Shown one piece after another: positions 1 to 64,000 of a stretch of 64,000 nucleotides of DNA. This DNA is from Macrostomum hystrix (taxonomy: Eukaryota > Animalia > Platyhelminthes): contig CATNEN010000038.1 in assembly GCA_950097015.1 (NCBI GenBank), positions 10,664,001 through 10,728,000 on the forward strand, written 5' to 3'. The notes under the pieces are model-generated. The model saw only the letters and a program-made list of their open reading frames with translations, was not told where the DNA came from and did not search any database. How positions within the stretch are numbered: position 1 is the first letter of the stretch; every line of letters starts with the position of its first letter. The translations under genes and the position numbers were made by a program.

Positions 1-90
1 CCGACAATCTGACCCATTTCCGACAATCTGACCCATTTCTGAAAATCTGACCCATTTCAGACAATCTGACCCATTTCAGACAATCTGACC
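1..90. repeat. 19-bp tandem repeat (GACAATCTGACCCATTTCN), runs off the window
   Basis: Visible periodicity; Deltex intron 7. Confidence 0.9.
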
Positions 91-103
91 CAACAGGACT
101 TAC

Positions 104-3100
104 TTGGCAGGTCCGCCATCAGGCCGTGTTTTGTGGTGAATGGTGTTCCAGGTGATGGCAGTCTGCTGTCCGGTGGTGGCAGACTGGCCCAACTGAAATA
201 CAACCCGACCATTGAAGGCCGCCCTGAGTCGGGTAACAATGGAACGGCCATCTTCATTGTTGGGAAAATATGCGTCCCTGGCGATGCCCTTGTACTTAAC
301 GCCCTCGTGTGTTCCGGGCGGAAAATTGTATTTGATCACAATTGTGCCGAACTGGTTGAAGCCTTGAATGAAAGAAATACGACTCGTGTGTCAGGACTCG
401 TAAACTGATAATTCATTTATGGAATCTAACCATTGTACTGAAAGTACTCAAACCCTTCTCAATCTACTCAAACTGAAAGTACTCAAACTCTTCTCTATCA
501 ACTCAAACTGAAAGTACTCAAAACCTTCTCAATCTACTCAAACTGAAAGTACTCAAACCCTTCTCAATCTACTCAAACTGAAAGTACTCAAACCCTTCTC
601 AATCTACTCAAACTGAAAGTACTCAAACCCTTCTCAATCTACTCAAACTGAAAGTACTCAAACCCTTCTCAATCTACTCAAACTGAAAGTACTCAGACCC
701 TTCTCAATCTACTCAAACTGAAAGTACTCAAACCCTTCTCAATCTACTCAAACTGAAAGTACTCAAGCCCTTCTCAATCTACTCAAACTGAAAGTACTCA
801 GACCCTTCTCAATCTACTCAAACTGAAAGTACTCAAACCCTTCTCAATCTACTCAAACTGAAAGTACTCAAACCCTTCTCAATCTACTCAAACTGAAAGT
901 ACTCAAACCCTTCTCAATCTACTCAAACTGAAAGTACTCAAACCCTTCTCAATCTACTCAAACTGAAAGTACTCAAACCCTTCTCAATCTACTCAAACTG
1001 AAAGTACTCAAACCCTTCTCAATCTACTCAAACTGAAAGTACTCAAAACCTTCTCAATCTACTCAAACTGAAAGTACTCAAACCTTTCTCAATCTACTCA
1101 AACTGAAAGTACTCAAACCCTTCTCAATCTACTCAAACTGAAAGTACTCAAACCCTTCTCAATCTACTCAAACTGAAAGTACTCAAACCCTTCTCAATCT
1201 ACTCAAACTGAAAGTACTCAAACCCTTCTCAATCTACTCAAACTGAAAGTACTCAAACCCTTCTCAATCTACTCAAACTGAAAGTACTCAAACCCTTCTC
1301 AATCTACTCAAACTGAAAGTACTCAAACCCTTCTCAATCTACTCAAACTGAAAGTACTCAAACCCTTCTCAATCTACTCAAACTGAAAGTACTCAAACCT
1401 TTCTCAATCTACTCAAACTGAAAGTACTCAAACCCTTCTCAATCTACTCAAACTGAAAGTACTCAAACCCTTCTCAATCTACTCAAACTGAAAGTACTCA
1501 AACCCTTCTCAATCTACTCAAACTGAAAGTACTCAAACCTTTCTCAATCTACTCAAACTGAAAGTACTCAAACTCTTCTCTATCAACTCAAACTGAAAGT
1601 ACTCAAAACCTTCTCAATCTACTCAAACTGAAAGTACTCAAAACCTTCTCAATCTACTCAAACTGAAAGTACTCAAACCTTTCTCAATCTACTCAAACTG
1701 AAAGTACTCAAACCCTTCTCAATCTACTCAAACTGAAAGTACTCAAACCCTTCTCAATCTACTCAAACTGAAAGTACTCAAACCCTTCTCAATCTACTCA
1801 AACTGAAAGTACTCAAACCCTTCTCAATCTACTCAAACTGAAAGTACTCAAACCCTTCTCAATCTACTCAAACTGAAAGTACTCAAACCCTTCTCAATCT
1901 ACTCAAACTGAAAGTACTCAAACCCTTCTCAATCTACTCAAACTGAAAGTACTCAAACCTTTCTCAATCTACTCAAACTGAAAGTACTCAAACCCTTCTC
2001 AATCTACTCAAACTGAAAGTACTCAAACCCTTCTCAATCTACTCAAACTGAAAGTACTCAAACCCTTCTCAATCTACTCAAACTGAAAGTACTCAAACCC
2101 TTCTCAATCTACTCAAACTGAAAGTACTTAAACTCTTCTCTATCAACTCAAACTGAAAGTACTCAAACCCTTCTCAATCTACTCAAACTGAAAGTACTCA
2201 AACCCTTCTCAATCTACTCAAACTGAAAGTACTCAAACCCTTCTCAATCTACTCAAACTGAAAGTACTCAAACCCTTCTCAATCTACTCAAACTGAAAGT
2301 ACTCAAACCCTTCTCAATCTACTCAAACTGAAAGTACTCAAACCTTTCTCAATCTACTCAAACTGAAAGTACTCAAACCCTTCTCAATCTACTCAAACTG
2401 AAAGTACTCAAACCCTTCTCAATCTACTCAAACTGAAAGTACTCAAACCCTTCTCAATCTACTCAAACTGAAAGTACTCAAACCTTTCTCAATCTACTCA
2501 AACTGAAAGTACTTAAACTCTTCTCTATCAACTCAAACTGAAAGTACTCAAACCCTTCTCAATCTACTCAAACTGAAAGTACTCAAAACCTTCTCAATCT
2601 ACTCAAACTGAAAGTACTCAAAGAAACTTTTTAAACTACTCAAACTAAAAATTACTCAAAACCTTTTTAATCTACTCAAACCATAAGTAACCTTCTCAAA
2701 CTGCTCAACATGGGTTTAGCCAGCTAAGGCCTTACCCAACAGTGGCCGCTGGTCAATGCGCTCAATCATGCTGCCATTCGGTGGCTGATTGCCCACAGCC
2801 GGCCGGTAGCGCTGAAAGCAGAGAACGCATTTTCCGTCATTGGGCTGCAACGGATCACTCATCCTGTCAACGCAGCCGCGGCAAAGCTGACGCCCGTCAG
2901 GATCGCAGTGGAACGGAGCGCCGGTACAGTTGGCGGAGAACTCATTCGAGCAGATAAGACAGCTGCCGGATGCCGGGTTGTCAGGGTCGTTGTCAGGGAC
3001 CGTATCCATGGCCTCAGGAACACTCTCGTCGGGAGGAGCTGAGGCGATAGACTCAGGCGGCTGGTTATCTGAAATTTCAAATCAAATTTTAAATTTTACT

Positions 3101-5698
3101 TTTTTGATTTTTTCTCGCATGATTAAAAGTAGAGTAAAACTCATGCATTTTTAATTAGGAAAAATTCTCTTTGGAAACAGACCCCAGGGTGGGTTCAAGA
3201 AAATACACAGAACAACAGCCGGAGCATTGCTAAAAAATCATAAATTCTTTCTAACCGTAGCTCGTTGTCAATTATTTATTCGGAATTAGACAGCTCACAG
3301 TATGCCCTGTTGAAGGCTCTCTAAAATATATATTCAAGTCTGTGGAATTCATAATAAAGCTTATTGCACTACTTATTGACACTTTTTTGAATTACAAGTA
3401 GCATAGTAGACATTTTATGTTTTCTTCTAGTTTTGCACAGAAAAATAAATTACACAATTTAAAACCTGAATACATTAGGCGTTTTGTCATGAAAAGAGAT
3501 GAACAAAAAACGAGTAATCTGATATTCACTAGATACTACTGGGTTGTCAGTAGACAAGAAGCGTCTAAAACACTGGTCGGCAAACTTGTTAGCGTTCGGG
3601 ACACGGAGAGAATCGAAAAGACGACAGCATAAAATGAAGGAATATGAGAAAGATGGATAAGACTGGGGAGAAATGAGACAGGGAGAGATGAGATGAGACA
3701 GATTAGATGGAGAAGAGATTAGAAAGGGGGGGAGAAATGAGACAGGGGAGAAATGAGACAGGGGAGAAATGAGACAGGGGAGAAATGAGACAGGGGAGAA
3801 ATGAGACAGGGGAGAAATGAGACAGGGGAGAAATGAGACCGGGGAGAAATGAGACAGGGGAGAAATGAGTCCGGGGAGAAATGAGACAGGGGAGAAATGA
3901 GTCCGGGGAGAAATGAGACAGGGGAGAAATGAGTCCGGGGAGAAATAAGACGGGAGAAATGAGACAGGGGAGAAATGAGACAGGGGAGAGATGAGACAGG
4001 TGAGAGATGAGACAGGTGAGAGATAAGACAGAGAAGAGATGAGACGGAGAGATGAGATGAGACAGAGAAGAGATGAGACAGGGGAGAGATGAGACTGAGA
4101 TGAGATAAGACAGGAGAGATGAGACGGGAGACACGGGAGAGATATGACTCTCTATCTCCAGATGAGAGAGATGCAACAGGGAAAATACGAGATAGGATAC
4201 TATAGGTGTCGGAAGGGGCAACGGGCCGGATTTGGGAGCTTCGAGGGCCGGAGGCCGACCTATGGTCTCTAAAACGACTCACTAATCGACGCCAAAGCTG
4301 CAGATGCTGTCGACTGCGAAGTTGCAACTTCGCCCGGCAACCGCCTAGCAACGGCGCCAGCCAGAGCTAGCACAGCGTCGCGAGCAACGCAGCAGACGCG
4401 CAGCTCCAGCGTGGAAGCCTTGGAGGAGCCGCTGCCTGCGAGGGCCCCGGACTCGACTAAGCGGACAATGGCACCGGCCAGAGCCTCGGCCCATTCGTGC
4501 GATCCGCCGCCCCAAAGAGGCAGGCTGGAGCCTAGCGTTGGCATGGCAACGCTTTGCAGGCCTTCGCTAGAGGCCATTCGAGCCAGGCGAATAAGCAGAC
4601 GATCCAGGCAGTCGTCCATGGCGCGACTGAAGGGAGGTTCGGGAAAGGGAACTCATGATGAGCGATCAGCTTAAAGTAAATAATCTAATACTTAAAATCC
4701 CAAGAATCTGAAGCTACAAATCCCAAGAATCTGAAGCTACAAAATTCCAAGCATCTGAAGCTACAAATCCCAAGAATCTGAAGCTACAAATCCCAAGAAT
4801 CTGAAGCTACAAATCCCAAGAATCTGAAGCTACAAATCCCAAGAATCTGAAGCTACAAATCCCAAGAATCTGAAGCTACAAATCCCAAGAATCTGAAGCT
4901 ACAAATCCCAAGAATCTGAAGCTACAAATCCCAAGAATCTGAAGCTACAAATCCCAATAATCTGAAGCTACAAATCCCAAGAATCTGAAGCTACAAATCC
5001 CAAGAATCTGAAGCTACAAATCCCAAGAATCTGAAGCTACAAATCCCAAGAATTTGAAGCGCAAACCGGCGCACCGGAAGCTGTCTCCGCTGCCTAGCTG
5101 TCGCTCCAGACGTCGGTCATTGGGCAGAGCAATGAACAGAATCTTTCGGAAGCCTCCGCCGCCGCGATGGCACAGGTAGGTGTCACCAAAGGCCATGGCA
5201 CCGCCAGGCAGAGAGCTCAAGTGGCGCCTTGAATCTGTATCGACGTCTCTGCACCGGCTAGCAACAGCCTTGGCTAGTCCGTACTGCAGAGACAGTGTCA
5301 GGTTGGTGGGCACAATCAACAAGTCAACGCCGCCACCAGGCAGAGCAGTCAGGTCGGACAAATCGACTCGGAGCTGGCAGAGAGGACCGAAATGGAATAT
5401 GCGGCTATCTGAGTCCTGGCTGGATGAGTTGCTTTGAGCAGGCGGTGGCTGCTGCTGCTGCTGCTGCTGCTGCTGCGTGACTACAGGCGGCGAAGAAGAT
5501 GCGGACGCAGCTGCGGCCTCTGCTAGAAGGGCTTCAGGAAAAAGAGGTCGTCGTGGGCGCCTGCTGGCTGACGCTGGTGCGGGGACAGGTGCGACTGCCG
5601 CACCAGATGGCGTTGAAGCTTCGGTCTGGCAATGAGGAAAGTAAAACGACTTTATGACAGACAGACAGACAGGCATACCCAGAGACAGATAGACAGAC

Positions 5699-5750
<52 letters not shown>

Positions 5751-5777
5751 TGACAAAGAGACAGACAGAAGACAGAC

Positions 5778-5813
<36 letters not shown>

Positions 5814-7356
5814 CGACAAAGAGACAGACAGACAGAAGACAGACCGAAGACAGGCATACCCAAAGACAGACAGACAGACAGACAGACAGACCGACAAAGA
5901 GACAGACAGACACACAGACAGACAGACAGACAGACAGTCAGACAGGCATACCCAAAGACAGATAGACAGACAGACAGACAGACAGATAGACAGACCGACA
6001 AAGAGACAGACAGACAGACAGACAACGCACCCGAGAACTGACTGTGGCAGCAGCATAGGAGGTCCCAGCAGTAGGAGTCGACGCTGCTTGAGCAGCTGGG
6101 GCCGCTGCAGTCGCAGGTGCCTCTGCAGTCACAGGTGCCAGCTGCAGACGAGCCAGCCAGCTTAGAGCAGATTCCAGCACTTCCTCAGTGCAAGCAGCCA
6201 CAGAGACATACAGTGGCTCATTGGAGCCAGGCAGGCCAGGATTCAGGCAGCGGACAGAGGCACCAAACCACACACGGAGTTCCTCTGTAACAGCATCAAA
6301 GGCAGCGAGATGGCTGGGAAGCTGCATGACGCGGGCTCTGCTGGCGCAGCTGTCGGGCTAGATTTGAGAGTTAAATGCAATAAAAGAAGTATTTCTTGAC
6401 AAATTCCAAACCAAAAATTTAATATTCCTGCAACATGCAAGTTGCTTTTTTCAACTGTGACATTTCTTACCTTTTCATTACAGTCTAAAACCATGCACAA
6501 GTGACCATTTACTTCGATTTGACTTGAGCTTGACAGAACTGATTCTAGATAGGCATCTAAAAGAAGTGGAAGAGTACCAGTAGATAATTCAAATTGAAAT
6601 TCTTCTTATATATAAAAAAATAGAATATAAAACTCAGTTTAAAAACAGCTGAATTTTATAAATATGTCCATTTAAACATAACAATTACAAAAACAAAATT
6701 AGTGTGCTACAAAAATGCTTGTTAATGGGCCAGTTAATCACCAAACAAATATAGAGTTAAATGTATATAAAATATTAAGATACTTAAGCCAAGATAATAA
6801 GACCTACTAAAATTTGCATAACGCAGACTAAAATGTTTCTGTTCAGCTACTTTTCAAGTTCAAGTTAAAGAATGAATAGCAAAGTAGCTAACTATTATAT
6901 TTGCATAGCTACATTGTCATTGTCATAGACAAAAAATAAAGTAAGCATTTTTTCTGATTCAGATTTCAACTCAACAAAATAACTATTTCACTTTCCTTTG
7001 TATTACGAAATAGCAAAATTAATAATCCCATGAGAACCAGGGGTTATCAAAATAAAGATATCACCTTATTTAAAGTTCACTGCAATACATGAAATTTAGA
7101 AATGCTATAGCTAGCAGTCTAGTTCATATATACATTTATAGTCATCTAGTGGGCCTAAGCATTAACAACTGTGAAACGCTATACCTTTGTTTTTGAAGAA
7201 AACTTTTGCTTGCGATTCATCACCTTTATATGGCTTCAGAATACAAATAAAAGAATCTGGGAATGAGAACTGAAAGTAAGAGTGTAAAGCAAGCCAGTAC
7301 ACTTCCTCGATTTTTTCTTGACTTTCCTTAGAAAACTCTATAACGATCGAGAACAT
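104..7356 (-). CDS. Deltex-family (DTX3L-like) RING E3 ubiquitin ligase with an internal macrodomain; 3' partial
   Basis: Phase-consistent GT-AG exons: 7356-7185, 6556-6471, 6357-6031, 5625-5075, 4626-4283, 3068-2736, 362-104 (about 690 codons; last exon lies outside the window). Deltex C-terminal motifs: GNQP..G.M, LLG|[27 protein letters not shown]...[19 protein letters not shown]-like CLIC...C...CRGC...CVLC. Macrodomain motifs: [29 protein letters not shown]-terminal LHSYFQ...AKVFF is RRM-like. Confidence 0.88.
437..2700. repeat. 35-bp minisatellite (AAACTGAAAGTACTCAAACCCTTCTCAATCTACTC), about 62 copies
   Basis: Near-perfect period 35; fills Deltex intron 6. Confidence 0.97.
3571..4264. 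mobile_element. hAT-like MITE filled with a 16-bp GAGACAGGGGAGAAAT minisatellite
   Basis: Imperfect TIRs CACTGGTCGGC / (rc) CATAGGTCGGC. Flanks GTCTAAAA / GTCTCTAA (6 of 8 match). The unique segment 4195-4250 recurs at 50059-50114. Confidence 0.6.
4695..5060. repeat. 23-bp minisatellite (AAATCCCAAGAATCTGAAGCTAC)
   Basis: About 15 copies; Deltex intron 4. Confidence 0.95.
5656..6025. repeat. (GACA)n microsatellite
   Basis: Fills Deltex intron 3. Confidence 0.95.
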
Positions 7357-8599
7357 ATTAAAATTTTGTTGTATATATATTAGCTGGAAGGTTACAAAAT
7401 GGTAAAAAATTGAAAACGAAAATTTTGTTTCCTGTAAACTTTTTACTTTAAATTGTGTCGTTTTTGTTTTAAGTGTTCCTTTAATTTCGTGTTTATGTTT
7501 TTTACACTTTGAGCTTGCTGTAAGGTAAAAAGTATTAAAATAAAATTTATTGCTCTTGCAGCACAAACAGCACCAATTTTATAACCTTTTATATAAAGGA
7601 TGTTTCTTTCGTCAACTGTCAATGAATGATTTTAATGTGTTAAACACATGACAAAAGTCGAAAATATATGTTTAATGACTACACTCTTTACTTTTGCATG
7701 TCAGAAGTTATCATATTCAGCAGCTAATGGGGTTTCTATTGCCGATTTAAAATAAAGGGGTTTATTTCAATCGAATCGAACTTCGCCAATAAGAAGATGT
7801 ACGTGGCCGGAGAAAGAATGATATAAATATAACGGGGCTGCTATACACACAAATGTTTTTTTAATCAATAGCTTTTATTCTCATAGATTTCGCACCCAGT
7901 TTAGATTTCTAATAATAGAGCATCCTATGTGTGTTTATCTTAGCTTCCTTTTAGGTTCATGGTGTCGAAAATATAGATTGATGTCTTTTGAAACTCAATA
8001 GTGTTGTTGAATGAAAACAGCTACCTCTTTACTTTATGACGCGAAAATCACATGCTAAATTGTCCTTTCGAAGCTTCATATTTAATTCAAAAGCAGCACA
8101 AAAGAATGCATACACCACGCCTTAGCTCCATGCCATGCCATGATAGGGTATTACTCGTATGTTAGCTCCATATGTTATATATTCAAAGAAATTTGATGAA
8201 ACAGAATTGACACAGAATGTCACAAATCTCATGTGTCTGCATGCAATCCCGAAATGACTGATAGAATGTCAATTTAAATATTACATTTTAAACATGTTAA
8301 ATCTTTAATTGTCGATCAAACTCAACAATGGAGTAAAATATTGACAAGATATTCGAACATTAAGTTATTGGATATTGTTATGCTGAACAGTGTTTCGCAG
8401 TCATTTTCCTATTGGACTGGCTGCCGCGGAAATTAATTTGTTACTATGGAAACAGTTTAACCAGATCGCGGCGCTTTATATCACTTAGATAAGCCACCAG
8501 CAATGAAATGCATTGATTTCCAGCATTAAAGGATTTTGTGTCAAAAGAATTACACATATTTGACAGTGTAAATATAGAGGCTTAATCACCAAGCAATAT

Positions 8600-11500
8600 A
8601 TGTCTCCAAGAAAAATTACGGTGGCTGCTGCTGAGTCGGGAGACTTCAAAATGGCTCAGCAGCAGCCGGACCTGTCCCAACTGCAGAAGGACTCAACGGC
8701 GATGCCTTTCGCCGAGAAGCCGCTGGCGCTCCGTATCCTTGGCCTCCTGCTGGCTGTTGGCCTGCTGCTGCTGCTGTTGCACCAGTGGCGCCAGCTTTAT
8801 CGCGAATATTCGCAGTCGCCAACAGTGGCTTCAATGATGGCAGTGGAGAACTCGCCATTTCCCAGCGTGCTGGTGTGCAACAGTGTCCCGACCAGCTACA
8901 CGACGGTAACCGTTAATTGATGCTATTTTTAGAAACAATATTGGGGCAAAACCGAGGACCATTCTTAGAAGGTCGAGAGACAACGTTTAATTCTTAGAAA
9001 ATAGTTAGGAAAGCTGGCGGAAGATATATCACATACTAAAATAAATGCACACCATGTAGGATTACCAATGCCTTTACTTCACCAAACCAAATTTCCGCCC
9101 TTTACGATGAAACTTTACGACAAACTTTCAAAGCCGTCAGATTAAGCATCGTCGAGATGCTCAGCGATTTTTTTCGAAGACCCTTGTGACAAGGACAGCT
9201 AACGTTGCCCTGTGTGACTTTGGAATTAGCAGAGTAACGTAAGTTAGTTCCGTGTGAAAAGAAACATAAAGTTAGTTTCCGAGTTGCTTTATGTTTTAAT
9301 AAGCTGTCTCATGTCTCATCTCAAGCGTGTTATTCCGCTGTCTCCTGAGCACACACTCACACAGGGGTGTGTACATCTGGCCCTTACACATGACTAGCAG
9401 TGTACACTGTCACTGGGGACTTGTGGATGGGTCCTCAAGGCCATCAATTGCACAACAAAACCTTCTCTTTTCTCTCTCTCTAGCCGCGGTTAATTGATTT
9501 TCAAACTCGGCCTTTGAGATTTGATTGGCCAGCGTGTTTGTAACTATTTTTAGAATAGAACTTTGGGGAAACCACACCGCAGGTCCTGGCCCGGGCCCAG
9601 CAGCTGTTGGCAGTGGTGGCTGCGATGGCTCGCGATTTCAACGAGTCCCAGTTCGACAAGGCCAAGGCGGACATGCTGGGCGTGTTTTTCAGCTCCATGC
9701 CCGACGGTCTGGCCGCGGATTTGTTCGGCATCTGGCCGGAGACCTTCCTGCTGGACTGCAGCTTCAACGGAGCCAGGCGGTGCGTCAGTGGCGAGCACTA
9801 CAAAGTTTGGCGACACGAGCTCTACCTGAACTGTTTGCACTTTGAGTTCGACCCAGTTGAAGCAGCTTCGTTCAGCTCCCTGGAGATGACGCTGTTTGCC
9901 GAGAGTCTCGCCGGCACCGAGGAGGCGATGCGCCAGCTGCCCAGCCTCATGGGCGTCCCGCTGACCACCCTCGGCTTCGATGGCACCATCAGCGCCGATC
10001 GCTCCGCTGGCGTGGCCGTCTTCCTGCATCATCCTGGTGAGGGATGGGATTGCGTGGAGTGGGATTTGATGGGATGGGATATGATGGGATGCGATTTGAT
10101 GGGATGGGATTTGATGGGATGGGATTTGTTGAGATGGGATTTGATAGGATTTGATGGGGTGGGATTTGATGGGATGGAATTTGATGGGGTGGGATTTGAT
10201 GGGGTGGGATTTGATGGGATGGGATTTGATGGGATGGGATTTGATAGGATTTGATGGGGTGGGATTTGATGGGATGGGATTTGATAGGATTTGATGGGGT
10301 GGGATTTGATGGGATGGGATTTGATAGGATTTGATGGGGTGGGATTTGATGGGATGGGATTTGATGTCGTGGGATTTGATGGGATGGGATTTGATGGGAT
10401 GGGATTTGATGGGATAGGGTTTGATGGGATGGGATTTGATAGGATGGGGTTTGATAGGATAGGATTTGATAGGATTTGACGGGGTGGGATTTGAAGGAAT
10501 GGTGTTTAATGGGATGGGGTTTGATGGGATGGGATTTGATGGGATGGGATTTGAAGGAATGGGGTTTGATGGGATGGGGTTTGATGGGATGGGACTTGAT
10601 AGGATTTGATGGGATGGAATTTGATGGGATTTGATGGGATGGGATTTGATGGGGTGGGATTTGATAGGATTTGATGGGATTTGATGGGGTTTGATGGGAT
10701 CGGGTTTGATGGGATGGGATTTCATAGGATTGAACGTTAACATAACATTGTATTAAAAAGTTTATTAAGTGTTGCAAATATGCATTCACTGAGGAATTGC
10801 AATTACCCTTCAATCTTCCTCAGGAGGAATTCTGAGACACACGAATAATTTTCCTGTTAGAAGTTGTAAACAGCGTTGTAAACAATTCGCAAGAATCATA
10901 ATTTATTTTTTGTCAAACAGGTGCAACAGAGTTTTATTTCTAAGAATAGAAAGCGAGTCTGATTCCAATTAGTCGATATTGTCATTTGTCAATTTCGAAG
11001 GTGCAAATTGGGCAATTATCTTCTCACAATCTACTCATCAAACAGTGCCATCTGAGCTTGAGCACACAATTGTTGAAAATTTTACCTGGCTTCATCTGAA
11101 GCATTTTGAAATTAGAATAAAGCCCTTTCCTATTGTGCAGCTGCATTGTTGAGTTGATCGATTTTCCAATGCGGAACTCACAATATGAGAAACACACAAT
11201 ATGAGACATCTTGAATTCGCCAGTTACAAAGACACAACTGGCTTGGATTTAAAATCTACTCATGTTCGATTTTAATTCATTTCAAGTTGCCAGTTCGTGT
11301 TGTTTAATCGCTCCAGCAATTAACCCTGTTATAATCTCTATAGTCCATTCGATAATCTCTTCTAAAATCTATCCTCTAATGGCTCCCAATCCCTCAGATT
11401 ATCTCTGTCAGTCAATCCCAGATAATCTCGGGTACTTAATCCCTCAGTTATTCTGTCACCTAATCCCTAAAAAACTGTCACTTTATCCTTAGATAATATA

Positions 11501-13896
11501 TCACTAAATCCCTCAGATATTATCCTTCACTTAATCTCTCCAATAATCTGTCACTTAATCCATTGGATAATCTCTGTCGCTTAATCCATTCGATAATCTC
11601 TGTCACTTAATCCATTGGATAATCTCTGTCACTTAATCCATTCGATAATCTCTGTCGCTTAATCCATTCGATAATCTCTGTCGCTTAATCCATTCGATAA
11701 TCTCTCAGCTAAACGTAAAGATAATCTCTCGATTAGCTTTCAGAAAATCTCTCAGTTAGCTTATCTCTCTGAGAGTCTGTGTCAGTTAATCTATTTTTTT
11801 TAAATGTGATTTTGATTAGTTAAATGAGTTTTCTCACGCTTTGTCTAAGATAATCTCTCAAAAGATCCCACAACGGAGTGTTTGCCTCCGAGAGTCTTTA
11901 GACGCCAAAAATGACCTCTGCCACCCGCCTGTCAATCAAGAGTACTATCCGCACAGCGACTACAAGGTGATGCTGAGCACTGGCCGCGCTGTGACCCTGA
12001 CCTACAACAGGCAGCTGCTGCGCATGAAAAGCACGGCGGACAGGCCGTGCCGGGAGGCTGGCAGTCAGCTCCAGTACCGCGTCTGGAACGGCAGCGGCCT
12101 GCAGTGGCGAAGTTTCGAAGGCCGGCTCGCTGACTGCCGGCTGACGGCAATCATGGACTTTTATGAACGACTGTGCGCCTGCAGACCGCTGGGATATCCC
12201 ATTGTGAGGGCTCTCCTATGAATTAATCCCTAAATCTAGTTTTATTCTGCTCTGTAATCTACTCCAGAAACGAATCCCTAATTTCTTATTCTAATTTACT
12301 AATCAGTTCCTTAATCAACCCTAAAATCCATTCCTTAATCTACTCCATAATCCGTACCTTAATCGGAGTGTAATTTCTGTAAGAGGCTAGCGGACAATGG
12401 CACATCATTTGGTGACACCAGACCCGCAGCCAGCGAGGAGGCAATTCTGCCCATTTCGCTGACTCCTGAGCACACACGCAGACAGATACTGTACGCAGGC
12501 ATACGCTGACACTGGGGTGTGTACATCTGCCCTGACTTTCTCATCGTCAGGCAGTGTACACTTTCACTGTGCCTTGGAGGTTGGCCCTCAAGGGCGTAAA
12601 TTGCACGACAAGCCCCCAAGCCTTCTCTCCGCGGCTGCGCCCCAAATAAATGTGGCCTCGCCGCGGAATCGAGCTCAGGGACCTCTGCAACTCACCCCAC
12701 AATCCACTCCGCTATCGATAATTTGCTGTTATCCGTTCGTTAATCCGCGCCTCCAAATCCACCGCCGAAATCAAACACTGCAGGACCGTCGCCGCGGCGA
12801 GCTGCCATTCTGCCTGGACCGCAGCCGGCCCGGCTACACTCAACGGCTCGCCTGCTATCGCCAGGCCCGCGCCAACTACACAGCCGCCGCTGCAGTCTGG
12901 AGCCCGCGTCTTGGCGACTGCCTGGAGCCCTGCAGCCGCGGCCAACACGCGCTGTCAATCAGCAGCACACTCTGGCCGCTCTCCGGCAATGCCAAGGATC
13001 TGCTGGACACCGAAGCTGTTCCAAAGCTGATGTCGCGCGGTGCTTTCGGCGGCGCCAACTACCTCTCCAAGCTCAGCAGCCTCGTCGGGGATTATCCGCA
13101 ATCGGATCTGTTGCAGAATAGTAGCGGCCTGGAATTCTCCCAACTGGCCGGCATTAAACAGGCGGCGCCGTTAAGATTTAATGCCAATCTGTCCCGCCAG
13201 GTGTGGAGCCAGTACCTCACGGATGTGGTGGCAAGCAACTTTGTGAAACTAACGGTAAGAACTGTCCGCTATAACTGAATCTTGGTGGATACTGGAGAAT
13301 TGGAGCCTGGAGACGACAGGTGGGAGTGAGTAGAGTGACAGGCGAAAGTGAGTAGGGTGACAGGCGGGAGTTAGTATAGTGACAGACAGGAGTGAGTAGA
13401 GTGAGTCAGTAGGGAGTAGAGTGAGTCAGTAGGGAGTAGAGTGAGTCAGTAGGGAGTAGAGTGACAGGCTGGAGTGAGTAGAGTGACAGACGGGAGTGAG
13501 TAGAGTGAGTCAGTAGCGAGTAGAGTGACAGGCTGGAGTGAGTAGAGTGACAGGCGGGAGTGAGTAGAGTGCCAGTCAGGAAGGAGTGAGTAGAGTGACA
13601 GGCGGGAGTGCTTGAGGCAGGGTGAGGGTGATCTTCGCAGCCAGCCCATCCACCATGTCGGGATCATCCGTCAGATTCGGCCAGACGCGAAGCCCGCCAT
13701 GCTGATCTCCGAGGAGTGGAAGTACACCATAGTGAACATCTTCAGCGAGGTAGGCGGCCTACTCGGCCTGTTCCTAGGCTGGTCGGCCATGTCCGCGGTG
13801 GATCTGGCGCACCTGATCTACAGTCTGGTCAGGCTGGCGGCGCTACGCTGGCGCCAGAGAAACAGAAAGCGGCAGGTGTCCACCGAGATCGACTGA
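8600..13896 (+). CDS. DEG/ENaC (amiloride-sensitive sodium channel / ASIC-like) subunit, about 571 aa
   Basis: Exons 8600-8905, 9583-10036, 11941-12203, 12784-13254, 13675-13896, all GT-AG and in phase. TM1 (LRILGLLLAVGLLLLLL), post-TM1 FPSVLVCN, LLDCSFNG, YLNCLHF, Cys-rich thumb (CAC...C...C...CLEPC), TM2 FSEVGGLLGLFLGWSAMSAVDL with GxS filter. AATAAA at 13939. Confidence 0.92.
9085..9165 (-). mobile_element. 3' fragment of SINE family B
   Basis: TTCCGCCCTTTACGAT...AACTTTCAAAGCCGTC...CATCGT matches 36593-36645. Confidence 0.55.
9340..9490 (-). mobile_element. Diverged SINE family A fragment in ENaC intron 1
   Basis: CTCCTGAGCACACAC...GGGGTGTGTACATCTG...CAGTGTACACT...CCTCAAGG...AATTGCAC is colinear with 12460-12610. 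Confidence 0.6.
10040..10732. repeat. 15-bp G-rich minisatellite (GGGATTTGATGGGAT)
   Basis: Begins immediately after the ENaC exon 2 donor. Confidence 0.95.
11385..11780. repeat. 26-bp repeat (TTAATCCATTCGATAATCTCTGTCRC) with degenerate flanks
   Basis: Clean copies at 11555-11705. Confidence 0.8.
12370..12716 (-). mobile_element. tRNA-derived SINE family A, near-full copy in ENaC intron 3
   Basis: Minus strand: A box TAGCGGAGTGG (12714-12704) and B-box-like AGCTCGATTCC (12675-12665). Body is closely similar to the copies at 45750-45962 and 59885-60240. Confidence 0.8.
13315..13610. repeat. About 22-bp repeat (GGGAGTGAGTAGAGTGACAGGC)
   Basis: ENaC intron 4. Confidence 0.9.
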
Positions 13897-14056
13897 CGGA
13901 TCGCATAATCTAGAAATCCTAGAAAATCTTAAATAGAAAATAAAAGCCATTCTAGCTATCAGGTAATTTCATTAGCAAAATAGATACACCCTTTTTAACT
14001 GTGTGAATTAGCAATACAAGTCATTTTCACACACTAATAAGCTATCTGAATTTAAT

Positions 14057-14457
14057 ACTGTCACTCTGCCTTCAATACTGTCACTCTGCCTCTCTTCCTG
14101 TCACTCTGCCTCCCTTCCTGTCACTCTGCCTCTCTTCCTGTCACTCTGCCTTCCTGTCACTCTGCCTCACTTCCTGTCACTCTGCCTTCCTGTCACCCTG
14201 CCTCACTTCCTGTCACTCTGCCTTCCTGTCACCCTGCCTCACTTCCTGTCACTCTTCCTCACTTCGTGTCACTCTGCCTCCCTTCCTGTCACTCTGCCTC
14301 CCTTCCTGTCACTCTGCCTCACTGTCACTCTGCCTCCCTTTCTGTCACTCTGCTTTCCTGTCACTCTGCCTCACTTCCTGTCACTCTGCCTTCCTGTCAC
14401 TCTGCTTTCCTGTCACTCTGCCTCTCTTCCTGTCACTCTGCTTCACTTCCTGTCACA
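14057..14457. repeat. 15/20-bp repeat (CTGTCACTCTGCCTCACTTC)
   Basis: Downstream of the ENaC polyA signal. Confidence 0.9.
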
Positions 14458-15324
14458 TTATCTACCTTCTCGTTAATATATAAATAAAAAACACGAACAG
14501 AGTCAATATATTTTAAGTAGCAAGCGGTCACGCACTCAAAACAAACTGGCCGCAAACAACAGTACTACTCATGTACAATGAGACACAAATACGAATATAT
14601 CTTATTAAATAGATCATTTTGTGCAATTAAACAAAAATAAACGAGCCGATAAAGCAGCAGAAAAAAGGCCAAACAGACTGCGAAAAAATAAATTTACGAC
14701 AATAAAAAACCGCAATTCAAATGGCTCTACTGATAGTAATAGATAAGAGTATTTATAAAAACGGCGATTTCTCAAATCTAATTCGTATCTAATGAAAAAA
14801 CTACGAGCTTGCAAAGGCAAAGAGAACACTTGAATTAAGCATTAAAACCGGGATTGATAATTAACTTATTTTATATTCTGTTCTGAAAATATTTGTCAAA
14901 ATGTCAACACAAAAACTGCTGAAGTTTTAATACACAACATTCTCGAATCAAATATTCAGGCGCAAAAACTAGCAGATAATATCATACTGTAGATGAACAT
15001 CAAGCGAAGTGTACTTTAACAATTTGACAAGGTTAAATTATTAAACACAAAAGCAGACAGTTAAGAAAAAATACAATCATACTCATAGTAGTAAAGCGAT
15101 AGCGATAAAAAATCAGTGAGGGTGGGCATTATAAACTACGAGAATCATCTGTAGTGGATGTTTAATTTAATTTCATGGTTTTTATTTCAACAAATAAACA
15201 ATTATTGTGGAGCTGATTTTGCAAATAAAATAATGATAAATAAAAACTTAGTGGCACTTAAAAGTTATATAATAACTGCTACTTACATTCAAAATGTACT
15301 CAGAAGTGTAAAATACAAGAGACT

Positions 15325-15873
15325 GAAGGGGGAGAGGAGGAAGGGGAGAAAGGGGAGAGGAGGAAGGGGAGAAAGGGGAAAGGAGGAAGGGGAGAAAGGG
15401 GAGAGGAGGAAGGGGAGAAAGGGGAGAAAGCGGAGAGGAGGAAGCGGAGAAAGGGGAGAGGAGGAAGGGGAGAAAGGGGAGAGGGGGAAAGGGAGATAGG
15501 GGAGAGGAGGAAGGGGAGAAAGGGGAAAGGAGGAAGGGGAGAAAGGGGAGAGGAGGAAGGGGAGAAAGGGGAGAGGGGGAAAGGGAGATAGGGGAGAGGA
15601 GGAAGGGGAGAAAGGGAAAAGGAGGAAGGGGAGAAAGGGGAGAGGAGGAAGGGGAGGAAGCGGAGAAAGGGGAGAGGAGGAAGGGGAGAAAGGGGAGAGA
15701 AGGAAGGGGAGAAAGGGGAGAGGAGGAAGGGGAGAAAGGGGAAAGGAGGAAGGGGAGAAAGGGGAGAGGAGGAAGGGGAGAAAAAGGAAAGGAGGAAAGG
15801 AGAAAGGGGAGAGGAGGAAGGGGAGAAAAAGGAAAGGGGGAAGGGAGAAAGGGGAGAGGAGGAAGGGGAGAAA
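15325..15873. repeat. Polypurine repeat (GGAGAAAGGGGAGAGGAGGAAGG)
   Basis: About 550 bp of almost exclusively G and A on the plus strand. Confidence 0.95.
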
Positions 15874-16449
15874 GTGAAGAAAATATAAGTGTATAAGTGA
15901 GAGGGCAGAACGTGAAGGGGGAGGAAGAAGAGTAAAGGAAGCAACGTGCGGAACAAACTACTAGCAGCGATGGCAGGTAAAAGCAATTGTTTTCTTGCAC
16001 AAGTTCATTGGGAAAGCGCTTGAGTAAAAAGTTTTCTTAGATTAATAAAATTTTATGTTAATACAGTTGGATAAACTTGAAATAAAAAATAAAGTATTGT
16101 TATCAATGGCGGAAACAATAATTAGCTAATTATATTGGGGTTTAAGCAGAAAAAATAGTCGGTCAGTTTGACTATAATTTGCAAAGAAGCAAAAATATAG
16201 CAGACCATACAGAAAATCACACAAAGACAATGGTCAAAGGCGATTAAATTTAAAACAAAAATAACAAAAATGATGGCACAGAAACATGAAAAAAGCTTAT
16301 GAAATATGATTTCAGATATGAAAAAACTGTTTTTTTCGGTAAGGAGTATAGTTTGAAATTCAGGTAATCAATTTAGACCAACGAAGCCTGTATTAAATCA
16401 GTGCTAAGCTTAAGTTTGCCTCAATGGTCAGTTGACTAATCCCACATGT

Positions 16450-18370
16450 AGTGTCTAAGGTGTGTGGATTATCAAACCTGAAGTGTCTGAGGTGTGTGGA
16501 TTATCCAACCTGAAGTGTATGAGGTGTGTGGATTATCCAACCTGAAGTGTCTGAGGTGTGTGGATTATCCAACCTGAAGTGTCTGAGGTGTGTGGATTAT
16601 CCAACCTGAAGTGTCTGAGGTGTGTGGATTATCCATCCTGAAGTGTCTGAGGTGTGTGGATTATCCAACCTGAAGTGTCTGAGGTGTGTGGATTATCCAT
16701 CCTGAAGTGTCTGAGGTGTGTGGATTATCCATCCTGAAGTGTCTGAGGTGTGTGGATTATCCATCCTGAAGTGTCTGAGGTGTGTGGATTATCCAACCTG
16801 AAGTGTCTGAGGTGTGTGGATTATCCAACCTGAAGTGTCTGAGGTGTGTGGATTATCCAACCTGAAGTGTCTGAGGTGTGTGGATTATCCAACCTGAAGT
16901 GTCTGAGGTGTGTGGATTATCCATCCTGAAGTGTCTGAGGTGTGTGGATTATCCATCCTGAAGTGTCTGAGGTGTGTGGATTATCCAACCTGAAGTGTCT
17001 GAGGTGTGTGGATTATCCAACCTGAAGTGTCTGAGGTGTGTGGATTATCCAACCTGAAGTGTCTGAGGTGTGTGGATTATCCATCCTGAAGTGTCTGAGG
17101 TGTGTGGATTATCCAACCTGAAGTGTCTGAGGTGTGTGGATTATCCATCCTGAAGTGTCTGAGGTGTGTGGATTATCCAACCTGAAGTGTCTGAGGTGTG
17201 TGGATTATCCATCCTGAAGTGTCTGAGGTGTGTGGATTATCCAACCTGAAGTGTCTGAGGTGTGTGGATTATCCATCCTGAAGTGTCTGAGGTGTGTGGA
17301 TTATCCATCCTGAAGTGTCTGAGGTGTGTGGATTATCCATCCTGAAGTGTCTGAGGTGTGTGGATTATCCAACCTGAAGTGTCTGAGGTGTGTGGATTAT
17401 CCATCCTGAAGTGCCTGAGGTGTGGATTTTCCATCCTGAAGTGTCTGAGGTGTGTGGATTATCCATCCTGAAGTGTCTGAGGTGTGTGGATTATCCATCC
17501 TGAAGTGTCTGAGGTGTGTGGATTATCCAACCTGAAGTGTCTGAGGTGTGTGGATTATCCATCCTGAAGTGTCTGAGGTGTGTGGATTATCCATCCTGAA
17601 GTGCCTGAGGTGTGGATTTTCCATCCTGAAGTGTCTGAGGTGTGTGGATTATCCATCCTGAAGTGTCTGAGGTGTGTGGATTATCCATCCTGAAGTGCCT
17701 GAGGTGTGGATTATCCATCCTGAAGTGTCTGAGGTGTGTGGATTTTCCATCCTGAAGTGTCTGAGGTGTGGATTTTCCATCCTGAAGTGTCTGAGGTGTG
17801 GATTATCCAACCTGAAGTGTCTGAGGTGTGTGGATTATCCATCCTGAAGTGTCTGAGGTGTGTGGATTATCCATCCTGAAGTGTCTGAGGTGTGTGGATT
17901 TTCCATCCTGAAGTGTCTGAGGTGTGTGGATTATCCATCCTGAAGTGTCTGAGGTGTGTGGATTATCCATCCTGAAGTGTCTGAGGTGTGTGGATTATCC
18001 ATCCTGAAGTGTCTGAGGTGTGTGGATTATCCATCCTGAAGTGTCTGAGGTGTGTGGATTTTCCATCCTGAAGTGTCTGAGGTGTGTGGATTATCCATCC
18101 TGAAGTGTCTGAGGTGTGTGGATTATCCATCCTGAAGTGTCTGAGGTGTGTGGATTTTCCATCCTGAAGTGTCTGAGGTGTGTGGATTATCCATCCTGAA
18201 GTGTCTGAGGTGTGTGGATTATCCATCCTGAAGTGCCTGAGGTGTGTGGATTATCCATCCTGAAGTGTCTGAGGTGTGTGGATTATCCATCCTGAAGTGC
18301 CTGAGGTGTGGATTTTCCATCCTGAAGTGTCTGAGGTGTGGATTATCCAACCTGAAGTGTCTGAGGTGTG
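16450..18370. repeat. 32-bp minisatellite (CCTGAAGTGTCTGAGGTGTGTGGATTATCCAW), about 60 copies
   Basis: Period 32 with 30-bp variants; lies just 3' of the HR96 stop codon. Confidence 0.97.
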
Positions 18371-18483
18371 TCTGCAGCCTGAGGGATCTGTGAAATACGG
18401 ACACAAACGGTGATCTTTAATGCAGCATGATACTTTAGAAATGGAGCAGCAGCCTAAAATAGTTGCAAATAAAGTGGGGGAGG

Positions 18484-21400
18484 TCAGAGGTTCCAATGCG
18501 GAGTGGCCGGTTCGCATTTCAAATTCGGAGGGACATCGCCAGACCCGGAGGTTTCCACATCTGACCGATGGACCTCCGCTTGGCTTTGCTGCTGCCGCTG
18601 CTGCTGCTGCCGTTGCTGATGCAGTTCAAACACCTCAATCAGCAGGGGATTCAGTTCCTCGTATCTGAATCCGACAATGTGGCAGAGCTGGCTGAACTCA
18701 GATGCCAGTATCTCTAGTTCGGACAGTCGGTTCATCAGGTCGAAGTAGACGCCCCTGGCTAGGTGCTGGGGGAAGCTGTGCTGCACGTAGCGCCACAGCA
18801 GCAGGATGTAGCCCTGCTGCACCCGGTCCACGCGGTGCATGTTGGCCAAGTTGGGCCTGGCCGGATTATAGAACTCAATCAGCTGCAGCAGCGTCAGGGC
18901 CAGCTGATCGCCGCGACTAACGTGGTGATAGTCGGTCATGAAGCGCTTGTAACGGCTTAGCAACTGCTCACCGTTGGGATAGACACTCAGAGACTGTGCC
19001 AGGCAGGCCAGGGACAGGGTGTGGTGACCGCCGAGCCTGTTGGACTCGAAGCTGAACGTGTTGTCAGCCGGATTGTAGATTGACACGCCGCGCATCAGAA
19101 TGAAGTGAAACACGCCGCCCTGGCCAAGGCAAGGATTTCGGATTACCAGTGGATTATTTAACTGGATTAGTGGACTATTAACCGAGTTACCGATAGATTT
19201 TCTGACGGGGTAATATGTGGAATTAGAAGTGGATTATTGGTGGATTATCGGACTGGATTTTAAAGTGGTTTTTAAAAAGGGTTATTAGCGGATTATGTAA
19301 CTGGATTATACAGTGGCTATAAAAACAGTGGATTATCGGACTGGATTTACATTGGCTTTTAGTTTCAGTGGATTATCGGACTGGATTTACATTGGCTTTT
19401 AATCTCAGTGGATTATCGGACTGGATTTACATTGGCTTTTAATTTCAGTGGATTATCGGACTGGATTTACATTGGCTTTTAATTTCAGTGGATTATCGGA
19501 CTGGATTTACAAAAAATCATAATCGCTCTCACCTTGATGAGGTTGACCATGTCGGGCTGGTCAATCAGGCTGTACTCCGGCAGTCGCTTGATGAACAGCA
19601 CAAACCGCTGCACAAACGACAGCGTGATTGCGAAGGGCGCCTCCAGCGTCACCGGCGCATTGGCTGTGGACTGGATTTCAGTGGAATCCTGCGAATCCAC
19701 ATTGTTCATGACTTCGTCTAGGGCGCAGCGGATGACGCCGATGATGGCGGCGCTGGCTGGCGACAATGGCCTGCCGCCGGTCCAGCGCGGTACTTCGGGC
19801 TCCGGCTCGTTCTCGCACATGAAGGCCAGCACGCTGGGCCGCTCGACGGTGTCTAAGGATGATGGCGGCGGCGGCGGCGGATGCGGTGGCAGCGGCGAAA
19901 TCGGGCTGATGCTGGGGAAAAACGATTGACGAGAATGCGGCTCCAACTGAGGCGTCGATGGATTCGGCGGCGGAGGCGGGGGAGGCGGCGGCGGCGGCGC
20001 TTGCTGAGCATGGAAGTTCCTGCTGACGCCCCCGACGCCACTACCATTAGCGAAGCAGTTGAGGCTGCTCTCCAGCTTCAATATTGGCAGCTGCATTGAC
20101 ATCTGCTGCTGCTGAATGGGGGGCGTCAGGCTCTGCGCCGGACTGGGACACGGCGGCGCTTGGGTGGGCGTCACCCCGACGCGCGTTTCCCGATTGCAGC
20201 GGGTCTTCTCGCGACGCTGCTGCAGCTCGGATTCGTCTTTCGAGCGAGTGAGGGGTGTCAGGGGTTGATGTGTTGATGACAAGGGATGTCAAATTGTCAA
20301 GTATCGAGTTATTGGGTTGTCAGGTGTAAGGCTGTCAGGTGTCGGGTTGTCAGGTGTCGGGTTGTCAGGTGTAGGGCTGTCAGGTGTCGGGTTGTCAGGT
20401 GTAGGGCTGTCAGGTGTCGGGTTGTCAGGTGTAGGGTTGTCAGGTGTCGGGTTGTCAGGTTGTCAGGTGTAGGGTTGTCATGTGTCGGGTTGTCATGTGT
20501 AGGGTGGTCAGGCATCGGGTTTTCAGGTGTAGGGTTGTCAGGTGTCGGGTTGTCAGATAGGGCTGGACTCACTGAGTATCCAGTCCTTCTTCATGCCGAT
20601 TCGGAAGCACTTTTTCAGCCGGCAGGCGGAGCAAAACTTCCTGGTGTTGATGGTCACGTCGCAGGCGCCGGAGAAGTTGCACTTCTGCTCCTAAACGAGC
20701 GAATCATGAACCAGGAAAAGATGGTTGCATCTAGAGCTTCAATTGTATTTAACTTAGACGCCTAAATATGTACGTATATAGACTGCTGACATAATTGATT
20801 ATGTAATCCGAATCTATCTAATTTTCAATTGGAAACAATCTAGGGATTTGAGATCCTTTGAAAGCATATCTAGGGATTTGAGATCCTTTGGAAACAAATC
20901 TAGGGATTCGAGATCCTTTGAAAGCATATCTAGGGATTTGAGATCCTTTGGGAACAAATTTAGGGATTCGAGATCCTTTGAAAGCAAATCAAGGGATTTG
21001 AGATCCTTTGGGGACAAATCTAGGGACTTGAGATCCTTTGGGAAAAATTCTAGGGATTTGAGATCCTTTAGAAACAAATCAAGGAATTTGAGATCCTTTG
21101 GGAACAAATTTAGGGATTCGAGATCCTTTGGGAACAAATTTAGGGATTCGAGATCCTTTGAAAGCAAATCAAGGGATTTGAGATCCTTTGGGAACAAATA
21201 TAGGGATTTGAGATCCTTTGGGAACAAATTTAGGGATTCGAGATCCTTTGAAAGCAAATCAAGGGATTTGAGATCCTTTGGGGACAAATCTAGGGATTTG
21301 AGATCCTTTGGGGAAAAATCTAGGGATTTGAGATCCTTTGAAAGCAAATCAAGGGATTTCATATCATTTGGGAACTAATCAAGAGATTTGAGATTCGAAA

Positions 21401-24400
21401 GAAACAAGTGAAAGTGCAGTTTTGTAGATAAATTTAGCTTTCTAGGTAGCAAGTAATTAGAGACAGCAGAATTGATGTAAACAGAATGGCTAAAGACACG
21501 ACACTAGGCAGATGTTTTTCTTAATAATACACTTGTATATTTAAAAGTCCTTTTCTACACTTCATTAAAACCTGATGCCTGGTATTAGCAAGTCGCAGTT
21601 TTGTTTAGAAAATCAGCTTGCTTTTGAATACAGTAGCACTAATATAGTAACCAAAGCAAGCCAAGCTGAGCAAGATGTGAGCAAGGCGTCTCCTAACACT
21701 GCCCGCGGGCAGGTAGGCAGAGAGGCAGACGACTTCAGGCTACATTTTTACCTTGTTATTTCCTTATCCTAGAATCCTTTCTCATTCCCAATGTCCGCCA
21801 AGGTGTGCACAGACACGGACACAGAGGGTAATACATCAAACTAACGGCTAGTGGGGCGATCCAGCTCTCTCTGTTTCGCATTAATAAAATGTAAACTAGT
21901 ATAATAGAAAGTCTGATAGGACTGTACGCGTTTTCGGCTTCCTAAATGTACGAAAAACTTTAAATAGAATCCCTAGAATGATGGGTCACAACTGCGACAC
22001 TGCCCGCTTAACAGTCTGAACACTCTTTGAGAACAAATCAAGGATTTGGGGCGGAAAATGAGGATTTGGGGTGGACAAACTGTGAATTTGGGGCGGAAAA
22101 TGAGGATTTGGGGTGGACAAACTGTGAATTTGGGGCGGAAAATGAGGATTTGGGGTGGACAAACTGTGAATTTGGGGCGGAAAATGAGGATTTGGGGTGG
22201 ACAAACTGTGAATTTGGGGCGGAAAATGAGGATTTGGGGTGGACAAACTGTGAATTTGGGGCGGAAAATGAGGATTTGGGGTGGACAAACTGTGAATTTG
22301 GGGCGGAAAATGAGGATTTGGGGTGGACAAACTGTGAATTTGGGGCGGAAAATGAGGATTTGGGGTGGACAAACTGTGAATTTGAGGCGGAGAATGAAGA
22401 TTTGGGGCGGACAAACTGGGGATTTGAGGCGGAGAATGAGGATTTGGGGTGGACAAACTGGGGATCTGGGGTGGAAAAACTGAGAATTTGGGGTGGACAA
22501 ACTGAGGATTTGGGGTGAAAAAACTGGGGATTTGGGGTGGAAAAACTGGGGATTAAGGGTGGACAATATAAAGGATAAAGAGTGGACAATCTTAAGGATA
22601 AAGAGTGGACAATCTTAAGGATTAAGGGCGGACAGTTTGAAGGATTAAAGGTGGACAATCTTAAGGTTTAAGAGTGGACAATTTAAAGGATTAAGGGCGT
22701 AAAATTTGAAGGATTGAGGGTGTACAACCTAAAGGATTAAGGACAACCTGAAGCATTTCCCAAAGGTCAATCAAACCTTCTTCTTGAGCGCATTCCGCCT
22801 GAAGAAGGCCTTGCAGGATTCGCAGGTGACCGCGTCGAAATTGTAACCCAGGGCTCGATCTCCGCAAACGTGGCAGAGGAACGGCTCCTCGGCCTCGGGC
22901 ATTTGAACCTTGTAGCGGCGCTTCCGATGCGGCAGCAGGCCGGCATTGGCCGCACCCGCTGACGACGACGACGACGACGAGGAAGGAGCTCCGCCGGCGC
23001 TGCCTCCGCTGGCGGGCGCAGACGCTGATCCGGCCGAGTCTAATTGGTTATCTGAAGACGTTGAAGCTAAAGACTGATTAGCTATTGAGCCGGTTGGCGA
23101 ATTGTAGGAGGAGCTGGCGAAGCAGGCGTCCTCATCTACCATGTCAGAGGAGCTGGCCCGCATCTGTTGATGGTGGTGGTGGTGCTGTTGCTGATGCTGG
23201 GTCTGCAGCCGCAACTGCATCTGCTGATGTTGCTCTCGGTGCAGCCCTTGAAACTGCGCGTCGCTTAGCTGGTGAAGCTGCCGATGCTGCTGCTGGATGA
23301 TGTCGGGACTCAGATAGGCGCCAGGAGGCTGCGGTGGGTTAAATTCAGGGAGGAGGGGCTGTGCTACTCAGATTCATTGAGGATTCAGTGGGCCAGGGGT
23401 GGGGATAGTTTAACAGCAGAAAGAACACAAGGGGTTTCAAATACCCACTTCCTACTTCAAGAATGTTCCCAAAACAGAATTAGAATAATTAAATTTTGGA
23501 GGAAATCGTAACAAAAAAAGAATAATTTTTAACTACTTTTTTTACAATTTTCTGTCTAGATCTTTTCGTGATTTGCGTTAGTTTTTGTAAATGTCGGCAG
23601 ATTTTTTAAGTGGATTAAAAAACTGGATTGACTGACTTACAACTTGGGAGTTCTAAACGTCGCTTTTCTCTCTCTCTCTGTCTGAGCAGTCACCAGTAGC
23701 AGGCAGACAAACAGGCAGACAAATCTAAAGCATGCGGCAATTAATTTAATGATGCCAGCAATGAGAGTGAGACCAAAGGTGCAGAAAGATTTTAGGCCAA
23801 TTTTTTTTAAAGAGACTGACAGAAAGAGCTGGAGTAAGTCCCGGTTCTAAAAGGGAAAATGCCGCTTTTTACTAATAAAACCTGCATTGAATCCATTCAA
23901 AAAATACCGGCTTTGAGTTTCTTTGAAAGCACGCCGACGGATAGACTGAAAACTTTTTTTATTAGCAGACATTGTCTCCAACCTGCCAGTAATTAACAAA
24001 TTACCGGTAGCAATCTCTCATTTAAGACTCTTTTTTCATCTAGAAAATGCAGGTTTTTCGTTTAAAAAAAATTTATTGAGACAAAAATTTCCAAATGAAG
24101 CAAAAAATGAACGAAGGCTTGGTTGTAAAACATTCACTTCTCACAGTTGCGAACGCACTTACTAAACCCTTAGGGTGCAACAGCGGACACAATCTTGAGA
24201 TTTTTTGGGCTGTTGGCTTTCTGATCATACATTCGGAGTACATATACGGACGTTGAGGGAATGTGCAGTTAAGGGAATATGCATTAGGGAATATGTAGTA
24301 CAGGAATGTGCAGTTGAGGAAATATGTAGTCTAGGAATATGCAGTTTAGGGAATATGCAGTTTAGGGAATATGTAGTACAGGAATGTGCAGTTGAGGGAA

Positions 24401-26135
24401 TGTGCAGTTTGGGGAATGTGCAGTTTGGGGAATATGCAGTTTAGGGAATGTGCAGTTTAGGGAATATGCAGTTTAGGGAATGTGCAGTTTATGGTATGTA
24501 CAGTTTAGGGAATGTGCAGTTTTGGTAATCGTCAGTTTAGGAATTGTGCAGTTTAGGGTATGTGCAGTTTAGGGAATGTGCAGTTTAGGGAATATGCAGT
24601 TTAGGGAATGTGCAGTTTAGGGAATATGCAGTTTAGGGAATGTGCAGTTAAGGGAATGTGCAGTTTAGGGAATATGCAGTTTGGGGAATATGCAGTTAAG
24701 GGAATGTGCAGTTAAGGGAATGTGCAGTTAAGGGAATATGCAGTTTGGGGAATGTGCAGTTTAGGGAATATGCAGTTTGGGGAATATGCAGTTAAGGGAA
24801 TGTGCAGTTAAGGGAATGTGCAGTTAAGGGAATATGCAGTTTGGGGAATGTGCAGTTTAGGGAATATGCAGTTTGGGGAATATGCAGTTTGGGGAATGTG
24901 CAGTTTAGGGAATATGCAGTTTGGGGAATATGTAGTCTAGGAATGTGCAGTTTAGGGAATATGCAGTTTGGGGAATGTGCAGTTTAGGGAATATGCAGTT
25001 TGGGGAATGTGCAGTTTAGGGAATATGCAGTTTGGGGAATATGCAGTTTGGGGAATATGCAGTTTGGGGAATATGCAGTTTAGGGAATATGCAGTTTGGG
25101 GAATGTGCAGTTTAGGGAATATGCAGTTTGGGGAATATGCAGTTTGGGGAATGTGCAGTTTAGGGAATATGCAGTTTGGGGAATATGTAGTCTAGGAATG
25201 TGCAGTTTAGGGAATATGCAGTTTGGGGAATGTGCAGTTTAGGGAATATGCAGTTTGGGGAATGTGCAGTTTAGGGAATATGCAGTTTGGGGAATGTGCA
25301 GTTTAGGGAATATGCAGTTTGGGGAATGTGCAGTTTAGGGAATATGCAGTTTGGGGAATATGCAGTTAAGGGAATGTGCAGTTAAGGGAATGTGCAGTTA
25401 AGGGAATGTGCAGTTAAGGGAATGTGCAGTTAAGGGAATGTGCAGTTTAGGGAATATGCAGTTTGGGGAATGTGCAGTTTAGGGAATATGCAGTTTGGGG
25501 AATATGCAGTTTAGGGAATATGCAGTTTAGTGAATATGCAGTTTGGGGAATATGCAGTTTGGGGAATGTATGTCTTATAATTTAAAATAAAAGTCCTGAA
25601 TTTAAGGAAAAATTCTTCTTATCAAAAAGTTTGTAACCAAAATTGCAAAACTTATCTGCGACTGAATTGCAAATTCGGCATCAAAATGGAAAACTAGAAG
25701 TGCGAGTACAATTCAAAACAGAATGCAGTTGCCAATTACAAAGAAACTATGCTTAACAAAATGTATGCTAATTAATCTAGCATAAGGTAAAAAAATGCTG
25801 ATTAGATAGCAACTATAGCAGGCATAAGTTAAACTGCTGACAACTGTTAATTAATATAAAGACTTCACTTATATCGGGCTTAGATGTACAATATCAAATG
25901 CTAAATTACTTTATTTTAGCAGAAATATAATCAACTTTGCCAACTTAACAATCTAACTACTTGTATTAAGACAAAATCTATGAATGAACAAGTGCTGGTT
26001 TTAAGAAAAAATGTGCTTAATTACAGATTTAACTCACACTAAGCAATCGCACTGATGATGTACTAAATGAAGAACGCATTTTGCTTTCATTTCAGTTAAA
26101 ATGGCCCTTCTTACCTGATGATGATAGCTGTTCAT
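18484..26135 (-). CDS. HR96: Nuclear hormone receptor of the HR96/DAF-12 (NR1J) group, about 676 aa
   Basis: Exons 26135-26115 (MNSYHHQ, less certain), 23328-22777, 20690-20573, 20236-19533, 19119-18484. DNA-binding domain [30 protein letters not shown] (ESCKA P-box) and CNFSGAC...[17 protein letters not shown]. Ligand-binding domain FIKRLPEY..I...D...LIKGG, YNP.RPNL, Y..LL.RY, AF-2 PLLIEVF. Confidence 0.92.
19140..19510. repeat. 40-bp repeat (CAGTGGATTATCGGACTGGATTTACATTGGCTTTTAATTT) with degenerate flank
   Basis: Last intron of HR96; 4.5 clean copies at 19326-19510. Confidence 0.9.
20314..20557. repeat. 15-bp repeat (GGTTGTCAGGTGTMG)
   Basis: HR96 intron following the second zinc-finger exon. 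Confidence 0.92.
20830..21395. repeat. 30-bp minisatellite (CTAGGGATTTGAGATCCTTTGGGAACAAAT)
   Basis: About 18 copies. Confidence 0.95.
22040..22745. repeat. 42-bp G-tract minisatellite (GAGGATTTGGGGTGGACAAACTGTGAATTTGGGGCGGAAAAT) decaying into about 21-bp units
   Basis: Clean copies at 22040-22400; progressively degenerate toward the 22776 donor. Confidence 0.93.
24255..25570. repeat. 16-bp minisatellite (GGGAATRTGCAGTTTR)
   Basis: About 80 copies. Confidence 0.96.
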
Positions 26136-26550
26136 TGCAATGGAAAAAGTTTTTTTAAGAGAAAATCAGGCAAAGCAGAAGCACAAATCTTCAGTTTCTC
26201 TGTTTGTATTGGGTTACAACATGCTTCATAGATTGAGAGGGAGAAAGAGAAATTCTGAAATATGAAATATGCTTCGGGCTTCAAATCGAGAGTCGAGGCC
26301 CTCCTTCACCGTCTCTACCAACCAACCCGACCCTCCGGATGGTCTGAAAATAATTTGCTTTCTCACGCCTATTGGCAAAGCGGAGACAGTCAGAGAGGGA
26401 GAGAGAGAGAAAGAGGAAACTATAAAAGAAACTAAAAGAGAAATTTGATTTCCAACCCGGAACCAACCGGAGATTGTGCTGAGGCTTTCAGATGGAGAAG
26501 CAGACAGTTACAGACACATGGCAACATAAGCTTTACTGTAATTTAAAGCC

Positions 26551-28438
26551 ATCTAGCGATCTAGCGATCTAACGATCTAGCGATCTAACGATCTAGCGAT
26601 CTAACGATCTAGCGATCTAACGATCTAGCGATCTAACGATCTAGCGATCTAACGATCTAGCGATCTAACGATCTAGCGATCTAACGATCTAGCGATCTAA
26701 CGATCTAACGATCTTACGATCTAGCGATCTAACGATCTAGCGATCTAACGATCTAGCGATCTAACGATCTAGCGATCTAACGATCTAGCGATCTAACGAT
26801 CTAGCGATCTAGCGATCTAACGATCTAACGATCTAGCGATCTAACGATCTAGCGATCTAACGATCTAGCGATCTAACGATCTAGCGATCTAACGATCTAG
26901 CGATCTAACGATCTAGCGATCTAACGATCTAGCGATCTAACGATCTAGCGATCTAACGATCTAGCGATCTAACGATCTAGCGATCTAACGATCTAGCGAT
27001 CTAACGATCTAGCGATCTAACGATCTAGCGATCTAACGATCTAGCGATCTAACGATCTAGCGATCTAACGATCTAGCGATCTAACGATCTAGCGATCTAA
27101 CGATCTAGCGATCTAACGATCTAGCGATCTAACGATCTAGCGATCTAACGATCTAGCGATCTAACGATCTAGCGATCTAACGATCTAACGATCTAGCGAT
27201 CTAACGATCTAGCGATCTAACGATCTAGCGATCTAACGATCTAGCGATCTAACGATCTAACGATCTTACGATCTAGCGATCTAACGATCTAGCGATCTAA
27301 CGATCTAGCGATCTAACGATCTAGCGATCTAGCGATCTAACGATCTAGCGATCTAACGATCTAGCGATCTAACGATCTAGCGATCTAACGATCTAGCGAT
27401 CTAACGATCTAGCGATCTAACGATCTAGCGATCTAACGATCTAGCGATCTAACGATCTAGCGATCTAACGATCTAGCGATCTAACGATCTAGCGATCTAA
27501 CGATCTAGCGATCTAACGATCTAGCGATCTAACGATCTAGCGATCTAACGATCTAGCGATCTAACGATCTAGCGATCTAACGATCTAGCGATCTAACGAT
27601 CTAGCGATCTAACGATCTAATGATCTAGCGATCTAACGATCTAGCGATCTAACGATCTAGCGATCTAACGATCTAGCGATCTAGCGATCTAACGATCTAG
27701 CGATCTAACGATCTAGCGATCTAACGATCTAGCGATCTAACGATCTAGCGATCTAACGATCTAGCGATCTAACGATCTAGCGATCTAACGATCTAGCGAT
27801 CTAACGATCTAGCGATCTAACGATCTAGCGATCTAACGATCTAGCGATCTAACGATCTAGCGATCTAACGATCTAGCGATCTAACGATCTAGCGATCTAA
27901 CGATCTAGCGATCTAACGATCTAGCGATCTAACGATCTAGCGATCTAACGATCTAGCGATCTAACGATCTAGCGATCTAGCGATCTAACGATCTAGCGAT
28001 CTAACGATCTAACGATCTAGCGATCTAGCGATCTAACGATCTAGCGATCTAACGATCTAACGATCTAACGATCTAGCGATCTAACGATCTAGCGATCTAA
28101 CGATCTAGCGATCTAACGATCTAGCGATCTAACGATCTAGCGATCTAACGATCTAGCGATCTAACGATCTAGCGATCTAACGATCTAGCGATCTAACGAT
28201 CTAGCGATCTAACGATCTAGCGATCTAACTATCTAACGATCTTACGATCTAGCGATCTAACGATCTAGCGATCTAACGATCTAGCGATCTAGCGATCTAA
28301 CGATCTAGCGATCTAACGATCTAGCGATCTAACGATCTAACGATCTAGCGATCTAACGATCTAGCGATCTAGCGATCTAACGATCTAGCGATCTAACGAT
28401 CTAGCGATCTAACGATCTAACGATCTAACGATCTAGCA
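26551..28438. repeat. 8-bp / 16-bp satellite (CGATCTAG CGATCTAA)n
   Basis: About 1.9 kb; two octamers that mostly alternate. Confidence 0.98.
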
Positions 28439-30483
28439 ATGTGAAATGAAAGAGAAAAGGTTTAAACAAACAAAGAATTCACACCAGCTTACAAACATGC
28501 TGTCCATCAGCGTTAAAGCCAGTCCAGTTATGGCTATATAGAAATTGAAAACGAGATCTTCAGTAGCCAAGTCTGTAGAGGATCGCAACTTTTCGTCCAT
28601 TTCTTTATTCCGATTTGTGGATTTATTATTCAATTTATTACAATAAAGTTCAGCGATATGTGCCTTCATTTGAACTTCTGTTTAAAAAACATGTCTTTCA
28701 AACGAGTAGCTAGCTATAAAAATACATTTACTTTTATATGAAAACAAGAGACGAGGCTAGGGGTGTACATTATACTTGGCATGCACTTGATAATAAGTGC
28801 ACGACAAAACGATAGTAGGCATGCTATAGCCAAACAGATCAGAGAGAGAGAGGAGAGAGGGACGGAGCTGGGTAGCTAAAAAAGGCTTTCTCGAAAATTG
28901 TAGATTGCAAATCTGTCACCGTTTTTAAAGGTTGTATTTTGGAAGGGTGGGTGGGCAAGGTCTAGGCCCGCCTACATATATTATAATAACTACTAAAGGA
29001 GCCTCTATACATTAATTTCTTTGTTGAAATGGCTGTCCTACTTTCAGTTCAGTTCAGTTTAGTTTAGTTCAGACTAAGACAGTGGCAGTTTTTTATTTGC
29101 AAAAAAGTCAATTAAGTAACATGGACAAGTGACTTGTTTTAGTCTAATTTTCTTATCACAAGTGTACATTTGTGGACATCGTAGACTAAGTACATAGCGG
29201 CTAACCCCAGATCGCGCGGAGGATGTCCGAAATGGGGAAAGAGTGTCAGTGTGATAAGGTTGGGTTGGGCGAGCGAGTGGATCAATAGTTTAGCGGCTTT
29301 AGCCAATAGGAAGGCAGGGCTGGAGAGAGAATCAGGTTCAGGACTGCACATAGCCTAACTTAAGGGGGTTATAAACAAATACTTGAGCTAGTGAATTCCG
29401 TTCTGAAACATTATGCGCAGCACTTAACAGCTAAACAGTCGATTCTGCCGTGCTTCTGGCTGCACAAGCTCCGTCACATCTCTATCTCTACCTGAGCGTG
29501 GAGTTCCGCTTAGACTTGGCACAACGATGGCAGCAGATTTTAGTGCCGCTCACCCAGTTCGAGTGCACCTGCAGCACACTTGGGAATGTGAGGAAGCCCT
29601 CGCCAACCGCCCTGCAGGCCTTGAGTCCAATGGAGGAGACTCTAAACTAAATGATCTGCCTCCAAGAATTATTTAGCATAAGAAGCATTTTTCCTCAGCA
29701 GAATTTTTTTCCAACTTGCGAAGGTCACTTTGAACAAGTGCAGCAGGGCTTGTTCGATTAATTTTTTTTCGTCTGCACCACTGGTGGCATTGTTGGACAT
29801 GCAGTCCAAGCAGTCAGCTTTGCGAAAAATGAAGATGTTTAATTAGAGAAACGCAGCTAGTACTGGTGGTGATTTTTCATGATATCTAACTAACGAATGT
29901 AACAATTTACTTAAGTGTGTCCAGTATACTTTTACATGTAAGATATGCTTGGCTATAGCAGCTGTGTCAGTAAGTTTCAGCATTTTCTTGATGTTTTGCT
30001 GCTCTTTGTTTTCTTTACTTTTTGCCCTCAAATTGTGAAAATATAATTTTCTAGGAAATAAATATGCGATAAACTTTTTTCTTGAAAGTTAAAATAAATA
30101 AAATGTTTATATTTCTACTGAACTGAAAGTAGCTCATCTTGTAGTAGCAATTCTAATATAATGTGTTCAAGACGGAGGGATCTGGTTTGATAAATTGAAA
30201 AATATGCGTTTACCGGGCGGCGAGGAGACGCACGCTAAAATAAAACTGATAGAGGGCTGGCTGGATTAAAAATCTGGCCCAGCTGAGCGGACGGGGTGGG
30301 TGCTGCGGACTACTCCCTAAGAGGATCTGTCTGATTCGATGAAAAAAGTGAACTCTCACTTAGGAGAGAGGCGAGGAGAGGTGGGTTGTTGAAATTTATG
30401 TTTTTGTAATTCCCACATCTGATTCAAGTGGCCTAGATCCGCCTCGCTGTTCCTCAGTATTTTGAGTTCAGACTAATTATTAC

Positions 30484-31430
30484 GATCACATTCCCTATTC
30501 ATCACATTCCATAATAATCACATTCCCTAATGGTCACATTCCCTATTGATTACATTCCATAATAATCACATTCCATAATAATCACATTCCCTATTGACTA
30601 CATTCCATAATAATCACATTCCCTATTGATCACATTCCCTAATGATCACATTCCCTATTGATTACATTCCCTATTGATTACATTCCATAATAATCACATT
30701 CCATAATGATCACATTCCCTATTGACTACATTCCATAATAATCACATTCCCTATTGATCACATTCCCTAATGATCACATTCCCTATTTATTACATTCCAT
30801 AATAATCACATTCCCTAATGATCACATTCCCTAATGATCACATTCCCTATTGATTACATTCCATAATGATCACATTCCCTATTGATTACATTCCATAATA
30901 ATCACATTCCCTATTGATCACATTCCCTAATGATCACATTCCCTATTGATTACATTCCATAATAATCACATTCCCTAATGATCACATTCCCTATTGATTA
31001 CATTCTATAATAATCACAATTCCCTATTGATTACATTCCATAGTAATCACATTCCCTATTGATCACATTCCCTAATGATCACATTCCCTATTGATTACAT
31101 TCCATAATAATCACATTCCCTATTGATCACATATCCTAATGATCACATTCCCTAATGATCACATATCCGAATGATCACATTCCCTAATGATCACATATCC
31201 TAATGATCACATTCCCTATTGATCACATTCCCTATTGATCACATTCCCTAATGATCACATATCCTAATGATCACATTCCCAAATGATAACATTCCTTAAT
31301 GATTACATTCCTTAATGATTCAGATTCCCCAATGACCACATTTCCTAAAGATCACATTCTAAAATGATCGTGACATTCACTAATGATCACATTCCCATAT
31401 AATCATGACATTCCCTTCTGATCACATGAT
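30484..31430. repeat. 16-bp minisatellite (GATCACATTCCCTAAT and variants)
   Basis: Period 16. Confidence 0.94.
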
Positions 31431-31964
31431 CATAAATAATGTAAGAAGTGTTACATTTCGAAATGATTATAAAGGCACTTTAGTACAAACTATTTATAAT
31501 GGTATTGCTCATTTATAACTTTTTCCTTTGTGCTTATACTTCAGAAAGAACACTTTAAGCAGACTTCACTTAGTACATTATTACATACAACATATTTTGT
31601 TATACAATACAACTTTGTCGCAGAAACCATAAAGATTTAATGTTGGAAGATTTTATAAAATGTCGATGCAGTTCTTTAATCTAAAGCTAGTTACTAGCAG
31701 TGTAAAGTATCTGTAAAGGTCCGGGCATGACACTCACAGGAGTATAATCTGCATAGTTACACACTGTCTAACAGTAGGTACTGTTAGGCACAGCAGACAA
31801 GTTATTCTGCGACAGCAAAAATAGTAATGGCGGAAATCATTAATCGTATTCCGGCCACACAACATTTTGTAGCACTGCAGATAAGAAGCTATGGAAATAA
31901 TATTAATCTGATTACTCTAAGTTTAATGTATAGATTGCGAAACACAAGGTCTGCAATACAACTG

Positions 31965-33480
31965 CTGCATCCAATCATTATCCCACACTGCAGCATATTC
32001 ATCCCATCATTATCCCACACTGCAGCATATTCATCCCAACATTATCCCACACTGCAGCATATTCATCCCAACATTATCCCACACTGAAGCATATTCATCC
32101 CAACATTATCCCACACTGCAGCATATTCATCCCAACATTATCCCACACTGAAGCATATTCATCCCAACATTACCCCACACTGAAGCATATTCATCCCAAC
32201 ATTATCCCACACTGCAGCATATTCATCCCATCATTATCCCACACTGCAGCATATTCATCCCATCATTATCCCACACTGCAGCATATTCATCCCATCATTA
32301 TCCCACACTGCAGCATATTCATCCCAACATTATCCCACACTGAAGCATATTCATCCCAACATTATCCCACACTGCAGCATATTCATCCCAACATTATCCC
32401 ACACTGCAGCATATTCATCCCAACATTACCCCACACTGAAGCATATTCATCCCAACATTATCCCACACTGCAGCATATTCATCCCATCATTATCCCACAC
32501 TGCAGCATATTCATCCCATCATTATCCCACACTGCAGCATATTCATCCCATCATTATCCCACACTGCAGCATATTCATCCCATCATTATCCCACACTGCA
32601 GCATATTCATCCCATCATTATCCCACACTGCAGCATATTCATCCCATCATTATCCCACACTGCAGCATATTCATCCCAACATTATCCCACACTGAAGCAT
32701 ATTCATCCCAACATTATCCCACACTGAAGCATATTCATCCCAACATTATCCCACACTGAAGCATATTCATCCCAACATTATCCCACACTGAAGCATATTC
32801 ATCCCAACATTATCCCACACTGCAGCATATTCATCCCAACATTATCCCACACTGAAGCATATTCATCCCAACATTATCCCACACTGCAGCATATTCATCC
32901 CAACATTATCCCACACTGCAGCATATTCATCCCATCATTATCCCACACTGCAGCATATTCATCCCAACATTATCCCACACTGTCAGATATTAATCCAATC
33001 ATTATCCCACACTTCAGTATATTCATCTCAACATTATCCCACACTGCAGCATATTCATCCCATCATTATCCCACACTGCAGCATATTCATCCCAACATTA
33101 TCCCACACTGTCAGATATTAATCCAATCATTATCCCACACTGCAGCATATTCATCCCAACATTATCCCACACTGTCAGATATTAATCCAATCATTATCCC
33201 ACACTTCAGCATATTCATCTCAACATTATCCCACACTGCCGCATATTAATCCTATCATTATCCTACAATGCCGCATATTCATCCGCTCATTATCCGATAC
33301 TGCAGCATATTTATCCCATCATTATTCTACAATCCCACATATTTATCACATCATTATCCCAAAATGCCACATATTTATCCCATCATTATCCTACAATCCC
33401 ACATATTAATCCCATCATTATGCCACACTGTCAAATTCATCCCAAAGTTATTCGACACGGTCACATATTTATCCCATTCT
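31965..33480. repeat. 32-bp minisatellite (GCATATTCATCCCAACATTATCCCACACTGCA)
   Basis: About 40 clean copies, decaying after 33240. Confidence 0.96.
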
Positions 33481-34044
33481 CAATACTTGGTCTTCACCCC
33501 ATTTAGTACGAGCGTATTACTAAATTCTCCATAAAGGCTAAATCTTAAAATATTGGTAGATATAAAAAAATTACCTATGCATCTTGATCCTCGTGTTACA
33601 GTTTATTGGAAAGCAGGCGTGTTCAGCTTATTCAGCCAGCAAGCATAGCCTCCAGTTAGCTGGCACGTAAACCAGGAAAATTTGCTTTTTTATTTTCTCT
33701 ACTGCCTTCCTAGCTTCAGATTAAAAGACCGAAAGCTAAACTTTAAACCAGCTAATCGCATATCTCCAAGACAGTATGAGAAGACATGTAAACCACGAGT
33801 TATTTGCGATAGATAAAGGCTGTACAGCATAATGCACTTATTTAACTCGTACGGTCAGGTTTTGTATCGAAATAACTTTTAATTCTATAAAAAATCTAAA
33901 GTTAACATAAGTGTATTAAATTGCATGTAGCGTAAATGTGGAATGGAAAAATATAGTTAAAGCTGTACCAAGACAGTGAATTACCTATGTCAGCTAAGCT
34001 AGATAAGCTAAAGTTCATTTTAACAAAACATAAACTAAATACTG

Positions 34045-34512
34045 ATGGTAAATCTAGAATCCCAAAGAATATTAAATCAATTATCCCCAAGAATGGCAAG
34101 TCTAGAATCCCAAAGAATAGCAAGTCTAGAATCCTAAAAAAATTTTAAATCTAGAATCCCAAAGAATGGTAAATCTAGAATCCCAAAGAATATCAAATCT
34201 AGAATCCCAAAGAATATCAAGTCTAGAATCCCAAAGAATATCAAATCTAGAATCCCAAAGAATAGTAAATCTAGAATCCCAAAGAATGGTGAATCTAGAA
34301 TCCCAAAGAATGGTGAATCTAGAATCCCAAAGAATATCAAATCTAGAATCCCAAAGAATACCGAATCGAGATTCCCAAATTGGCCTTCAGTTTCTGAGGG
34401 ATTGAAGGGCCAGTCCCTGAGGGATTGAAGGGCCAGTAACTTGGCGAGTAAATCTAAAATCCCAAAGAATATCAAATCAATAATCCCCAAGAATGGCAAG
34501 CCAAGAATCCCA
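34045..34512. repeat. 24-bp minisatellite (AAATCTAGAATCCCAAAGAATATC)
   Basis: Period 24; interrupted at about 34375-34445. Confidence 0.92.
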
Positions 34513-35164
34513 TAGAAAAATATACGATCGCCACTAAAATGATGTCTTAACAAGTGATAAGAAAAAGGTTGAATTCTACTGGTAATTTTTGCGAGAAAAA
34601 TGCCAGAACTAGCAGAGATGATGACTAAAAAGGGCAGACAAAATTTAAGAACCAAATATCGGGGTAACTTGCAGTAACTTGGCGAGTCTGACTTAATTTC
34701 TGATAAGGACTTGTTTGGATTCCATTTTTATACAATAGTTTCTAATTTATATATAAATAATAAATATCAAAGCGCACGCGAAGCCAAGACTGAGTCCTAA
34801 AACTGGGCAACTGCAGCCAGTGTCCGGAAATGATGCCAGAAACAAAAAACTGAATTCGCTAGAGAGAGATCGAAGTTTACAATATGGGCCGGAAACTAGG
34901 TATCCTCTAGGGAAGAATGGCTCTTGTATAAAAGTGTAACTAGCAGACCAAATAATTTTTTTCTAACCGCTAAATGTACTTCAACTGTTAACTGGATTTT
35001 CATCGAATTTATCAAAAACGACAAATAACGCGGGATTAATGGCGGAATATCTGAAGCGCAAGATAACTTAGGAGAAATTGGGCTGGCAGAAGTTAACCGG
35101 AAAGTAATTAGAATTAGAAAGTTGCGCAGAAAGGGATAAAAGTTTCAGTTAAAGGAGGATTAAA

Positions 35165-36047
35165 GTGCCAGTTCCTGATGGATTGGAGGGCCAGTTCCTG
35201 ATAGATTGAAGGGCCAGTTCTTGAGGGATTGAAGGGCCAGTTTCTGAGGGATTGAAGGGCCAGTTCCTGAGGGATTGAAGGGCCAGTTCCTGGTAGATTG
35301 AAGGGCCAGTTCTTGAGGGATTGAAGGGCCAGTTCCTGAGGGATTGAAGGGCCAGTTCCTGAGGGATTGAAGGCCAGTTCCTGAGGGATTGAAGGGCCAG
35401 TTCCTGATGGATTGAAGGGCCAGTTCCTGAGGGATTGAAGGCCAGTTCCTGAGAGATTGAAGGGCCAGTTCCTGAGAGATTGAAGGGCCAGTTCCTGAGA
35501 GATTGAAGGGCCAGTTCCTGAGAGATTGAAGGGCCAGTTCCTGAGAGATTGAAGGGCCAGTTCCTGGTAGATTGAAGGGCCAGTTCTTGAGGGATTGAAG
35601 GGCCAGTTCCTGAGGGATTGAAGGGCCAGTTCCTGAGGGATTGAAGGCCAGTTCCTGAGGGATTGAAGGGCCAGTTCCTGATGGATTGAAGGGCCAGTTC
35701 CTGAGGGATTGAAGGCCAGTTCCTGAGAGATTGAAGGGCCAGTTCCTGAGAGATTGAAGGGCCAGTTCCTGAGAGATTGAAGGGCCAGTTCCTGAGAGAT
35801 TGAAGGGCCAGTTCCTGAGAGATTGAAGGGCCAGTTCCTGGTAGATTGAAGGGCCAGTTCTTGAGGGATTGAAGGGCCAGTTCCTGAGGGATTGAAGGGC
35901 CAGTTCCTGAGGGATTGAAGGCCAGTTCCTGAGGGATTGAAGGGCCAGTTCCTGAAGAATTGAAGGGCCAGTTCTTGAGGGATTGAAGGGCCAGTTCCTG
36001 AGGGATTGAAGGGCCAGTTCCTGATGGATTGAAGGGCCAGTTTCAGA
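35165..36047. repeat. 23-bp minisatellite (GAGGGATTGAAGGGCCAGTTCCT)
   Basis: About 38 copies. Confidence 0.96.
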
Positions 36048-36574
36048 GGAATTGGTTATGATCTCTCGGTCTGATGAAAAGTACACCTGAAGAATTACAT
36101 TCTTACCTGAAGGAATAGGACATTACGGAAGATCTGTTGAGATTCAGACTGCGAATATGTCAAAGAGAATCTTAAAGCATAAAGTTCTTAGCTAGGAAAC
36201 TATTGCGGAGTTAATATTCATTTAACAGACGAGCCCACCCGAGCCGCATGCATATAATTGGCAGTTTAGCACAACCCTGGGGAGTCAAATTTCAGTACAT
36301 CTGTAAGCGAGAGATCTAACATTCAATTAGATTGCACATACAGACACAGGGGACTGTAATCAGCGGTCTCTTATTTTATTTTCCAAGTCGGCAAGATGAA
36401 AGCTAAGCAAGGAAACTAGACGAGCTGAGAGACGTCCAATAAATTAGCAATTCAAATACTTATTATGAGGTGAATAGAGTTTAAACAAAAAATAGGTGAA
36501 TAATCTCAGTATACGAGATCCAACCCTAAGCTATTAACAGAAGAATAGAAGAGACCACCACTTTGTAAAAGTCC

Positions 36575-36835
36575 AAATTTTGAATTGAAATATTCCGTCC
36601 TTTACGATAGACGAACTTTCAAAGCCGTCCGACGTCATCATCGTACAGCTGTTCAGTCCATGGACTGGGGGGACGCCACACCCACCTTCAATTATCCCAG
36701 CTGATGCTGGTACCCATTTAACAGCTGGGTGAACTGAAGCAATGCAGAGTTAAGTGTCTTGCAAAAGGACACAAATTGTTTCAGTGGAGTGGGGAATCGA
36801 ACCCCCGACCTTCAAGTCGTAAGTCCGACGACCTA
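36575..36835 (-). mobile_element. tRNA-derived SINE family B with CORE-like domain
   Basis: Minus strand: B box GGTTCGATTCC followed by TGTGTCCTTTTGCAAGACACTTAACTCTGC...CAGTTCACCCAGCTGTTAAATGGG, which resembles the CORE/MIR central domain. Confidence 0.75.
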
Positions 36836-36881
36836 TGTGTAACTAACAAAATAATCAATACAACCAACAATAATAGCTGAT

Positions 36882-37305
36882 ATCCCTGTAAAAAATTCGG
36901 CTGCTTCTTCGGCGGGTTTTTTGTGCAAAATAGGAGTGGAATCTACCAAAATCCCCCCTATCTCGCAAGAGTTAAAGAAACCACCCAGGAAGCAGCCGAT
37001 GTAACCGTAAATTGTGCGGAAACCGCCGAAGAATCACCCGAACCAGTGGCCCATGGGACAACCAGAGAATTATTTACGGGCGATTCCTCGGCGGTTTTTG
37101 AGCATGGAATCTTCCGAACTGGAGGATTCTTTGGGTGATTCCATTTCGCCACCAAGAAGCACCGAGAAAACGCCCAGTTGGGTAGATTCTAAGCATGGAA
37201 TCATCCGTTTGGTATGTTTCCAGCGTTCGGCTGTTTCTTTTTCTGGAAACACCGCAGATTCCAACTGGAATCACCCAAAGAAACATCCCTATTTTTTAGC
37301 GGGAT
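36882..37305. mobile_element. MITE/foldback-like element with nested inverted repeats
   Basis: Ends ATCCCTGTAAAAAAT / (rc) ATCCCGCTAAAAAAT. Internal inverted pairs TCGGCTGCTTC / GAAGCAGCCGA and AAACCGCCGAAGAATC / GATTCCTCGGCGGTTT. Confidence 0.45.
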
Positions 37306-37999
37306 GGTTTTATGATGAGATTTTGTGAGCTGAAAATTTATCTTCATATTGTTGGTTTCTGAAACAAGACACCCCGATGAGAGTCATTGAGTATCTCGGA
37401 CGATGCAGAGATGTTTATTAATTCTGGAAGTTGTTTCATCATAGAGAGAGCGGAAAACTTTAGACCATGTTCTGGATTTTAATGGCGATTGGTTGAATAT
37501 TTCAGGACATATAGAAGAAATGATGGCGTATGCTTACAGCACGTGGTCTTTCTAGTCTTAAAGTAAAAACTACTGTTATAATAAAATGTATTTTTTATAG
37601 ATTACAATGTGGCATTTCACAAGACTAGATAAAAAGGGATGAGACACGGACAAGCTAAGATAGTATGAGAGAGATTGATGAAATACTAACGTATTAGAAA
37701 TTAATAGCATAGCAAAGTCAGAACAAGACATAAGCAGTGATTAGAAAGATAATATTCATACAACGCATGAACTCAATCTAACCAGACAAAGGAAACCGAT
37801 GTCTTAGTTAGCTAATAAGGCTTCTATAAATCTATAAGGATTCCTCACTCTACCATGAACAAGATAAGACGAATAAAAGTACAAACGCATCAGACAGACG
37901 TTCCGACTATACTATGAACCACATAGGCGAAGATGTATCACTTGAGTGAAAATGTATCAACTATATGAACGACAGATAGAATAGCCATATTTTTCAAAA

Positions 38000-40260
38000 A
38001 CAGACACAGCCACCCCTTAAACACAGACATGACAACCAACTCAAAGGCAGACCAGACAGCCACTTTAAACACAGACATGACAACCAACTCAAAGACAGAC
38101 CAGACAGCCACTTTAAACACAGACATGACAATCAACTCAAAGACAGACCAGACAGCCACTTTAAACACAGACATGACAACCAACTCAAAGACAGACCAGA
38201 CAGCCACTTTAAACACAGACATGACAACCAACTCAAAGACAGACCAGACAGCCACTTTAAACACAGACATGACAACCAACTCAAAGACAGACCAGACAGC
38301 CACTTTAAACACAGACATGACAACCAACTCAAAGGCAGACCAGACAGCCACTTTAAACACAGACATGACAACCAACTCAAAGACAGACCAGACAGCCACT
38401 TTAAACACAGACATGACAACCAACTCAAAGACAGACCAGACAGCCACTTTAAACACAGACATGACAACCAACTCAAAGACAGACCAGACAGCCACTTTAA
38501 ACACAGACATGACAACCAACTCAAAGACAGACCAGACAGCCACTTTAAACACAGACATGACAACCAACTCAAAGACAGACCAGACAGCCACTTTAAACAC
38601 AGACATGACAACCAACTCAAAGACAGACCAGACAGCCACTTTAAACACAGACATGACAACCAACTCAAAGGCAGACCAGACAGCCACTTTAAACACAGAC
38701 ATGACAACCAACTCAAAGACAGACCAGACAGCCACTTTAAACACAGACATGACAACCAACTCAAAGACAGACCAGACAGCCACTTTAAACACAGACATGA
38801 CAACCAACTCAAAGACAGACCAGACAGCCACTTTAAACACAGACATGACAACCAACTCAAAGACAGACCAGACAGCCACTTTAAACACAGACATGACAAC
38901 CAACTCAAAGACAGACCAGACAGCCACTTTAAACACAGACATGACAACCAACTCAAAGGCAGACCAGACAGCCACTTTAAACACAGACATGACAACCAAC
39001 TCAAAGACAGACCAGACAGCCACTTTAAACACAGACATGACAACCAACTCAAAGGCAGACCAGACAGCCACTTTAAACACAGACATGACAACCAACTCAA
39101 AGGCAGACCAGACAGCCACTTTAAACACAGACATGACAACCAACTCAAAGACAGACCAGACAGCCACTTTAAACACAGACATGACAACCAACTCAAAGAC
39201 AGACCAGACAGCCACTTTAAACACAGACATGACAACCAACTCAAAGGCAGACCAGACAGCCACTTTAAACACAGACATGACAACCAACTCAAAGACAGAC
39301 CAGACAGCCACTTTAAACACAGACATGACAACCAACTCAAAGGCAGAACAGACAGCCACTTTAAACACAGACATGACAACCAACTCAAAGGCAGACCAGA
39401 CAGCCACTTTAAACACAGACATGACAACCAACTCAAAGGCAGACCAGACAGCCACTTTAAACACAGACATGACAACCAACTCAAAGACAGACCAGACAGT
39501 CACTTTAAACACAGACATGACAACCAACTCAAAGGCAGACCAGACAGCCACTTTAAACACAGACATGACAACCAACTCAAAGACAGGCCAGACAGCCACT
39601 TTAAACACAGACATGACAACCAACTCAAAGACAGACCAGACAGCCACTTTATCACAGACATGACAACCAACTCAAAGACAGACCAGACAGCCACTTTTAA
39701 CACAGACATGACAACCAACTCAAAGGCAGACCAGACAGCCACTTTAAACACAGACATGACAACCAACTCAAAGACAGGCCAGACAGCCACTTTAAACACA
39801 GACATGACAACCAACTCATAGACAGACCAGACAGCCACTTTTAACACAGACATGACAACCAACTCAAAGGCAGACCAGACAGGCACTTTATCACAGACAT
39901 GACAACCAACTCAAAGACAGACCAGACAGCCACTTTTAACACAGACATGACAACCAACTCAAAGGCAGACCAGACAGGCCCTTTAAACACAGACATGACA
40001 ACCAACTCAAAGACAGACCAGACAGCCACTTTAAACACAGACATGACAACCAACTCAAAGGCAGACCAGACAGCCACTTTAAACACAGACATGACAACCA
40101 ACTCAAAGACAGGCCAGACAGCCACTTTAAACACAGACATGACAACCAACTCAAAGACAGACCAGACAGCCACTTTTAACACAGACATGACAACCAACTC
40201 AAAGGCAGACCAGACAGGCACTTTAAACACAGACATGACAACAAACTTAAAGACAGACAC
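38000..40260. repeat. 48-bp minisatellite (dimer of 24-mers)
   Basis: ACAGACATGACAACCAACTCAAAG + ACAGACCAGACAGCCACTTTAAAC, about 47 copies. Confidence 0.97.
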
Positions 40261-40830
40261 ATAACAGCTAACTCAAAGACAGACATGACAGCCACCTCAA
40301 AGACAGACACATGACAGCCACCTCAAAGACAGACACATGACAGCCACCTCAAAGACAGACACATGACAGCCACCTCAAAGACAGACACATGACAGCCACC
40401 TCATAGACAGACACATGACAGCCACCTCAAAGACAGACACATGACAGCCACCTCAAAGACAGACACATGACAGCCACCTCAAAGACAGACACATGACAGC
40501 CACCTCAAAGACAGACACATGACAGCCACCTCAAAGACAGACACATGACAGCCACCTCAAAGACAGACACATGACAGCCACCTCATAGACAGACACATGA
40601 CAGCCACCTCAAAGACAGACACATGACAGCCACCTCAAAGACAGACACATGACAGCCACCTCAAAGACAGACACATGACAGCCACCTCATAGACAGACAC
40701 ATGACAGCCACCTCATAGACAGACACATGACAGCCACCTCAAAGACAGACACATGACAGCCACCTCAAAGACAGACACATGACAGCCACCTCAAAGACAG
40801 ACACATGACAACGGATTTAAAGACAGACAG
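40261..40830. repeat. 26-bp minisatellite (AGACACATGACAGCCACCTCAAAGAC)
   Basis: Contiguous with, and related to, the 48-mer array. Confidence 0.95.
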
Positions 40831-41369
40831 CACAATTTAAATATAAAATTTGATTTTTGTAAATATAAGTTTTTAAGAATACTCGCTTTGCACATGCTAC
40901 TATATACAGTAGATGATAAGAACATTAAGGAGTTTTCTTGAAAATACACTGATAAAGAATATTTTGCTTTAAAAAAGAAAAGTAAGATTCTTACCTCAAC
41001 ATTACGAAGCTTTGTAGAGTGGTCGCCGATGCAAAATGAATTTATAGTTCGCGTTGTTAACTGCCCAGCCGATAGCATCTAAACAAAAACGGCTGCTGCT
41101 GCTGCTGCTGTTTGTGCACAATCTGAAAGTTTAGATTGCGCAATTCAATATTATATTGCAGTGCCGTAAACAATACTCAATTATAAACCATGGCGTTGGT
41201 TACAAATTTAAGAGGGTGAATTTATTGCTGGTCCTGGAATTTCAAACTGAAAGTACTTCAGCAATAGATAACAGAATCTTGCCGACTGCCTATTTCTCTT
41301 TAGCCATCTTAAGACACTCCATAATTCCTACATAATAACATTAAAAACTAAACTTCATTAGTTAATTAC

Positions 41370-41750
41370 GAATCCCTAAAACTTCTAAATCCCTAGAACT
41401 TCTAAATCCCTAAAATTCTTAATTCCTAAACTTATAAATCCCAAAAATTTCAGATCCCTGACCAGACACTTCCAAATCCATTAACTTTCAAATGCATAAA
41501 CTTCTAAATCCCATAACTGAAAATCCCCAAACCTCCAAAGTCCTAAACTTAATAACCCATAAACTAAAATTCAAAATCCCTAGACTGCAAATCCCCAAAC
41601 CTCCAAAGTCCTAAACTTAATAACTCATAAACTAAAATTCAAAATCCCTAGACTGCAAATCCCCAAACCTCCAATGTCCTAAGCTTAAAAACCCATAAAC
41701 TAAAATTCAAAATCCCTAGACTGCAAATCCCGAAACTTTAAAATCTCTTT
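41370..41750. repeat. Degenerate AATCCC-rich repeat with about 62-bp duplications
   Basis: AAATCCCTAGACTGCAAATCCCC recurs three times. Confidence 0.7.
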
Positions 41751-42409
41751 AAATCCTTCAGCTTTTATTTTTAATTAGATAGCAGACTCGTAAGTTTCAA
41801 AATCCTATAATTTCAGAATCTTCCAAAATAAGAAATGAAAGGATAGATATTATAAATTATAGTAAAGAGGGATGTCGTGCAACACAGGCCCCTATCGACA
41901 AAGCTATGATTACTAATGCTTTCTAGTCGGCAAATTTTGCCAGTAGACAAAGCATGAGCATGCCCCGCCCATGAGCATGTAGCTGGACTAGGGGCGGAAA
42001 TCGAGGGCGAAAACGCGAATGAAATCTGCTAAGCTAAGCTAAATGGGAGATTAACAGCCCCGGGGGGGACTACAGCTAAAATGGGATAATTAAGATGAGC
42101 AGGTGTGGGCGGAGAGCAAGGCGGATAGCAATTTCCTGCCTCCCTTCCATTAGATTGCTAAAAAGCAGCAGCAGCAAAATGAGCTGTCGCATATCAGATA
42201 ATAAGAATCTGGGCAGCCTTAATAAAAATCATCTACATTTTGAAAAGCTTATTTTTTTTAATTTAATGAAAAATTTATTTGAAATTCATGAACTCTTAAA
42301 CCACGAAGCACAAAATTAATAATACTTAAAAACTGCAGAAAAACCCTTCGAAATTTGAAATCATCACAATAAAAAAACGACTCAACAATGAACTTCCTGA
42401 GCTTGGAAT

Positions 42410-43780
42410 ATCAGGAATCGTCTGAACTAGGAATCGGCTGAACTAGGAATCGGCTGAACTAGGAATCGGTTGAACTAGGAATCGGTTGAACTAGGAGTCG
42501 TGAGTCGTCTGAACTAGGAATCAACTGAACTAAGAATCTTCTGAGCTATGAGTTATTTTAACAAGGTATCGTCTGATTTGTCTGAACTAGGAATCGTCTA
42601 AATCGTCTGAACTAGGAATCATTTTAACAAGGAATCGTCTGAACAAGGAATCAACTGAACTAGGAATCGTCTGAACTAGGAATCGTCTAAACTAGGAATC
42701 GGCTGAACTAGGAATCGTCTGAACTAGGAATTAACTGAACTAGGAATCGTCTGAACTAGGAATCGACTGAACTAGGAATCGTCTGAACTAAGAATTTTCT
42801 GAGCTATGAGTTATTTTAACAAGGTATCGTCTGATTCGTCTGAACTAGGAATCGTCTGAACTAGGAATCGTCTGAATCGTCAGAACTAGGAGTCGTCTGA
42901 ACTAGGAATCGTCTGAACTAGGAATCAACTGAACTAGGAATCGACTGAACTAGGAATCGTCTGAACTAAGAATCTTCTGAGCTATGAGTTATTTTAACAA
43001 GGTATCGTCTGATTTGTCTGAACTAGGAATCATTTTAACAAGGAATCGGCCGAACTAGGAATGGGCTGAACTAGGAATCGACTGAACTAGGAATCGTCTG
43101 AACTAGGAATCGACTGAACTAGGAATCGTCTGAACTAAGAATCTTCTGAGCTATGAGTTATTTTAACAAGGTATCGTCTGATTTGTCTGAACTAGGAATC
43201 ATTTTAACAAGGAATCGGCCGAACTAGGAATGGGCTGAACTAGGAATCGACTGAACTAGGAATCGTCTGAACTAAGAATCTTCTGAGCTATGAGTTATTT
43301 TAACAAGGTATCGTCTGATTCGTCTGAACTAGGAATCATTTTAACAAGGAATCGGCTGATTCGTCTGAACTAGGAATCGTCTAAATCGTCTGAACTAGGA
43401 ATCGTCTGAACTAGGAATCGTCTGAACTAGGAATCATCTGAAATGGAATCGTCTGAACTAGGAATCATTTTAACAAGGAATCGTCTGATTCGTCTGAACT
43501 AGGAACCGTATGAACTCGTATGAAATATGAAATCGTATGAAATCGTATGAAAATTATTTAAATAAGGGTTCGTCTTAAATAGGAATCGTCTTTACTTGGA
43601 AACATCTAAAAATGGAATCGTCTGGGCAAGGAATCGTCTGAACTAGGAATCGTCTAAACTAGGAATCGTCTGAACTAGGAATCGTCTGAACAAGTAATCG
43701 GCTGATCTAGGAATCGTCTGAAATAATAATTGTCTGGACTAGGAATCGTCTGAACTAGGAATCGTCTGAAAAGGAATCGT
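42410..43780. repeat. 16-bp minisatellite (CTGAACTAGGAATCGT) with higher-order blocks
   Basis: Period 16, with a recurrent CTGAGCTATGAGTTATTTTAACAAGG insert. Confidence 0.93.
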
Positions 43781-44504
43781 TTATATTTTTCGCAATATTT
43801 GTAATCGCTGAACAAGGGTTTATTTAGTTAGGTTTAGGAATGGGCCAGGGGACCCCAATCCTTAGCGCGTCAGACCTCTGGAGGGGCCGCAACGACCCTT
43901 GGTCCAGTGGAACAATTAGTATTCTACAGCTAGACACCAAACCTATTGATTCGTTTCTCTAAACAATGTCTATTAAAAAATCCACACAAATAAATAAGAG
44001 TCATACAAAAACGCGTTTGGCAAACGTAAAATGAACAAAAAGTCGTGTCGTGTGCGTTGGTCGTCACTCTAAGCCAATATATATTAGTGTGTAGTCCTAC
44101 ACACAGCAGCACACGACAGAATGTACAACAGTAAAGCATTATACTGACGCCTCCTAGAAGCAAAGATCAAGCATCTGCGAAATTACGCATCATCGGGACT
44201 TAACAGTTAGCAAACAGACCAGATAAGGTAGGGGGCACTTAGCATTATGCTGGAAATACAAAAAAAATTAAATATGTTAATTTGAGAAATGCCACAGTTT
44301 GAACGAAAGCAAGCCATTGTTATTGAATGTAGCCTCGCTACATATCAGTTGAATGCAAAACAATGATAGGCTATAGAACTAGCCAGAACAAAACGACAAA
44401 AAACTAAGAAATTATTTTTAAAAACTTTATTTTAGCAAGGTTTCCGAACAATTTACTGCATTACTGAAGATTCTTACGCAGATTTTTTATTTACCAAGTA
44501 CAGT

Positions 44505-44972
44505 GAACTGCTTAACAGTGAAGATTCCTGGGCAGTTTCCACATTCTCTATCACGGGAAACTGCTAAACAGTGAAGATTCCTGGCCAGTTTCCACATTCT
44601 CTAGCACGGGAAACTGCTCAACAGAGAAGATTCCTGGCCAGTTTCCACATTCTCTATCACGGGAAACTGCTCAACAGAGAAGATTCCTGGGCAGTTTCCA
44701 CATTCTCTATCACGGGAAACTGCTCAACTGTGGAGATCCCTGGGCAGTTTCCACATTCTCTATCACGGGAAACTGCTAAACAGTGAAGATTCCTGGGCAG
44801 TTTCTACATTCTCTAGCACGGGAAACTGCTCAACAGAGAAGATTCCTGGGCAGTTTCCACATTCTCTATCACGGGAAACTGCTCAACTGTGGAGATCCCT
44901 GGGCAGTTTCCACATTCTCTATCACGGGAAACTGCTCAACAGAGAAGATTCCTGGGCAGTTTCCACATTCTT
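44505..44972. repeat. 53-bp minisatellite with an internal 9-bp inverted repeat
   Basis: GCAGTTTCC-ACATTCTCTATCACG-GGAAACTGC in each of about 9 units. Confidence 0.93.
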
Positions 44973-45749
44973 TAGTACAATGGAAACTGGAAGCTGCTTA
45001 ATAAAAATTATCGAACAAAAGCTCCATGTCAATTACACAATGACACAATGAATATATAATGCTTGCTCAATATAGAAAATGTCTAAATTAATACAAAAAT
45101 AGCACATGAGGAGACAGGCCGAAATCGAGTCAGACTTTTCTAAGAAATAATCAGGTACTCAGATAAACGCTTACACTGCAACAGCCAAAAGTTGAACGTC
45201 TTAAAGATAAGAAGCAAAATTAAGTCAGAAAATGGCGTTATTAGAAACAGCTTCTTAATAATAAATGTATGCGCGACTGCAAACAATCTGTCATTGGTCC
45301 CAGAATTGATCTCCTTGTCAATCAGTAGACAAAAATGGCTTCTCTTTGGAAGGGAAAGTGACAAACGAAACACATAAAATTTTGAGAGTTGCTACAACTC
45401 ACGACAATTAATAAAGGTATGCGTCTATGAGAAATAAACACGTGAAAGCTTAACCTCCTGAGACAAGAAGGGATAAGCGATGTCTATGGTAGAAACTTAT
45501 AGACGGTGCGAATACAAATTGGAACATATAAAAAATCGCCAGTTTAGAATCCCGGTCACAATTTAAATCTGCAAACTGCAAACTATTGGTACCCAGGCTA
45601 GTCTGTTATAGAATCTTAAGGGCTTCAAGGTAATCGAAATCTCAAATTCGACGCTAGAGATTGGTTGGGGGTGAGTGGCAGACCACCCTGGGTCTCGCCT
45701 CTCGCACCTAGGTCCTGATCTCGATTCAGAAGGCTTGAGTGTTGAAAAG

Positions 45750-45962
45750 TGAGAGTGTACACTGCCTGACGATGAGAAATTCAGGGCAGATGTACACACC
45801 TGTGTGAGTGTGTGCCTGAGTACAGTATCTGTGTGCGTGTGTGCTCAGGAGTCAGCGAAATGGGCAGAATTGCCTCCTCGCTGGCTGCGGGTCTAGCGTC
45901 ACCAAATGATGAATCATTGCCCGCAGCCCTCTGGCAATTATTATTATTATTATTATTATTAT
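45750..45962 (+). mobile_element. SINE family A copy (3' portion) with (TTA)n tail
   Basis: Shares GTGTACACTGCCTGACGATGAGAAA...GCCTCCTCGCTGGCTGCGGG...GCCCGCAGCC with the other copies and ends in about 8 TTA units. Confidence 0.8.
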
Positions 45963-46062
45963 GAAGGACTGGTTGGGTAAAATATCCTCAGTCTATATTC
46001 CCAAAGGTTGAGGACAAACATCATTATCACACAATTAGGTGCATATTATAGTAATAAACTAG

Positions 46063-46584
46063 TCATTTGAACACCTGCTTGCTCGGTTCAATCTTAGATG
46101 TGCCATTGCAAACGTCATTAAAATAATTCAGCTTAGCCTTCTTGTACTGAGCCAGGTAAGACGATACTGAACGAGCCGAGATGGCGTTGCTGCGCTGACG
46201 AGGCTGCTGCTGCTGACAATTGGTGCGCGGTCGTGGCAGGTGCAAAGTCTCCGCCGGTAGTAAAGATGACGGCTGACGAAGCTGTTGCTGGAGCTGCTCA
46301 CCTGGCGTATCGTGGTTGTCGACGCCACCGAATAATTCATCAGCAGCAGGTTCGGCTGTCTCACTGGCGCCGCTATAAAAGCTGTCGCTGCCGCTCCTTA
46401 GCGATGGCATAGAAGCCGTTGAGACTGTATGGAGAGACGACGAAGTTGTCGCTGTCGCCGCAGCATCAGCAGCGGCATCAGCCGCCGCAGCCGCGGCCTT
46501 CAAATCAATGTCTCCGTCAGTTAGCCGAGTAGAATGGGTCCCGTCAATGGCGCTAGCTGTGGTGTCTGTAGAAGCACTGGGCAT
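46063..46584 (-). CDS. Hypothetical low-complexity protein or first coding exon (Ala/Ser/Gln-rich)
   Basis: 173-aa ATG-initiated ORF with the GC-rich codon style and polyA/polyQ tracts of the real exons in this window. Possible phase-0 donor CAG|GTGTTC after 46075. No recognisable domain. Confidence 0.55.
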   Translation of the reverse strand: MPSASTDTTASAIDGTHSTRLTDGDIDLKAAAAAADAAADAAATATTSSSLHTVSTASMPSLRSGSDSFYSGASETAEPAADELFGGVDNHDTPGEQLQQQLRQPSSLLPAETLHLPRPRTNCQQQQPRQRSNAISARSVSSYLAQYKKAKLNYFNDVCNGTSKIEPSKQVFK

Positions 46585-46924
46585 TCGTGAGATTGGCGTT
46601 ACAATATGTTAGATTAATATAATATCTGATTATGTATTTGGCGCGTTTCCTTCAATATGCGGAACAACACGCCCCTGTGCCTTAAGATACAGTTACTGAC
46701 CAATCAAATCAAATTGGTAACTTCTCTGGGTTTCGGCAGGCCCTACACGTAAGAGAAATTTACACTATTTTTTTAAGCACAAGGCGAGACGAATGAGAGA
46801 CTGGGTGTGGTACTCGCCGAAAGAAATTGTTTTTTATGGATCGAATGTAAAATATATCGCATGGTGTAGCAATAGCAACATGAGAGAAAGCAAAAACTAC
46901 CCTTTTGATCTATCCCTTTGGTTT

Positions 46925-48292
46925 ATCTCACTCGTGCGTCTGATCTCACTCGTGTCTGATCTCATTCGTGCGTCTGATCTCACTCGTGTCTGATCTCACT
47001 CGTGCGTCTGATCTCACTCGTGTCTGATTTCCCTTATGTCTAATCTCTCCCTGCCTAATACCACCAGTGTCTAATCTCTTACTTGCCTAATTTCTACCTG
47101 CCTAATACCTCCAGTGTCTAATCTCTCACTTGCCTAATCTTTCCCTGCCTAATACCTCCAGTGTCTAATCTCTCACTTGCCTAATCTCTCCCTGCCTAAT
47201 CCCTCCAGTGTCTAATCTCTCTCGTGTCTAATCTCTCTCGTGTCTGATCTCTCGCTTGCCTAATCTCTCCCGTGTCTGATCTCTCGCTTGCCTAATCTCT
47301 CCCGTGTCTGATCTCTCCCGTGTCTAATCTCTCTCGTGTCTAGTCTCTCTCATGTCTAATCTCTGCAGTGTCTAATCTATCTCGTGTCTAATCTCTCTTG
47401 TGTCTAATCTCTCTCGTGTCTAATCTCTCTCGTGTCTAATCTATCTCGTGTCTAATCTCTCGCTTGCCTAATCTCTCCCGTGTCTAATATCTCTCGTGTC
47501 TAATCTCTCTCGTGTCTAATCTCTCCCGTATCTAATCTCTCTCGCTTGCCTAATCTCTCCAGTGTCTAATCTCTCTCGTGTCTAATCTCTCGCTTGCCTA
47601 ATCTCTCGCTTGCCTAATCTCTCCCGTGTCTGATCTCTCTCGTGTCTGATCTCTCTCGTGTCTAATCTCTCGCTTGCCTAATCTCTCCTGTGTCTGATCT
47701 CTCTCGTGTCTGATCTCTCTCGTGTCTAATCTCTCTCGTGTCTAATCTCTCTCGTGTCTAGTCTCTCTCATGTCTAATCTCTGCAGTGTCTAATCTATCT
47801 CGTGTCTAATCTCTCTTGTGTCTAATCTCTCTCGTGTCTAATCTATCTCGTGTCTAATCTCTCGCTTGCCTAATCTCTCCCGTGTCTAATATCTCTCGTG
47901 TCTAATCTCTCTCGTGTCTAATCTCTCCCGTATCTAATCTCTCTCGCTTGCCTAATCTCTCCAGTGTCTAATCTCTCTCGTGTCTAATCTCTCGCTTGCC
48001 TATCTCTTCTGTGTCTAATCTCTCTCGTGTCTAATCTCTCGCTTGCCTAATCTCTCCCGTGTCTGATCTCTCTCGTGTCTGATCTCTCTCGTGTCTAATC
48101 TCTCGCTTGCCTAATCTCTCCTGTGTCTGATCTCTCTCGTGTCTGATCTCTCTCGTGTCTAATCTATCTCGTGTCTAATCTCTCTCGTGTCTAATCTCTC
48201 GCTTGCCTAATCTCTCCCGTACCTAATCTCTCCCGTATCTAATCTCTCCCGTATCTAATCTCTCCCGTATCTAATCTCTCCCGTGTCTAATC
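46925..48292. repeat. 16-bp minisatellite (TCTAATCTCTCTCGTG)
   Basis: Period 16. Confidence 0.95.
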
Positions 48293-48444
48293 TGTTATTG
48301 TAAACCTGTTCACAAGAAAGGTTGGAATAGGTTTGGGTCGGAAATGATTATGCATGAAGCTTTAGCATTATACGAGTACTTAGGCTGGAAGTTGTCAAAC
48401 ATAATAATAAAGATATAATTAATTTATTACATCTGAAGGCTGCA

Positions 48445-48670
48445 TACGGGCAGTTCAGTTCATGGACTAGGCGGACGCTACACCTATCCTCAATTATACC
48501 AGCTAATGCTCGTACCCATTTAACACCCATTTACCCATTTACCCATTTACCAACGTAGAGAGAACTGTTTTGCTAATTAATACATATTTTTTTCAGTATA
48601 GTCTGATAGGGAGAGAGGAAGAGGGAAGTCGGGAATCGAACCCCTGACCTACAAGTTGTTAGCCGCAACA
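48445..48670 (-). mobile_element. Rearranged SINE family B copy
   Basis: B box GGTTCGATTCC at about 48632-48642 on the minus strand. 48445-48525 is colinear with 36645-36722. Confidence 0.65.
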
Positions 48671-49716
48671 AAAATCGCGGCAACATGCGCATATTCCTAC
48701 TTACTAGTATATTAGTAAGTAGCATGATAGTTGTTACGTTACTGTAAGTAAGAATGTAAAATATCTCATACTGTTTTGATGTAAATAAGAAAATTATTTG
48801 TTTACAATATGTTTTTAAAGCTGATAATATAGCCATTTTACTCATACTACGAGTAAGTATAATGATTCATATTCATATTCATATAAAGAATAAATATCTG
48901 TGAATCGGATTACAATGTTACACATTTCAGCCCACTGTGAATGTACTTACACTCAGTCAGTCTAAAAGACAGACAGGATCGCAAATTCTGACTAGCATTT
49001 TCTTCACACTGGCTTTCTATGGTTGCAATAAAAAATGCGAGCTATTAAAAGCGAGCAGAACCAGAAACAATCCAAACTGGACATAGTAGAAGCGCTTGCA
49101 GAACTAGCCATCTAGCCAGTATTAAAAGTGCATTTTAGATTACAGAAGAATTTACGACTTAAATATATAACTAGCGAACTGGCGAGACAGTGCGGTGGAG
49201 AATTTCGGACAGCAACCCGCTAGGAAAATTGATGGCTATTCCAAAGTTCGTATCTTTGTTTCAAATTTGACTAGACTACATTGCTACGGCTGCAACTAAC
49301 ACGCGAAGGTGAGGCACAAAAATGCTGTGAGAGAAAATGTTCGCCACTGACTTCTTCGTTAACAAGAAGCGCATTGTATAGATCAAAGAATCCTCACCAA
49401 TACGATGCCGGCGCTATCTTCATCAACTACGCAAGCAGAAAATTTATAGATACAAAAAACTCGTAACTTCTTTTAGCTTCTTTTTAAAGCAGCGGACAAG
49501 CTGAAAGCAAGCAAGATTGAAATTGAGAATGTTCAAGTCTGAAATTTGTTCGTTTGAAAGTTTCAATGAAGCTACGGAGATCAGTTATGACTAATGACCA
49601 GAAGTTGTACAATCTGTTGCTATGACACTGAGGCCAGTTCCATAGCTATACGTTGCTAACCAGTAGCTGATCCAATGATCTGTGTTAGAAATTTAGCAGC
49701 TATAGCGGGCTTAAAG

Positions 49717-50162
49717 CCATAAGCTTAAACTTTTTGGGAGAGAGACGGGAGACACCTGAGAGATAAGACAGGGGAGAGATTAGACAGGAGAGAGATGAGG
49801 CAAGTGAGATATGAGACAGGGGAGAGATTAGAAAGGAGAGAGATGAGGCAAGTGAGATTTGAGACAGGGGAGAGATGAGCCAGGAGAGAGATAAGGCAGG
49901 TGAGATATGAGACAGGGGAGAGATGAGCCAGGAGAGAGATGAGACGGGAGAGAGATGAGACGGGGGAGAGATGAGCCAGGAGAGAGATGAGACAGGGGAG
50001 AGATTAGACAGGAGAGAGATGAGGCAGGTGAGATATGAGACAGAGGAGAAATGAGACAGGATACTATAGGTGTTGGAAGGGGCAATGGGCCGGATTTGGG
50101 AGCTTCGAGGGCCGCATATGGCCCACAGGCCAGTTTGCCTTAAGCCAGTTTGCCAACCCCTG
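49717..50162. mobile_element. Second copy of the hAT-like minisatellite-carrying MITE
   Basis: Same GAGAC-rich array followed by GGATACTATAGGTG..GGAAGGGGCAA..GGGCCGGATTTGGGAGCTTCGAGGGCCG. The right end reads (rc) CAGGGGTTGGCAAACT...GGCCTGTGGGCCATATGCGGCCC, a typical hAT terminus. The left end is degraded. Confidence 0.6.
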
Positions 50163-51899
50163 GCTTAAGGCCATACAAAAGCCATGCTTAGTTTCCCAAT
50201 ACCCAACTAATTATTAATTTAACAAATCGACTTTTATGCAAATATTTACTTGCAGAAACTATTATAAAAATCAAAGTAGAAAACGAAAACTTGCACATTC
50301 ACTAAATCTAAAAAGGATGTTACATGGGCACCTGACTGTTGACAAAAATAATATTTAACAGCAATACTATTGATTTCAAGTGTATTGCTCAAAAATTTGC
50401 CAAATATGACAACAAGGTTTCTAGAAAGTAAATTTTATTGCTAAATTGTTTGTTACAACACTTCAAAGGTGAAATAATAAGACATTATAATACCTAATTA
50501 AAGCTTCAAGAATGCTAATAGAAAAAACTAACAAGATCATACAGTCATAATAATACATGGCACATTGCAATTATAAAAGAAGAAAATTATTAGAGTAGAG
50601 AATAAAAAAAGTTAAATTAATTTCCTGTTTTGTTTTTTAAAAATATATTTGTGGAGTCAAGAATTTCAAATTAGAATGCTATAACATATTTAACTAAATA
50701 TTATTATTGTACTAAACGTCCTTTCTATTCAGTAAATATTTTGTTGAAAAGTTTTATATCACCATTCCATTCTCAGAAAACTTAGAATTATGTGACTAGG
50801 CAAACTTTTTTTAACTGCATGCCAGTATTGCTTGAATAAATATGCACATTCTTAAGAATTATTGTTTTAAGAGAATCCTATTTTTTTATAATCTACTCCA
50901 AAGTATTCTCATTATTAAAAAATCTCATATTAAAGAATCTAATTCAAAAGATTGCTAATCTAAAGATTCCCATTCCTATTATATGACCTATTTACACATT
51001 TGAACTGCTGTGAGAGAGTATTCCTATACAAACTATGCAATTATCACTAGATTTCCACTGTAGCTTGGGATACAACTTCAGGAAGTTACTGATACTGGAC
51101 AAAAGTTACAGAGACAGATATGATTGCTAGAACATCTGTTTCTCATATCTAGTGTATATTGTCCCAGGAGAGGCTCGAATTCTCATTGGCTGCAGTCTAC
51201 CTGGCTCTGTGATTCCAGTACCCCATTGGTACTTTGGCTTCCACTTTCGATGTATTTCGAAAGACAAAGGGACAGGCTTCTGTACTTAATTTGAAACCAT
51301 GTTGAAGCCACAAAAGCAACCTCAACCCGATGGACATACTTCACTCTGTCATGATGATACACACACAGCAATGTGCCAACTGTGTGACAAAATTATGTTA
51401 AGGCATGAATAAGTTGCACTTGTAAAATGGTGGCATGCTGTAAGCATCTCGCAGATAAGCATCCTGATGCTTAGGCCTACAACTATAAGCACATAAGAAA
51501 GAACAACTAAAGGTGTAGAAAAGATCCAAAAAAGAGTCTGCCTAGTATTCGCCCCCTTAGAAGAATCAATGTAAGAGTATCCACAAAATCTATGTTATGG
51601 TTATGATGGAATTTTAACTGATACAAATAAAAGCAACTTGTATAGTCCATGTTCTTAAAGTTAAAAGCATTTAGCTAATTTAAGTATTAAATCAATTTGT
51701 TATAATTAACAAATTATAACAAATATTATAAGTAATAAGCTATAAGTAACAAAAAAATCAAATACTAATAATTTATTTACTTTCGATATTAATTGAATAA
51801 TACTATAATAATACAGTTCAGTCAGACAGTTAAATTAAGTTCCTAATTAAATCACCAAGGTATTGCACAAAAATATAGGCACACATTCCCATTTATTTG

Positions 51900-53200
51900 T
51901 TAAATTATTTTCAACATTCTTGAACTCATGCACATTTTTAAATAGAATGGCAGACACACTTGGCCCTTTGCAGCCTATGCATTGGACTGGTGCAACTTCT
52001 GCTGGGATGTTTATGCTGACTATAATTTCATCCCTACCCTATACAGTCTGGTCTCCTCAGCTATGAAGTTGAAATGGATAAATATTTTTCCACTGAAAAT
52101 ACCACCAGGGGTCAGACCATAATCAGGATCATGTCATGGTATACGCCGGAATAAAAAGTCCCCTAAAAAATCTACACCACTTCATACTGAAACGTACGCC
52201 AAGGTCCTAGGAACTTACGCTAGGTTTTCTAGGCTTTGTGACAATAAATGACCTTTTTTGCGTGATACACATTTTTGCCTACTTTATAAACACCTCTACT
52301 TAACCCGTAGAGGTCAGAGTCAAATTATGTACCATGAACTTCACGAAAGATTACAAGTAAAAGATTTTTTCTTCTTCAAATAAATTATTTAACAAATGTG
52401 TGGTTTTCATGTAAAGTAAATTGGCTTACAGATAATGCCAACAAAATCAATTTATTGTTTAAGTTTTTTAGAAAATTACACGATTAGTTTGCATACAAAT
52501 TTAAATTTTTATAAATCACGAATAGTTATGAACTTTCATTTCATCTTACGAGTTTTACGGTTTTTATGATTTTATAATAAGATTCTGAGGTTATGGCATT
52601 ATGCCGACAATTGTTAATATTAACTTTGGCATGAAGATTGGAGTTGGCATACTCTGCTTGGCATATATATGCCACGGCGTCACACCAAAAGGTATGACAA
52701 ATATATTTTACCTCATTTTTTATGCCAATTGTACGCCAAAAAAAAATTTAATTTTCAATTGTACGCCAGAAATTTCCAGTGTAATGTACATTATCCTGAC
52801 TATGGGGGTCAGACCACACTGGAACAAGGGTTGTAGGCATGATAGAGCATGGCACTAACAACTTTCATGCTTCCTGCTCTTCTGTTGTCATGTTGCCATT
52901 GATCTAACAGTGGGTCCTGAGAAAGTGCAATTTCAAAAGGAAAAATAATTATACAAAACAAAATAAAACATTGCCCTTTAGAAGACTCTTGTGTGGCCAT
53001 TTTTGTGGCCTTTTTGATGTATACTGTTTGAGATGACAGGTGATGGTCTGGTGCAAAGCTTCTAACATTCTGCAGTAGTGCTGTTAGCTCTCGCCATGCT
53101 GATGACATCAAACTTCTGTGCCAAATTTGACTACTGCCCCTTACACTCTTATAAGGCAGCAAAGAGAGTATGCTGTATGCTGTTCCACAATGGTATCATA
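51900..53200 (-). pseudogene. Possible highly degenerate hAT transposase relic, interrupted by the 52117-52805 element
   Basis: A minus-strand fragment KCVCHSI*KCA at about 51963-51930 resembles the hAT CxxH motif. The surrounding DNA is CpG-poor and full of stops. Confidence 0.3.
52117..52805. mobile_element. Non-autonomous TIR DNA transposon (about 690 bp) with target-site duplication
   Basis: TIRs CCATAATCAGGATCATGT / (rc) CCATAGTCAGGATAATGT (16 of 18 match). Direct repeat GGGTCAGA on both sides. Subterminal TACGCC motifs at both ends. Confidence 0.8.
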
Positions 53201-54299
53201 AAAATATTACAGTATTTTTCTGCCTACAAATACAGGTTCTTACCATACGGAAATAACTCTCACTACAGCCTACCTACAGATCTGAATATTAAATATGGCT
53301 TCATACTACAATACTCAATAGGACAATAGATCTAAGATATTTTAAGTAAGTAGTGAGTATTTGGCTCAGGCCAAGTGCCTGTTCGGACAATAAATAACGA
53401 ATGTGTTTTGTAAATAAAATATCCATTATAATGGATTAAAGGCGTAACGTAGTAAGCAGAAATAGGCTGATGTATTCTAAAAAAATAGAGGGTAAAAAAG
53501 TAAAAACTGTCACTTTTAAATTAGTGGATAAAGGTCAAAATACAATATGCTCTAGAAACTAAAAAGGCGGTATCGAACCATGTGAAATACATTTTGGGCA
53601 TAGAGAAGGCTAGAAGCGAGATTATCAATAAATATAACGATATGTGTACAATGCATTATATAATTGCTTGTGCTTCTGTGAATAAGCTTCGAATTATTTT
53701 ATCCAATTTCTCAGAACAACTTTAAAAGATTTAACAAAAAATTCGGCTATGATAAACTGAACTTGCTATATATTTTTATAATAAAATTGTCATACATGTA
53801 TTATTTGTTTTAACTAATTTTTTTTCTTTCTTTTTTACTTTTATTATATAAAACTATTTTGTCACCTCGTGATCAGTCGCCTCGTAATTTGATTCCCGTT
53901 CATTTCATCAAATTGTTAAGGTATTGTTATACCTTACAAACTGAAGCAAAGTTAGAAACAAAGTTTTTTTGTCGATTAAGAATTGCATGCAAAGCAACAT
54001 CACAAAGAGCTTCAGCGCTCGGGCACCAAAAAGGACGGCCAATCACATTTGTTACATTTCGCATATTTTCACTTTCGTTGTCGTTTTTTAACAACGTTAT
54101 CAGTTATTAAACTGCCCTAATCGCATATGACTTTTTGAACACCTATTTTAATTATCCAAATATAATATTGTTTAATATTGTTGTCAAAACAGGCTTCTTG
54201 TTGAATCGTCTGAGCCAAATCTACAACTATATACAACTGGCTGGGTCCCACGTAAGTCGTCATATCTCGTAGTATCTTCTCAAGAATTTCTCGCATCTC

Positions 54300-55360
54300 T
54301 AATCGTCACATCGTCACATCACTAACCTCAAGGCTACAACCTCCAGATCAGGTTGACCCGATTTGTATGCTGTTGAAGCACTCCGCGCGCCACCGTCTTG
54401 TTGGCGGCAATTTTAACAGCAGCAAGTGCCTGGAATGTGGCTTGACTGTTAGAGTACATGTAAATAGCCACAGATATTCGCCCCAATGAGAAGCTTAGCA
54501 CATTCATTTATGGCGCAGAACTCCGCCTAAAAGACAAAGGTGTTTTCACCAACAATTGATGCTGGCTCTCTTGAAGCAAAGCTTCCACCCTTGTGGAAAA
54601 TGGCGATACCCGCGCTTCGGCCGGGCTGTTTGAGAGCGAGCCGTCGGTGAAGCAGTGGATGCCTTGTTGGGATCTGCGGTAGAAACAGAGCATGCCAACG
54701 AATCGTCGGACTTCCTCGGCCGAGTTTGGCGGCTGTATCTTGGCGATGGCTGCTATTTTGTCCAGCTGAGTTCCTTCTTGGCTGACAACATGGCCTAGAT
54801 ATAGGCGCTTCGGTACGCGAACACAGACTTGTCCTTGTTGAGCTTCACACCAGCAGCTCCCAGACGGTTGAAAATTTTAGTCAAGCTGACTTATACGAGG
54901 GCATCGAAACTCCGGCTGAACACAATCAGATCGTCCACGTAGACGAGCCCCTCGTCCCAGGTGAGACCAGACATAATGAGTTCCATCAGTCTCTGAAAGG
55001 TCGCAGGCGAGTTTAGCGCTGTATTTAACTGACGCCAGTCGGTGCATAAGCGAATATCGCCGTTTTTTCCGTTCGATGCTCAGATTACTGGCCCATGGCG
55101 AACTAGATGGCTCGATGACGTCGCACCTTAGCATCTTGCGGATCTTCTTGAGCAGTGCCGACGCAGCTCAGGTGGCTGCTGTTAACCGCAGTGGAATCGA
55201 GCTTGAGGCCGCAGGATCGCATGAGGCTGCAGCTGATCAGTGAGGTCTGGGCGCCCTTGTCGAGAAGAAAACTGACCTCTCGTCCTGGGACAAACCTGAA
55301 GCAAAGTCTTCGCCGTGGTCCTACCTGCCAACTCGCCAACGTTTTGGCAGCCAAGAATTG
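54300..55360 (-). mobile_element. Degenerate Ty3/Gypsy LTR-retrotransposon pol relic (protease and RT fragments)
   Basis: Fragments in different frames: VSFLLDKGAQTSLIS (aspartic protease), VIEPSSSPWAS (RT N-terminus), GVKLNKDK, YLGHVVSQEG, IQPPNSAEEVRRFVGMLCFYRR. Many deletions and frameshifts; no LTR recognised. Confidence 0.85.
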
Positions 55361-55365
55361 CAGAC

Positions 55366-57858
55366 TAGATCAGTCATTGCTTAACTCTGCCTACTAGATC
55401 AGTCATTGCTTAACTCTGCCTACTAGACCGGTCATTACTTAACTCTGCCTACTAGACCGGTCATTACTTAACTCTGCCTACTAGACCGGTCATTACTTAA
55501 CTCTGCCTACTAGACCGGTCATTACTTAACTCTGCCTACTAGACCGGTCATTACTTAACTCTGCCTACTAGATCGGTCATTGCTTAACTCTGCCTACTAG
55601 ATCGGTCATTACTTAACTCTGCCTACTAGATCGGTCATTGCTTAACTCTGCCTACTAGATCGGTCATTGCTTAACTCTGCCTACTAGATCGGTCATTGCT
55701 TAACTCTGCCTACTAGATCAGTCATTGCTTAACTCTGCCTACTAGATCGGTCATTGCTTAACTCTGCCTACTAGATCGGTCATTGCTTAACTCTGCCTAC
55801 TAGATCAGTCATTGCTTAACTCTGCCTACTAGATCAGTCATTGCTTAACTCTGCCTACTAGACCGGTCATTACTTAACTCTGCCTACTAGACCGGTCATT
55901 ACTTAACTCTGCCTACTAGACCGGTCATTACTTAACTCTGCCTACTAGACCGGTCATTACTTAACTCTGCCTACTAGACCGGTCATTACTTAACTCTGCC
56001 TACTAGATCGGTCATTGCTTAACTCTGCCTACTAGATCGGTCATTACTTAACTCTGCCTACTAGATCGGTCATTGCTTAACTCTGCCTACTAGATCGGTC
56101 ATTGCTTAACTCTGCCTACTAGATCGGTCATTGCTTAACTCTGCCTACTAGATCAGTCATTGCTTAACTCTGCCTACTAGATCGGTCATTGCTTAACTCT
56201 GCCTACTAGATCGGTCATTGCTTAACTCTGCCTACTAGATCAGTCATTGCTTAACTCTGCCTACTAGATCGGTCATTGCTTAACTCTGCCTACTAGACCG
56301 GTCATTACTTAACTCTGCCTACTAGACCGGTCATTACTTAACTCTGCCTACTAGACCGGTCATTACTTAACTCTGCCTACTAGACCGGTCATTACTTAAC
56401 TCTGCCTACTAGACCGGTCATTACTTAACTCTGCCTACTAGATCAGTCATTGCTTAACTCTGCCTACTAGATCGGTCATTGCTTAACTCTGCCTACTAGA
56501 TCAGTCATTGCTTAACTCTGCCTACTAGATCGGTCATTACTTAACTCTGCCTACTAGACCGGTCATTGCTTAACTCTGCCTACTAGATCGGTCATTGCTT
56601 AACTCTGCCTACTAGATCAGTCATTGCTTAACTCTGCCTACTAGATCGGTCATTGCTTAACTCTGCCTACTAGATCGGTCATTGCTTAACTCTGCCTACT
56701 AGATCGGTCATTACTTAACTCTGCCTACTAGACCGGTCATTGCTTAACTCTGCCTACTAGATCAGTCATTGCTTAACTCTGTCTACTAGATCGGTCATTA
56801 CTTTACTCTGCCTACTAGATCGGTCATTACTTAACTCTGCCTACTAGATCGGTCATTGCTTAACTCTGCCTACTAGACCGGTCATTACTTAACTCTGCCT
56901 ACTAGATCGGTCATTGCTTAACTCTGCCTACTAGATCAGTCATTGCTTAACTCTGTCTACTAGATCGGTCATTGCTTAACTCTGCCTACTAGATCAGTCA
57001 TTGCTTAACTCTGCCTACTAGATCGGTCATTGCTTAACTCTGCCTACTAGATCAGTCATTGCTTAACTCTGCCTACTAGATCGGTCATTACTTTACTCTG
57101 CCTACTAGATCGGTCATTGCTTAACTCTGCCTACTAGATCAGTCATTGCTTAACTCTGTCTACTAGATCGGTCATTACTTTACTCTGCCTACTAGATCGG
57201 TCATTGCTTAACTCTGCCTACTAGATCGGTCATTACTTAACTCTGCCTACTAGACCGGTCATTGCTTAACTCTGCCTACTAGATCAGTCATTGCTTAACT
57301 CTGCCTACTAGATCAGTCATTGCTTAACTCTGCCTACTAGATCGGTCATTACTTTACTCTGCCTACTAGATCGGTCATTGCTTAACTCTGCCTACTAGAT
57401 CGGTCATTGCTTAACTCTGCCTACTAGATCGGTCATTACTTAACTCTGCCTACTAGATCAGTCATTGCTTAACTCTGCCTACTAGATCGGTCATTGCTTA
57501 ACTCTGCCTACTAGATCAGTCATTGCTTAACTCTGCCTACTAGATCGGTCATTACTTAACTCTGCCTACTAGATCAGTCATTGCTTAACTCTGCCTACTA
57601 GATCGGTCATTGCTTAACTCTGCCTACTAGATCAGTCATTGCTTAACTCTGCCTACTAGATCAGTCATTGCTTAACTCTGCCTACTAGATCGGTCATTGC
57701 TTAACTCTGCCTACTAGATCGGTCATTGCTTAACTCTGCCTACTAGATCGGTCATTGCTTAACTCTGCCTACTAGATCGGTCATTGCTTAACTCTGCCTA
57801 CTAGACCGGTCATTACTTAACTCTGCCTACTAGATCGGTCATTACTTAACTCTGCCTA
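55366..57858. repeat. 29-bp minisatellite (TAGATCGGTCATTGCTTAACTCTGCCTAC), about 86 copies
   Basis: Period 29; lies between the Gypsy relic and the tyrosine recombinase element. Confidence 0.97.
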
Positions 57859-58091
57859 CTAGATCGGTCATTACTTAATGCTTCTAAAATTAGGCAACCA
57901 GTCGACTATAGACAAACTTTCAGGCTTTGCTGCAGTGGCCGGGCCATAGACAAAGATTTAGGCCTTGACGCGACTGAAAAGTGCCATTCCAGCATCTGTT
58001 ACAAAAAGCAATAAGACAGGAAAGAAAACTTACAACCACAAAATACCAATTTCACCTAGTCAATATATATAGCTACACATCATTTTATTAA

Positions 58092-59449
58092 TTGGAGGAA
58101 CTTGCCGGTGGATTCACTGACGGAGTGACGCACGATGAGCTTCAATTTTTTAGTTCACTTTCCGCTGCTGACTGGAGTGCTGATGACGAACTGCGAAACT
58201 TTATCGACGCATTGACCAGTTCGGACGAAGGTTTTACGACTGGAGACAACCTTCCTGAATTACCTGAACTAACAGCTGGTTTCGGTGACGTTGATTTAGA
58301 TGCCGTTGAATTGTCGTCTCTTCCTCGAAGCTCGAGAGAACAAATGAACAAGGCTGGCGAAGCATTTATGAAATTTTTGGAGACGCGATCCATTCAAAGC
58401 CCCCAAGAGATGCCAGTGGCAATGCTGAACGAATATCTGCGCTTTTTCTACTGTACACTTAAGAATACTGATGGTAGTTTGTATGCCCCCTCTAGCTTGG
58501 TACGCTGGAGGGCTGGGATCCACTTCAGCATGATCCTAAAGCGTCCGCTTAATATCGTGTCTGGAGAAGACTTCGTTAGCTCAAATCGGATGTTGCGTGT
58601 TAAGGTACGCGAATTTCATAATTCAGGTGGAACAACTAAGCAGTTTCTACCGATCGAGGAAGCAGATCTGGAAAAAGTCAAGGCATATACTTTGATAGAA
58701 CCACAGCCGAACGCTTACAGGACGAGGTGGTATTCACCATTCTCTATATTCTTGGTGAAAGAGGACAAGAACACCTTAAGCATTTGAAAAAGCAGGGAGC
58801 ATTGGTTGCTGGTATCGACTCCGACGGACATGAGTACTATGAACTACCACCACTTCCAACTAAGATCCAATCGAGTGACCCAGCCAAGTGTAAAGACGAC
58901 AGAACGAAGCAGGCGCGCATCTATGGAGAGCATCGTGAACTGATTGCTCTGTGTGAGAGGTCTTTACCTACAGGGGTGAAAAACGGCAGATTTTTTCCGA
59001 AGCCTCTTTTGAACGATTCAGAAGGCAGACCCCGTTTTTCTACGAATCAGGTGCGCGGAGTCAACTGGCTGGCGAATTTTATGCAGAGGGTGAGTCGTCT
59101 ATGCAACTTGAGTAAAGTGTATAGTAATCACTGCATTCGCGTTACAAGGATCGCTGACCTGCGCGATAATGGTCATTCTTTGAACGATATTATGACTATT
59201 ACTGGCCAAAAGTCTGACAGGACTGTACGCCGCTACTTGTCTAGGCAGCGTGAACGCACTGTCCGGAATGTGTCCATGACAGTCAGCAGGGCTCTTAAGC
59301 GGAAGGGCGAAGCGGAGACTGCGATCTCTACACTAACGAGTGTGTCAGCTGATGCTACACATGGACAGAAGGATGATATGTTGGATAGGACACCGAGCAT
59401 GTTTGCCGGTTGCTCATTCCAGCACTGCACTATTAACTTTACGAAGTGA
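58092..59449 (+). mobile_element. Crypton-like / DUF3504-type tyrosine recombinase ORF, frameshifted (probable pseudogene)
   Basis: Two overlapping intronless ORFs join into about 450 aa if the extra TA at about 58686 is removed (KVKA|YFDRTTAERLQDEVVF). Motifs: LNEYLRFFY..LK..DG..Y...SL...RAGI, GERGQE (catalytic R), RGVNWLANFM..VS, YSNHCIR (HxxR), IMTITGQKS..TVRRY (catalytic Y). Confidence 0.85.
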
Positions 59450-59751
59450 TGCTCTAATTGTCATCCTTAGGATTGCAATATGGCTAGACACTTTGTTTTA
59501 TTGTTTATTATCATGTTTTCAAGTTGTCTCGCTATACTGTTATAATAAATATAACACAGCATATGAAAAAATGGTCTATGGTCAAAATGTTTTTTTCAGC
59601 GCTAAGGAATGACGCTGCGTGTCATTCGTGTCATTATAATACACTTGCGTATACGTACAATGACCATTGCTCAAAGTCTCTGAATCGAATTTTTTAGAAC
59701 TGGAATTCGATCGAAATTGAATCTAAAAAGTGTAGTATTTGCAGCCGCATC

Positions 59752-61019
59752 ATGCAGATGTCAGAAATAATAGTCCAAGAGCTGCTTTGGTTGCTGCTAA
59801 TTGCAATAGGTGAGTTCTATGCCTGATTCTATTCCCGATTCTATGCCTGAATGAGACTATAGTTTAACTTTAGTTAACTCTAAACCAAGGTCCCTAAACT
59901 CGATTCCGCGGCGAGGCCACATTCATTTGGGGCGCAGCCGCGAAGAGAAGGCTTGGGAGCGTGTTGCGCAATTTACGTCCTTGAGGGCCAACCTCCAAGG
60001 AACAGTGTGAAGTGTACACTGCCAGACGATGAGAAAGTCAGGGCAGATGTACACATCTGTGTGAGCGTATGCCTGCGTACGGTATCTGTGCGCGTGTGAG
60101 CTCAGGAGTCAGCGAAATGGGCGGAATTGCCTCCTCGCTAGCTGCGGGTCTAGTGTCACCAAATGATGTGCCATTGCCCGCAGCCCTCTTGCAATTATCA
60201 TTAGTTATTATTATTAATTTATTACTATTATTAATATTATTTCATCATTCGCAGGGTCTCACGGACTCACAAGAGAAAAATGGAGCAAATGCGACTCAAA
60301 CCTGTGTCAGAACGGTGGCATCTGCAACAACATCACAGCCAGCCCGACCTGCATCTGCCCGCTGCCCTACATTGCTCCGCACTGCATAGTGGCCCTAGAC
60401 TACTGCAATTACATGCAGCCGGACAAGGGCATCAACGAGCTGCCGGTGTGTCTGAATGGCGGACTGTGCCGGGCGACTTACCAGGAGCCGTACTTCAACT
60501 GCTCCTGCGCCCCTCAATTTTCTGGTGCGAATAATGTCCCCGTTCACTTGGCCCAATAAGTTTTAGCGGATCCAAATTCGTTCGCTCTCCCCAAATACTT
60601 GGTGTCAGTTTAGTTGGACATAATCTAGCTTTGCAAAGCACAATTGGCCGACATTCGCTGCCCAATTACAGGCAGCCGATGTGAGTTCGCGCCGACAGCT
60701 GCTACCACTGGCCAAGTGACATCGAGCTTGAGTCGTGACGAAGGGATCTTTACGGTCACCCAGTTCTCATGTGAGGAATTCACTGCCCATGTTGGCAGGC
60801 AGCGTGTATTTGCGCATCATGTTAGTATATTTAATCGAGCTTCTTTTACCAGATCCAGGATACCACAGTGGTGAGCCCATCAGCTTCTTGGTCAAAGTCC
60901 TGGTCATTGGGACTCCATCCGCTGTGCTGGCTGTCGCAGTCATAGTAACCGCGATCTGTCTTTGCAATCGATGCCGCAATCGCCAGAGGAAGGAAGTCAA
61001 GGATGATTCAGACAGGTGA
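59752..61019 (+). CDS. Small single-pass membrane protein: signal peptide, two EGF-like domains, stalk, TM helix, short basic tail (about 197 aa)
   Basis: Exons 59752-59809 (MQMSEIIVQELLWLLLIAI), 60255-60524 (CDSNLCQNGGIC...CICPLPYIAPHC; C...CLNGGLC...FNCSCAPQFS), 60672-60770 (GSRCE...), 60853-61019 (VLVIGTPSAVLAVAVIVTAICLC, RCRNRQRK). All junctions are phase 1 GT-AG. AATAAA at 61108. Confidence 0.85.
59885..60240 (+). mobile_element. SINE family A copy in intron 1 of the EGF-TM gene
   Basis: GGTCCCTAAACTCGATTCCGCGGCGAGG head, the same body as the other copies and a degenerate (TTA)n tail. Confidence 0.8.
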
Positions 61020-61479
61020 TTTTGAGCCTTGAAAGTCTCTGCAGCTAAACCGGCCATTGTCCATTGACGGCTCTGGAGGCCATCGAAGATACTTATAAGG
61101 GATAAACAATAAACTCATTTATTGGACTGTGTCTGCTACGCTCGCATTGCGACACTGCGCAATGCTAATTTACATCACGATATTATTTTTTGTTCTTTCA
61201 ATGTTTTTATCCGCTTTGCGTAAGTGTGACTTGTTTTAATTTAGGTGTAACAAGACATTGCATTCATTTATTTTTGTCAGTCCGTACGTATAGTATATGT
61301 ATACAAGGAACGCAATACCTACTTCTTAAAAACGTAAATATTGTAATTACTGTCAGAAATCCCATTTAATTAATTGGCCCAATCCAGCTCAAATCGTGAG
61401 ACAGACGAGCCGTTCAAGCATGCTTGCGCACTATCGTCTCGGTTTAAGTCTGTACATAGTCAAGCCTGTTTAATTTATT

Positions 61480-64000
61480 CTGGGTCACTGGACTATGGAA
61501 TGGATGCTCAAAGCACAGTGTATTGGGTGACTGAGACTCTGGAATGGATGCTCAAAGCACAGTGTATTGGGTGACTGAGGCTCTGGAATGGATGCTCAAA
61601 GCACAGTGTATTGGGTGACTGAGACTCTGGAATGGATGCTCAAAGCACAGTGTATTGGGTGACTGAGGCTCTGGAATGGATGCTCAAAGCACAGTGTATT
61701 GGGTGACTGAGACTCTGGAATGGATGCTCAAAGCACAGTGTATTGGGTGACTGATGCTCTGGAATGGATGCTCAAAGCACAGTGTATTGGGTGATTGAGG
61801 CTCTGGAATGGATGCTCAAAGCACAGTGTATTGGGTGACTGAGACTCTGGAATGGATGCTCAAAGCACAGTGTATTGGGTGACTGAGGCTCTGGAATGGA
61901 TGTTCAAAGCACAGTGTATTGGGTGACTGAGACTCTGGAATGGATGCTCAAAGCACAGTGTATTGAGTGACTGGGGCTCTGGAATGGATGCTCAAAGCAC
62001 AGTGTATTGAGTGACTAAGGCTCTGGAATGGATGCTCAAAGCACAGTGTATTGGGTGACTGAGACTCTGGAATGGACGCTCAAAGCACAGTGTATTGGGT
62101 GACTGGGGATCTGGAATGGATGCTCAAAGCACAGTGTATTGAGTGACTGAGACTCTGGAATGGATGCTCAAAGCACAGTGTATTGGGTGACTGAGACTCT
62201 GGAATGGATGCTCAAAGCACAGTGTATTGGGTGACTGAGGCTCTGGAATGGATGCTCAAAGCACAGTGTATTGGGTGACTGAGACTCTGGAATGGATGCT
62301 CAAAGCACAGTGTATTGGGTGATTGAGGCTCTGGAATGGATGCTCAAAGCACAGTGTATTGGGTGACTGAGGCTCTGGAATGGATGCTCAAAGCACAGTG
62401 TATTGAGTGACTGAGACTCTGGAATGGATGTTCAAAGCACAGTGTATTGGTTGACTGAGACTCTGGAATGGATGTTCAAAGCACAGTGTATTGAGTGACT
62501 GAGACTCTGGAATGGATGCTCCAAAGCACAGTGTATTGGGTGATTGAGACTCTGGAATGGATGTTCAAAGCACAGTGTATTGAGTGATTGAGACTCTGGA
62601 ATGGATGCTCAAAGCACAGTGTATTGGGTGACTGAGACTCTGGAATGGATGCTCAAAGCACAGTGTATTGAGTGATTGAGACTCTGGAATGGATGCTCAA
62701 AGCACAGTGTATTGGGTGACTGAGACTCTGGAATGGATGCTCAAAGCACAGTGTATTGAGTGATTGAGACTCTGGAATGGATGCTCAAAGCACAGTGTAT
62801 TGGGTGACTGAGACTCTGGAATGGATGCTCAAAGCACAGTGTATTGGGTGATTGAGACTCTGGAATGGATGCTCAAAGCACAGTGTATTGGGTGACTGAG
62901 ACTCTGGAATGGATGCTCAAAGCACAGTGTATTGGGTGATTGAGACTCTGGAATGGATGCTCAAAGCACAGTGTATTGGGTGACTGAGACTCTGGAATGG
63001 ATGCTCAAAGCACAGTGTATTGGGTGACTGAGGCTCTGGAATGGATGCTCAAAGCACAGTGTATTGGGTGACTGAGGCTCTGGAATGGATGCTCAAAGCA
63101 CAGTATATTGGGTGACTGAGACTCTGGAATGGATGCTCAAAGCACAGTGTATTGGGTGACTGAGACTCTGGAATGGATGCTCAAAGCACAGTGTATTGGG
63201 TGACTGAGACTCTGGAATGGATGCTCAAAGCACAGTGTATTGGGTGACTGATGCTCTGGAATGGATGCTCAAAGCACAGTATATTGGGTGACTGAGACTC
63301 TGGAATGGATGCTCAAAGCACAGTGTATTGGGTGATTGAGGCTCTGGAATGGATGCTCAAAGCACAGTGTATTGGGTGACTGAGACTCTGGAATGGATGC
63401 TCAAAGCACAGTGTATTGGGTGACTGAGACTCTGGAATGGATGCTCAAAGCACAGTGTATTGGGTGACTGAGACTCTGGAATGGATGCTCAAAGCACAGT
63501 GTATTGGGTGACTGAGACTCTGGAATGGATGCTCAAAGCACAGTGTATTGGGTGACTGAGGCTCTGGAATGGATGCTCAAAGCACAGTGTATTGGGTGAC
63601 TGAGGCTCTGGAATGGATGCTCAAAGCACAGTGTATTGGGTGACTGAGACTCTGGAATGGATGCTCAAAGCACAGTGTATTGGGTGACTGAGACTCTGGA
63701 ATGGATGCTCAAAGCACAGTGTATTGGGTGACTGATGCTCTGGAATGGATGCTCAAAGCACAGTATATTGGGTGACTGAGACTCTGGAATGGATGCTCAA
63801 AGCACAGTGTATTGGGTGATTGAGGCTCTGGAATGGATGCTCAAAGCACAGTGTATTGGGTGACTGAGACTCTGGAATGGATGCTCAAAGCACAGTGTAT
63901 TGGGTGACTGAGACTCTGGAATGGATGCTCAAAGCACAGTGTATTGGGTGACTGAGACTCTGGAATGGATGCTCAAAGCACAGTGTATTGAGTGATTGAG
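61480..64000. repeat. 44-bp minisatellite (CTGGAATGGATGCTCAAAGCACAGTGTATTGGGTGACTGAGACT), runs off the window
   Basis: Period 44, about 57 copies within the window. Confidence 0.97.

Follow-up and report, generated by a model that had tools for sequence, protein, structure and literature searches.

A probable DTX3L-like Deltex ubiquitin ligase gene of the flatworm Macrostomum with a divergent macro fold in the same chain

DTX3L-PARP9 is a central ADP-ribosylation/ubiquitin node in vertebrate antiviral and DNA-damage responses, and the origin of this two-protein arrangement is only now being worked out. The window (the whole 64,000-nucleotide stretch of Macrostomum DNA analysed here) raises the question of whether a flatworm gene joins a macrodomain, a RING and a Deltex C-terminal (DTC) domain in one protein, as an earlier note had proposed, and of how such a protein arose. 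Direct reading of the sequence bore out the seven exons and phases given in that note, with GT..AG ends at all introns, and no exon contains a stop or a frameshift. The gene lies on the minus strand, and seven of its coding exons fall within the window (7356 to 104). Position 104 is a splice donor (aa/gtaagt) and not the gene end, as an eighth coding exon follows about 0.6 kb beyond the start of the window. The features are as follows.

Coding exon 1, 7185..7356, minus strand: starts with the ATG at 7356-7354 and ends in phase 1; encodes the beginning of the RRM-like N-terminal domain.
Coding exon 2, 6471..6556, minus strand: 86 nt long; continues the RRM-like domain; acceptor ttttag, donor gtaaga.
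Coding exon 3, 6031..6357, minus strand: KH-like beta-alpha-beta-beta-alpha unit with no GXXG, then an Ala/Pro-rich tail.
Coding exon 4, 5075..5625, minus strand: linker and predicted N-terminal half of the macro fold.
Coding exon 5, 4283..4626, minus strand: predicted C-terminal half of the macro fold (long helix, loop, last strand, helix).
Intron 5 repeat, 3119..3554, minus strand: sequence 77% identical to the tail of the gene's own terminal exon, its 3'UTR and the DNA downstream of it.
Coding exon 6, 2736..3068, minus strand: acidic/Pro linker, divergent RING-like finger, GNQPPNG linker into the DTC.
Coding exon 7, 104..362, minus strand: first two thirds of the DTC, including IHHKT.
Coding exon 8 (terminal), window -605..-671 (L009:9395-9329), minus strand: codes for N-HGYPDPGYLKRVSDELSALGY-stop, with which the DTC ends (HGYPD...SDEL...stop).

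In one reading frame the order is thus RRM-like, KH-like, disordered linker, divergent macro fold, linker, divergent RING and DTC. Within exon 4, positions 5625-5416 encode a low-complexity linker of about 70 codons rich in Ala, Pro, Ser and Gln, with a conserved RRPLFPEAL motif, and positions 5415-5075 encode macro beta1 to beta6, including LSDLT, VPTN and QYGLAKAV. At a probability of about 0.55, we read the locus as an intact, transcribed Macrostomum-type flatworm gene whose product is a DTX3L-like Deltex E3 ligase with an in-chain divergent macro fold. The window gene was analysed exon by exon, and whole-chain searches and folds were made on its database ortholog P0001 of Macrostomum lignano, which has 739 amino acids and is colinear with all eight exons.

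The junction that links the macro exons to the RING exon was seen directly in a spliced 1615-nt contig of the public run X6, which skips 1214 nt at 4283/3068 (CT..AC on the plus strand) with no intron coverage; the intron 5 copy is absent from the observed mRNA. The same contig covers exon 5 at 4283-4632, and contigs of X6 and X7 extend past exon 5 to cover window 5110-5081, the 30 nt that immediately precede the exon-4 donor region. The 5075/4626 junction itself is confirmed by P0001, which reads SGDSFR/RAMD. Further downstream, the junction 2736/362 was seen in a contig of a relative (X1), and in X6 there are 351 letters between exon 6 and the 3'UTR, compared to about 350 expected for exon 7, exon 8 and the start of the UTR. 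The junctions of exons 1-2-3 and 3/4 are based on P0001. The proposal that macro, RING and DTC lie in one chain is borne out by the spliced transcript, the colinear ortholog, a paralog in which a single exon encodes both the macro C-half and the RING, and the fold match of the ortholog.

The DTC is clearly recognised. Exon 7 alone matches Pfam PF18102 with E 6.6e-25 and 88 bits (cut-off 25 bits), which confirms the Deltex assignment, and P0001 matches with 4.4e-39 over profile positions 2-132 of 133. In a pairwise ranking, the best PDB match of exon 7 is DTX3L 3pg6 (1.8e-17), followed by DTX2 (2.2e-13) and DTX1 (6.7e-13). The catalytic His/Glu pairs of known DTC pockets are His582/Glu608 in DTX2 and H707/E733 in DTX3L. 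Here the pair is kept as the first His of IHHKT in exon 7, equivalent to DTX2 H582 and DTX3L H707, and the Glu of SDEL in exon 8, 26 residues away, a spacing shared with DTX2 and DTX3L. Where DTX3L has Y719, the flatworm protein has a His, like DTX2.

Directly before the DTC lies a RING-like finger with the pattern C-x2-C-x14-H-C-x7-C-x2-C-x14-C-x2-C, whose eight Cys/His residues are kept in the window gene, P0001 and the paralog. Its ligands 3 and 4 are adjacent (H-C) where C-x-H is expected. Pfam RING models stayed below threshold on P0001 (FYVE about 0.055-0.058, zf-RING_2 0.46), and when a profile of the three Macrostomum sequences was compared with the PDB, the second half of the finger aligned to the RING-DTC structures of DTX1 and DTX2.

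Towards the N-terminus, the earlier suggestion of a KH-like segment in exon 3 gained modest fold support. The AF2 model of exon 3 alone has a pLDDT of 65-88 over residues 1-72, and type I KH domains make up about 30 of its 50 best PDB neighbours, at a middling Z of 7-9, including the KH domain of PNPase (Z 9.1), that of N4BP1 (8.8) and KH3 of hnRNP K (8.2). Residues 2-85 of P0001 have an RRM-like beta-alpha-beta-beta-alpha-beta topology in a low-confidence model (pLDDT 49-66), and exon 1 has no Pfam match. Pfam found no WWE domain in the exons or in P0001.

A macro fold is predicted at residues 268-475 of P0001, the 70%-identical ortholog. Since the domain of the window protein is split by an intron, the fold was shown on the ortholog. 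In the AF2 model, made from an alignment three sequences deep that held no macrodomain, the core strands and helices have a pLDDT of 62-86, and the whole-chain mean is 51. The top Foldseek matches are macroH2A1.1, MD2 and MD3 of PARP14 and MD1 of PARP9 (E 3.2e-7, prob 1.00), with TM (target) values of 0.6-0.69 to the macrodomains of these three proteins. Over residues 268-475, VIA gave Z 13-14.8 with 170-190 aligned residues and an rmsd of 3.1-3.9 A. In the Atlas, PF01661 was present in 27 of the 30 nearest clusters, and the leads for exon 5 were Macro and ThsA_Macro. In addition, hhalign aligned SDLT..D..VPSN..G.A, in register, to DITKLPVDAIVNAAN..GGGVA in a canonical macrodomain. The macrodomain that the earlier note had drawn over 5625-5075 and 4626-4283 therefore stands as a predicted macro fold, and its extent shrinks to about 5415-5075 and 4626 to about 4326.

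Sequence models, in contrast to the fold searches, do not recognise this domain. Up to E 1, Pfam Macro matched neither the individual exons nor P0001, and a genome-wide scan with PF01661 found other loci and not this one. The profile of the three Macrostomum sequences matched only DTC domains among PDB sequences, with no macrodomain, and phmmer of exons 5 and 6 against the PDB gave nothing significant. For exon 4, phmmer against the PDB returned quinone oxidoreductases (2oby/2j8z, E 6e-6), which we rejected as a compositional coincidence of Gly-rich beta-alpha-beta sequence; the aligned stretch begins within the poly-Q/Ala linker, and the fold searches returned macrodomains but no enzyme of the MDR type (quinone oxidoreductase family). 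MAFFT alignments with many exon fragments were smeared and were set aside; another alignment was used for folding.

The macro exons are conserved to about the same degree as the DTC exon, and exons 1 (RRM-like) and 3 (KH-like) less so. Identity to P0001 is 66-73% in the macro exons (71% for the structured part of exon 4, 70% for exon 5 against residues 383-482), 75% in DTC exon 7, 61% in exon 1 (residues 1-57) and 24-37% in exon 3. Aligned by eye to residues 58-85, exon 2 is about 43% identical, with L-E-S, S-Q, N-G-H-L and D kept, and the RING-like block reaches 61% identity after trimming, with 43% for exon 6 as a whole. The match of exon 5 to P0001 was the only real one among 1.84 billion representatives; a match to P0002 (E 6.6e-4), a repeat protein of bacterial type in which Pfam finds nothing relevant, was taken as chance. 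Homologue searches with full-length P0001, in which low-complexity words swamped the search, and with its macro region alone returned only P0001 itself. The genome has only two DTC genes, and the second, on another contig, shows the same layout from the RRM-like exon 1 to the DTC. The paralogs are only about 35% identical, and the most conserved blocks (LSL.FGLA, ILF.ALPND and VAM..G..LP.W) are pocket-lining segments, which suggests that the macro pocket is constrained.

Whether this fold reads ADP-ribose is unproven, since both Gly-rich loops depart from the canonical form and the domain goes unrecognised by sequence models. In all three sequences (window gene, P0001 and paralog) the adenine-binding Asp is preserved (SDLT / RDIT); the macro Asn (VPTN) is shared by the window gene and P0001, with a Ser in its place in the paralog (VTTS). 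In loop 1, GGG becomes QYG, EFG or NFG, with one of three glycines kept; in loop 2, G-[IV]-[YF]-G becomes L-P-L-W-G by a 2-residue insertion with Pro, and the paralog is without the loop-2 Gly. With the ligand loops altered, ADP-ribose binding may be lost or changed. If the reading of a DTX3L-like ligase is right, the RING would recruit E2~ubiquitin, and the DTC pocket would hold ADP-ribose and pass ubiquitin either to this ADP-ribose or to a lysine close by, which has been demonstrated for DTX2 and DTX3L. The macro fold in the same chain might then tether the ligase to ADP-ribosylated targets, as the PARP9 macrodomains do in trans for tetrapod DTX3L.

A tentative alternative, which we hold to be a good deal less likely than the main reading, is that the macro fold is kept but no longer binds ADP-ribose and serves as a scaffold or regulatory module, which might dock on the DTC or RING, or have as its ligand a partner protein or some other nucleotide-like molecule. 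MacroH2A1.2 and macroH2A2 are precedents for macrodomains that do not bind, and both are neighbours of the fold, tied in Z with binders. The failure of Pfam and profile searches, the single glycine left in loop 1, the Pro-containing insertion in loop 2 and the paralog's lack of both the Asn and the loop-2 Gly all point the same way. However, the Asp is kept in all three sequences and the Asn in two, and the blocks best conserved between such distant paralogs line the pocket, which argues for a constrained pocket. An eraser, that is, an ADP-ribosylhydrolase like MD1 of PARP9 or PARP14, is improbable. Macrodomain catalysis of the MacroD type needs a Gly-rich loop 1 and acidic/His residues after it, whereas here bulky residues replace that loop. 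Both of these MD1 domains are among the structural neighbours (Z 12.7-13.3) and are hydrolytically active according to a review, but the tied Z values do not separate the classes. There is also a smaller chance, between these two, that the fold is not a plain ADP-ribose reader and either has a retuned ligand (e.g. ubiquitylated ADP-ribose or ADP-ribose on nucleic acids) or regulates the DTC pocket in cis; if so, flatworms would possess an ADP-ribose-ubiquitin module complete in itself, whose specificity is not known from vertebrates.

Most likely, Spiralia have kept an old architecture here and no new fusion took place, because a gastropod has a canonical Macro, RING and DTC protein and a preprint reports the loss of a macrodomain from DTX3L. 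The gastropod example is the hypothetical protein BaRGS_00035712 (P0003) of Batillaria attramentaria. Picard et al. (2026, bioRxiv 10.64898/2026.04.23.720386) report that most metazoan DTX3L orthologs have RRM and RING-DTC, and that DTX3L once carried a macrodomain, which disappeared with the emergence of PARP9. The novelty and direction of the proposed "Rosetta-stone fusion" are thus not borne out, given P0003, in which Pfam finds all three domains, and the macro-bearing DTX3L described in the preprint; the single-chain form looks ancestral and already reported. The literature search returned no experimental paper on Macro-RING-DTC proteins.

A derived, flatworm-specific fusion, in which a DTX3L-like gene acquired a macrodomain separately from the mollusc protein, appears unlikely. 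It would fit the lack of sequence-detectable macro relatives outside Macrostomum and the weak hhalign match to mollusc macrodomains (P 0.005-0.017 for MD1, nothing for MD2). The decayed 3'-end copy in intron 5, just before the RING exon, could likewise be the scar of a local rearrangement. Against this, the layout is common to both DTC genes of the genome and therefore predates their duplication, the gastropod has the three domains in the same order, and the preprint reports macro-bearing DTX3L orthologs before PARP9 arose. The intron 5 copy, matched by blastn to window -1112..-686 and one of only two copies in the genome, is of the gene's own 3' end and marks no boundary between two former genes; it is probably a relic of local duplication. 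Such a copy could in principle end a shorter transcript, which would suit an artefact of the gene model in which a separate N-terminal macro gene precedes a RING-DTC gene, or a pseudogene. This is very hard to maintain, as exon 5 is spliced directly to exon 6, the 739-aa ortholog is colinear, the paralog has both parts in one exon and the exons are open throughout.

On the preferred reading, a retained DTX3L-like ligase, the protein resembles human DTX3L in its putative RRM-like and KH-like N-terminal modules, its C-terminal RING-like finger and DTC, the absence of WWE, a DTC closest to 3pg6 with the catalytic His/Glu kept, and a nearly equal length, as judged from the ortholog. It differs in carrying a predicted macro fold after the KH-like part and before the RING; at this place human DTX3L has additional KH-like domains, and its macrodomains are borrowed from PARP9. 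The flatworm gene shows a single KH-like unit, its RING-like finger has the adjacent His-Cys instead of C-x-H, and the Y719 position differs. P0003 has Macro, RING and DTC in the same order in one chain, and its RING-DTC is 39% identical to P0001 over 96% of the region. Its macrodomain is canonical (Pfam Macro 3.4e-30, NAAN, GGGV) and is followed by a second, degenerate macro-like segment (by eye), while the single flatworm one goes unrecognised by sequence models; the RING of P0003 passes Pfam thresholds and that of the flatworm does not. The flatworm gene fits the macro-bearing non-tetrapod DTX3L described by Picard et al., whose available text names no flatworm or mollusc. Because the flatworm macro is divergent, the InterPro-based domains of that study would miss it, and the UniProt/Pfam entry of the M. 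lignano protein lists the DTC only.

With both Deltex genes of this layout, the flatworm offers an independent data point for a macro-bearing DTX3L-like ligase, which supports the view that reader and ligase were once one chain. Since its macro fold is invisible to Pfam, surveys of domain databases will undercount the Macro-RING-DTC architecture. Macrostomum lignano is a laboratory model with RNAi, in which the single-chain form could show the macrodomain's part in ADP-ribose ubiquitylation without PARP9. The best structural neighbours, the macrodomains of PARP14 and PARP9 and macroH2A (macroH2A-like class), share 9-18% sequence identity with the flatworm fold, whose ligand loops are altered, and compared with that set the flatworm chain is without an ART domain. 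As a separate observation, the genome contains at least about 20 PARP catalytic loci.

The window gene lies on the minus strand and encodes a DTX3L-like Deltex ligase. The seven exons proposed in the earlier note, from the ATG at 7356 to the donor at 104, were all reproduced at exactly the same coordinates, and their GT..AG borders and phases agree. After position 104 comes gtaagt, and the frame runs on past the window edge; an in-frame TAA at 103-101 was rejected as the end of the gene, since the DTC (Deltex C-terminal) domain would then be without its last third. The missing terminal exon was located in the 10 kb preceding the window (L009, to which negative window coordinates refer), which brings the number of coding exons to eight.

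Coding exons of the window gene
7356-7185, minus strand: exon 1, RRM-like, starting with the ATG at 7356
6556-6471, minus strand: exon 2
6357-6031, minus strand: exon 3, KH-like
5625-5075, minus strand: exon 4, linker, then macro fold from 5415
4626-4283, minus strand: exon 5, macro fold to about 4326
3068-2736, minus strand: exon 6, RING-like
362-104, minus strand: exon 7, DTC
L009:9395-9329 (window -605 to -671), minus strand: exon 8, terminal, encoding N-HGYPDPGYLKRVSDELSALGY-stop, with acceptor ctgcag

Contigs from public sequencing runs were aligned to window 2650-4700. A 1615-nt contig of run X6 matches 2735-3068 and 4283-4632 with a direct joint that skips 3069-4282. The joint reads CT..AC on the plus strand, and is therefore GT..AG on the gene strand; since the non-repeat intron DNA between 3069 and 4282 has zero coverage by this contig, it is cDNA-derived. 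Past 4632, the X6 contig and a contig of run X7 carry 30 more letters, identical to the reverse-complemented exon 4 end at window 5110-5081. One of the six letters at 4632-4627 is mismatched in the contigs, as expected if the mRNA carries the exon-4 cttccg and the aligner overran into the intron cttcag. Thus, both junctions that the earlier note had singled out for checking hold, 4283/3068 as a direct splice in the X6 contig and 5075/4626 by the contigs that reach the exon 4 end and by the Macrostomum lignano ortholog (P0001), which reads SGDSFR/RAMD across it. The X6 contig has 351 letters from exon 6 to a stretch matching the 3'UTR, while about 350 are expected from exons 7 and 8 plus the first bases of the UTR; with intron 7 retained there would be 708 more. 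In a contig of run X1, from a related organism, exon 6 passes into an exon-7-like start (L-P-G-F-I-Q-F-G versus L-L-G-F-N-Q-F-G in the window gene). The read contigs cover the joins from the exon 4 end onward, and the exon 1-4 junctions rest on homology.

A HMMER pass with exon 5 over 1.84 billion representatives returned one real match, P0001 (739 aa, 70% identity over exon 5), which is UniRef A0A1I8JAE9, named 'E3 ubiquitin-protein ligase'. All eight exons are colinear with it, from MFSFVVEF to SDELSALGY. A genome scan found only two DTC loci, the second being a paralog on contig C1; no WWE-type Deltex gene was found in the genome.

G000:C1:6828659-6831850 (L012 2659-5850), minus strand: second DTX3L-like gene, with the RRM-like, KH-like, macro fold, RING and DTC layout of the window gene

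The paralog encodes the macro C-terminal half and the RING in a single uninterrupted exon of 232 codons, which independently supports their membership of one protein. Taken together, the X6 splice, the colinear ortholog and this paralog exon show that the macro exons and the RING exon share one transcript. The intron positions of the paralog differ from those of the window gene, with an additional intron directly after the last RING Cys pair.

Pfam called no macrodomain on single exons or on P0001, the window gene was not among the five other loci above the cut-off in a genome PF01661 scan, and neither phmmer nor a family profile found one against PDB sequences. Intron 4 splits the domain, and the fold was read from a P0001 model built on a very shallow alignment (A4) of Macrostomum rows only, with no known macrodomain in it. 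The whole-chain model was poor (mean pLDDT 51). In residues 268-475, which correspond to window 5415-5075 plus 4626-about 4326, the strands and helices follow the order of a macro fold, and most core elements have block-mean pLDDT values of 62-86. The macrodomain claimed in the earlier note matches solved ones in this model: the top Foldseek matches in the PDB were macroH2A1.1, PARP14 MD2/MD3, PARP9 MD1 and other macrodomains (E 3e-7, probability 1.00, TM on target 0.6-0.69), and VIA-align gave Z 13-14.8 over 170-190 aligned residues at rmsd 3.1-3.9 A. As an independent lead, PF01661 occurs in 27 of the 30 nearest clusters of a language-model Atlas, where exon 5 alone leads to Macro and ThsA_Macro. 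An hhalign comparison with the canonical macrodomain of P0003, a protein of the snail Batillaria attramentaria, was weak (P 0.005 local, 0.017 global) and colinear, placing SDLTSLP..DLVIVPSN..FGLAKAV against DITKLPVDAIVNAAN..GGGVAAAI.

The other domains named in the earlier note fared unequally. The DTC is called by Pfam (E 6.6e-25 for exon 7 alone, 4.4e-39 for P0001), and its best solved relative is DTX3L 3pg6 (1.8e-17), with DTX2 and DTX1 behind. The first His of IHHKT precedes the Glu of SDEL by 26 residues, a spacing equal to that of DTX2 His582/Glu608 (Zhu et al. 2022) and of DTX3L H707/E733; DTX3L Y719 is replaced by His, as in DTX2. The finger of exon 6 has eight Cys/His (C-x2-C-x14-H-C-x7-C-x2-C-x14-C-x2-C, ligands 3 and 4 adjacent), kept in all three Macrostomum sequences (window gene, P0001 and paralog), and its second half with the GNQPPNG linker aligns to DTX1/DTX2 RING-DTC structures. 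Pfam RING models stayed below threshold on the window exons and P0001, and we term this predicted zinc finger RING-like. Exon 3, modelled alone from a 3-row alignment, gave beta-alpha-beta-beta-alpha at pLDDT 65-88; type I KH domains make up about 30 of the top 50 PDB neighbours, with a middling Z of 7-9, and the GXXG motif is absent from this KH-like exon. The N-terminus is called RRM-like solely from the beta-alpha-beta-beta-alpha-beta topology of a low-confidence model.

The best-supported reading is a three-step scheme in which the RING-like finger would bring E2~Ub, the intact DTC pocket would hold ADP-ribose and catalyse ubiquitin transfer, as DTX2 and DTX3L have been shown to do, and the in-chain macro fold would guide the ligase towards substrates carrying ADP-ribose. 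The genome has many candidate ADP-ribose writers, with about 20 or more PARP catalytic loci. The main rival is that the macro fold does not bind ADP-ribose now and serves as a scaffold or regulator. In the hhalign register, loop 1 has one of three glycines left (QYG / EFG / NFG) and loop 2, which has two inserted residues, reads L-P-[LF]-W-G; 3 of 3 Macrostomum sequences retain the adenine-contacting Asp and 2 of 3 the macro Asn. Between M. hystrix and M. lignano, identity is 66-73% for the macro exons, which puts them roughly level with DTC exon 7 (75%) and above RRM-like exon 1 (61%) and KH-like exon 3 (24-37%); for the RING-like block it is 61% after trimming and 43% when all of exon 6 is counted. 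The macro-fold blocks shared with the paralog (35% identity) are those that line the pocket. This conservation and these shared blocks argue that the modelled fold is real and under constraint, and ADP-ribose binding is putative.

The earlier note had presented the gene as a Rosetta-stone fusion of DTX3L/PARP9 logic and had proposed a search for other Macro, RING and Deltex_C proteins. With the RING-DTC part of P0001 this search returned P0003, a 970-aa hypothetical protein whose Pfam domains run from Macro (3.4e-30) through RING to DTC. According to a preprint, DTX3L is older than extant Metazoa, most of its orthologs have an RRM and RING-DTC, and its macrodomain was lost when PARP9 emerged (Picard et al. 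2026, bioRxiv 10.64898/2026.04.23.720386); PARP9 and DTX3L jointly resemble the PARP14 domain set (Kar et al. 2026). The single-chain architecture is therefore already in databases and reported before; the simplest reading makes it ancestral rather than a new Rosetta-stone fusion. What is new is that flatworms have it, in both Deltex genes, with a macrodomain so divergent that UniProt/Pfam lists the DTC alone for the M. lignano protein. A literature search found no experimental work on any Macro-RING-DTC protein. By eye, P0003 has a second, degenerate macro-like segment at residues about 550-745, between the canonical macrodomain and the RING and without a Pfam call, an arrangement resembling the tandem macrodomains of PARP9 and PARP14.

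Unlike the vertebrate head-to-head DTX3L-PARP9 pair, the window gene adjoins no PARP or macro gene among the neighbours read by eye. The exons at 8600-13900 on the plus strand read as a DEG/ENaC-type channel, which has FPSVLVCN close to its start and an end of the GLFLGWS type; those at 18484-20282 on the minus strand read as a nuclear-receptor ligand-binding domain.

Just upstream of the RING exon, intron 5 holds at 3119-3554 a copy, 77% identical, of the end of this same gene: the tail of the terminal exon with its final codons, the 3'UTR and the DNA beyond it (at window -1112 to -686, L009 8888-9314). The genome has no further copies, and the one in intron 5 appears to be the scar of a local duplication. 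That it serves as an alternative 3' end giving a macro-only isoform is conceivable; no RNA support was seen for a transcript ending there, and the X6 coverage on the copy is the real 3'UTR misaligned (13 mismatches, 27 gap letters). Introns 3 to 6, the four read in detail, are each filled with a different tandem repeat.

Tandem arrays in introns 3 to 6
440-2700: intron 6, a 35-mer about 64 times
3657-4131: intron 5, a 16-mer family
4700-5060: intron 4, a 24-mer about 15 times
5660-6025: intron 3, CTGT-rich

The C1 paralog and the flanking DNA have such arrays too. The intron-5 array attracts many short contigs of RNA-type runs, which presumably derive from copies at other places. Within the low-complexity linker that separates the KH-like unit from the macro fold, R-R-P-L-F-P-E-A-L (exon 4, window 5562-5536) is conserved as P0001 residues 211-219, with K-R-P-L-F-P-G-V-F in the paralog (L012 about 4868-4842), and may be a docking or processing motif.
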